NCBI GenBank assembly: GCA_028534125.1
Contig: CM052816.1
Coordinates: forward strand, 31,684,001 to 31,748,000
DNA: 64,000 nt
Source: Lama glama
Lineage: Eukaryota
Reading direction: 5' to 3'
The position numbers were made by a program, and so were the translations under genes. The notes under the pieces are model-generated. The model had not been told where the DNA came from. It ran no database searches and saw nothing but the letters and a program-made list of their open reading frames with translations. Position 1 is the first letter of the stretch. Each line of letters starts with the position of its first letter. Shown in pieces: positions 1-64,000 of the stretch.

Positions 1-770
1 AATGACAAATGCTGGAGAGGGTGTGGAGAAAAGGGAACCCTCCTACACTGTTGGTGGGAATGCAGTTTGGTGCAGCCATTGTGGAAAACAGTATGGAGAT
101 TCCTCAAAAGACTAAAAGCAGACTTATCATATGACCTAGCAATCCCACTTCTGGGCATATACCCAGAAGGAACCCTAATTCAAAAAGACACCTGCACCCC
201 AATGTTCATAGCAGCACTATTTACAATAGCCAAGACATGGAAACAACCTAAATGTCCACCGACAGCTGACTGGATAAAGAAGATGTGGTATATTTATACA
301 ATGGAATACTATTCAGCCATAAAAAAGACGACATAACGCCATTTGTAGCAACATAGATGTTCCTGGAGAATATCATTCTAAGTGACGTAAGCCACAAAGA
401 GAAAGAAAAATATCATATGGTATCACTTATATGTGGAATCTAAAAAAAAAGAAAAAGAAGACAAATGAATCTAAATATGAAACAGAAACAGCTCACAGAC
501 ATAGAATACAAACTTGATGTTGCCAGCAGGGAGGGGAGTGGGAAGGGACAGACTGGGATTTTGAGATTTGTAGATACTGACAGGTATATATAAAATAGAT
601 AAACAAGTTTATATTTATAGCACAGGGAAATATATGCAAGATCCTGTAGTAGCTCACGGTGAAAAAGAATATGAAAATGAATATATGCATATTCATGTAT
701 GGACTGAATTGTGCTGTACACCAGAAATTGACACAACATTGTAAACTGACTATAACTCAATTCAAAAAAA
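1..770 (+). mobile_element. Lineage-specific (cetartiodactyl/camelid-type) L1 3' end: ORF2 C-terminus plus 3'UTR, cut by the window edge
   Basis: Translates as [13 protein letters not shown]...[22 protein letters not shown]...WIKKMWYIYTMEYYSAIK (L1 ORF2 C-terminus); 3'UTR ends gacacaacattgtaaactgactataactcaa plus an A-run. Confidence 0.95.
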
Positions 771-829
771 TTTTGATAAAAAACAATAAAAGCATTCAGG
801 ACTTCAGATTTACCCTGAAAAAAAAAAAA

Positions 830-3800
830 CCCAGAAAATAATTAACAAAATGGCAACAAGTATATACATATCAATAATTATTTTAAATGTGAATGGACTA
901 AATGCTCCAATCAAAAGACAAAGGATGGATGAATGGATTAAAAAATAAGCCCCATATATATGCTGCCTACAGAAGACTCAATCCAGATCTAAAGTCACAC
1001 ACAGGCCAAAGTAAAAAAATGGAAAGATATTCCATGCAAATGGAAATGAAAATAAAACTGGTGTAGGAATACTTGTATTAGACAAAGTAGACTTCAAAAC
1101 AAAGACTAAAACAAGAGACAAAGAAAGGCACTGAATAATGCCAAAGGGATTAATCCAAGAAGAGGACATAAACTTGTAAACATCTATGCATCCAACTAAG
1201 AGCACCTAAATACACAAAGGTAATATTAGCAGATAGAAAGAAAGAAATTAACAGTAATACAATAATAGGAGGAGACTTTAATACCTCCACCATGTCAATG
1301 GACAGATCATCCAAACAGAAATTCAGTAAAGAAACATTGGCCTGAAGTAAAACATTAGACCCAATGGACTAAATAGATGTACAGTTGACCCTAGAAAAAT
1401 ATGAACGTGAACTGCACAGGTCTCCTTATCTGTGGGTTTATTTCACTAAATACATACTACAGCACTACACAATCTGCAGTTGGATGTGGAACTGCAGGTA
1501 TAAAGGGTGGATTATAAAGTTATACACAGATTTTTGGACTGTGAGAGAGCTGGCACCCCTAACCCTTGCATTGTTCAAAGGTCAACTGCACACATAACAT
1601 TATACCCCAAAACAGCAGAATAAACATTCTTTTCAAGTACACATGGGACATTCCCCAGGACAGATCACATGCTAGGTCACAAAACAAGATGCAATAAATT
1701 TTAGGAGATTAAAATCATATCAATCATCTTTTCTGATCACAATAAAACTGAAATCAATTACAAAAAGAAAACTGGAAAAACACAAATACTTGGAGGCTGA
1801 ACAACATACATGTAAGGAACAGATGGGTCAATGAAGAAATTAAAGAGGAAATCAAAAAATACCTTGAAGCAAAAGAAAATGGAAATACAATGTTTCAAAA
1901 TATATGGGACACAGCAAAAGCAAATCTACGAGGAAATTTACGGTGATATAGGCCTAACTAAAGAAAGAAGAAAAATCTCAAATAAACAATCTAAGTTTAC
2001 ACTTAAAGGAACCAGAAAAAGAAAAACAAAGTCCAAAGAGAGTAGAAAGAAGAAAATAATAAAGATGAGCAGAAATAAATAAAATGAGACAAAAATAGAA
2101 AAAATTAATAAAACTAAGAGCTAGTTCTTTGAAAAGATAAACAAAATTGATATACCTTTAGCCAGATTCATCATGAAAAAAAGAGAAAAGGCCCAAATAA
2201 ATACAAGGAGAAATGAAAGAGGAGAAATTAGAACCAACTCCACAGAAATACGAAGGATCATAAAAGATTACTACAAACAGTTACATGTCAACAAATTGGA
2301 CAAGCTAGAAAAAGTGGGTAAATTCCTAGGAACAGACAATCTTCCAAAACTAAATCAGAAGATATAGACAATCTTTAGACCAATCACTAGTAATAAAATT
2401 GAGTCAGTAATTAAAAAAAAAATCTCAACAACAAACGTTCAGGACCAGACATCATCACAGGTGAATTCTACTTAATGTTTAAACAATTAATACATATCCT
2501 TCTCAAACTACTCCAAAAAACTGAAGGAAAAGGAATGCTTCCAAACTCATTATATGAAGCCAGTATTATCCTGCTGTTCAAACAAGACAAAGATGCTACA
2601 AAAAGTAAGTTTACAGTATAATATCACTGATGAACATAAATGTAAAAGATCCTCAACACAATATTAGCAATCAAATTCAACATTACGTTAAAAGAATCAT
2701 ACATCATGAGCAAGTAGGATTTATCCCAGGGATTCAAGGATGGTTAATACCTGCAAATCAATCAACATGATATACTACATAAACAAACTGAGGAGGATAA
2801 AAATCATTTGATCATCTTAATAGATGAAGAAAAAGCACTTGACAAAATTCAACATCCACTTATGATAAAAACTCTTACCAACGCGGGTATAGAGGAACGT
2901 ACCTCCTCAATATAATAAAGGACATATATCACAAACCCACAGCTAACATCATACTCAAAGGTGCTGAAAGCATTTCGTCGAAGATCAGAAACAAGACGAG
3001 GGTGCCCACTTTCATCACTTTTATTCATCATAGTATTGGAAGTCCCAGCCACAGCAGTCAGAAAAGGAAAAGATGTAACAAGCATCCAAACTGGAAAGAA
3101 AGAATTGAAACTGTCATTATTAGCAGAAGCCATGATACTATATATAGAAAACATCAAAGACTCCACCAAAAAAAAAACCAAACCATTAGAAATAATAAAT
3201 GAATTCAGTAAAATTGCAGAGTACAAAATCAATATAGAAAAATATGTTGCTTTTCTATACACTAGTAACAAACTACTAGAAAGAGAAATTAAGAAAATGG
3301 TCCCATTTACAACTTCATCAAAAAGAATAAAATACCTAGAAATAAATCTAAGAAGTAAAAGACCTGTATCCAAAAATCTGTAAGACACTGAAGAAGGAAA
3401 GTGAAGATGACACAAACAGGTGGAAAGATATACTGAGTTCATGGATTAGAAGAATCAATATTGTTAAAATGACCATACTTCCCAAGGCAATCAACAGATT
3501 CAATGTAATCCCTATTAAAAGAGCAATGGCTTTTTTCACAGAAAAACAAATAACCCTAAAATTTGTATAGAAACCCAAAAGACCCCAAATAACCAAAGCA
3601 ACATGAAGAAAGAAGGAGAAAGCTGGAGGTATCATGCTCCTTGATTTCAAACTACACTACAAAGCAATAGTAATCAAAATTACTGCACAAAAGCAAACAC
3701 ATAGATCAATGGAACAGAAGAGAGAGCCCAGAAAATAATGCATGCTTACATGGTCAATTAATTTGTGACAACAGAGCCAAGAATATACAGTGGAGAAAAG

Positions 3801-5125
3801 ACAGTCTCTTCATAAACAATGTTAGGAAAACTGGACAGCCACATGCAAAAGAATGAAACTGGACTACTTTCTTATACTCTATACAAAAATAAACTCAAAA
3901 TGGATTAAAGACTTAAACATGAACATAAAGACATTAAACCATAAAATGCCTAGAAGAAAACAGACAGTATTAGTCTTAGCAATATTTTTTTGGATCTGTC
4001 TCCTCAGGCAAGGGAAACAACAGCAAAAATAAACAAATGTAACTATATTAAACTAAAAAAGCTTTGTACAGTGAAGGAAACAATCAACAAAATAAAAAGG
4101 CAACCTGCTGAATGGGAGAAGACATTTGCAAATGATATATCCAATAAGGGGTTAATATCCGAAATATATGAAGAACTCATGCAACTCAATGTAAAAAAAA
4201 TCCAATTAAAAAATGAGCAGACGACCAGAACAGACATTTTTCCAAGGAAGACATACATGAAAATATGCTCAACATCACTAACCATCAGGGAAATGCAAAT
4301 CAAAACCACAATGAGATATCACCTCACACCTGCCAAAATGGCTATTATCAAAAAGACAACAAATAACAAGTGCTAGCAAGGATGTGGAGAAAAGGGAACC
4401 CTTGTGCATTATTGGTGGGAATATAAATTGGTGCAGCCACTATGGAAAATATTATGGAGTATCCACAACAAGTTAAAAATTAAACTAGCATAGATAGAGC
4501 AATTCCACTTCTGAGTACTTATTCAAAGAAAAAAATAACACTCATTAGAAAAGATATATGTACCCCCAAGTTCATTGCAGTATTATTTACAATAGTCGAG
4601 ACACAGAAGCAACCTAAATACCCAAGGATGGATGGATGGCTGAAGAAAATATGGCTAAATATACAATGGAATATTATTCAGTCATGAAAACAATGAAATC
4701 TTCCCATTTGTGACAACTTTGGTGGATGTAGAAGGTATTATGCTAAAAGAAATATGTCTGACAGTGAAAGACAAATACCATATGATTAAACTTATATTTG
4801 AAATTTAAAAAACAAAACAAACAAAACAGAACAGACTCACGGAAAACTGGAGATTGCCAGAGGGGAGGCAAGGTGCGGGTTTGGGTAAAAGAGGTGAAGG
4901 AGATTAAGAGGTACAAACTTCCAGTTGTAAAGTAACAGTTTTGGGGATATAATATGCAGTAAGGGAATACAGTCAGTCATACTGTAATAACTTTGTATGG
5001 TAACAGATGGCTACTAGACTTAATCGTGGTGCTCATCTATAATGTGTATATATGTTGAATCGTCATACAACCGAAACTAATGCAGTATCATATGTTAACC
5101 ATAGTTCAATAAAAAAGCAAAAAAT
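830..5125 (+). mobile_element. Older L1 (L1MA9-like) with near-complete but disrupted ORF2 (EN, RT, C-terminus) and 3'UTR
   Basis: ORF2 start ATG at 850 (MATSIYISIIILNVNGLNAPIKR), RT motif RRGCPLSSLLFIIVLEV near 2995, C-terminal [15 protein letters not shown] near 4290, many stops and frameshifts, aataaa plus A-rich tail near 5108. Confidence 0.93.
1382..1588. mobile_element. Tigger2-derived MITE (MER8/Tigger2a-like) inserted in the L1 endonuclease region
   Basis: TIRs cagttgaccctagaa ... ttcaaaggtcaactg; left flank TA, right flank CA (decayed TA TSD); the L1 sequence resumes on both sides. Confidence 0.85.
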
Positions 5126-6154
5126 AAAGACTGTTATGAAGGGGAAAACAAATGCATGACCATTTAAATCAGAAGCACACCATTTGATCTATAAATATGC
5201 CATTTTCATTACGTTGGCAAAGATGGGAAAAACATTACAAGTCACATTTGAAAAATCAGATTCATTTCAAGTTATAATATTTTCTCTCTCTGTCTTGCCT
5301 ATTTTGCTTTAGATCGTTACAAATTCATGGTTAAAACTGTCCAAAGATACCAACCTATAAAACCAAATATATTCTTCCTGGTGTAAGGAGCAACTTCCAG
5401 TTGAGTCTTACTTGAAATCATTTATCTTATACATCAATAGAAACCATTTTCATACTACATCAGGAAAGACTTGAACTGCTTTGAGAAGTAAGTTTTCTAT
5501 CTGCCATTCAATGGTAACAAGTAGAATTATCAAACCAAAGTGAAAGTCAAAACATAATTTATGTGTAACTCTTTTGCCATTATGTTTAGCAGTTATACAT
5601 TTAACAGAATAAGACTGGAAATCTGGTTATTTGAGTTCTGTCTCTGCCCAGACTGGCTTTACATACTGACATCTTTTACACCCTCAATAAACTAGTTAAT
5701 TAAAAGTTAGCTAACATCTAAATTTCTTTCTTTTTAAAAAATTCTATGGCATTCTGAAAGTCTGCAAAAATAGGAAAATATGAACTTGAGATGATTATAT
5801 TAGTACTGCTCTTCTGTAACTTTTCCACCAAAGTGACTCCAATGGAAAAGATGAAGGTATATATTCTTCCTATAAAACCACCCTATGGGCTGGTCAGGGG
5901 CAAAGCCTGAGGCAGCTTTTTTTCTTTTAATTTCTAGCTTTATCTTTAAATCCCTTTCCCATTGCATTCCATAATGTATCTATATCACATTTAATATAAA
6001 AATAATGTATTTTATAAAACTTAAAGCACAATTAACACTCTAGCAAGGTATATTATGTTTATTGAATGAAATTAGATATACACCAAGGACCACCTTAAGA
6101 TCCATAGCCCATTTTGAGAAATATACACAAGCAGCAGAGAAAGGGCATTTATGC

Positions 6155-6460
6155 CAGGGTTGACACCTCAACTGTTATGAGGCTGGGCAGGAAACAGAAA
6201 CAAGTGGCACAGTCATGCAGAAACAGTCATGCAGTAGGCTGTGGTGGGGACCACGACAATCTTTGGATGACCTAGAGGAGCAGTTGTTACTCAGCTCCAA
6301 CACGTTTTGTCCAGTGTGGCCAAATATTCTGATTCTTCAAGGGAGGTGAAAAGATGAATTTTACGTGAAATTCCTCCTCTTTGTAAAACATAATGCAGAC
6401 AAAATAATACAGTTTAGGTGGCCAGATTCAGCGCAAACTCCACCTGGTTTTGAGTCCTTG
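6155..6460 (+). mobile_element. hAT-Charlie MITE, MER102-like
   Basis: cagggttgac start, internal gttactcagctcca, gccaaatattctgattcttcaag and ttttacgtgaaatt blocks match the recalled MER102 consensus. Confidence 0.65.
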
Positions 6461-6970
6461 ATGCCTGCTTCAGGAAATGAGTTCAATTACACAGCAGAGA
6501 GAGCATCTCCATGGAGAATGGGGTAGAAAAACATTTTCAAAGGGTCAAACTGAAGGCTATGGACTTCTGAGGGCAACAGGGGAATTTTCTTCCTTTCAGT
6601 CAGATCATTAAAAGTAGAAAGACAGCAATTTTTTACAATCATCATAGGTAGCTTAGCCTGCAGGCAGAAGACTGGATCAGACAGACTCTGGAGACTGACT
6701 TCCAGGTTGATGGGAAAGTCATGCATTTTATGTTTGCATTTAACCTTGGTATAATGACAACATATTTGAAAGCCAGGTCAAAAGCTATGGCATATAAATG
6801 AAATATATTTAAAAGCCACATGAGTATTACATACACCAAGCTACGGTCCATATAGCACACTGTGGTATGAGTGTTTCAGCTTTTCAGTCATGGCAGAAAG
6901 AAAACAAAGGAGTGACCACAGACATTCAGAAGGTGCTCTGGCACCCACAGCTAGTCCATATGATTCTTTT

Positions 6971-7420
6971 ACTGAACGTTAACAATCTCACAGTGAACCA
7001 ACCTCAGACAAGATTACTCAGAGACCATGGACTAAATGAGACAAAACTAGGCCACTACATAATTTTTTTCTAAGCAGGGACAAAAATCAAGGTAACTGTG
7101 GCACTCACAAAATGCCAAACACCCACCTCTCCTGGCTAAGATGAGTGATGGCTAGCTCTTTACCAGTTACAGCCCTGTGCTCATTCTATTCCCCACGTCT
7201 CTACAGGCAAAATTTAGATACCCAATCATAGAATTGCCTTTGCTTTCTGACAGCCAGTTTAGAGAAAAGCCCAGCTTCCTCAGATCCTCTCTTTTTAACA
7301 TCCTCTTATGAAGACATCAGTATTTCTCCATGGTGTGTGTTCTCCATCGTAATGGCTAATGAATTCAACTTGTTTTACTGCACGTGTGTTCATGATGGTC
7401 TTTGTCTGAAGGGCACTGAC
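6971..7420 (+). mobile_element. ERV1-class solo LTR, MER89/MER90-like
   Basis: Blocks ctcagacaag, gatacccaatcatagaattgc and the end gtgtgttcatgatggtctttgtctgaagggcactgac resemble the recalled consensus. Confidence 0.65.
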
Positions 7421-8374
7421 CCAAGTGCACGATCAACATGATTTACCACACAATCAATCCATTCAGGTCAAAAGGTGACAACTTTGAAGGTGGCTGATAA
7501 GATTCTGCCCAGCCATAACGCACCTTCCCTGCCACGTACGGTCATGTCCAACTTCATTCTATTTCTGCTCCTTTCCTGTGCTTGATTAGGCAATTTTTCT
7601 GACTCTGATTAATGCAGAGGGTTTTGCAGGCCTTCCTGAGATTCATTATTCAGATAGCAGATAACCAGTGTCTACACGTTTACTCTTACGTGACCTTACT
7701 CAAAAAGCCAATGAAGTATAAACATTCCTCTTAAAAAGATCAAATTGAAAGTAAAAATAGCACTGTGGGGGAAACAGACTTCAAGGAAGGCAATGCATGC
7801 TGTGTTGTTTTCTACCTTCTCTTTCAGCTGCATAAAACACAAGTAATAAAATTCCAAAATGCTATTAAGCATGGCATTTAACAGGAAAATATATTCTGCT
7901 TTGTGTGGCTTCAGAAGACAACAAATGGAGTCATGTCTAGAACAGGATGTAATCTGGCAAATTTGTAGACACAAGGGAATAATTATATTCAGTTTGAGTA
8001 AATGAGTGTTAAGACTGTGAAATGTAAAACCAGGACAACCAACTTATTAGAAGCCTGCAGCTTTTCTTCAACATAAACTCTGATAGCAATACAGAGACAG
8101 GTATGTAGACAGTTACTTCCAATTTGAAATAACACGAGAATTGTTAAACACATATTATGGATTTTAAAACAGAAATGTGAAGATAAAGCCAGAACAGTGA
8201 CCCATAATCCTGCTGATCTATGAAATGTAACTAATATACACACCTAAGAAATCCAAACAAAATAGAAAGCTACAAATAAAATGTCTACTCTTCCCTCTTG
8301 TTTCTAAACTGTTTCCCTTAATATAACCATTATGATTTTTATGTATCCTTTGAAAATGAGGTACTTCAGTGAGA

Positions 8375-9250
8375 TACCACAACACTTATTAGAAGAGCTT
8401 AAAAAATGTAGTATAATTCCAAATGCTGGTGACTGCAGAGAAACTGAAACTCTCACCCATTGCTGGTTAGAATGTAAATGGTACAGCCATTCTGGAAAAC
8501 TGTTTGGCAGTTTCTCATAAAATTAAATATGTACTTACTATATGACCCAGAAATCACACTCTTGGGCATTTAACCAAAAGAAATGAAAACTTGTATTCAT
8601 ACACACACCAAAACACCTCTGTGAAAATATTTATGGAAGCTTTCTGTATAATAGCAAAAATTGAAAACCTAGATGTCTTTGGGTGAATGGTCAAACAAAT
8701 TCTGTACATCCATATAATGGAACATACTCAGCAATAAAGAAGAACAAACTATTTGTACATGCAACAACTTGAACTTGAATGGTTCTCCAGGGCATTATGC
8801 TTAGTAAAAAAAAAAAAATCAGCCTCAAAAAGTTGCATGCCATATAATTCCATTTATATAACACCTTCAAAATGATAAAACTCTAGGCTAAGAACATATT
8901 CGTGGTTGTTAGGGTGGGTGGATACAGAAGGGTGGCAGGAAGGAGGTTCTTTGAACTAATGGAATAATTCTGTATGTTCATTGTGGTGGCAGCTACACAA
9001 CTCTGTATATGGGATAAAGTTGCATGGAAACACACACACACACACACACACACAGAGGAATGTATGTAAAAACAGTGAAAACTGAGTAAGATCTGTAGTA
9101 CTGCACCAATGCCGATTTTGTGGTTTTGATATTGTACTACAGTTATACAAGATGGTACCTTTGGGGGATGCTAGATGAAAGGTATTCAGGTCTTTCTACT
9201 CTATCTTTGCAACCTCCTGTGAGTCTATAATGATTTCAACATAATTTTTT
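8375..9250 (+). mobile_element. Ancient L1 3' end (L1MC/L1MD-type) containing a (CA)n tract
   Basis: aatgtaaatggtacagccattctggaaaac ORF2 end; terminal tttgcaacctcctgtgagtctataatgatttc motif. Confidence 0.85.
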
Positions 9251-9274
9251 TAAGTTACATATATACCAACTGTA

Positions 9275-9760
9275 AAATTAGGATACTTTTGGCTATTACT
9301 AGTAGAAAATTCTAATTCAGCTGGCTTAAAAAACAGAAATATCTTATTGTCTCATCGAACAAGAAGAATGCAGATAGGTTAGCTCTGGGACCAATTAAGT
9401 AAGTGCTCATCAACATCATCAAGGACCCAGGATTTTTTCATATTTCTGCTCTGTCATTGTTGGCACATAAGCTCGGTCTTTGGGCTAGCCTGTTTCATGG
9501 ATCCAAGATGGCTATCCAAGTTAGAGTTACCACATCTGGTGACACAGGGACCATTTCCTACTAGTACCTCTTTTAGTCATAGAGGCCAAAATTTATCACA
9601 AGCCCTCCTGCTAACTCTCTGTCATGTCTCATTGGCAGGGTCACATATCAACTCCTAAAGCAAATGCTGGGGCTAGGGGAGTTGGAAGGATTGTCAAGGC
9701 CGGGTAAAGGTACGCAGCAATGGAACCACCATTACTGACCAGTCATGATCCACTCCAGGG
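9275..9760 (-). mobile_element. Old MaLR LTR (MLT1K/L-like)
   Basis: ttaggatacttttggct...ctggcttaaaaaacag...catcatcaaggacccagg blocks. Confidence 0.6.
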
Positions 9761-9856
9761 GTTTCAAAAGAAGATTAATGTCTATAACTAAGAGTTAAAT
9801 AAGTTAATGCACATGCACACAACAGAATTTTTCAAAGGGACAGCAAATAATATTTG

Positions 9857-10113
9857 TGTTAATGGGCTGAATATTTGAGTCCCCTCAAATGCATGTTGAA
9901 ACTCTAAGCCCCAAGGTGATGGTATTAGATGGTGGGGATTTGGGGAGAAAATTAAGTCATGAGGGTGGAGCCCAACTATCTATAAGCCAGAAAGCAAGTC
10001 CTCACTAGACACTGGATCTCCCAGTGCCTCCAGAATTTTGAGAAAAAAGTGTTTGTTATATAAGCCTCCAGTCTATGGCGTCTTTATTAAAGCAGTGCAA
10101 ACTGACCAAAACA
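9857..10113 (+). mobile_element. MaLR LTR, MLT1A-like, internally deleted
   Basis: ccccaaggtgatggtattag, gtcatgagggtggagccc, and the end cagtctatggcg...aactgaccaaaaca. Confidence 0.8.
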
Positions 10114-10220
10114 GTTGGTACTTTCTAATTCCTTGCTTTTCATCCTTTCTTTTAGAAACTCTGTTTTATTCAGGAAAATACATAATTTATTTGATTAATA
10201 GGACAACTTTCCATACTTTT

Positions 10221-10580
10221 GATGCAAATCAAAACTACAATGAAGTATCACCTCACACCAGTTAGAATGGCCATAATTAAAAAGCTCACAAATGATAAAT
10301 GCTGGAGAGGGTGTTGAGAAAAAGGAACACTCCTATATTTTTGGTGAGGAATGTAGTTTGGTGCAGCCATTATGGAAAACGATACGCAGATTCCTTAAAA
10401 AACTGAAAATACACTTACCATATAATCCAGCAATTCTACTCCTGGGCATATATCTGGAGGGAACTCTAATTTGAAAAGATGCATAAGTTCTAATGTTCAT
10501 AGCAGCACTATTTACAATAACCAGGATATGGAAACAGCATAATTGTCCATTGACAGATGACTGGATAAAGAAGTGGGGAG

Positions 10581-10615
<35 letters not shown>

Positions 10616-11100
10616 TATAAACAATGAAATACTACTCAGCCATAAAAAAGAAGAAAATGATGCCATTTGCAGCAACATGGATGGACCTAGAGATCATCAT
10701 TCTAAGCGAAGTAAATTAGAAAGAGAAAGATAAATACCGTATATTATGTGGAATCTTTAAAAAAAAAAAAGGACACAAATGAACTTATTTACAAAACAGA
10801 GACAGACTCAAAGACATGGAAAACAAACTTATGGTTACCAGGGGGAAAAGGGATTGGGAAGGGATAAATTGGGAGTCTGAGATTTGCAGATACTAACTAC
10901 ATATAGATAAACAACAAGTTCATACTGTGTAACACAGAGAACTATATACAATATCTTGTAACCTATAACAAAAATGAAAAAGAATATGAAAAGGCATATA
11001 TGTATGTATATGTATGAATGAAATATTACACTGTACACCAGAAATTGACACAATATTGGGAACTATCCTTCAACTAAAAGATAAATAACCCCTGAAATTT
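10221..11100 (+). mobile_element. 5'-truncated lineage-specific L1 3' end with an internal (CA)n
   Basis: atgcaaatcaaaactacaatga...cacctcacaccagttagaatggcc ORF2 end; 3'UTR homologous to the copy at 1-770. Confidence 0.93.
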
Positions 11101-11419
11101 TTTTTAAATTGAAAAAGAAAAAGAGCTTATTAAGCTGAGGAATAACAAGAGCAAAGGCTTGGAGACAGGACTACATTTTGCTCCCTGGAGGTCAGAAAAG
11201 ATATCCAGTAGAGTCAGAGCCTAGTGAACTAGGGAAGAGTTAGATAAAATGAGATTAGAGGACCCAGGGGATACATCCTATCTCTTCTGGATCGTCAAAC
11301 TGAAGCTTAAACAAGCTAAGTAAGTAGATCAAGTTCACAAATGGCTGGAAGTGGCAGAATCAGGACTCCAGTTACTCCAAAGTCCCTATTCTCAATCACT
11401 GCACTGCCTGTCCTGTGGT

Positions 11420-11890
11420 GTCCTTCTGATTCCAGTCTGCTTGTCTATTGCTTAAATAACTCTACCTGATATGACCTTTACTTTTCCCTCCAGTCTCGTT
11501 TCTTTCCTCCAATATTCTATCATCTCAAATTATTGATCTGTCCTCAGAGAAGCCATCCCAGATATATTCTAAAGGCTCCTTATGCCTGCAATGCCCTCTC
11601 TTGCCATTTATGACCAATAAACGGTTACTCACCTCAGCTGCCATATAACATACTGAACTTCTGACCTTCCTCAGTCTTTGCCTGTCCTACAGCTCATCAA
11701 GGTACATAGATCCCTTCCTTTACAGCCCCCTGTAGCCTGTGCACAGTGCCATGGACTATTTATGACATTTATGGCACATTTTAGTAAAAGTTTGTCACTT
11801 TCAGCTAAATCTCAAGATTTTTATGCCATAGATCATGTATTACTCATCTTAGCACATTGCCTGACACATGCATTTTTTTGAATGAATGAC
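11420..11890 (+). mobile_element. L2 3' fragment
   Basis: Degenerate L2 3'-end blocks ending gcacattgcctgacacat...gaatgaatga. Confidence 0.5.
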
Positions 11891-12939
11891 TACACTAATG
11901 AGTTAATTTCCACAGAAGGACACATTTGCCATTCTGTTCCCTGTTTTGAACCATGACAAGCACACAACAGTGCTCAGCTGATAATGCTGATAATGGGGCT
12001 ACTTGTCCTGAACTGTGAGCTGGTTGGTGTTTCAGCCATACTGCTGACTTCCTAATATATTAAAATCATGCTTTCAAGCTCTTCATATTGTCGAATTAAG
12101 TCCTATCTAATAAGGAGCCTGTCATTTTTATCTCTCCCTGGAGTTCTCAGTTAATAATTATTCAATTCTTTACTCATCACATTCTGGAAAGCCTAGTCTA
12201 TTATTGTCAAAACCCACAGAGACTTGATGCTTTGTATTCATGCTGTGCTTAAACAAAGATTTTATACTGACCAACATGATTTTCAAGCCATCACTTCAGT
12301 ATCTATCAAAAATTACTGCCCCACTTAAAGAGGGTCTTAAATAGCTGTCTTGAATGAATCAGTGGCTGGTATGACCCAGGTTTCATTTTCTATGTCATGA
12401 TTTAGGTTATCTTATTTGTTGAGCAAGCTGAGTAAATATAAATTGATTTTTTTCAGAAATGATGCTTTGATCATTTAGCTCTATATGTGGCTTGTATCTA
12501 TAGCTATTGTGGGGAGAAATCAAGAAACAGAATTGAAGCAATGTTATCCTTATTGGAGAATCACTGATTATCTAATACGTGTGTACAAAGTGACCTTGTC
12601 AAATAAGCAAAGAATCATCAACTGCTGTGGAATTTTAAAGTGATTCAATCAAGTATCAGAGCCAAGGTCTACCTTAGTTAGACCAGATGACTTTAAAGTT
12701 TATTGTCAGTTCCTGGGTCCCTCCTTTCAATGCCCAGTCTACTTGTAAGAGTACAGTAAAATTTCTGATAATGTCATCTGGTTGGAAAGTGTGATAATAT
12801 GTTCTAATTAAAGCACTTCAACTTGGGAGGGCCAACAACTGGCATGTGGAGGAAGGTCACAGAAGATGCCAAAGGGTGTAACTGTGCCTTGGGTGGGATA
12901 ACTCATATAACTGGCATATTTTGCCAAGAATATAAGACT

Positions 12940-13175
12940 CAACTTTTGCTTCCAGAGTAGCCAAGTAGTACATCCTGGAACTTATCTTTGCAAATAACAA
13001 CTATAAACTGGGGACAAAATACAAAAACAAAGCAAGGTAAATAAATGTTCTACCTACAGCAGAATGAATAAAAGAAGGCTGAATCTGGAGGAGAGACACT
13101 TGGAAGAAGGAAATAGCCATGTGTCTTGCTCATTTTTAAAGTTTTTGGCTGGAGAGCAGTCCATAGTCAGAATCA
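12940..13175 (+). mobile_element. Ancient L1 5'-end fragment (L1ME-type)
   Basis: acttttgcttcc...aacaactataaactgg...acttggaagaaggaaatagc resembles recalled L1ME 5' ends. Confidence 0.5.
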
Positions 13176-13339
13176 TGTCTTTCTCCACTCACATATTTCT
13201 CTTGCTCAAAATATACAGTGGTTCTCTATGTCCTATACAATAAACTCAAAACTTTAAAAAAATATCATTAAAGTCCTTCATAATAAGGCCTGACTTTACA
13301 TCATTTCACTCACCGCATCTTCTAAGTTTCTGGACTCCT

Positions 13340-14235
13340 ATCAAGCCAACTCCTGCTCTTGCACACTGGGTCCCATTTTCATTTGTTAGCTCAAGAACAC
13401 AGTTCCTCCAGCTGTCTCCTTTCTTGCCTGCCTCATCCTTTTTCTCCTCCAATCCTTGTATCCCTTCAGCTACCGCTCCAGCTCTTGGATTCTCTTTATA
13501 ACAAAAGTCCTCGAGAGAGTTGTTTATAGTCTTTCCATTAAGTCTGTCTTGAACCTATTCCAATTATGCTTTATTCTTTCAATCTCCCACTGAAACTGCT
13601 CTTGTTAAGGTCACTAATGACTTTCCAGTTGTTAAATCTAGTAGTTGATTCATGGTCCCCATCCTACCCCATCCTACGTGAACTACCAATAGTCATATCT
13701 AATCACAGTCTCCTCCTTAAAACACCGTATCCTCTTGCCCTTTGGGATGCCATACTCTCCTTTTGCTCAAGAGCTCTTTTTTCTCTGTCTCCTTTACTAG
13801 ATTCCCCATACCTCTGGATTTCTAAAAAGTGGAGTCCCTGAGAGTAATTCCTCAGAACAATTCTCTTTCTACATCCTCTTCCTAGGTGGTCTCATCTAAT
13901 CCTAAAGTTTCAAATATCAACAATACAATTAGTAATCATGAATTTATATATCCATCCTTGACCACTGAACCTCAATGTGATAATTGCCAAATAAGCATCT
14001 CCAGCTTGGATGTCCAACCCTGTCCCCACCTTGCTGCCCAACTTGTTTTTCCTGTGATTTTCCCCATCTCAGTAAATAAAAACCCTGTTCCTCCTGTTGG
14101 AGTCAAGTCTTACATCTTAGCATCATCTTGCATTCCATTCTTTCTCTTACATTTTAATAGCCAACTAATAAGCAAAACCTATTGACTCTACCTTCAAAGT
14201 ACATTCCAAATCTGACCACATCTCACCAGCATCCA
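13340..14235 (+). mobile_element. L2 fragment
   Basis: ccactgaaactgctcttgttaaggtcactaatgac, ttccccatctcagtaaat and ctctaccttcaaagtacattccaaatctgaccac are typical L2 blocks. Confidence 0.8.
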
Positions 14236-14689
14236 TCTGAAATTTATTAGCCATAAACACCAGAGCCAAATAAGCCACAGTTCAATAAACACCTTCCCCA
14301 AACAGGAAACATCCTCCACACTGCGGATGGTGCACAGGAAATGTCGATGATACCACCACAATGGAGGGAGCACAGCACTAGGAATCCAGAGACTTAGGGC
14401 TCCACTCTGACAAATGCATGTGACTCTGGGACAACCCACCTCACTTCATCTGTTTCATATCTCCAGCATTGTACTTATTCACTTACCACATTGCGTTCTG
14501 TTTATACATGGGTCTCTGGTAAACAAATGGTCTTTTAAGGGCATGGACCACTCTGATGGGACTGAAGTTGGTGCCTAGTAAGTGTTTGTTGGACTAGAAG
14601 TTGTTTTTGAACGTTTTAGTTGGATTGGGTCAGAAGCCTATTGAATTAGGACTAGATAATAAGAAACTGAAACAAAGATCAGTTAAAGG

Positions 14690-15620
14690 AATATTTCGGT
14701 AATCCAGATCAAGATGACAGGGAGCCAATGCAAATGGAGGTTGGAACTCATATAAAAGAACTAATTGTGTACATAAGTTTCTGTTAGAGGTGACAAGAAC
14801 TGGATGAATAATTCACGTATAAGGCTAGCTTGGGAAAATATGTGGAAGGGATTGCCATTAGCTAAGATAATGAAGATAGAAGGATGAGGTTTAGGGATAA
14901 AGACTGGAAAATTAAGATCAATTTTAGGTGTGTTTTATTAAAATGCTTTTGAGCATTGAGTTGAAAATGCTCAATAGTAAGTTGACAAAAAAAAAATGTG
15001 AAGCTGGGAGTTTGGGATGTGGTGATTGGTGGTATCAATGGTAACTAACACCAAGGTTGATGAAACTGGCTACAGAGTGTGTAAAGAAAGAATAAATGGT
15101 AGTCCTAAACTCTAAATTATACAGAACACAACTCAAGGGGCAAGTGGGGAAGGTGATACAGCAGAGAAAGAAAAGGTATGCGCAGTTGGCAAGAAGGAAG
15201 CTAACACAGTATCAGAAACCAATGGGGACAAACCTTTAAGATGGATGGATTAGTTATTACCACCAAAACCCACAGAGATGAAATAAGATGAGGACCAAGG
15301 GAAGACAACTGATAATTTTTGCATAGCCATTTCAGTTCTGTAGCCAAGAGAGAACTCAGATGGCAAAGCACCGAATGGAGGAGTGAGTTTAAAAGAGCTG
15401 CACCCTTCCAGAAGTTTCATGATGTAGGAAGGTGAGAGAAGACATTAAACAGAGAGGCAAGCTCAGGAAGCTTTTTTTTTTTTTGAGATGAGAACAACTT
15501 GAGCACATTTTTAGAGTCCAAAGAAAAGGGAATCACAATAGTTAAATATTGAACAGGGGCAAAAACAGTACGCAAAATTCCAAAGGAGACAAGCTCTGAA
15601 GTACAGACTGAAAAGACAGA
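14690..15620 (-). mobile_element. L2 fragment
   Basis: Purine-rich antisense L2 blocks (gtaatccagatcaagatga, gccattagctaagat, agataagatgaggacc-like). Confidence 0.6.
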
Positions 15621-15639
15621 GAAAAGAGAAGGGACACAT

Positions 15640-16790
15640 CATTCATTCACTCATTCATTCATACCTTCAAAAAACATTTACTGATGACAAATGCTGGAGA
15701 GGCTGTGGTGAAAAGGGAACCCTCCTTTACTGCTGGTGGGAATGCAGTTTGGTGCAGCCACTGTGGAAAACAGTATGGAGATTCCTCAAAAGACTAGGAA
15801 TAGACTTACCATATGACCCAGGAATCCCACTTCTGGGGATCTACCCAGAAGGAACCCTACTTCAAAATGACACCTGCACCCCAATGTTCATAGCAGCACT
15901 ATTTACAATAGCCAAGCCATGGAAACAGCCTAAATGTCCATCAACAGATGACTGGATGAAGAAGATGTGGTGTATTTATATAATGGAATACTATTCAGCC
16001 ATAAAAACCGACAACATAACGCCATTTGTAGCAACATAGATGTTCCTGGAGAATGTCATTCTAAGTGATGTAAGCCAGAAAGAAAAAGAAAAATACCATA
16101 TGAGGTCGTTCATATGTGGAATCTAAAAAAAACAAAACAAAACATAACATAAATACAAAACAGAAACAGACTCATAGACATAGAATATAAACTTGTGGTT
16201 GCCAAGGAGGTGGGGGATGGGAAGGCACAGACTGGGATTTCAAAATGTAGAAAAGATAAACAAGATTATATTGTATAGCACAGGGAAATATATACAAGAT
16301 CTTGTGGTAGCTCACAGCAAAAAATGTGACAATGAATATATGTATGTTCATGTATAACTGAAAAATTGTGCTCTACACTGGAATTTGACACAACACTGTA
16401 AAATGACTATAACTCAATAAAAAATGTTTATATATAAAAAAAATTTACTGAACATCTACTACATGCCAGGCACTGTTCAAGATGCTTGAGATATATCCAT
16501 GAGGAAAACAGACAAAGAAGCTGCTCTTGTGAAGCTTACATCCTAGGAGATTGATAGGAAGGGGAACACAACATAACAAATAACACAATAAGTATATAAG
16601 TTCAGGTTTGTTAGAAGGTAACAAGTTTCAAAGAGTAAAAATAGAGCATTTTTGTGGGGAGGTAAGGGAGTCTCAAAGAGTCAAGATGGGAGACTGGGTT
16701 GTAATTTTTCATAGGATTGTCCAATTAGAGATTATTGAAAAAGTAAGACTCGAAGGAAATGAGGGGCTTAGCTGTGTGTTATATGGACAA
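15640..16790 (-). mobile_element. L2 3' end, interrupted by the L1 at 15684-16442
   Basis: cattcattcactcattcattc...atttactga | acatctactacatgccaggcactgttc...gaagcttacatcctag rejoins into a canonical antisense L2 tail. Confidence 0.85.
15684..16442 (+). mobile_element. Young 5'-truncated camelid-type L1 with TSD
   Basis: ORF2 C-terminus (ORF 15749-16039), 3'UTR with aataaa, TSD core atttactga at 15676-15684 and 16443-16451. Confidence 0.95.
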
Positions 16791-16951
16791 AAGGAAAGGA
16801 TGGACATATACATAGATATATATGCAGAAAGAGAGAGAAAATTTGTGTTTTTAGTATCAGAAAAAGAAGGAAAAATTAGCTGCCAAAGGAAAAAATATTG
16901 GTGCAATTTAGCTATATGTTTATTGGTAGGAGGAGCCAGGAAAAGGAATTA

Positions 16952-17265
16952 CAGTCAGATTTTTGTATCCATGGGTTCAACTTGGATTCAACCAAGTGCA
17001 GATCAAAAAAAAAAAATTTTTTTTTAATTCCAGAAAGTTCCAAGAAGCAAAACTTGAATTTGTCCCATGCTGGGAACTATTTATATAGCATTTACATTGT
17101 ATTAGGTATTACAAGTAATCTAGAGAAGATTTAAAGTATATGGAAGGATTATGTAGCTTATAAGCAAATACCGCATAATTTTGTATAAGGAACATGAGCA
17201 TCCGCAGATTTTGGCATCTGTAGTAGTTCTGGAATCAATCCCTTGTGGATACTGAGAGACAACTG
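16952..17265 (-). mobile_element. TcMar-Tigger MITE, MER2B-like
   Basis: cagtc...aactg termini with TA/CA flanks; agtaatctagagaagatttaaagtata and gagcatccgcagattttgg diagnostic blocks. Confidence 0.85.
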
Positions 17266-19260
17266 CAGTCTCTTTCTGGTCCTCTGGGCAGCTGTGCTGG
17301 TATCTCAGGTCTTAGTGTATTATACAGCTGTTAGCACCGGGGTCCATGAAAGGTCACAGGGGCCCCACAATTAATTAATAGGATCTGCTTTCATCAGTCA
17401 CATGTAGCTTGATCTCATTATTACAAAATAGCCAAGCAAAGAACTTCTGTTATTACTCACAGCTTTCTTTACTGACCCATTTGGTCAGCACAGCAATAAT
17501 TTATCATTAAACTTAATTTACTCAAACTGTTTTGGCACATAGTAAATAAGGCCTCTAGATTCATCTATGAAGCAAATTTAATTAAAATTACACACCACCT
17601 CTGGAATTCTTTCAACTAAAGACAGCAACACCGTGAAGGAAAAGTCTGTCTAGATGGATAGGATATTTCTGAGATTTCCCCACACCAAAAAGGATGACTG
17701 CATACTTTATGACCAACTTGCTCACATGTGCTGTATTTTCAAGGGCCAGTGCATCGTTCTAGCCACAGTGATGCACATTCAAAACTTCCCACAATGAAGC
17801 CCTTAAAAGATGAAAATTCAGATTGCCACAAAAACCACTGCAGAAGCTGAGAGCAATTTCCACTATGAAAAGTGATGGACAAAGACTGAGAAAAGCTCAC
17901 CTGATTTACCACCTGTCTGAAAGAAGGTAAAAAGATACTGTGTGCCTCCTCTACCAACTGACTCCTCACCCAGAGACTCTAACTTAGAAAATGATTTTTC
18001 AACAGGGTCTGTCCATTCTTAACTGGTATTGCTCAAGTAAGTAGATCATGGCCCCTTTGTTGTTCCTCTGTATCCATTCAGAGGCACTAAATTGCCACAC
18101 CCAGCATTGGGGAGTGAGGGCAGGCATGCACTGACAGTGGCACAGTATAATCTAGGATGTGCAGACCCTTCTGAGAGGTGCTCTAGTTGGGCATGGAAAT
18201 TCCCTGGCAGAAAAAGCCCTGGCAGTGGTTAGCCCTGTAATTATAGCTTCTCATGGACTGCATCTGTTCAGAGTGTCAGACAGCCAAGAATGGGGAGCAA
18301 GGGAAGTTCCCACCTCAGAACCGCCAAGTTGCATTAGACAAATGTCTGCTCAACATTAGGAATTTGGCTGGATGCTGTCCATGTCAATCTCTCCTCTAAA
18401 GAGTAGACTTGACAAGGAGATTTGACTGGTACCCAAGTTGAAGATGAATAAAGCCAAGGGAATTCCACACGTCTAGTCTTTAGACAAAGATAGAGTCTAG
18501 ATATTTTTTGCCTCATTTGCATAAGAGCAAGAAAAACACTTTGGACTTATGAGAATATGTACAGAATAAGGGGAAAGGAACATTATCCTAAAGATTCAGA
18601 GGAATAGGGATGAATGAAATTATTTGTTGAAGAGAAATTGCTATTTTTGGAAAGCATGTGTCCCTAAAGGACCTGAGAAGCTATTGTCCATATAAAGAAA
18701 ATCATAAGAAGTAAAAGGCAAGGTGAAAATACAACAGGATGAGTTGTAAAGATATTAAATTAAGCTAAAAAGGAGCTCAAGCATTGCAGAAGAGTATAAA
18801 GAAAGGAAAATTTCACTAGTTGAAGTAAAATCCTCACTAAAAGAAGGAAAAGCAGAAGTACTGTTCCAGAATTTGAAATCATAAATGTGGGGGGCAAAAT
18901 CTTGGGGAATGAGTCGAAGTTCAGGAATGGAATTACCCCTCCAGTGGCAGAGAGAGCACTGAAATAGGAAATTTAATGGAAATTAGAAGAGAGAGCAAAA
19001 TCCAGGTCATATATCTAAACTCTACACTTCCCCATATGCTCGTATTTATACCCATAGCTTCCAGCACCAGAAAAGTAAAAGGGAAGAGACACCTTACTCT
19101 CAGAGTATGATCTGGAGGGAAAGGGCAAACACTCAGATTAAGTATGATGAATGCTAAGAAGAATCAGCTCACATCATGCTACAGTATAGGAAGATCTGGA
19201 CAGAACCACTCAAACCTAAGCAAGAGGGAAAGCAGTGACACGGCATGTCTGCCAATCTTC

Positions 19261-19733
19261 TGTGCTGGGTAGCTTCCATTTGCCTTCTCTACCTTTCTCC
19301 TGCCTTCTCAATGCTCTGGAAGACTGACGTTTATCACATTTGCCTTTGGCTTCCTATTGGAAGGCACTTGCAAATGATTAAAGGAAAGGAAAAGATTAAG
19401 CTTGGTATATTTATTCCCTGTCTCTCATCTGACCTCTTACGACCATGGAGACGCTTGACTCTCTAAGAAGTCCACAGTTTCCATCAGGCAGCCTTTTCTG
19501 CAGCTCTCTTCTCTGAGCTATGGGCTTCTCTGTGCTCCCATCTCTTTGCCCCTTCAGGCCTGGGAGTGGTCATGGCTCCCTGCTGTTCCTGGCCAAGGGA
19601 TGCTACACTAGCTTTTGTTGTTTGGGCATCCTGAAATCCTGTTTATCTTTGTAAACAGTTTCTTTATGAGACATTCTTCAGTCTTCCCAGTCTGCATGCA
19701 CTATCCATTTCCTGCCAAGGTCCTGAATGAAAC
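19261..19733 (+). mobile_element. ERVL solo LTR, LTR33-like
   Basis: tgtgctgggtagcttccatttgcc start, ggtatatttattccc, ccccttcaggcctgggagtggt, end ttcctgccaaggtcctgaatgaaaca. Confidence 0.8.
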
Positions 19734-19744
19734 ACATACTGTAT

Positions 19745-20830
19745 CAAATAAAATAAAGAGAAACAAAATGCAAACGCGAGAGAAATAGCTTAGAACTGAA
19801 GAAAATATAACCCACGTAACAGAAGATTCCTTGTATATTTTCACAATGGATTGTGGAAGTCTTTAGTTCAATGAATAAGATCTCAAAAGCAAGACTATCG
19901 CATGTAGAATGAAATTTACAAGGAGATTGCAGAAAGAAGGCAACAAATTGATAACAATACAATGAACGGCTGTCATTCATTAGCGACGTAATAATTAATT
20001 TTAAATAGCAAAAAGTAGAACGAATAGAGGTGAGAAGCAAATTAATGACATTGAGAGTCACAATAAATACAAAAGGAAGAATACAGACTAAGGCAGTTAG
20101 ATAAGAAACAAGGTATGTAGAGACAAATACAATAATATGAAGATAATCAAGGTCTCTGAAGTAAAAGACCCCAAGTGATGCTGAATATATTCTTAAATAT
20201 TTAGGAAGAACTGAACCAGTAAATAAAAATGGCATTTTTTAAATTAAATGGATCAATATCAAGATTTCTGGGAAATGAACTTTAATGATAAAAAAGAATT
20301 TTTTAGGCAACCAGACAAAGAGAGAAGAGTCTGGACAAGGGTGAGATATCATGCCAGCCTCAGTTTTCCCCACAGCAATAATCAGTGTCAGAAAATCAGA
20401 AGACAGATCCAATGACTAAGGAGGAGCGACTGGAATGAACAACATCCTCCTCAGACAAGTTATAACTCAATTATGAAGGCAAGAGGAAGACACACTCAAA
20501 TGGGAAAACATCCAAGGACAGTAATGCCTACAAGAACCTTTTGAAAAATTGTCCTGTAGTGAAATGCAGCCAAACAAGAAAAAAAAAAAGAAAGAAAGAA
20601 AGTATAGAGCAAGCAAGAAGTTGTGACAGAAGATCTGGTGGAAAGCACTGAATCCATTTAAACAAACAACAAAGCCTGAAGGAATTGTGATTGAAAAAAA
20701 AAAACTGCAAATGTTACAAATGCTAAATGAATAAAATTAAACAACAGAAAACAGAGGTGACAGGAGGAGGAAAAGCAATTATAAGAATGCTAATCGATTC
20801 GTAGTTTATAGCTGGGAGCTGATAAACACT
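19745..20830 (+). mobile_element. HAL1 / L1 ORF1-like ancient fragment
   Basis: A-rich decayed ORF1-like sequence with gccagcctcagttttccccacagcaa and gacaagttataactcaattatgaaggcaa blocks. Confidence 0.55.
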
Positions 20831-21984
20831 AAAATGGAGATATGTCTATTATGTTTTCAATTTTTTTATGTTAAATTCATAAATTCTTTTTAATTAATAA
20901 TTTTAATTGAAGTGCAGTTCCATGTGATGATTTTACGAAGAGTAGAGGAGCCTGCAATGAAAGAAGCAAGGGGATTTTTTCCTTCATGCACTGAAAAAAC
21001 AGTGAAAATTTATGCTATGAATTTGGCTCTACCAGCCCTAAAATCATATGTAGTAGACACAATCTGGCATTAAACTAGCATATTCCAGATTTCCCCAGAA
21101 ATGGTCAAAACCAATGACTAACAAACTCCCTGAACAAATAAAATTTATTTTCTGTAAGAAGAGATCTTTTTATTACTGTATCAATAACATCTTTCATGAT
21201 ATTGGCACTGCTTATATTTATTCTATTTAATTTTCAAAATGGCCCCATGAATTAGGTTAACCTGCATTTTACACAAGGATAAACTGATGCTTGGGAGGTT
21301 AAATTATGTATCTAATAACATACGACTAATAGACGGCCAGGTGGAATCTTCAATCTTACTCTTCTGGCAGTCTCAGGCTTTTTCCACTATTTGCACTGTG
21401 CTCCACTGCACACCAGGCTTTATTACTAAGCTATCTGCTTGCAAAATGGGGCCATTATCTCAGGCACTAGGTCTCCAGGGGGAACTCAGTTCATTGTGGG
21501 GAGACTTCAATCTTCTACTTCTACTACAAGCAGCTACAGGGACTTTTCCTGGTCAAGAGAGTAACTGTGAGTCTCATGGTTCTCCCAGGATTCTGGATGG
21601 TGTGCTTTTTTTCATGCGGATAAGAGATATTGGCAAGTGAGCAGGAACTGTATCACTAAAAGGGGAAGACAGGTAAGAGTCGTCTGAAAAGCTGACTATA
21701 TGTAATTCAGCCTCAACACAGGGAGAGATAATTTCCTTAAAGCTTGTGGTGCTCAATTATGAGGTGTTTCCACAAAGAAAAACTACACTCTACTTCCAAC
21801 ACAAATCGTTTTGCTTAGAGTCAGACCAAACTCAAGTCATTTCCAGGGATTTGAGAGTCATAGGGGTACACCAGCACCACCCAAGGGTACCTGTGGGTTT
21901 TCTAACCAACTTCTTTAACACTTTAAGACTCTACCAGCCTCTCTGGAGTCTATATTCAAAAAAGATGGTAGTAACATAACACAG

Positions 21985-22250
21985 TAGTTGTTTTGGTGCT
22001 CAGCCTTTCCATATGAACCGACAGACAACATTTTACGGCAAACACCTGTGACTCTCAGACTGAAGGTTTTCTCTAGCAGGGGGAGTACGCTCAGACTATA
22101 GATGGGGCCAACTGGAAGCATGAGAGCAGACGCCAGGGACTCTCCTTCATCAAATGACAGATTGGTTTGGTAGATAAATACCAAGCTTCTTTGTCTCTAG
22201 AGCAGAGCAGTTCTGATGTACGCTCTATCCTGTCTTTCACAGATCCTCAC
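21985..22250 (+). mobile_element. ERVL LTR fragment, LTR16-like
   Basis: cacctgtgactctc...tgaaggttttctct, ggccaactggaag and ataaataccaagcttc blocks. Confidence 0.6.
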
Positions 22251-22544
22251 ATTTGTAGGCATCCAAGTTACAGAGCTGTGCTACTCCCAGGTTAAGTGTG
22301 GCCAACGCTTCCTCGAGCTCAATGGAGGAAAGCAAAGCCTCACTCTAGGTATCACTAAACAACAATTCATAAGCAGAGAAAGTTGGCAATAGACACAGAC
22401 ATTGCTGGCCCAGGAAATCACAAGGGAACAAAGTGAGCAGGGATATACAGAAAAGGCTAGCAGCTCCTAGAAGAAGAACCAGATCCGAGCAGACTCAGGC
22501 CAGAGGTTCTCAGGTCTGGGAACTGAGTTCTGAATCTGAGTTCT

Positions 22545-24420
22545 CTATTCTCTTCTCTCGGTCTATTTGTCTATCAACACCGTAATATTTTATTGCTATA
22601 ACTTTGTAGTAATAATATCTTGTAGGCCTAGTTCCTCCTAATAGTTTTCTTCTTTTTAATAACTAAAAGTAATTTGCATATGAATTTTAGAGTAGGTTTA
22701 TCAAATTCCTCAATAGCTCCAGCTGAAATTTAAATTGATAGCTCTGAATTTATAGAGTATTTGAGAGGAAATTGACATTTATATTCATTTGTCTTATCAA
22801 ATACAGAGTATGTCTTCATACTTTAGCTTCTTCATTAGAGTTTTTAAAATTTTTGCAAAGATGTCTTTTTTAGTTAATTTCAGTACACTTATAATTTTGA
22901 TACTATTATGAATGGAGTAACTTTAATATATTTTCTCATGGGTATTTTGGCAACATTTCTTTTATTTTTATAGGAAGATCCTACATTCAGCAACCTTACC
23001 AAACTCTCTTCTTATTTTATGTTGATCTTTTAGATGTTCTCAGTACATAATAATATCATTTGTGAATAATAAAAGTTTAAATTTATTCTTCAAATTTTCT
23101 TCAAATTTCTTTATATTTCACTTACGAATAACATGAATATCATACATAAAATACTAGCTACTTAATAGAATCCTACTGTTAATTAAAAATAGTAATATAC
23201 TATGATCAGGTTGGGTTTATTTCAGGAATGCAAAAAAGAGTTGAACTCCAGCAAGTTCAACACTACAAGGCAGACCATAATCATAACTTCAGTCTAGCAT
23301 AATAGCAGAGGTCCTTGCAAATTAGATAAGGAAAGAAAGAAATGAGATGTATATTCGATTTTTATTAGAAACTGCCAAATTGTATTTCAAAGTGGTTGTA
23401 CCACTTTTTTACTCCAACCAACTGAAGGAGAATTCCTGTTGCTTCACAGCCTCATCTACACTTAGCAATATCAACCTTTTCAACTTCAGTCATTCTACTG
23501 AGTATGAAGTAGTACCTTGTGGTTTTAATTTGCATTTCCAATTTGATTAATTATCTTGGGCACCTTTCCATGAGCTTATTTTCTTTTGTGAAATTTCTGT
23601 TGAGAGTCTCTTGCCCATTTTTAAATTAAGTTTTTCATATTTTTAATTATTGATTTAGATTTTAATTTATTGATTTCATTATTGATTTAGATTTCATAGT
23701 TTAATTATTGATTTAATTATTGATTTATATATTCTGGATATAAGTCCTTTGTCATATGTGTACAGTGAATATTTACTCCCAGTCTGACTCACTTTCTGAT
23801 TTTCTTAACAGCATTTTTTTTTGATAAGCACAAGTATAATTTTTATTAAGTCTAATTTACAATTTATTGTATTGTCAGTGTTTTTTGTGTCCTATGTAAG
23901 AAAAACTTTCCTATACCAAGGGCATGAAGATGTTACCGAATTTTTTTCTTTTAAAAATGTGGTAGTCTTGGCTTTTATGTTTAGGTCTATGATCAATCTC
24001 AAATTAATTTTTTGCAAATTGTATATGGTCTTTTCCAATACTCAATGTTTAATTAGTTGTTAGTTGTTCTGTCACCATTTGTTGAAAAGACTATTCCTTC
24101 TCCATTGAAATAATTTACTGCCTCTGTCAAAAAATAATTGTCCAAATAATAATAATAATTGTCCATGCATGTGGTTGTAGCATTCATTCTCTTTGTCATA
24201 CAGTATTCTATTTTCCTTTTAAGTATAATGGACATTTGGTTGGTTTCCAGTTTATGGCTACCATAAATAGTGCTGCTGTGCACTTTCTAATATGTATCTT
24301 TTGGTGAACATATGTACACATTTCTGTTGATAACCAATAGAACAAACACATCATAGGGAATGCATATGTTCCACGTTAGTGCATACTGAAAAATTTTCAA
24401 AGTATTTGTATCATATCTTT
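22545..24420 (-). mobile_element. Cluster of ancient L1 fragments, mostly antisense, with a sense piece at about 23150-23345
   Basis: Antisense ORF2 blocks (atatgaattttagag, ggttttaatttgcatttcc, caccatttgttgaaaagact, atggacatttgg). Confidence 0.8.
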
Positions 24421-25279
24421 GTGTATTGGTTATCTTGTCATTTCAGCAATATAGGTGGGTGTATGTTTAAACATAAAATTCCAGATTTATTTCTGTTTAG
24501 GTATGTTATACATATATCATATTGAGCATTGGTAAAGCTGAAAATACAAATGCACATACCATGGTAGATTTTTACTGCAATGATTAATGAATGGTGGTGA
24601 AAGGGATAATGAATGCATGGTGAATGTAATTTGTAAACACACAAAACTTGTATCTTTTGATCTATTAGTCAAATCTGAAAGTACTGAGCATCTGTCGATG
24701 CCCATACAGAATAATGACAGTAATATGCTAGACAATATCCCCATCTGGTCTCATCCCTTCCCAAACCTCATTCCTTGACACATGTGTACTCAACACAATA
24801 AACCAAAAAGAATGCAGTGAATACATTGTTTCTTGGCATACAAAATTTCACATTTTGAATGGAAAGACATTTTTCCAGAAAAGAGGCAGCTTTTACTATA
24901 AGAGAAAGCAAAACAAACAAGAGGAACAAAAAAATCTTTCCCTTGTGATATGGGGTATTAATCCATGAAGATCTGTCTTTATCATCCAGGGCTAGTCCAG
25001 AGTAGAGTGCACAGTTAATCCTTATTCTGGGATGACAAGAAGCACTGCCGGTAAGACTAGCTTCTCAGGCATTCAGTGCATAACCAGAGCAAGTATTTAC
25101 TTGCTTTTTAAGGTGCCATGAATCCAACACTTAAACTAAGATTCTAATTATAAATCTAGTTCTCACAAACTGCAATCACTATTTCATAATTCAGAAAATG
25201 TATTACAGCACAATAAGGCAACTCTATGGATTCATCAAAGGTATAAATAGGCTTGTTTCTGTTTTAGTTTTCATTTAAT

Positions 25280-25840
25280 TCTTGAGTCCTTGGCCTTCTT
25301 CTCTTCTCTGTCTACTCTCTTGAAGAAATTTTGTCTCTTACCATGGCTTTAATTAGTATCTATACTATCTATATGAAGATAAATACCAGGTTCCTATCCA
25401 GCCCAAACTTTACACATCTGCTCTATGCCTACCCATGAAAATGCCTATTCCATATTTCTACTTCCAAACTCACTGCATGAAAAACCAAACTTACCATCTT
25501 TCCCTTCAAATATGCTCCCTTTTCAGAGTTTCCTATTTATTAAATGGCACCACCATCCACCTACTTTTTCCTGCTAATATTATGGGTGTCATTCTTGACA
25601 ATTTTAATCCTGTTAGGACTAAGTCCTAAGCATCTCTTAATTAATCTCATCTCTCCATATTCTCAGTCATTGCCAAACTTCAAGGCACCATCATTTTTCA
25701 TTTAGAATATCACAATATATCCCTGACAGGTCTACCTGCTCGTACCAGATACTTCCTCCACATTTTGGCTAGAACAATCTCTTAAAAACAGAACTGATGG
25801 TATCTTTTGTCTCTTCAAATTTCTTAACTGCATCCCATTG
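25280..25840 (+). mobile_element. L2 fragment
   Basis: ccatggctttaatt, taaatggcaccaccatccac and caaggcaccatcatt blocks. Confidence 0.7.
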
Positions 25841-25854
25841 TTCTTGGGAGGAAG

Positions 25855-26045
25855 TATAGTTTTGGATCAGAAACCTGGCTCTACCACTCTGCAGACATGT
25901 AACTTTGAACAAGTCAGTTAACTTTTCTGACGCAAGGTTCCTTCTCTGTAAAACATGAAAAAAATAGTAGCCTCTATCTCATGAGAGTGTGGTAAGAAAT
26001 AAATAAGTTAATGTTCATCAAGTGCTCAGAACAATGGCTAGCTCC
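25855..26045 (+). mobile_element. MIR SINE
   Basis: cctggctctaccact...gtaactttgaacaagtcagttaac...tctgtaaaacatg MIR core. Confidence 0.75.
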
Positions 26046-27769
26046 AAAAAGTTAAAGAGAGGAAAAGAGAGAGATTTGTAGGGAAAAAAGACTGAACAAC
26101 AAATTATCCAAATTTTAATACCATTAAATCCTGATGTATAATGTATGGGATAATGGTAGACTTCTCATTTCACGTCTCTAACTCTACCCTAAGACACGTG
26201 GTCCTAAGCTTTGCTGTTCACACAATCACAGGACCTGTAGGTATGAGTGCAGCAACATCATTGTCTGTTCCATGCATTTTGTCATAACCTGGGTTTCAAA
26301 TAAGTCTCCTAAGGACTTAGCTGACTGATTTTACTGAGACAGAAACAACCAGGAAGCCATTCTGACTTGTTGTGTCTCTGCTCTTTATCACAGAACCCCT
26401 GTTCCGAAGTCAAGATAAAAGTTGGCCTGCTCAGCTGCCCGTGGAAACTGTGCACGTGATCATCAGCAAGGTACCACTCTGTTCCTCACAGCAGTGAGTC
26501 ATCACCGGCCAACTTCTCCCAGCCAACTTGCACCTTAGAAGGGTTCATCCTTTTCTGAAAGTTGCTGCTTTCTAGATGTTATGTAGAAACAAAGAAGTCT
26601 TAGTTTGGTTCATTATGCCCTGTACCATCTACCTCCTGCTTTCCTCTCTGGCTTCAATCCTCACCTTCCCCTTGCACTAGTCTCCTTTGCATCCATAGTT
26701 ATGCTCTTCTTTATTTAGTTCTTCAAAAATAGCAAGCTTTCTGTAGCTTGAGGGCCTTCCCCAAAGTTTTCCCTCCATCTGAGCTGCTCTCAAGACCAAC
26801 CACCATTGCCCTAACTCATACTTAAAGTATCTATCCTTCAGTGAAATCTTATAAACCCACTCACCCCCTCCGCACTAGGTAAGGTCCCCCTATTATACGC
26901 TCTGGCTAATGGAATTCATAAATCTGCCACGATCTGCTGTATTTTATTATACTCATGTAATAAAATGTTGTCTCCCTGCTGAAAGACCTAAAAATAACCT
27001 GAAATCTGTTATCCTTATAAATGAATACATGAAAATAATACAAATCATGTCAAACTACAAGGAGAGGTCTGGAGGACACAGAATATATTCCTCCATCTCA
27101 GCAATTTGTATGGGGACTGAAATTTCCTTATAGGTTTGAGATTCAAAGGGGCCCAGCCTTCTTCTATATACTAAACTGCAGTTCAGTAGCAATGCTCCTG
27201 GCTCACACCAGGTGCCCAGGGGACTTTTCCTGGGATAGAGGAAGGTCGTAAGATTAAAAAGTTCTGCAGCTCTGCCTGAGGTGGCTGGCTTATTTGGAAC
27301 AGAAAGGGACAAACTCCACATCTAAGGCCATTGTCAAAAGCAATAGAGATATTAATAAAGAGAATTTATCTATGACACAAACAAAATGGCACAGTAGCCA
27401 GTTCAATTTTGAGAACCATGGAAGAGACAGCCAAGAAGAGCCCCTCTGGGGGTAATTTTGGGTGATGGAAAGGCTGTGCACATGTGCTAGGCTGCATCCA
27501 CTCATGAGTGGTCATGGCAGGATGGAGACAGAGTTGAAAGCAACCCAAGCCACACACAGACCCATCAACAGAGGGCAGAATACACTGGCACAAGGGGCTC
27601 AAGCACAGCCTCTAACCAAACACCATGTGAACAATGAGCTGCTCCAAGCCAGGGGCGACTCCTAGGCTTACATATTATTTATAAACATGGTCATTCCCTT
27701 CTTGGCAGACAGAAGACCATACGCATGCCCATGCCGTGCCCTCAGGAGCCTTCAGAGGAGAAACCTCCA

Positions 27770-28120
27770 AGCTACTGGTTCCAACTCAAATGTGGGGCAA
27801 AACAGACAAAAACAACAGCACAAATTCCTTGAATTAGATAGCAGCAAGCCACATACACCAGTAAAGACTGAAAATCGAACTGGCTATGGTGACTCAAACA
27901 TGACCTTGACTAATAGTGGCTTATGCTGAACCCTGGGCAGCCAAGCTAAAAGATAAAACAAAGGGGAAAATCTAAGCAGAGCCATCAGAGGCTGTGGACT
28001 GTGTGGGAAATAGACTTCAGTTGAGTCGTAGACAAATAAATAAATGACCAGGCAAACAACAACACTGGTGGCAGAGCAGATCAGTATCCAGAGCCATTAC
28101 AAGGTCATCTACAATGTCTA
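27770..28120 (+). mobile_element. Ancient L1 5'-region fragment (L1ME-type)
   Basis: aaatctaagcagagccatcagaggctg...gggaaatagacttca...cagtatccagag blocks. Confidence 0.5.
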
Positions 28121-28124
28121 TTAT

Positions 28125-28800
28125 AGGAAGATTGTTAACAGTAGTTGGGGGAATGGATTGGAAGTAATACAAGAATGAAGGCAAGGAGATTGACTATTTT
28201 TATTTCTGATTAAGAAATGTTGATTACTCAGTAAAGGCAATGGCAGTGAGTAGGGAGAAGAGAAAGTACTATAAAAACTTTAAAAAATAATACTGATCAA
28301 CTGGATAATGGGAGTGGAGGGACTGGTTGAGAGAAAAGAAAGAAATGAGAATGAATCCCAGACACCTAACAAGTAGACCCACTTGTCTTGGATTTGGGGG
28401 GATAGGGAGATATTTATTGCATTTGGGGACATATTCAGTCTAATATACTTCTGGGACATTTCAATGAAAATGTACAGATGAAATATGTATATACACAAGA
28501 GTCTAAAAATCACAGGTTTAAGACTATTTGTGAGTTATCTGGATACAGGTGTTAACGGAAGGTGAGTGGGTCATATAAGAAGAACATTTAGATGAAAAGG
28601 GAAAAAAAAATCAGATTTCTATCTTGAGCAAATGAGATCCGGAAATACTGGGGGAAGGACAAGGGTTTGGGCAAAAATCATGAGCTCTATCTTGTCCTAG
28701 TTGAGTCTGAAAACATTGTGGGACGTGGAGGAGGAGCTATGCAGTAGGCAGTTAGACTGGTCCAAAGGTGCACTGTGATCAAGCAAGAACTGAGGAGGCA
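28125..28800 (-). mobile_element. L2 fragments
   Basis: gaaggcaaggaga, aatcatgagctctatcttg and gagctatgcagtaggcagtt antisense L2 blocks. Confidence 0.55.
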
Positions 28801-29091
28801 GATGGGGTCTAGGGAACAGATTGGTGGCTTTTATTACCAACCTGTCACTTCTCAGCTCTACCCCAGAGATGTCAGTAGGGATCTCCGAACCTCCGTTTCT
28901 TCACATGACAAAAGAAGGTGCTGAACCTATGATCTTTACATTTCTGTTCAGCTTAAAATTCTAATCCTCACACTTAGCCTACCATTCATGACCCTTGTGC
29001 CTCCAAGTTATGGCCCATCTTATCTTGATTTATTATGATGTTTCTTGAGCCTGAACTATGCTTCCCTGAAATACCCCACCTCCCTCATCTT

Positions 29092-29600
29092 GTATCATTT
29101 ACAATACTCTTGGTGCCAAGAACAGAAATGCTAATTTCAACCAGCCTAGATAGCTAAGTGAAGGATTTTCAAGTTTCACTTTTGGGTTAAATGAGTACTG
29201 AGGTTCCATTTTTCTGTCTTTCTCTCTGCTCTGTGACCCTGTGTCTGAATCAATCTTAGGCTTGCTTCCTTCATGATGGAGTCTACAGTAGTCCCTGTTT
29301 CATACCAGTACACTACAGTAGCTAGCCAGTGGAATGAAATACAACATAAATGTCATGGAATTCACAGAAAAATGGCTAAGATGCATGCAAATTCAACTGA
29401 TGTCTGTGGTCTAGCAAAATGCATTAAGTCTGGATTACCTGAATGAGTTATAATGGAAAGGAAGCATGTTCCCTAACTGGGTTGGACCAATCAAAGTGTA
29501 TCTAGGGAGCAGAGACAGGATCCATCTCATTGAAACTACATTGCTGTCACCAAATAGATGTGCTGGATGGATGCTGAGGAGAAAATCATAATGACTTCTA
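29092..29600 (-). mobile_element. Old MaLR LTR (MLT1 group)
   Basis: tgtatcatttacaatactcttggtgccaagaacagaaa start and a decayed MLT1-like body. Confidence 0.45.
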
Positions 29601-31049
29601 AATAGAATGACGTATCTCTAGTTGTCAAAATCTTCCTCATCCTTCAGAGGCTACCTCCTTTCATGGAGTTTTTCCTCATTTAAAAAGCAAGGTATAATGT
29701 TTCCCACCTGTGTTCCACACTCTCCAGGCTGCATATATTTTTAGAATCTATTTTATCTTCCGGATCGTAAGCTTCAGGACAGGAACTATGTCCTATTTAT
29801 CTCTGCACTTTCCAACTCGCCAGCACAATCTACCTTAAGAGTTGCTTAATAAATGTTTACAAAACTAAATACAAGTAAAATATTCCAGATAGCTGAAAAT
29901 GTAGCCTCTTTTTTCTCCTATTAATTCTTGGGATGTACAACTCACCCCTTGGTGAGGAATACCAGAAGTCCAAAAGGAATAAAGTGGGTCGTTGATAAGT
30001 AATTCTTAAGATATAACATATTTTAACCACCTAACAGTTCTTGGCTTTTATGACTCCTTGAGGTAGTGAGTGACAAGATTTTTAATTTCAATCACTTTAC
30101 TATGGATAGTTAATTTTCACCCCAACCCCTTTTATTGGGTAGGAGACCTGAACTCATGGGGAAGGAGCTTAAAAGATAAATAAATCACCCACCCTCTGCT
30201 TTTGCAATGATTGAAGAATATGTCCTTTCTGCCTTCAAGAAAGGAGAAAGAGGAATTCATTTTTGGTTACTAACAATCTCAGCTCCAGTTTTAATGGACT
30301 GTGAAGGTCTGCTCTAAGGGACAAAAGCTTTTGAGGGAAAAAATAAAGGTAGTTGTGTTGGAGGATCCTGGGAAGACTGAGGGGAAGAAGCCCAAGGAAA
30401 GCTTTTGTCAGGTCTTGTACTGTACTAGCCCTTCCCTGCCTGGTACTGAAGAAAAGGGTGGGGCACCTCCTGGGAAGTCCCGGTGAGCATCAAAAGCCAA
30501 GTTGGATCCAGGCCTGGACAGCCAACGACTGAGCCGTCACCCTGAGCACATTCTAACAACCACACAGGCCCCCGGATGACTGGCCATCCACTCTGCACTT
30601 CCGTCCACCTGCACCAGTGCAGCAGCAGCTTACTCCTCGGAGGGAGAAATGTCTCATCATCCCACAAGCCCTACGTCTGTCCTGAACCTAGTAAATGTCA
30701 TGGGCACATTCCTAAATGCCCCCAAACAGCTCTCAGCCTGGAGAGCATCCTAGAGCAGCCCCATACCTGTTCTTGAGGGGCCAAAGCAAGCAAGTTCAAG
30801 ACCCAGAACAGAAGTTGTGGGTAGTGATATCCACAAACGCTATTTTTAAAACATGAATGTTATATTTGTTTAGAGAATCTGAAAGATGAGTTACATCCCC
30901 TTGGAAAACTAGAGACTCCCTGAGATATGTAAAACTCACAACTGTGGATTCCCCAACGTCAACCCAGAAATGAGGGAAGTAGATTCTCCCGTAAATACAA
31001 GGCCTTACTTTAGGATCAGTACACACTAGGTAGGTCAAGGTAACCCTTT

Positions 31050-31998
31050 CAGACTTCTGGTTTCTGGTTCCACACCTAAGGAGCTTGGAAGTCACCACTC
31101 CATCTTAAGAACAAGTAAAAAGCTAAACAAACTGAAAAATCAACAACTCTTCCTAGATCTGTAAAAGAAATGAGGTCACAGGGCAAGCAACTTCTTCCCA
31201 AACTGGGGCAACAGACAGGCAAATAAATAGAAAGAATAACAACTTACCAGAGTGGAAACCTCCATGGGAACTAGTGCTGGGGCAGGAAAACCTGAACTGT
31301 AATTAACTAGTTGCCGGAGGCTCAGCGTGGACAAGTCTGAGATTAAAAACTGCAGGAAGACCCACTCAGAGGGAGGCCTCCACACTTCTGTGGGTTTTAC
31401 CTCTAGGAGCTCAACGTGGTTCTCACAATGAATCTTGGAGAAAAATCCCCTCATGCTTCTGACAGGAGGAGTGGAAATGGAACCATTTTAAAGTGCACTA
31501 GAGCATTCTGTTCTTAATAAAGCCTGTCCTCAGGAAAAACCAGTTAACCAGAGCCTAACCTGCTGGGGTATTATCAGAGCCTAACAAATCCAGGGGCAGT
31601 GCAATACTCAATACCAGTGCCCTTTAGCCCTTCCGTCCCAACTAAAGGGGGAGGGGAAAACCTGAGAAATACCTGTGAAATTCACAGTCCAGAGGCACAG
31701 ACTCTCTGAAAGACTGAAACCTACTCATAGGGCTACAGAACACTTCCCCTCCCTCCACACCTCACCACCACATCACTAAGGGTCTATTTACAGCAGTTCC
31801 TTTCACCTAGTTCACCCTGTCTGGTCATGAAGAAAAAAATTACAAAGCATACCAAAAAATGAAAAGCACAGTTTGGAGAGACAGAACAAGTGTCAGAGCC
31901 AGACAGGGTAGGGATGTTGGAATGATCAGACTGGGAGTTTAGAACTATTATGATGAATAGATGAGGGTGCGAATGGATAAAGGAGACAATATGCAAAG
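31050..31998 (+). mobile_element. L1 5'UTR and ORF1 start (L1MC-type 5' end)
   Basis: gacttctggtttc...ggagcttggaagtcaccactcc...aacaaactgaaaaatcaacaactcttc matches a recalled L1MC 5' end; runs into gggatgttggaatgatcagactgggagttt. Confidence 0.8.
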
Positions 31999-32323
31999 GA
32001 AAACTTCCAGAATATTCTGGAAGGTTTGAAACTGTTCACCTTGAGATTTGTCTTTTGTTCTGCACTTAAGGACTGAGGGGTACCAGCTACCAGACTCAAC
32101 ACAATGGGGACAGGGAATCGAATACCAGAGCAGGACTAATCCTCAAAGCGTTGGCGAAGTTCTGACCTCCCAAGGCTGCTCAGAGACTTGGAGGCAATAC
32201 AGGAGCAGACCCAGGTTTCCTGACTCTGGCCCGCTCATCCTTCCTCCGCACTGACTCTCTTTCAGCAGCGTAAAACCCGTCTTCTGCTCACCTTCTACTA
32301 CTGCCTATTTTTTTAAGCTCTCA

Positions 32324-32535
32324 TTTTTTTTTAATTTGAGGTGTAATTGACATATAACATCATATTAGTTTCAGGTGTTCAACACAATCATTTGATATTT
32401 GTATATATTGCAAAATGATCACCATAATAAGTCGTTAACATCTGTCACCACACAGCTACAAAATTTTTTCATTGGGATAACAACTTTTAAGATCTATAAT
32501 CTCTTAGTAACTTTCAAATATGCAATACAGCACTT
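32324..32535 (-). mobile_element. L1 extreme 3' end (L1MA9-like laurasiatherian type)
   Basis: T-run followed by aattgacatataacatcatattagtttcaggtgt. Confidence 0.85.
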
Positions 32536-34017
32536 TTTGTTTGAGTTGCCATAGACTTTTTTTTTTTACCCTTTCCCCTCATTTTTTTTTTCTTATTTTG
32601 GTGCCTATTTTGGTCTCATTTCCTATTTTGGTCCCTACCCACTGCTCCAAGCCCTTCTCCACTATAAAGTGCACAGCCACTTCCGCTTCAGAATAAAGCA
32701 TCTCAGGAACTCATTTCTTTGAAGGGTAATCAGCAGCTTCAAGTGACACAGCTCCTCAAGGTGTCTGCATTATAAAAGAGGAGCTCTGAGGCAATAACCT
32801 ACCTCTAAAGGTTGATTTTAGAATCTGTGATTCCAGGTTAAGGGATTTTTTGGGAGGGGAGGGGGCTGGATCTCTTCCTAAATCTCCCAAATTGAACAGG
32901 GCAGCTTAACCATTCACTCTAAAGCTCTAAACACTTTTGTTTTTGGAAAAAGGGGCCTTGCATCTTCATTTTGCCCTGGTGCAAAGTGGAAACAGACCCC
33001 AGAGATGACATAGGTAGGCCCGGACTCAAGATGGTTCTCCACTAAAGCTCAAAAACATGGACAAGGCAGACTATACTCTAATGAAACTGATGGTGGCTCC
33101 CACACTGATAGAGTCAGTGGTAACAGTATATTGTCCTATGTTCCCACACCTCACCCGTGTGACACATCTACTGCTAACATCACTAATTACTGATATAGGA
33201 CAATTCATTTTATGGCTTACTTGAGTGATTAAATATTGAAGAATGTATATATAACAGATATTCTTCAGAGAAGACACTAAAACGTGACAATCTTTCTCTG
33301 GTCGTTTATTCCTGAGTTTCCTTGACTGTTTTCTTATGTAATTTTGAAAAGTACCTTCCTGGAAATAAGGAAACAAGTTTGCCAAGCTGACAAATATACA
33401 CATTTATAAAAGCTTTCTAACCACAATTACTTTATATTATCCTAAAGCCAGTCCAACACTATTCAAAGTTCCTGGTAATTGGGGTCTAAGTTAAAATAAC
33501 CATGGGATGCATAGCATCTGCTGTCATGTCACTGATGGTAACAGCTCCTCTGTTTCACTTCAGGCTCTTTTCTGCCTCCTAAGCCTTCTAAACCATTATA
33601 GCGAGTTTCCTTCCTGGTCCCAAGATCACTTATACAGAAGCCAAGTTTTTAGTCCCTTCCCCCGATAACAGAAGAGAACTTTGTAAGAAAAGTTTGTTTT
33701 AAATCCAGTTACATTTTGGTTTTTTATTAGTACTGTATCTAGCACCTGAATCCCACTCTATAAATTTTGGTTACATCCCGATTGAATGAATCAATAAATA
33801 AATGAACAAAGGAATAAATGAATGAGTGAGATAAGAAGTTAAAGGAAGTCTCTAACAGCAATCCTTTTTAAAAGCTGACTAAGGGACAATCTTACAGAAT
33901 ATAGGAAGTTGTGGGGAAATCTCAGGAGGTCCCCACTCCTCTGCTCCCAATAAGGTCTGCAATTCCCCTGATACCAGCAACCTAACATATTTCCCCTCCT
34001 TTTTTTCCTTTGTGTGT

Positions 34018-34972
34018 TTTTTTTTTTATCTTTTAAAGTGAAGTATAGTTGATTTACAATGTTGTGTTAGTTTCTGGAGTATAGCATAGTGATTCAGTTA
34101 TATATAAATATATTCATTTTCATATTCTTTTTCATTATACGTTATTATAAGGTATTGAATATAGTTCCCTGTGCTACACAGTATAAACTTGTTGCTTATC
34201 TATTTTATATATAGTAGATAGTGTCCATAAATCCCAGACTCCCAATTTATCCCTCCTCACTCCCTTTCTTCTCTGGTAACCATAAGTTTGTTTTCTATGT
34301 GTGTGAATCTCTTTCTGTTTTGTAAATACATTCATTTGTTTTTTTGTGTTTTTTTGTTTGTTTGTTTGTTTTTAGATTCCACATATAAGTGATATCACAT
34401 GGTATTTTTCTTTCTCTTTCTGGATTACTTCACCTAGTATGACAATTTCCAGGTCCATCTATGTTGCTGCAAATAGCGTTAAATTTTTTTTGGCTGAATA
34501 GTATTCCATTGTGTGTATATGTGTGTGTGTGTGTGTGTATGACATATACCACAACTTCTTTATTCAGTCATCTGTCAATGGACATTTAAGTTGCTTCCAT
34601 GTCTTGGCTATTATAAATAGTGCTTTTGTGGAGATTGGGGTGCATGTATCTTTCTGAATTAGAGTTTCTTCCAGATATATGCCTGGAGTGGGACTGCTGT
34701 ATCATATGCTAAGTCTATTTTCAGTTTTTTAAGGAATCTCCGTACTGTTTTCTATAGTGGCTGCACCAAACTACATTCCCACCAACAGCATAGGAGGGTT
34801 CCCTTTTCTCCACATCCTTTCCAGCTTTTATCATTTGTAGACTTTTTAGTGATGGCCATTCTGACTGGTGTGAGGTGATACCTCGCTGCAGTTTTGCTTT
34901 GCATTTCTCTGATAATTGGCGATATCAAGTATTTTTTCATGTGCTTATTGGCCATCTGTATGTCTTCATTGG
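34018..34972 (-). mobile_element. 5'-truncated cetartiodactyl-type L1 3' end
   Basis: Antisense [37 protein letters not shown]; 3'UTR homologous to the other young copies. Confidence 0.95.
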
Positions 34973-37139
34973 CACACTCCCTTTTTATTGTGGTAGAAAA
35001 TGTTACTAGCTTTTATAAATGTTTCTAAAAGAGATATGGCAAAGGTAGTAACAATCTTTTGAATAATTCTCTCTATACATTTTTATTAAGGAAGGAAATG
35101 ACATATGCAAACGCCAAGCCTTTAAGGATCCTGCTGTCTTGCCTTTTAATCTCATTTCTTTATTTAAAGTGAAAGGTATCTCCCTGGTTTGGACTGTGCC
35201 CAGCAAGGTCTAGTGCATTAAAACCTAAAGAAGCTCAGAGTAGATTTCATGATTCAGCTACAAACATTGTCCTCTTGGCACTAAGTTTATAAAAAGTAAT
35301 CAAGACAGCTTGTTGAGAAGAGCCAATAAGATCTTCTCTCATGTCTTTGTTGTCCCTCTGCCAACACAGATGCAGGACACTTGGAATAAGAGATGGTGCC
35401 CACTTTTGAATGGCGGCTGAGGGCAGGGCAGGTGATATCTAAAAGCTGTTTGCACACGGCGTGTCACAGGAAGCAAAACAGATTGCAAAACTCTCAGTTT
35501 CCATCTCTCGATGTCCAGAAATAACTGTCTCTTTGAAGTTAGAAGAATAAATAAATAAGATCCATCTCAGAAAGAAGAGTTACCACTGATCTGGAGCATA
35601 ACCCAAAACCCTAGTCATCTCTCCACGTGAAGGGGTTTTAGAGTGAAGCTGATGATATGCAGAAACAGGCAATTCTGAGCACCAATCATAATCAGAGAGA
35701 GGTGAAAAGTCTAACCCTAATACCAAATAATGAAGTAAATGGTGAATCAAGGAGGGACACCCTGAAACGAAGTTATGATGAACTTGGGAGCGAAACGGGT
35801 AGCACCAGATAGCATTAAAAAGTCTGGCTTTACAAGTCTCACCTACACAGCAGATGAACCTTAACAGAGCAAGAACCCACTCCAAAAAATGTTAGTTCAG
35901 GTATAAATGACCACGAAGGACACAACCAGGTCCTCTGCTCCATGGAGCATCAATCCAGAAAGTGCACCTTCAGCTCCAGTACAGTGGACAGCTTCTTTTA
36001 AGGGCAAGTATAAGATAACTAGCTAATGTTAGTCACAGAAGTATATATACAAATAGTGAAGCAATTAACCACAACCGTAGTGTTGATGTTTTAAAACAGT
36101 TGTTAAAAAATGTATTTAATCATACCTTCTGTAATTATTGACAGAATTATATGTTTTAAAGGTGAATAAAACATTTAAGAAAAATTTCCTTCTTGGACTT
36201 CTGTAATTTTATTGAAATGTTTAACAAATTTTTGATGAATTTTGTCATTGGCATTCAAGGTTTAAGGAAATAAGACATACAAGTTTTCTGCATTTAATGT
36301 ATTAGAGTTTACTTACTTATTTATTTTTGGAGTTTAAATAATGATCAAATATGAGGAAAAATGTCTTTAATAGGTTCAGCAATAGCAACTATTCTGGCCT
36401 GGGTATAAAATTCTGTCAGATGTCTAATATTCCAATGACATATAAGGAAGAATTCAGAACCAAGTAACTTTTATGTTATTATATTAACAAAAAATTGAAT
36501 TTGCAATTTTTGTAAGATAGCTCCACTACAATTCATGTTAATTTCATTTAACTCACTTTTAAAATATTTCTTTGACTGTTGGGTACCAGGCTACAAAATG
36601 CTGGGGGAATATGAGAATGATCACTGCCCTGAGAGAACTTAAATCTCCTGGGGAACAGACTTGGAAAACAACAGGGCCTGTCTGTTCAACTGAGAGGGAA
36701 AAGGCCAAAAAGTGTAAAGCCACCGATCATTATTCCTGCCTGGGGATGGCAGCCGAGGTAGCAGAGAATCTGTAAAGTTGACTTTGGTAGATAACCTAGT
36801 CCTAAATTCCTCTGTACCAATCAAATCACCACATGAAAAAACACTTCCCAAAAAAAGGACAACTCTTAGGAAATCAAAGTTTTCATATACTCAGTATGCT
36901 TAATTGTGTTTTTACTCTCCTTATGCATGACTTTTGCCAAAAGAGTATGTGAAGAATTTGCATAACTACGAAGGGCTACTAATTTTAAATATCAGCCAAA
37001 CAGCATGAAGCATTCCATTACATTCTAATAGAAAATGCTTTCTCTCTCTGTTTTTATACCCTTTGAATCATTCTAGTTTTACCCTATAAACTTTCTCCTC
37101 TCACTTACCTATATTGAAAAAAGACTCCTATGCTTTCTT

Positions 37140-37250
37140 TGTGGAAAAAAGTGAACTCAGTAGGCCCAAGCATGCTCTCTTTAGAAGGGCTCCCTTCCTA
37201 GGTTGGCCCTTGGCTGCCATCAGGGAACTTGGCTTTTGGGTCATTCCCAG
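37140..37250 (+). mobile_element. ERV LTR 5' fragment (MER68-like)
   Basis: aaagtgaactcagtaggcc...ggttggcccttggctgccatcagggaacttgg. Confidence 0.5.
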
Positions 37251-37254
37251 TGGA

Positions 37255-37860
37255 TCAATCCTGGTCATCTTTGACTCCTCTTGACGCATTATTTCTCACA
37301 CGTAATCTGTCCCACCATGTCGTCTGCCTCCATCTCCACAATTAAATTCCTAGCTCAGGATAGGGTAGCCCAGAGTGAAATATACATCATCACCTGGAGC
37401 TGTCTCTTTTAACACCACACACCTTCAGATTCTCATGTTTCTGGCCACTGCACTACTTTGACTCATCACTTCAAAGGCCATCCTACCAACTTCTTTAACA
37501 TCAAAATCTAATTGTTTTTTTTCCTTTAAAATGCTCCCTAATTCCTCCCAACCATTCTCCTCACTCATAAGCTTCTCCCACATGACTGAACATTTCTATT
37601 AACATTCCAAGCATCTCCCAACTACAACGCTCTTGTGATTTTTTCCTTGAACCACCCATTGCATGCCAATTGCACACATATTGCAAATACTTGCATTTTA
37701 GCTGAATTAATTCTTCTACCTATGTTATCATGTCTTTCTTGTATAGTATCAGGTTATTACTTATTTTTCTGTGTGAATAGATTTGTTTTTTTAAAAAAGC
37801 AAATGCAAAATAACTAAAAAAAGCCAACACACTTTTATTTGACCCCTTCTATATAGCACT
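37255..37860 (+). mobile_element. L2 fragment
   Basis: catctttgactcctct...ccaccatgtcgtctgcctcc and a decayed L2 tail. Confidence 0.5.
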
Positions 37861-38041
37861 AAATGTATTACTATGTACAAATGGATTATTTCCTAAAGTG
37901 AATTAAATTTTAAAATTATAAAGTGTAAGACTAGCAAGGTACTTAGAGATAATCAAGCTCAGGTTTTTTTCCTTAAGTAATTTTGATAGACATCTATTCC
38001 CAGGAGTACTTAAAGGTTGCTATTAAAGAAAAAAGCCAAAC

Positions 38042-38883
38042 GGACAAGGATGCCCACTATCACCACTCCTATTCAACATAGTCCTGGAAGTCCTAGCCAC
38101 AGCAATCAGGCAAGAGAAAGAAATAAAAGGGATCCAAATTGGAAAAGAAGAGGTAAAAGTGTCATTATATGCTGACGACATGTTACNNNNNNNNNNNNNN
38201 NNNNNNNNNNNNNNNNNNNNNNNNNNNNNNNNNNNNNNNNNNNNNNNNNNNNNNNNNNNNNNNNNNNNNNNNNNNNNNNNNNNNNNNNNNNNNNNNNNNN
38301 NNNNNNNNNNNNNNNNNNNNNNNNNNNNNNNNNNNNNNNNNNNNNNNNNNNNNNNNNNNNNNNNNNNNNNNNNNNNNNNNNNNNNNNNNNNNNNNNNNNN
38401 NNNNNNNNNNNNNNNNNNNNNNNNNNNNNNNNNNNNNNNNNNNNNNNNNNNNNNNNNNNNNNNNNNNNNNNNNNNNNNNNNNNNNNNNNNNNNNNNNNNN
38501 NNNNNNNNNNNNNNNNNNNNNNNNNNNNNNNNNNNNNNNNNNNNNNNNNNNNNNNNNNNNNNNNNNNNNNNNNNNNNNNNNNNNNNNNNNNNNNNNNNNN
38601 NNNNNNNNNNNNNNNNNNNNNNNNNNNNNNNNNNNNNNNNNNNNNNNNNNNNNNNNNNNNNNNNNNNNNNNNNNNNNNNNNNNNNNAACTGTAGAATAGA
38701 TAAACAAGATTACACTGTATAGCACAGGGAAATATACACAAAATGTTATGATAACTCACAGAGAAAAAAATGTGACAATGAGTGTGTATACGTCCATGAA
38801 TGACTGAAAAATTGTGCTGAACAGTGGAATTTGACACAACATTGTAAAATGATTATAAATCAATAAAAAATGTTTAAAAAAAA
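38042..38883 (+). mobile_element. Young 5'-truncated camelid-type L1 spanning an assembly gap
   Basis: Uninterrupted [48 protein letters not shown] (RT, YADD intact) before the gap; L1 3'UTR, aataaa and A8 after it. Confidence 0.95.
38187..38686. other. Assembly gap of exactly 500 N
   Basis: Directly visible. Confidence 1.
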
Positions 38884-38964
38884 GAACATAACAGAAGGCC
38901 TGATGTATAATAAATGATCTGTAAATAGGTTAAGGATGATGATGATGACAGTAGTCATGACCTG

Positions 38965-39244
38965 TGTCAAAGGGTCCAGACTTCCAGTTATAAGCTGAGC
39001 AAGTTCTGGAGGTGTAATGTGCAGCCTGGTGACTGTTGTGAATGATAATGTACGTTTGAAATTTGCTGAGATAGTGTATCCCATACACCTACATAAAAGG
39101 GGTATTGTGTGAAGTGATGCACACGTTGATTAGCTTGATTGTGGTGATCATTGCTTAGTATATGTATTTACCAAAACATCATGGTGTACACCTTAAATAT
39201 GTACAATTTTTATTTGTCAAGCATAGCTCAATAAAGCTGGAAAA
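38965..39244 (+). mobile_element. Older L1 (L1MA9/L1MB-like) 3' end carried inside the transduced segment
   Basis: gtcaaagggtccagacttccagttataag...gattagcttgattgtggtgatcatt...gtacaccttaaat...ctcaataaagctgg. Confidence 0.85.
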
Positions 39245-39656
39245 GTAGTCCTGAAAAAAAAAAAAAAGAAAAGAAAAAAGCCAAACCGAAGGTTCTTATG
39301 TGGTCAGATAATTTTTGGCAATGCTAGATCAAACAGTATTTGTCAGATTTCTTTAATGCAGTGATTCTCAGTGCTAATGCGCTTTGTGAATCTCTAAGAA
39401 AGGGCTGTTGCTTGCTGAGTTGTCCATGGAACCATTTTTTGAAGAAGCTTTTCCCAAGACTTGTGTTCCACGGAACGTGCACTGGAAGATAATGATCTAT
39501 TCTGACCACCCTCCACACATACACACTCCCCCGCTACAGTAAATGATTTTCCTTGTCACATAGCTGAAGGAAAAACCACGGACCAGAGCCCACTTCTCTT
39601 GACTTTCAGGCAGGGCTCCTTACTTTACATCACAGCAAGTCAGTAAGAGATGAGTC

Positions 39657-40025
39657 TGTACAAATACAGCTCTCTAAAATGACCCTGAACTTCCATTAGT
39701 TTGCCCTATATATTTACCTTCCCACAATTTACCACTCTTAGAAGTTCAAACCCCTTTTCCTCTTTCTTATTACTTCTCCATAAATTTATTTGTTAAAATG
39801 GTGTACAAGCCCCAGAAACTAAGCACTTCTTTGGGAGATCTTCATTTCCTACCAAGAAGGCCTCCATGAACATAAACATTAAAACATCAAGACTAAAAAA
39901 AAAAAAAAAAAAAAAAAAATCAATATGCCTTTTCTTTTGTTAACCAGTCTTTTGTCAGTTTAATTAGCAGGCTTCATTTACTGAACATATGAGAGCAGAG
40001 GAAAATTTTTTCTTCCTTCCCTGCA
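39657..40025 (+). mobile_element. ERV1 LTR fragment, MER34-like, with an internal A25
   Basis: atatttaccttcccacaattt and ttgttaaccagtcttttgtcagtttaatt blocks; homologous to the LTRs at 59565 and 62296. Confidence 0.75.
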
Positions 40026-41280
40026 CCCTCCAACCACACCTGATTTTAAAAAACCACCTCTACCACCTCTGTGTGTGCTCAGATCATTAAATTAGATCAA
40101 CGTGTCAGATACGAGGAAAGAAAAGAGCAACACCAAAAAAAAAAAAAAGTGCCAAATTAAAAGGGAACACTATATAATAGCTATGGATACAAGATTTTAA
40201 GTTAAAGCATCATAAGACATGAGCTTCCACTTTTCAACAGATGTATTAATCACAGTACAATTTTATTGACAATATTCATCAGCATACCACAAACCGTCTT
40301 ACAAATTCATAGTTTAGCTAAATCTATTCAGAGGTCTTAATTACACAGAAAGCATCTTCACCTCCTGTGGCTTTACCAGGATGTCTTTAGGAAGTTCCAG
40401 ATTCAGAAGCCTTTTGCCAATGGTGACTGTGCACTTGATTTGCCACACATTTTCTTCCCTCAATAACTCGATCAATCAATAAGCAGAGATGTGTGTGTCT
40501 AATGAGGTTCAGGCACTTTTTCATTTTGGAACATAGCCAGTTTGATTTTTCCAAAGTAAAAAATCCTTTTACCTTTAAAACTTCTTACCTCGCTTACCCT
40601 TCCATGGATCAAAATCCAAAAGGCCCAGAAAGTCTGATCAACTTATTAAACCTGCTGGGAGAAGGAAAAGCCCTTTAGATGCAGCCTATCTGCACACCTG
40701 TTTCAACGTGGATCAGCAGCTTAGACTTCAGAAATCTACTGGGTTTTCAGGCCTTAGCTAGAGATGACTACACACGAGCAAACCCCAGCCCTGTAAATCA
40801 CCTCCTTCTTTGTTTTCGGTTCCACTCCTCCTAATAGTTTTACCAGCATGTGTCAACTAATAGTTACTCCATATATGTTAAAACAATTACTCTGCAAGCA
40901 TCCTTGCAATTTGACTTCTATGTTGAAGTTAGCCACTGTTATGACAACAGCCTCTCTTATATTTTTACCTACAACACCTCCCAGAAAAAGATCATGCCCT
41001 AAGTTGTTGAGGGAAGGAACATAGCAAGGCTAATGAGTGAGGATTCCTCACGACTAAAGATCTCTTGACCTAGTTTCTGCAGGACAAGGTGAGAGAATAT
41101 CAAGGCTGTCAGTTCCTAATGCACTTTTCAGTTCAGCTCAGTTTAACAAGCTTTTTTTCTAACATATTAAATGTACAGAGATTAAAAAAGACCCAAGGAC
41201 TTGCCCCCAAGGACTTGGAGTTAAGTGAGAACAAGAGAAATAGGAAAAGGCATTTTGAAGGCAGTGTGGGGAGTACTATC

Positions 41281-41484
41281 CAGAGGCAAATTTACTGTGA
41301 TGCTAATGAAACCTAAGCTCTTGTATCCACGGGCCCTGCTGAGAAAGAAGGTTCTTAGCAATATATTCCCTTGATCATAAGCTTCTGTCGATTACAAAAT
41401 TAAGATACTTGTGTACACTTTTCCTTCAAATGGAACCCCCAACTGGACAAAATCCAGGGCTTATACTATTAGAGGTCTGTCCTG
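41281..41484 (+). mobile_element. hAT-Tip100 MITE (Zaphod/MER115-like ends)
   Basis: cagaggcaaatttactgtgatgctaatgaa start and ggtctgtcctg end form degenerate TIRs. Confidence 0.55.
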
Positions 41485-43064
41485 ATGCCACCACTCTTAT
41501 TGTATTTATAGGGTTCAGTGGGTTTTGACTGGTAAGGACTTGGAAATTCACCTTCAAGCCTCATCCAAACTGACCACATCATAGAGACCTTGAAACACAA
41601 ATAATAAGACCACACCATTACGATGCTGCTGCTGTCAGCAAAGACCTCAACCACAAAAGGAAATTTTTTTCAGTGTGAATTCAAGATAATTCAATGAGAT
41701 AAACAATCAAAGCTCAATCACTCATCATTAAACCTGTTGTAAGGATTGGATGTCTCCTGAAAGCTCTGAACGTCACTAGCAAAGCAGCTCTTGTACAGAG
41801 AAGTGCACAAAATGCTAGCTTGCTGAAGTGGAAATTTTCATGTAAAGATGAGGCAAAGCAATTCATAGCACTAACTTGGATGTGATGGAATTTGGAATCA
41901 GCAAACCTTGGGAACTCCCCAAATCTACCTAAAGTATATTGACAGGATAGCTAGATGTATAGAGAGTTTAGATCTATTTACATACACACTGACGCACAGA
42001 GGTGTGAGTTTAATTATGTCAGCCCAAATTCAAAGTATATAGATGACGCTATCTCAAACAACTTGCTCTCTTCCCACATCTCACAGAACTTACAATAGAG
42101 AGCAAAAGACTCAAAACGTCATTCCGTCTTTACCACCATACTTAAATTCCTTACTTTGAAATATAGAGGCCCAGGAACAAAATTAGACATACTTCAGATG
42201 TTACGTAATGGTTCAACGAAAAGACAAGTAGCAATGGCTATCGTAGGTCATCTGTTAACACCTTCAGTTTCCAGTTTCCAAATATCATGGCCTTTTTCTC
42301 CAAGGCTACGGTCACGTCGCTTGTCTTGCTTTAGGGGGAGATTAAGGCTGCCACCTACTGCTCACAGGAAATGGGCCATTCTAAGAGTATTCTCTTCAGA
42401 AAGCAGAACTGTTTTCTGTCATCTCTGTTGCTTCTAAAACTGAGACCAATAGCTGTTATCTCTGTTACCGTCCCCACCATTCTATGTCCTTTTCTGTCAC
42501 TTTTTCCTATTTTCTTTTCCTTCCCCCTCTGTCTTCTTCAGAATTTCTCATATTTTTTCCAGTTTTAGGAAAACTCACTTGTAAAGCATCTGGCATTTTT
42601 TGATTCACCCAGAAAAATGCTAAGTAAGAATTTTAGACTGGTTTTCAAAGCTTTTGCCTTTTTGTTTTAGTCATCCAAAAAGTTTTGTGAATTCATTTTT
42701 TTGCTAGATGCCAGTGAGAGAGAGGGAAGACCCTTTCTTTGGACTCTCATTGTGTGGTTGCACTCAGCCTCCCATGGAGTCCTGTCTGCGCAGTGACACG
42801 ACTGTTGTGTGCTTGTCTAATACTAATGGTGCAGGCTGCAAGCTCTTCTAAAGCAAAGCTGCTGTCTGACAATCCTCCAAAGTCCTTCACATGCAGAGAG
42901 CTCATCACATCAAAGTGTGCTCAGAAATTATTTGGGAAAGAGGGGCTAATTTTTATGAGTTTCTTCTGGTAAAGAGTATTTATTCAATGGGACTATTCCC
43001 TTCCTTTTAGAAGACAATTACAGTCTCTCAGTTGTAATGTTCCAGTTTTGAAAAGAAATCACCT

Positions 43065-43265
43065 GGCTGGAAAATCAATTCTGGGCTCTGTTACTAACTA
43101 GCTATATGAATTTAGGCAACTTCACGGAAGATGCTTCCTCATGTGCAAAATGGAGATAGTGTTTCTACTTCATGGAAATACTGAAAAAAATGTAAGATGA
43201 TTTATACAAAGCATGGTCTCTTTCACCTAATAAGTATTCAAACAATGCTGCTATCACTATTACGA
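43065..43265 (+). mobile_element. MIR SINE
   Basis: aattctgggctctgttactaactagctatatgaatttaggcaac...cttcctcatgtgcaaaatggagata. Confidence 0.7.
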
Positions 43266-43679
43266 TAAAAATGCAAAACAAGGTGTCTGGTACAAAGTAG
43301 GTTTCCTCACTGATGGTACTTAGCATGGTACTAGCTGTATCTACTGCCAGGCATGTACAGGCCTCTGACGAATGATGCATGATGAAGTCTGGTTTAAAGG
43401 TTTAGCTCTTTTCTATCATGGTGCTTTTACACAGTTTCCAGAAGATGGGCTTTATTAAAAATTTGCAGGTTTAAAGAACATTTCCAGGAGGTGGAACATT
43501 CTATAGAAAGGAAATATTGCATGTAATTTAGACCCGATTTTTCTCTCTTTTCCGATGAAGATTCAATAGAGGATTCTACAGTAAAGTTAAGTGAGTATTG
43601 ACAGAGGAGCAAAACGAATTAAGAGTGTTATTAGGCCATTAAGTGAGAGTATCACTCACTCCAGCCTTTTAGAGCGGTG

Positions 43680-43895
43680 GCATGAAGCAGGTACTGAGAC
43701 CAAGGTCCAGGTCCTAATTCTATCACTCTTCAGTTCTGTGACCCAGCACAACTTACATGAACCACTCCAAGTCAAGTTTTCACATCTCTTAAATAGGGAC
43801 AGTGATTGTACACATGTACACATACACATCCTACAGTGTTTTGTGATGATTAGATAAAACAATGTATGTAAAACACAGGTGCTCAGTAAATATCA
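43680..43895 (+). mobile_element. MIR SINE
   Basis: ctgtgacccagcacaacttac...ttttcacatctcttaaatagggac...ggtgctcagtaaat. Confidence 0.6.
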
Positions 43896-45269
43896 AGATT
43901 CCCTTTGGTCAGGGCAGCAGAGCACAGAGATTTATGACTGAACAGATGTTTTGGTCAAGAATAGACTGCATACCCATTCATGTTTCCAATATTTAATCAA
44001 ATACTACAAAGACAGACATTATGAACAAATGTAGCCAAGAAATTTTGAAATGAGATATATAGCAGTAAAGATTTTTCCAACCCATTATTACAGAATTATA
44101 CAAATAGTAAAAGAAAAAATTCCTGTCTTAGTTCTTAATTCTTCCATTCTCACACTATCTAAATTTGGAAATTACATTAATTTTCCTTGCATTGACTGTC
44201 TCACTAATGAGTTTACCAACTGATGTACTATGTTGACTGTAAATATTTCATCTTATTCACTAACTAGGTTTATTACCTGAATTTATCATGTGTTTATTTA
44301 CTGATTTCATTTATTCACTGCCTATTATGTATTTGGAAAAGAGACTAAGATATAAATAAATCAGACTTCAAGTCTCATGAGGGCAAAAACAAATATGATA
44401 AAGTTGACAGAATATGGACACATACGAGGCAAAGAAAAAACTCTTTTCTAATCAGCTGGTTTGAATAAATCATATATTGAATGTGTACCCTTCCCAATAT
44501 TGCAACATACACAGAGGAACTGAATTATGCCATAAACTGTTATTTATATGCTGTAAATTTCTCTTATTCCTGGGAAACAATTCTTTGCAAAGATAGTCTG
44601 ATTATAAGTCATTTTTATTTAGTTTGTGTGTGTGTTTCAATGTTTGATAAGGGAACACAGAAAATATCCTTGACCTCAGATGGCTTTAGCATGTGATTAA
44701 TTAACTTGCTAGTGAATGAACTAGAGAAAAAACATATATTCACCTTTTCTGCCATGTTTCCACTTTCTGAGGCTAAAGCGAAGCAAATAGCTTGAATACC
44801 CGAGGGTTATTTTGGGGTTTCTATCCTAGACTCACAGACTGGCTTCTGAAATTTAAAAAAAAATGTAAAGTTATCTTTTAGTTTCTCAGAAAATAAAAAT
44901 TACGAGGAAAGAGAAACAAATACAAACGAAGTCAGAGATACGTTTCAGTATGCACAGACCAGAAAACATTGTAAGGTTAAATATAAAAGAAGAGAAACCT
45001 GAACTAATAAAGGACAAATAAAATAAGAAATAAAATGTTTGACATGAATTTTCTTATGTTTTGTTAGTTCCAATAATTATAGGTTGGCGGAAAGAGAGAA
45101 AATCTTCTATGTGACGGTGGGAGTCACCATGGGGGGATGAGAAGGGCCATGGAGTAAGGGTCAGAGGCCTGGGTGCAAGTCCCAGCTGTGTCCCTGGTGG
45201 CTGTGTGAGCTTTCACAAGACCTTCATGGGGCTCAGATTCCTATTCTATAAAATTTGGGACAAAGAATG

Positions 45270-45953
45270 TGAAACCAAGCAGGACCCTGTGGGGCCCTCC
45301 CAGATACAAAAGCCACCCTGTGTCCTCTGTCTCTTGTTTGTAGGAAAGCTCTAGTCTCCCAGGCCTCCCATGAGTCACAAAAGAGTGGGTTTAAGCAGTT
45401 AGTGATGAGGACAACAGAGTGACAGAATCTTTAGTTCCTCCCTGAAGGACATAGATAACAGTGTCTGATGCACATTTCCCAGTTGTTTTGCAGATACAAA
45501 AACTAACACCAGAGGGAGAGAGCTAACTGCATGATGAGGAGACTGTAGCCATGACATAAGCTGCTACATCTTGCATAATTTCAAGAACTGGCCTCAAGGA
45601 AATTGAAACAAACTGACCCTGGAATGGAAGATTAACTGTACTTCAAACAATCAATATGACACCGACCAGGCTGCGCACGAACCGTTTCAAGAGGACTTGT
45701 CAGGGCTGATTATGCTGTTCTGCACTAGTCCCCGCCTACACACCTCTGAAACTTCCAAAATTTCCCCTATAAAACACTTTTTTCTCTGCTAACAGGGAGA
45801 TGATTTGGGGGAATGCTAGTCCACCATCTCCACAGGTCACCGGCCTCCTGAAAAAAAAATCTTTCCTTTCCCACCAACCCTTGTCCCTCAAACATTGACT
45901 TTTGAGCAATAAGCAGCCAAACCTGAGTTCAGTTTCAACTCTTGCTGGTAACA
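45270..45953 (+). mobile_element. Full-length ERV1 solo LTR (MER41-like, artiodactyl type) inserted in a MIR
   Basis: TG...CA termini (tgaaacc ... ggtaaca), 4-bp TSD aatg at 45266-45269 and 45954-45957; gctagtccaccatctcc and gcagccaaacctgagttc blocks. Confidence 0.85.
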
Positions 45954-47144
45954 AATGCTTAAATAATCTTAGGGATGACTTCTGTTTTTTTTTTTCTATA
46001 AGTATACGTATGTGTCTGCATCTATAAATCCATATTTTATGCTCCAGCTGGGAGATGGAACCAAGCTAAAAGGCGGTTAGAACAGATGGAACTGGGTGGG
46101 GCTGCCCAGGGCTGGCGTGTGTGTGGGCAGGGGGCTGGGGGTGCAGACTGGTGCCCAGGGACGTCTCTGCGTATAATAAGGTGGTGGCACAACGTAGAAG
46201 AGTATGCAGCCCACAGCTATTGCTGTAATACAAAGGTGAAAAGTCCCAAAAAGACAGTCAAAGGCCACAGAAAATGCAGACATACAGACATGGGAGTTAA
46301 GGTGGGGAAAGAGAGAGTTCAAAGGTGAGGATGATGCAGCCAAAGGAAGTCAATACTGAGGGTAGTTAGGTGAGGGACAAATACAGTACAGAGACCCAGG
46401 AAGGACTCTGCCTAGTCCAGTGGTTTAACCATAAATATCTACTTTAGAAAGAGAAAATAATTATGCAAACAAAAAGCAGCAGAAGCATCAATGTCATCAA
46501 TCCATTTTCTCAGTCCTTTCCACCCTCTTTGGTGGCTCTCAGAAACAGGAGGGAAGATTAGCGACATCAGCAGGCTGTCGGCATTGCCACAATTGCAATG
46601 CAAGTGTTCCCCATCTCCCCATCTTAGAACCAGTTCTTACAAAATTAGACAGCAGAGAGGTAGAGAAAACAAAGCCAGCATCACCCTAAGACCCAGGCAA
46701 GAGGGACCCATGCTCTGGCCAAGCTCATCTCCTCACGGCTAAGAGGCCATGGACCAAGACGGGTGCCCAGGCCCTGAGACTTGCTTCAAGACTTTGTTCC
46801 TAGATCCAGAAATCTTTCTCCCTAAGCCTGCTGCCAGGGACTGTACAGACAACTTCCTTAGATCTGTCCATCTAAGGAGCAACCATGCCTCCAAAAGGCC
46901 TATCCCTACGCACAAGCATCAACCCAAAAGTACCCCTGTCAGGGTTTTCAGGATAGAGCTTAGATATACAGGCTGGATGTCCATCCATGTGTATGAGAAG
47001 ACCTCCAAAGTGAGAGCTGGGGATGAGACAACATGGCGCATGCGTGATGGGCTGGGCAGTGGAGTTGGGGCAGTGGATTAGGGCCTCATGATGCCACATT
47101 CTGGCATGGAACTCCTAAGAATGTGAGAATTCCAACACTGAATT

Positions 47145-47208
47145 TGTCTGCCAGGATCTTTCAGTTGCAGGTGAAGGAAAATCCAAATCAAATTGGCTTG
47201 GAAAAAAT

Positions 47209-47243
<35 letters not shown>

Positions 47244-47760
47244 GGAGGGAGGGAGAGAGAGAGAGAGAGAGAGAGTGTGTGTGTGTGTGTGTGTCTGCAC
47301 GTGAGAGCGTGGAAAAAAAGGAAGGTACCTTCTTGCCTCCTGTAACTAAAACATGCGGGAGCCAGTGGCTCCAGGCACAGCTTGCTCTATTACCAGGACC
47401 TGGTGCCCCCCACTCCTTGGCTCAGCTCTCCTCCATGGAGGACTCACTGCCAGCCTCTAACTTGGGGCAGGATGCTGCTAGCAGCTTCAACCCTATATCC
47501 CCCCAGCTTCAAGTCCATGGTCAAAAGGAAATTTCTCTATTAACACTGAAAGCAAGCATCCTGAACCTATCCTTGAGCCAATCAATGAGGCCAGAGAGAT
47601 ATAACATGCTAATCAGCCATGTCTGACCCTGTGTTCACCCCCAGAGCCAGGGAGAATGAAAGTCAACTCCACGCAAACCACCTGGGTTGAGCTTTGGAGA
47701 AAGATAGGTCCCCAAAGGGAACTTCAGGTGCTTTTTACCAAAAACCGAAAGAAATATCCC
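47145..47760 (-). mobile_element. Old MaLR LTR (MLT1J/K-like) containing a compound microsatellite
   Basis: ggatctttcagttgcagg...aaatccaaatcaaattggctt and atccttgagccaatca blocks. Confidence 0.7.
47209..47294. repeat. Compound (GA)n(GT)n microsatellite
   Basis: Directly visible. Confidence 0.98.
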
Positions 47761-49559
47761 AAATAGACTATGATTGCTAAGGTTACTTCTGGTTCCAAAT
47801 TTGTTTGACTCCATAAGAGATTCTTTAAAAAACAGTTATAAAGAAAAGTTAAATATTTTATTCAGTTCTCCCAATCTTGTTGAAATTAATTTGGATTCTT
47901 AATAATGGGAAAATATTTCAAAATAATGTCTTGTGAATGAGGAGTAGAGATAAGGTATGAAATAATGGGTACCAACAGTCTGACCCCAGGGCAAACTTCA
48001 TAACAAATGTATTTATGCCTCTAGGATAAATAAATCAGACAAAATTCTTAGACAGACAGCACTAGTATGATACTAGCATGATACATAACAAAGATATAAG
48101 GGAACATCCCCCCTTACAATTGTGGAGACAACTGCAGCAAAGCAAAAATGACATGAAACTCTCCAGCAGAAAAACTGCCAAAGGCAATCAGGTACTGACT
48201 ATTGAGAAGACAAATAGGATAATTAAAAGGATTCAGTCTGGTAAGAGAGAGACCGATAATTTAAAGGAAAACATTTAGAACCCAAAAGTGGTCCATGGGA
48301 TTTATTTGTTTGTTTTGTGTGTGTGTGTGTGTTTGGATGCTGTACAAATATCAAAAAATGTTTGCTCCAAGAGAATCTGATGAAATAATAATTTACCATC
48401 TGCAGACTATATCTCTGCTGGACACTGATCCACAGGGACTCCAAGGCTCAGGGACACCAAAGGGCTACAGACTGGGTCTTGGGGTGTGGTCAATGTCCTT
48501 TCCAGAAGGCACGGCTGTATATGTAGTCAGAGAAATGCTGGGACTCTGGCTTCTCTGACAGACATTGACTGTCCATTTTGATTATGGTCCACAGTGATCA
48601 TGCAGCCTCCTTTCACTGATGATGGCCAGATACCATTTTCTCAAATGACTCATTAAGCTGTTGACAGATACCCTGTCAGCCACCACAAGTGCAAGAAAGT
48701 GGGGAAGAAGTGGAAGGGTGAAACTAACAGGCAGCGCTTTTAAATGAATCAGTATCATTCTCTCCATAGGTCTCCAGGAATATCTGAACAGGTCCCGATA
48801 TTACACATGTCTTGCAGACAATGCCCTTGGTCACGTATGCACACTGTGCTGTAACAGAGCGCTGGCTTGAGAGGAGAAGGCCAGGAAACAGAGGCCTGGA
48901 GTCCTGTGTTAGGCTCTGCCACCAACTCCTAGAAACACCCAGAAGAAGTAACCTCCAGGACCTGGCTCCCCATTTTATCTAGAGATGGTGGACATTAAGC
49001 CACTGTGAACTTAAGATTTTATCTTTTAAAAAATGAGTTGAAGCTTGTTTGGGTCCCACAACGCTTTGTTCACTTATTATTCAGAATGGAAAGGCAAAAA
49101 CCCACACGAGTTATCACTCAGGTTGAAGTGGGCTGACAGCAGAGAACCCACCCCATCCGCCTCCCCACTCACTCACGCCTCAGCAGCTCCTGAGGGGGCT
49201 CTGAAGAGGTAAAGATTTAGAACTGTTTGGAAATCACTCTTTTACAGATGAGAGCCCTGAAGCTGAGAAGGAGTAATTAACTCACTTGCAGCTAGTTAAT
49301 GGAAAGCTGTGATGAAAACCTGGGGCTCTTGACCTCTGGTCTAATGTTCACTGTTAGACAGACACTAGGTGATGCCTTTAATGAAGACTGGCGGAGTCCA
49401 GAAGGCACAATGCAGCTCTTTAAACTGAGCCTGGGAATTTAGTCCCCACAATATGTTTTCTAGCTCTCCTCAAAACCCTCCCGCTATAGTTAGAATTGCC
49501 AGGTAGAATCTAATAAATATTGTTTTAAATGGAAAGTTGAGCTCATAAGAAAAAGTGAG

Positions 49560-49971
49560 TGTATTCTTTTACTAGGGCTCCCACAACAAGGTGGGAGCAA
49601 TTTCTTTTCTTTCATGGAAATTCACCTTCTCAGGATTCTGATAGCAAAAAGCCCAAGATCAAGGAGTCTGTAGGGTTGGTTTCTTCTGAGGCCTCTCTCC
49701 TTGGCTTAAATATGGCCGCCTGTTCACCATGTCCTCACATGCTCCTTTCTCTGTGTCTGTGTCCAAATTTCCTCTTCTTAAAAGGACACTAGCTCGATTG
49801 GATTAGGGCCAAGACTAATGACCTTATTTTACCTTAATTACCTCATTAAAGGCCCCATCTCCAAAGACAATCACATTCTGAAGATTAGAGGACTAGGATT
49901 TCAACACATGACTTTGGGATGTGAGGGTGGGAGGTGGGGTAAAGCAGGAGACAAAATTCAACACATAACAC
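49560..49971 (-). mobile_element. MaLR LTR, MLT1B-like
   Basis: ccaagatcaagg...gggttggtttcttctgaggcctctctccttggctt...aatttcctcttcttaaaaggacac...aattcaacacataaca. Confidence 0.88.
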
Positions 49972-50433
49972 TAATTTTCTAGTTTCTCAAACTAAAGAGA
50001 GATTGAAACTGTAATTGTTAGTGTGTTTGAGCCATTGGGGAGGATGCCCTCAGTGGGCTGGAGGGGCAACTGTCTCAGCAACAAAGCACTTTGGCCCTCA
50101 TTGGAGGCAAGAGATGAGGTCTTGAGCCTGAGCAAGGACAAGTGTTAGAACCAAGGTTCTCAAAGGCCTGCACCCTCAGTGAGAACATGGGCTTGAAATA
50201 ATCTACTCACTATGACATGATAATGACCAGAAAGTCTACCTCAACCTGGATTTTACTGGGATGAGGTAAGAGAAGGCTCCAGAAGAACCTGTAGCCTCAG
50301 ACCAGCTTGGAGTTAAATTTGATGATGTCAGTATGACCCAAGAAGCTTTGAGCTTAGAAATTAATAATAATAATAATAATAATAATTTTTGAAGACTGTT
50401 CAAATAATGATATTCTTAAATTGTCAACTTCTA

Positions 50434-50930
50434 CTCTACAACACATTACATAAGACTGTTCCTTAAATTTTGGTATTTCTTGCTTGTAAAAGTATCTGGT
50501 CCTAGCAGATATGTGTGTGTGTGTGTTGGGTAAATTTTTAACTACAGTTTCAATTTCATTAATGGTTATATATGTATTAGATGTCCCATTCATTCCTGAG
50601 TCAAAATTAATACTTTCAATAATTTTTATTTTCTAAATAAAACATCCATTTAGTCTGAATTTTCAGATTTGATTGGAATACCAGTTTATATTCGATTGCA
50701 ATTTTTATCCCTGAATTGTAGCATTCATTTTTATGTCCCCCTTTCCATTCTTAATGTTCATATTTCCCCTCATTTTTCTGGTTAGTCTTCTAGAATTTTT
50801 TTTAATCAACATTTCTCAAGAATTAGCTCTTGGCTCTTCTGGTGTTCCCTATTTTCTCTTTTTTATTTGGTCAATTTTGGCTTTCAATTTTACTATTTCC
50901 TTCCTTCCACTTATTTTTGATTTACTGTGC
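50434..50930 (-). mobile_element. Ancient L1 ORF2 fragment (inverted part of the element continuing at 51110)
   Basis: Antisense ITINEIETVVKNLP...FKEQ, the L1 ORF2 region upstream of RT. Confidence 0.75.
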
Positions 50931-50949
50931 TTTTTTTTTTTTTTTTACA

Positions 50950-51109
50950 TACAGACTATTCAATCTCTGATGCAACTCTGTGCTGTAGCACAAAGGCAGC
51001 TGTAGACAATACACAGACAAATAGGCAAAATTGTATTTCAACAAAATTGCACTTACAAAACAGGCAATGAAGCAAATTCAGCAAGCAGGCCATAGGTTGC
51101 CAACTCCTA
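50950..51109 (+). mobile_element. MER58A hAT MITE lacking its 5' part
   Basis: caactctgtgctgtagcacaaaggcagctgtagacaatac...acaaaacaggc...ggccataggttgccaactccta. Confidence 0.85.
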
Positions 51110-53050
51110 TTCTAGATGATAGAAAAAGAGAAAAATCTCTGCCACTCACTTAATAAGGCTATTATTGCCTTAATACCAAAATCAGACAAGGATAAGAAAG
51201 AAAAAGAAAGGTCAGTGTTACCTGTGAATACAGAAATAAAATGCTACATAAAACATTAGTAAACTGAATACAGCGATATAGAAAAGTAAAAATACAATGT
51301 GGTGAACCTAGGCTTGACCGAGGAGGTTAAAGGTCATTTAACATTAGAAAATGTATTAATGTTTTCAGTACAATTTCAATCAAAATTTCAAAAGACTTTC
51401 TTAAGAAACTTGATATATGGATACTCGAATTCACTCAGTGGACCAACAATGACCAAAACTGTTTTTTAAGGAAAAAAAAATAATAAATGAGGGTTCTTTC
51501 TATAGATATCAACTTGCTTTGAGATCATCATAATTTAAGCAATGGTCAACAATTGGCTCACCAAGCCCACATACATATGGGAGCTGATACATGACTGAGC
51601 AGACAGCATAAATCAGATGGTGAAAAAAATACATTATTCAATAAATGATGCTGAACATTTTTGTAATCCATATAGAAAAAAACAAAAGCAGATATCCAAC
51701 TTGTGCATTAAAAAAATCAATGCCTTAAATGGAAGAAGCAAATCTCTAAAATTTTGGAGAATACTTTTATGACTTCAGGATAAAAATTAATTTCCTAAGC
51801 AGGACACAAAAGGCCGAAACTACAAGGGAACTTATTAATTTGATCACTTCAAAATAAAAAACTATTACAAAAGGCACAACAAACAAAGTTAAAAGGCAAG
51901 TCACAGACTGCAGGAAGAATTTAATAATGTATACACTGAATAAAAATTTATGAAAATAGACAAACAATCCAAGAGAAAGATGTGTAATTGATAAGAACTG
52001 AGAAATCACAGAAGACAACATCCAAATGGCCAATGAATGTATAAAGCAACGATTAACCTCACTAATAATCAGAGAAAATTTATTCATTGAAAATTCCACA
52101 CAGCTATTAAAATGAATGAAAGCAGCAAAACGAAATACAACTTATATCCTTCAGAATAGTAAAATATTAAAATGTCTAACAAACCTAGTGATTGATATGT
52201 AAGAAAATAGGACAATTTTTAAGAGGCATAACTTCATAAGGTCATGCCTAGAGTGTTTTGGACACTTCAAAAAGTGGAGATGCCAAGAAAATGGGAATTC
52301 TCCAAAGAGTAGCCATTGGCAGACACATTTGGCCTATTACACCATTGTATCTGGTTTGGTCCAAATTACTTATCAGATCCATAACAGTGATTCTTTTATG
52401 CTGTGGGTGGAGTGTACATTGGTTAAACTGCTGTGAAAAGGAATTGGATAATATCTAGCAAAGCTGAAGATGTCTAGATCGACAGATGATAGACATAGAT
52501 TCTGATCCACGACGAGTAGAAATCTACTCCTATTGTCTATCATAGAAAAATGTTCACAAATATTCACAAAGAAACAAGCTCTTTATATTCACAGTAATAC
52601 TGTTTATAAAAGAAAAACTGGAAAAAATCTAAAGAGAACAAACTCAAGTTACCCAATGAAATTCTATATAGCTCTTGAGATTAAAAGGAGAGCTGCATGA
52701 GTCATTAAGAATAGACCTCAAAAACATAGTATGAGTTGCAGAAAGCAAGTAGCAAAAGGATAGTATTCATAAATACATAAATGTACAATAAAAGTGTAAA
52801 AACATGCTTGGGAAAAATAAAGACACACTCTGGAGTAAGAGGAAGACGGGAAGTAGGGGGGTAAGTTTTTGACCCATTTATAATGCTTTATTTCCTACAA
52901 AGTGAAAAATAAAAGAGAAGGAGAAACTTGAAGTAAACATATGAACAGTTTGATACCTGTTTAATCTTAGTGATGGATATATGGTACACACATTATTTCT
53001 CTTGACTCTTTCAGCTTGTTTGAAATATTCCATAATGGAAATTAATTTTT
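51110..53050 (+). mobile_element. Ancient L1 (L1ME-type) ORF2 remnants and 3' end
   Basis: ttaataccaaaatcagacaagg, ttcaataaatgatgctg, caaatggccaatgaatg and the terminal tttgaaatattccataat. Confidence 0.8.
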
Positions 53051-54588
53051 AAAGGAGCCTGGGACCAATATATGAAGTTTTAGTTTCAAAGTCTCTTACT
53101 GAAGTTCTTAATTATTTTCTTTGGAATAAACAAATTTTCTGAAGAAAATTAGCAAAAGAGCAAAAATAAAATACAGAGGAAAGGTTTTTTATCAAAGTTG
53201 ATTTATTCATCCTTCCTACATCTATACTTACCTGGCAAGCAACAGCAAGAACAATAGAGGCAAGGCAAGGAAAAGAAGACAGCAAAGCCCAGTTTGAGTG
53301 GATCTTAGATGGAAAGATGGAATCTCACAAATGATGAGAGTCCCCCACGCCCAGAGGAACACAGCAGAGGAGCACATGTGCTGATCACAGAACTCCAAGA
53401 TGAGCACCTCTCCTTAGATGGCTTGTTTTCATCCCCTCCATGGAGGGCATTTTTGACTATGAAGTAATGACTAGAAATCTACCAGTTCCAGCTTTCATAG
53501 TGCCTCCCGGGATGGAGTTCCTTACATTTTCCTTGTCCCTTTTTCATCTTCTCTGCACTCTAGCCTGCCTCTCTTGCCAGACAGGTTTTACTTAGTTTTT
53601 TGAATCATTTATCCCTAGTATTTGATCTAAAGTTTTTGTAAACTATCCTAAATGATTTTCAAGAGTGAATTTACATAGCTGTATGTATATATGTATGTAT
53701 GGTGGGTGGATAGAAAGTTGATAGATAGGTTAATAGATTAATATAGAAGAGAATAAATAAATGTAATGGAAAGATGTTAGGTACCACAACTGAGATCTAA
53801 GTCCCCCTGTTTCTGGCTTCTATGAGGTAGGCCTAATTAATCTGGGAAGGACTATTGCATCTTCTGTCTCTGCAGGTGAACAGTCTGTACCCCTTTCTAA
53901 GGCAAGCTCCTCCAGCTGTGTACTATGTCCCTTCTTCTCTCACCTACTTAAGGGAAAAGCACCCAAGATTGCCCCTCTTCCTCTTGCATCATCAACTTTT
54001 CCCTGTCTACTGGGTCAATCCCAGCAGATAAACATGCTGTGGTATCTCCCATCTTTAATGATGACAAAAAATGCTTTGATCTGGGTGATGAGAAATGTTT
54101 ATTTTTGCTTTCTCTCCCTTGAATTGTTTAAATCAATCCTTAAAAAAGGAAAAACCTGGGAAAAAAAATGTTATCTCTGGAGATGTTCTGCTGGATGATC
54201 TCCCCTTTGTTTCCTCCATTCATTCATCAGCCTGCCAAGAGCCTGACTCTCAGACCCTCTTGCTGCAGTCTCTCCACTCAGTATCCACAAAGAAATGGAA
54301 AAGAGATACAGAGTAGCCACGTCCCTTCTGATAGCTAGTATTCCTGATCCACAGTGTAAAGCAGGTGACATTCATCACCAACTGCTCCTGTTTCTCTAAC
54401 ACTCTCTTCACCAGGTTGTCCCCTTCTTCCATCCCTCCTCCATCAAAACCATATATATGACTTTATATGTAAGTGATTTCAAGTAATTTACATCTCATCA
54501 ATTTCAACACATTCTATTTAATTCCATCCAAATCAATGAATTATCACTCTTTGGGTTTACAACCTAACACTGATACATCTAGTTCTTG

Positions 54589-54640
54589 AAACAAAAACAA
54601 AACAAAACAAAACAAAACAACAGCAACAATAACAAAAAAA
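54589..54640. repeat. (AAAAC)n simple repeat
   Basis: Directly visible. Confidence 0.9.
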
Positions 54641-56685
54641 ACTTTTCATTTTCCAGGTATAATTTTAAAACTCTACAGAGAAAGTGTTTTCTAAACAGAA
54701 ACAAATTGGTTCCTTCACGTATCCATTTCAGTAACAGACTTAATTCATGAAAGCACTTCTTTAGGGAGACATTTTTAACTGCCTGCCAGTCCTGAAATCA
54801 AGCTTTTCTGCTCCATTTTGACAGGGATTGAAGCTTCTGTCGTTTTCCTAAACATTTTACTGTAGGCTGAGCATGGCCCAAGGTACAGCAGATTGACTGG
54901 TTACTGGAGAAATTCTGAAAAACGTCGGCCTGTCACCCGCCTCAACTTGTTATTCAGCTAGAAGTCTATCTGCTGTCAGCCTTCGCGGGTATAGAATAGC
55001 TTTAGTATAAAACAATTCAGACAGTACCCTGCTGCCCTGAAGGACCCTGCTGTCACAAGTGACTCTGGGCCACACCAAATGTCACCTCTAAGAAAACAAA
55101 TAAGAATCTGGAGAGCAGAGGTGGCACCTGCCTCTATTTCAGTGACATTCTTTTTCAGAAGATTATTGGCTAAAACTTCAGGCTGAAAAAAAAAAAGCCA
55201 GTTTTTTTTTAACGACCTGTTATTTAATTCGCTTTAATGTAAACTTAGAAAAAGAGTTTAATCAGAACCATGGAATCTTATCCGGTATACTTTTGGGGGC
55301 AAGAGACTGTATCTTCCCCACATGCTTCAGAGTTTGTGTCCAGCACAGATGATGACTCTAAATGCAGGGCAGACACATTCTCATGTAAAACACTACAGGA
55401 AAATGCCTGCAGGTCCCCAGGTCCCTTATTAGAGAGAGTTCATCAGTTTCCATTCAGTCAATCACCAGGTATGAACTGAACACCTGCCATGTGCCTAACA
55501 TGAGGATTTGGAAGAAACAAAGCTTTGACTTGGATTTGAATCAGAAACAGCCAGGGGCATCTTTATTCCAATACCAGCAGCTGCAGAGGAGCAGAGCCAG
55601 CAGACTGATTTTTCTCTCCCCAGAGTTTTATGGAATATAGTTATATATTAGGAGAATAAAGAAAGGAAAAGGGGAGAAGCTAAAAGTAGGTCACTGATAG
55701 CTTACATGTAATATGGCATCTGTATTATACTATTTCTTACAATAAATGCATATTATTATTCCAAGTAAACACAATATGTCCTACAAACTTTTGGATTTCA
55801 AGCAAGCCTTGGGGTGAAGAGCTAGATTCTCCAGTTAAGACAGGCCCTGTTGCTGTAATAAAACAATCTGACCTTAAGAGACTGTACTTCTTTGCCTTGA
55901 ATGTCAGGAAAATGCCACAGAGTAAGTTTCTAACTTATAATAAGAGACAAATTAAATCTTATCGAAGTCTTCTCCAACCTAATTAATCAATTACTAGGAT
56001 TGCGGGTTTAGCTCACTAAGCCACACTCTCCAACCTTCACCATGCTTATCAACGCACCGAAAGGTAATTTAAAGCACAGTACCTGAATACACAAAGTGAT
56101 TTAGCCCAAGGCGATTTGCTGCTTTTGCAAATCTCAGTGCCCATGACTGGCTTCTAGTCAGGGCTAAATATGAAGAGACTTAGACGCAATTTCATTTCAC
56201 AGTTCTCTTCTCAAACAAAAGATAGTCCACTACTTTCTGATTCCACAGATTCTGATTCTGTATCCTGAACAGCATAAAAGTCAGGACTTGTTCCCTCACC
56301 TTAAGAAGCTCTGAAAAAAACTAACCTATTTAAGACAATGAGAAGTCAATCAGAATAAAGGGATTCCAGCGTGGCTAGAAGGGGTGGAAAGAGGGGATTT
56401 GAGTTGAGTCTTGTCCCAGTTGCTGCATTTGGTTTCCTGGCTTCCTTCCATATATCCAGGAGAGCTTGTTCACTGACCTATTCCCTTCTTAGAAACATCT
56501 TCCCTACAGAAGAGAGGCATCATTCTCCTAAATACTGTTTATGAGCCTGCAAGGTGGACCAAAGTGATCCTTTGTTTTCTTTAGGACTGATCTCTTTGAT
56601 GGAGGCTCCCTTCCTCCTGCTGTTGCCTCTGAATCCCTATTCGTTTGAACAAAACAACTTTAGATTGCATAAGGCATTATATAAA

Positions 56686-57395
56686 GAGTTGCAAGTGCCT
56701 GTCTCCCTGCCAGAGTCCCTCATGGCCTCCCAGAACTGTGACCTGCAGCCACCCTTAAGAGAGTGGGATGTTCCCCAGCCTGGGCACTGACGGCTAGTGG
56801 GCAGGAGACTCCAGCAGGAGCTGGTGATCCTCAGGATGTCTGCTGACAGAATTTCTGCCTTCTCTGAATCAGATCTTTCCAAATGGGTGGGGACCACCCA
56901 GGGAGCACTGTCCCTGCAGTTCCCAGGTGGCTTCCATCATAGCACATCCTCCATGAAGTTCCTGAGCCCTGGAACACCACCACGTGGACACCAGGGTCAC
57001 ATCGGCCCAGACTTCTTGGAGGATAAGTGGGCCGCCCTGTGTGACGTCAGGACCACACTGCTCTCCATGTACAGCCTGCCAGAACCCAACACTGGCAGCC
57101 CTCTGAACACAAACTCTAAGTTCTAGAGACACCCACAACATTTAAGAAGTACGTGCAAGGAAGTTTAAGAGCAGGTCTTCCCTCAAGAGTCCTGACCCTG
57201 GCTGTCCAGCTTCTCTCACTGTGTTCTTTGCATTCTTTTCTTAGGCCTGTCCTTTCCTTGATTTCTGTATAGGACTCTTTATCTTAAGCTATGGTGTCAT
57301 TTTTGTTTTTCTGTTTTTTAAATTAAATCTCTGGTCAAGCTCTGGGAAGAACATATTAAGTAAAGATATTTGATTTTCTTTTTATTTTTTTAAAG
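56686..57395 (+). pseudogene. UBE2C: Processed pseudogene of ubiquitin-conjugating enzyme E2 C (UbcH10); CDS remnant 56722-57195 with UTR remnants
   Basis: Intronless MASQNCD...VGRRLQQELVILRMSADRISAFSESDLSKWVGT...LSLQFP...DKWAALCDVRTTLLS...EPNTGSPLNT...QES* versus recalled UBE2C MASQNRD...[35 protein letters not shown]...KWSALYDVRTILLS...EPNIDSPLNT...QEP*; 3'UTR block gatttctgtataggactctttatctt matches the recalled mRNA; premature stops at 56788, 57124 and 57166. Confidence 0.95.
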
Positions 57396-57489
57396 AAATT
57401 CTGTAACGAAGCAGACATATTAAAAAGTTAGCAATACCTACTTCTAAGCCAACAGAGGGGAAAGGGGGAGGGACTTTATAATACTTGAT

Positions 57490-57865
57490 TAACTCAGCCC
57501 AAAAGTAGAAAAAAAATTGAAGCAAACAAAAAGAAAGATTGAACAAAAGAGGCTAAATTATCACTCACACACAATATGACTGGCTACACAGAAAATTTAA
57601 GACTTAATACAAGAATATTATGCATTCTATTAGAACTAATCTATTAGAACTAAGAACAGGGTTCAGCAAAGGTGCTGAATTAAAGATCAACCAAATTTAG
57701 ACAATAGCATTCTTATATACCAGCCTATCAAAAACAAAAGGCATGAGGAAAATATATGATTCACAAAAGAACTGAAAGTCTTTGGAACTTAAATATAAAC
57801 CTAACAACACACGTGGAGAAATTTACAAAAGTGTCTTGAAGGATATAAAAGAAGATGAATACAAG
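57490..57865 (+). mobile_element. Ancient L1 ORF2 fragment
   Basis: aaattatcactcacacacaatatgactggctacacagaaaat...ctattagaactaa...caatagcattcttatatacc. Confidence 0.65.
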
Positions 57866-58809
57866 AAGTACACTGTGAGCTAGCAGCCCCTTAGCACTCT
57901 TCTTCATAGGCAACCAATAACCCTCTCTTTCCAAAGCTATTCTCTGCAGATGTAAGTCTAGGAGACTAGATATTTAACTATTTCTTAAAAATCCACCTCA
58001 TTGTTTGCACCAGGCATATAGAATTCTGTAACATACCACCATTTGTTTAATCAGTTCCTCTTAATGGGCATTTAGATTATTCCTAGATTTTTCCTACTAC
58101 AAGTACTCTGCCATAAACGTCCTTGTGCATTCAGCCATGTCTGTAGCTTGTTTCTTTCACAGATCAAATTCCTACAAGTCAAACCGCTAGGTCCAAAAAG
58201 GCAGGTAGGAAATGAGGTGGGGGCAGGGGGGTCACATTAGAGAGCACATTGGAAATATTTCCCTGAGATGTTTTCACCTAGTATTCTCACATAACAAGAT
58301 AATCAGGGATTGTGTGTAGAAGAGAGATAAATGGGAAACACTGCTGAGGAATTCAGTTAAAAAAGATAATATAAAGAGACAATAGGTTAAAGGGACAGAG
58401 ATCTTTCAGAGGCTCTTCTAATAAGGAAACACAAGAAGACAGAAAAACAGATTCAAGCCTTGACCCTCTAAATTTAGCTGGAAACCAGGGGTAATATTTA
58501 TTTATGCTTTGTGACATGTGTGGTAACCGATGACTTCTCCACTGTTTGTCATTCTAGCTAACCCTGTCTGCTTCTTTGTAGTTACCAACAGCAAAGTTTC
58601 TTTAAAACGTCATGGGGTGACTTGACAGACAGAAGGGAAATAGGTAGGAGAACTGGGGAACACGCATCTTACATCAGCCAGGGTAGCCTGGTGAGCTAGG
58701 AACCCAGAGGCTGGAGGCGAGGTGGATGTGAGTTGGAGGGTGGAGGCTGAGCCCAGGCCTGCAGAATGAACTCTGGGCAGGTGGGGAGCTGCTCGGAGCT
58801 ACAGAGGCC

Positions 58810-59260
58810 AATCATTCAATTCCTTCAACCAACATTTACTGAGAACTTTCTATGTGCCCAACACCTTTCTAGGTGTAGAGGATGGAGCAGTGAACACAGC
58901 AGACAAAAACCTCCCTTTTAGGGAGCGCATGTTGTGTATTGGAGTGCAGAACGGTGAAAAAAAGAGACTAATGAGCACATTTTATAATCTGTTAAATAAT
59001 CACAAGAACTTGGGAGAAAAATAATGGGAGAGAGGAAGGCAATTTTCAGTGGGGTGGTCTCAGTGAGAAAGCATCATTTGAGTAAAGATCAGAAAGAAGC
59101 AAGTGGGTGGGCCATGTGATTCACTGCGCAAACAGCATCGAGGCAGAGAAAATAAGACGTGCAAAGGCCCTGAGGTGGAGCATGGCTGGGACACTGAGAA
59201 ATGACAAAGAAGTAGGTGGCTGGGGCAGGTTACGAAAGGAGAGAACAGCGGGTGGAATCT
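58810..59260 (-). mobile_element. L2 3' end
   Basis: tcattcaattccttcaaccaacatttactgag...ctatgtgcc...agcagtgaacacagcagac...gtgcaaaggccctgaggtgg. Confidence 0.85.
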
Positions 59261-59564
59261 GTCTGATTCTAACTCACTTGCCTGGATGTAAAACTGTTTT
59301 GCACTCAAATACATGCTGCAGAGAATTCTGCTGCTAATTCCGTTTCAGGTCTGCTCGCCTAGCAGCAATGATTACTCGTAGTGACAGGAGAACAAATGCA
59401 CTGTGGAGTTCACTACAAGGAGACCTTATCTCTGTCAAGGCCCAACTTTTTAAAATAGGAGAGTTTTGATATCTCTTCACTGTTTGCAGCCAACCTAACA
59501 AATCACGGAGTCCTTAAAACCTGGCACTCCCTCCCCTATTGCTCCTCACCCAACCCCAGTGGCT

Positions 59565-60035
59565 GTTATAGAGGAGGAAAAAATTCTTTTTCCTTCTGCC
59601 CTCCTAGGTCCTCAAGCTGGGGCCCTCTAAAATTAAATTGACAAAAGACAAATGAAAAAGAGAAATCACACACGCATATGGAAGTACGCAGTAATCCAAA
59701 GGGATGGTTAGAATTTGGGAGCATATAGCATCTTAACAAAAGAACATTTGTAGACAAGTGACAGGAGGAAGGTCAAGGTCTGTCAGCTTTCAAGGAGGAA
59801 ACAGTGGGAAGGTAAATATATAGGGGAAACTAATAAAAAAAAAGAGTATTTGTGCAGGTCCATCTCAGTGCCAACTTTCTGTCGTCCTCATTTTTCAGAA
59901 GCTTTTACCTTTTGTCAGATAAAGGAAGCTTTAGGAAGATGTCTTTCTGCATCTATTGATTCTCATTTGCCTCCAGCTCAGAATAATTCTCAAGCCAAAT
60001 GGCATATTTGGAGATGGTATATTCTGGCCCCCTAT
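59565..60035 (-). mobile_element. ERV1 solo LTR, MER34-like
   Basis: Reverse-complement similarity to the LTR at 62296 (gtgggaaggtaaatata; cagctcagaataattctcaagccaaatggcatatttgg). Confidence 0.8.
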
Positions 60036-61144
60036 ACTAACAGAATGAGAACCAAAATCCTCCTGCTCTGTTGCTATTCCTTTATCAATTCAGACTCCTG
60101 CCTCTCTCTCTCTCACACACACAGGTGCTAAGTCCCCTTAACTCAGTAAATCTTGCTGATTCTGCTCTAAGCTTAACAAGCTCTCAAGGCCTGGTCTGTG
60201 ATGATTTATACACTGACAACTTATTACGCGTTTCCTAGCATTTTTGTTCTTTCAACCAGAAGCTCTCTATAGACTCTTTCCACATGCAAATTTAATTGGC
60301 TGTTAGACAAAGTAACAAGCATCAAGTTGTAGGAAGGTCGTTCAAAGCAAGGCCAGGTTCCTCCAAGATGCTCCTTTTCTTGGCGAGGGAGGGGAATTTA
60401 AATTATCACTGCATTTGTCCTCACTTACCAAATTAGGACAAAGACATTTAGTGTCAGCAAAAATGCTACCAAAATCCTGGGTGAGTTTCAGTGGTAAGAC
60501 AGACATTTTAGGAGAAATATTCTTTTCTCTCATGTCATGGAGAAATGGAAAATTTCCAATTACCCTAGTGAGGAAGGAAGCTGTTCTGACCAAGTTCTCA
60601 CAAGCAGTTGGTTACTACAATTTGCAATTCACTGATCCAACACATATTAATCAAAGGTCACTCTACCAAAATAGCCCAAAGCGAAACTCAAGTCCCCAAT
60701 ATAAACGTAAAGTTCTTAATTCACAATGACATGTCTACTGTCCTTCCTAAACTGCTGGGGGACAACATTCCAAGTTCTGCTAGAATCAAAGCTTTTAACC
60801 TAGAATCTAGTTAAAGAGAGGCTTTGATCAGAACAGAAAACATTGTGGAGGACTTGCCTTACCCCCCTCCCACCTTTCAGGTCTCCTAGCTTATAAGCTC
60901 ACTGGAACAGTAATATATAGAATCATAAAAGTTTATAAAGCATATGCATACTAAATAATCACATAAGACAACAATATAAAATAGATACCACAAGATAACA
61001 CATATGGGCCAAATACACCATATTATGCATTCATAGGAGGGAGAGATCTGTGGCTGGCACACCGGGAAGGCATCATGGTAGAGGTGTGGGAAGTTCAAGT
61101 GGTTGCAAAAAGTCCAGAAAGTGCAGGCAAAGTGTCAGGAAGAA

Positions 61145-61368
61145 TTGTTCTTAAAAGGGCAGGTAACGACCCCTCCCCCTGGGGCCTGAGGAAACACTTG
61201 GGGGAATTTGTGGTTATCCCAAAGGATTATGAGAATGAGTGAATCCCCCTGCCTCTTACAGGGTAGAGACCAGGGGTTCTAACCTTCCTCTGATACCCAG
61301 GAAGTCCCACACCAGGGAGAATTGTTCCCCTCAAACTCCACCAGCACCTCTCAGTTGAGAAACATTAC
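61145..61368 (+). mobile_element. hAT MITE, MER20-like
   Basis: gggtagagaccagggg...agaattgttcccctcaaa...cagttgagaaac. Confidence 0.6.
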
Positions 61369-62295
61369 AGAATGAAAAGGAAATGTTCTAAGACTAAGAG
61401 TTGACATTTTAGACAATAACAAGCAAGCTATTAAATGTTATGAAGCAAACGGGTAACTCTTTCCCACTCACCTCCCCTAAAAGTATAAATCATCCCCTAA
61501 AAGCCTGTGGAAAATGGCAAGGTTTTCCTCTGTGGTAGCCAAAGCTGAGTCACCATTTAAAGGATCCTGAGGATTCAGGCAAACAAATGTCTCCTTAAAT
61601 CAGTGGTCTCCAACACTCTCTTAACTTCTACCTTTAATTAACAATATTTTAATGTATTACGATTATTGTTAATAAAATACAGAAAATTTAAACATTAAGG
61701 AAAGGTAAACAACAAATAGACATTTCTAACTTTTTCTTGATACCCTACAGAACCCAGATCTATAAACGGACTTTCTCTTTTAATCAGGGATGGCAAGGTT
61801 ATGCAGTGTCCTCAGAGAAGAGCTAGGGATACCCCAGCCAGGTGTAATCTGGCCCACCTCCCCGTGGAAGTGTGAGGGATTAAACACACAATGAATCAAT
61901 ACCAGGGAGACTGTAAAAGCAAGAAGCAGTACTGAGACCCTGGCTGGTGGGTTGAGGAGGTAAGAATTCAATGACACCACATGGACTGCCCTTGGCAAAA
62001 TGATGTGTTGTTTTTGAAATTCAAGTGCTGAGAGATGAGTAATCATGACTGTGGTCCAAGGCATGTGATCATCATAAGTATGCATGAGGCTCCTCTACTG
62101 TTTCTGTTCTTATAATAATCTATATTTTTATATATGAAGTTTTATTTTAGATGAATGGTATTACTTTGTTACTTCTTCATGGGACCTGCTTTTATAACCC
62201 GTACATGTTACATGAGTATACCTACTCTGTGACTTTTAAGTGATGCAAAGCACCCCACAGAGTACACTCACCATGTTTCACCTATCCACTCCTCC

Positions 62296-62776
62296 AGTAA
62301 CAGACCTTCCAACTGCAGAATATGCCACCCAGAAAGATACTGCTTTGACATAAAATTTTCATCTGAAGGCAATTAAGAAACAGCAAACACACAAGAAACT
62401 TCCCCCTTTCTGCCTAAAGGTAAGATATAAATTCTTCTTTTACTGGAAACAGACCCTTACTGGCCCAGAGACCCCACCAGACAAATGTGCAAACAAACCT
62501 TACTCATTAGTTTCCTCTCATACATTTACCTTCCCACAGTTTTCCACCCTTGGAAGCCTGAAACTGCCTTCCTTTCTCTTGTCATTTCTCCACAAATATA
62601 TTATTCTTTGTTAAAGATGCTATAAAAGCCAAAATATTAAGCCACCACTTTGAGTTACTTTTCTCCTGCATGATGTGCACTGCTATTAACAAATATTTTT
62701 TGCTTGCTAATCAGTCCTTTTGCTAAAGATCCCCAGCTGAAAAACCTAAGATGGGTAGTTTTGCCTCCCCTCCGCA
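62296..62776 (+). mobile_element. ERV1 solo LTR, MER34A-like
   Basis: cagaatatgccaccc...ctgaaggcaattaagaaacagca...catttaccttcccacagtttt...tgctaatcagtcctttt. Confidence 0.8.
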
Positions 62777-63871
62777 TCATCTCAGACAGTCCCCTTGGCA
62801 TTATAATTAAGAGTGGCATTCATGGGTCATTGGGTGAAACAGCAGGTAACTCAATTACAGGTGGGGATAAGGAGTGGAGAAAGTGTTATTTTTGCAATTA
62901 TTATAAACAAGTGATGAAGAGTGATCAACGGGTTGAGAAATTCCACAGAAGAAATGCTGGACTTCTGAGAAGTCCAGAAAGAAGGAGGAGAACACATAGC
63001 CGTTCACAGTGTACAGAGATGTGGGAACAAGTGGGACCTGGGGAAAGTAAAAAACATTACTAAGATAAAGAGGAAAAAGACAATAAGAGGCACTGAAAAG
63101 GAGACTGTAGTAACAAGGAAGAGGATAGCGCACAAAACTCTAAGATTTGGGGGGAGACGCTCCCCTGTGCTGGGCCCCATACTTTAGGGGACCCCATCTT
63201 ACCCTCCTCCATCCACACCCCCATCAAAGAGACAGGGACCAAGGTGATGGGCCCACCCAGGGGCTGAGTATCTGCTTCTTTAAATGCTTGGAGTATAAAC
63301 ATCCTGAAATTCCTGCCTCAACGGCCCTAAAGCCAATTTCAGGTCTCGTTTGGTCCTCTCCCCTGATCCAGCTATCTGAGAGACAATCACCATGTATACG
63401 CTTGGGCGGCCCAGGATACAGGCAAGGGCAGCTGTTGCAATGTGTGTGGATAGAACTGGGACCCGTGGGCTGGTGTGTCGACCTACTTTCACATGAGACC
63501 CTATTTCAGGACAGAGTCAGACATGCAAAGATGAGGACCAGCTATGGGCCAGAGGTTGGAGGGGATGTGAGAGCCTGGCCTTACAGCTTCGTATTCCTTT
63601 GAGGAACTTAAAAGGTAAATAGTCCCAGGCCAGAAGTCTCCTTTATCATTCCAGTAAGAGGACAGAATTCCATTTTCTGGATTTTTTCATTACTGATGTT
63701 TCCTGCACCATAAAATGTCATCTGTCAGACCCTTCTCATGCAAGGCTCTCCAGATAACAGCATGTTAGACAATGTCCCCTCCCTTTATTATCATCCTTCA
63801 AAGGTATCCTCCTCCTCATCCTTTAATCTTCAAGGGATTTTACAAAATGAGCATCTCATCTGCCTTTTGAG

Positions 63872-64000
63872 GTCATTAGTTAGGATGCTTTTGGTTCCAA
63901 ATAATGTGGTAGCCTAACTCAAAACAGATTAAGCAAAAAGGTAGTTTACTGGCTCACATAACTGAAAAGTCACTCAGGTAAAGCTTGATTTAGTAGCTCA
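63872..64000 (-). mobile_element. Old MaLR LTR (MLT1J/K-like), cut by the window edge
   Basis: agttaggatgcttttggtt...tttactggctcacataactgaaaagtc. Confidence 0.7.

Follow-up and report, generated by a model that had tools for sequence, protein, structure and literature searches.

The locus at 38025-39286 is best read as one partnered L1 3′ transduction, in which a single germ-line insertion would have carried a 5′-truncated L1 together with DNA from downstream of its donor copy and a second poly(A) tail; judged on the sequence of the locus, we put the probability of this reading at about 0.85. It would be a further example of the already known process of L1 3′ transduction. The poly(A) signal used for the second tail most likely came from the 3′ end of an older L1 lying on the same strand. 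In the following, the window denotes the whole 64-kb stretch of DNA that was analysed, and all positions refer to it. The parts of the locus are given in Table 1.

Table 1. Features of the insertion and its surroundings, in window positions
Feature	Positions	Strand	Basis
Endonuclease-type site TT/AAAG	38023..38028	+	sequence
Left target-site duplication, 17 bp	38025..38041	+	exact match, chance estimate
L1 ORF2 reverse-transcriptase part, 5′-truncated; 48 open codons, end YADDML	38042..38186	+	Pfam RVT_1, identity step
Assembly gap, exactly 500 N	38187..38686	.	sole N run in window
Carrier L1 3′ UTR with own AATAAA (38862-38867)	38687..38875	+	window comparisons, five-end alignment
First tail, A8 (putative copy of the donor L1's genomic tail)	38876..38883	+	
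Extra DNA part 1, MIR/L2-like 3′ end, right border approximate	38884..38950	+	38882-38926 vs. reverse of 16443-16487
Extra DNA part 2, older L1 3′ end with AATAAA 39230-39235, borders approximate	38970..39244	+	alignments to window L1 ends
9-nt stretch separating the new tail from the short A-rich end of the old L1 (putative donor flank up to the cleavage site)	39245..39253	+	
Second tail, A14 + GA	39254..39269	+	
Right target-site duplication, 17 bp	39270..39286	+	exact match, chance estimate, blind A-run search
Right flank, with ~37960-38024 a candidate old DNA-transposon relic	39287..39495	.	

One target-site duplication encloses the L1 and the extra DNA

The 17-mer AAAGAAAAAAGCCAAAC is identical at 38025-38041 and 39270-39286, can be extended on neither side and is present in two copies only within the 64-kb window. 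The first-pass annotation had described this perfect target-site duplication (TSD) and the tt in front of it, and both were confirmed, with the match lying above chance in the Markov estimate and in the search of A-runs. Under a Markov model of the window, in which the figure applies to a position after an A-run, the chance of such a 17-mer was 1.8e-9 to 5.5e-9 per position and 2.4e-6 to 7.1e-6 over 1300 positions; the most cautious count, with the three leading A letters assigned to the tail, gave 5e-5 to 1.1e-4. In a blind search of the window's 40 A-runs of length at least 8, a single one had an exact upstream repeat of at least 12, and this was the tail at 39254. Maximal exact repeats of at least 17 numbered 76 in the window, 25 of them left without the two-letter and close tandem ones; 23 of these were pairs of L1 copies, one was a TG run, and the TSD pair alone lay less than 4 kb apart. 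The TT directly before the left TSD gives a target TT/AAAG that differs by one mismatch from TT/AAAA, the consensus of the L1 endonuclease.

This one 17-bp pair encloses the L1, the extra DNA and the second tail. For an inner duplication at A8, a suffix of at least 4 nt standing before the L1 5′ end was sought at 38870-38920; it recurred for none of 10 trial ends, and therefore no duplication closes at A8. A search of the window against Rfam gave no matches, and none of the 14 tandem-repeat rows of the window fell inside 38025-39286.

The carrier L1 is 5′-truncated and interrupted by an assembly gap

Translation of 38042-38185 matched Pfam RVT_1 above the cut-off (E 4.1e-8, 33.6 bits). Identity to the older ORF2 copy at 2995-3138 was 14-17 of 20 from 38043 on and 3-7 of 20 before. 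A lenient BLAST extension to 37990 had raised the left flank as L1 ORF2, which would place the left TSD inside the L1, and this candidate was rejected. The L1 likeness of the flank scored 5/3000 in an alignment with ends picked afterwards and 1028/3000 in a local test; when the alignment was anchored and its end left free, 272 of 600 random pieces did as well (43 of 600 with the TSD fixed), and the anchored score of the flank was 1 vs. about 28 expected for L1. The identity step at 38043, taken together with the null result of this fair anchored test, therefore indicates that the L1 begins at the left repeat. At the 5′ junction itself, a single G (38042) is unlike the older ORF2 copy, the alignment with which starts at 38043; it may be an untemplated base or a subfamily difference. 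Another L1 on the + strand of the window, at 2843-5122, is an older, frameshifted 3′ half of ORF2 with 3′ UTR that gave a weak RVT_1 match (E 5e-4).

The two visible pieces of the carrier are both on the + strand and in the right order, with about 1.8 kb between them unread. Two other L1 copies of the window imply 1783 nt between these pieces, and the gap would thus probably hide about 1.8 kb of L1 if the pieces are collinear. As some 1783 nt of L1 is expected in this place, the 500 N would be a placeholder, and the whole insert would measure about 2.5 kb, again if collinear. The 3′ UTR of the carrier is 84.8% identical to 16243-16437 and 69-77% identical to three more copies in the window. 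The L1 stands 5′ of the extra DNA and ends at its natural 3′ end and tail. Being 5′-truncated, the carrier copy is immobile on its own.

The extra DNA ends in old-L1-like sequence and a second tail

Between the first and second tails lie 370 bases of extra DNA (38884-39253), here called the tag. In an alignment of five L1 ends from the window, invariant columns were frequent as far as the tail region, with hardly any past the tail. None of the four other L1 ends, among which none is closer than 85% to the carrier, continues into 38884-39253, and these four copies rule out the extra DNA as part of the carrier 3′ UTR.

The extra DNA had earlier been described as a MIR-like end plus an old L1 3′ end. 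The second half of this description is upheld by alignments within the window. The segment 38970-39162 matched 4906-5103, the end of an old ORF2-bearing L1 at ~2840-5120, in 127 of 176 columns (0/2000 shuffles), and it also aligned with 32533-32403 (14/2000 shuffles); 39108-39231 was 66% identical to 32454-32336 (E 6e-8). The first half is hinted at by one of nine alignments tried, in which 38882-38926 was identical to the reverse of 16443-16487 at 32 of 43 positions, a result reached by 5 of 2000 shuffles; we take this part to be MIR/L2.

Since old L1 3′ ends found in the window can be aligned with the greater part of the extra DNA, the AATAAA used for the second tail is most likely derived from such an older element, and it stands 18 nt before the tail. 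Part 1 of the extra DNA holds a further AATAAA at 38909-38914, upstream of the one used, and the RNA would therefore have passed two hexamers before being processed. The second tail begins with A14 at 39254-39267, which is separated from the right TSD by GA (39268-39269). We argue for a fresh polyadenylation as the source of this tail, and against the old element's own tail, because 9 nt lie between the old A-rich end and A14, and because a pure tail would hardly be expected on an end whose likeness to its relatives is only 62-72%. The GA and the first TSD bases (39268-39273) copy the AAAG unit of the target within the tail, and the GA may thus be a product of priming slippage that repeated this unit.

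The first-pass annotation had given A8 (38876-38883), A14 and the AATAAA with its 18-nt distance as they are found in the sequence. Its two-tail layout stands as far as the tails and the TSD are concerned, and is here completed by the GA, which it had left out, by the AATAAA at 38909 and by the 500-N gap between the two halves. Its central proposal, one L1 insertion with a 3′ transduction that used the AATAAA of an older L1 as its end point, fits every test made in the window.

The flanks and the possibility of resident DNA

The insertion had also been placed inside a hAT MITE, and we take the flanks (39287-39495 and ~37960-38024) to resemble hAT-Charlie MITEs. This host assignment did not hold up in the inverted-arm test: each of five alignments of inverted arms joining the flanks was reached by shuffles (198 to 1749 of 2000), in a test that an old decayed element could fail. 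No second copy of the right flank was found within the window. In camelids, hAT-Charlie elements account for 1.2-1.6% of the genome (PMC8605555). Further downstream, an LTR-like piece at ~39540-40025 is 70-73% identical to 62505-62652 and 59834-59572, with a pure A25 in its middle (39895-39919). As no duplication of at least 12 was found around this A-run, it more probably arose by expansion of the run than by insertion.

Treated as halves of one element, the flanks gave an empty-site score of 28.5, and 1691 of 1945 random left flanks were as good (986 of 1939 in a second random-flank control). This negative result speaks for another reading of the locus, in which the MIR-like and old-L1 DNA would be resident, a solo young L1 would have inserted just upstream, and the 17-bp pair would be due to chance or be a remnant; alternatively, the two halves would be misjoined at the gap. 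The 500 N between the halves is in keeping with this, as is the composition of the TSD, in which 11 of 17 letters are A. We nevertheless consider resident DNA very unlikely, given that the chance of the 17-mer is at most ~1e-4, that no duplication is found at A8, and that a pure A14 followed by a perfect 17-mer is ill-suited to an L1 end 62-72% like its window relatives, while a misjoin does not explain the same 17-mer at both outer junctions.

Age of the insertion and public sequencing runs

With rates taken as 3e-9 to 1e-9 per site and year, the 17 identical sites of the TSD allow an age of 29-88 My for the insertion. The perfect duplication thus limits the age to tens of millions of years only, and the earlier proposal of a recently active source L1 goes beyond what these sites can tell. 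The carrier may be younger than the solo L1 at 15684-16437, to judge from its open frame, its pure tail and the gap lying inside the L1.

For comparison with public data, 296 words sampled from 38687-41500 were looked up in 24 sequencing runs. Shares of 0.82-0.97 were obtained in 20 runs (4 organism labels, 9 studies, one run flagged as the possible source), and the four runs with at most 0.04 of the words were taken as no evidence either way. Eleven runs besides the possible source, from 4 organism labels and 5 studies, reached at least 0.90. By our own arithmetic, and with even sampling assumed, runs lacking the extra DNA should reach no more than roughly 0.88; since the 11 runs exceed this value, the tag is probably genuine DNA in this closely related group. 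The word shares fit a filled site and the donor locus alike, and they fail to tell a filled from an empty site, because the tag would be present at the donor locus too. Five runs of one organism label gave 0.82-0.83 of the words, with most others at 0.88-0.97; the low share could stem from a haplotype lacking part of 38687-41500, or from coverage.

Proposed course of the insertion

In the transduction that we propose, transcription of a donor L1 elsewhere in the genome would have continued through its own AATAAA and A8 tail and through the second AATAAA, 25 nt further on. Cleavage and polyadenylation of the RNA would then have followed 18 nt past the AATAAA in the older same-strand L1 end, approximately 350 nt downstream. 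ORF2p would have nicked the target at TT/AAAG and primed on the new tail (target-primed reverse transcription), reverse transcription would have run through the 370-nt flank and some 2.1 kb of L1 before stopping inside the RT domain, and repair would have left the 17-bp duplication.

A template-switch chimera would likewise leave one TSD pair and two tails: ORF2p would start on an unrelated polyadenylated RNA, made up of the MIR-like piece and the old L1 end, and jump to the tail of an L1 mRNA, so that there would be no genomic donor in which the tag follows an L1; that the event is known here from the insertion alone, and not from a donor locus, agrees with this as well. It is, however, highly improbable, as the L1 part reaches precisely to its natural 3′ end and carries a short A8 there, like a genomic copy, and as known L1 chimeras mostly have the cellular RNA 5′ of the L1. 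Least probable are two nested events, with an orphan transduction or retrocopy (38884-39269) inserted first with the 17-bp TSD and a young L1 later at its 5′ junction: the hidden 1.8 kb is unread and alleles would be needed to discriminate, yet such an L1 should have its own duplication around 38042-38883, and none of at least 4 nt was found for any of the 10 trial ends.

Under the transduction reading, the tag of 370 nt offers a lead to a donor L1 that was once competent, and whether the site is filled or empty could help to mark lineages. It is improbable, and we mention it as a tentative extension, that the tag marks a multi-copy L1 sub-lineage which took its 3′ end from the polyadenylation signal of an extinct L1 family and whose donor is still segregating; if this were true, a tag made of old repeats would be masked in standard transduction screens. 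Transduction tags containing older repeats are commonplace. The locus illustrates how old L1 ends on the same strand may provide younger L1s with transcription stops that are already in place, and how old repeats can be moved long after the death of their family, which may mislead the annotation of repeat age.

Comparison with known L1 insertions

A solo 5′-truncated L1 on the + strand of the window (15669-16451, ~750 nt, 84.5% like the copy at 2-783) served as a control, and presumably sits in an apparent reverse L2 end. It resembles the carrier in having the same type of 3′ UTR (84.8%), an A-rich target and a 16-bp duplication (15669-15684/16436-16451, 15 of 16 identical by eye). Unlike in the carrier, this duplication closes at the first tail, right at its end and without extra DNA.

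There is ample documentation of L1 3′ transduction in humans and other primates as well as in dogs (PMC9311842, PMC4862182, PMC13103737). Among 7103 human polymorphic L1s, 268 high-confidence tags of 8-997 nt are given (PMC9311842), and three non-human primates yielded 274 events, corresponding to 2.5-8.8% of non-reference L1s, with TSDs of 4-25 bp (PMC4862182). About 25% of insertions are stated to come with transduction, sometimes with bypass of canonical signals, and a signal lay 10-30 nt upstream in 274 of 349 human transduction ends (PMC13009371). In the case of one human source, more than 90% of tags end at the 6th or 9th signal, several signals being skipped (PMC5673974). With tags carried by a few to about 25 of 100 L1 insertions in the surveyed species (PMC4862182, PMC13009371), a single event such as the present one is of small weight. 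A literature search of titles and abstract openings, with most subscription papers outside it, found no camelid transduction survey and, in the same scope, no paper centred on termination at the signal of an older L1.

Human partnered transduction has the build seen here, with a 5′-truncated L1, a first tail, a flank of tens to hundreds of nt and one TSD pair, and likewise an AATAAA 10-30 nt before the second tail (here 18) with earlier signals skipped. The 17-bp TSD falls within the primate range of 4-25 bp, and the 370 nt within the human range of 8-997 nt. The present locus differs from the human cases in that its donor is inferred, its tag is almost wholly old repeat and its host is a non-primate.

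In canines, 322 loci are described; ten of them have a tag in common, and some cases are parentless (PMC13103737). The first-pass annotation had held that the tag identifies the source L1; this need not hold, since transductions in dogs may lack a parent in the assembly at hand (PMC13103737). The canine screen is described there as discarding tags with fewer than 25 unmasked bases (PMC13103737), so that an all-repeat tag like 38884-39253 could be missed by it. The primate and canine cases are polymorphic and donor-mapped, whereas the locus described here is known from the structure of its sequence alone. In non-human primates and canines the same structure is found in the germ line, and it is used there to trace source elements.
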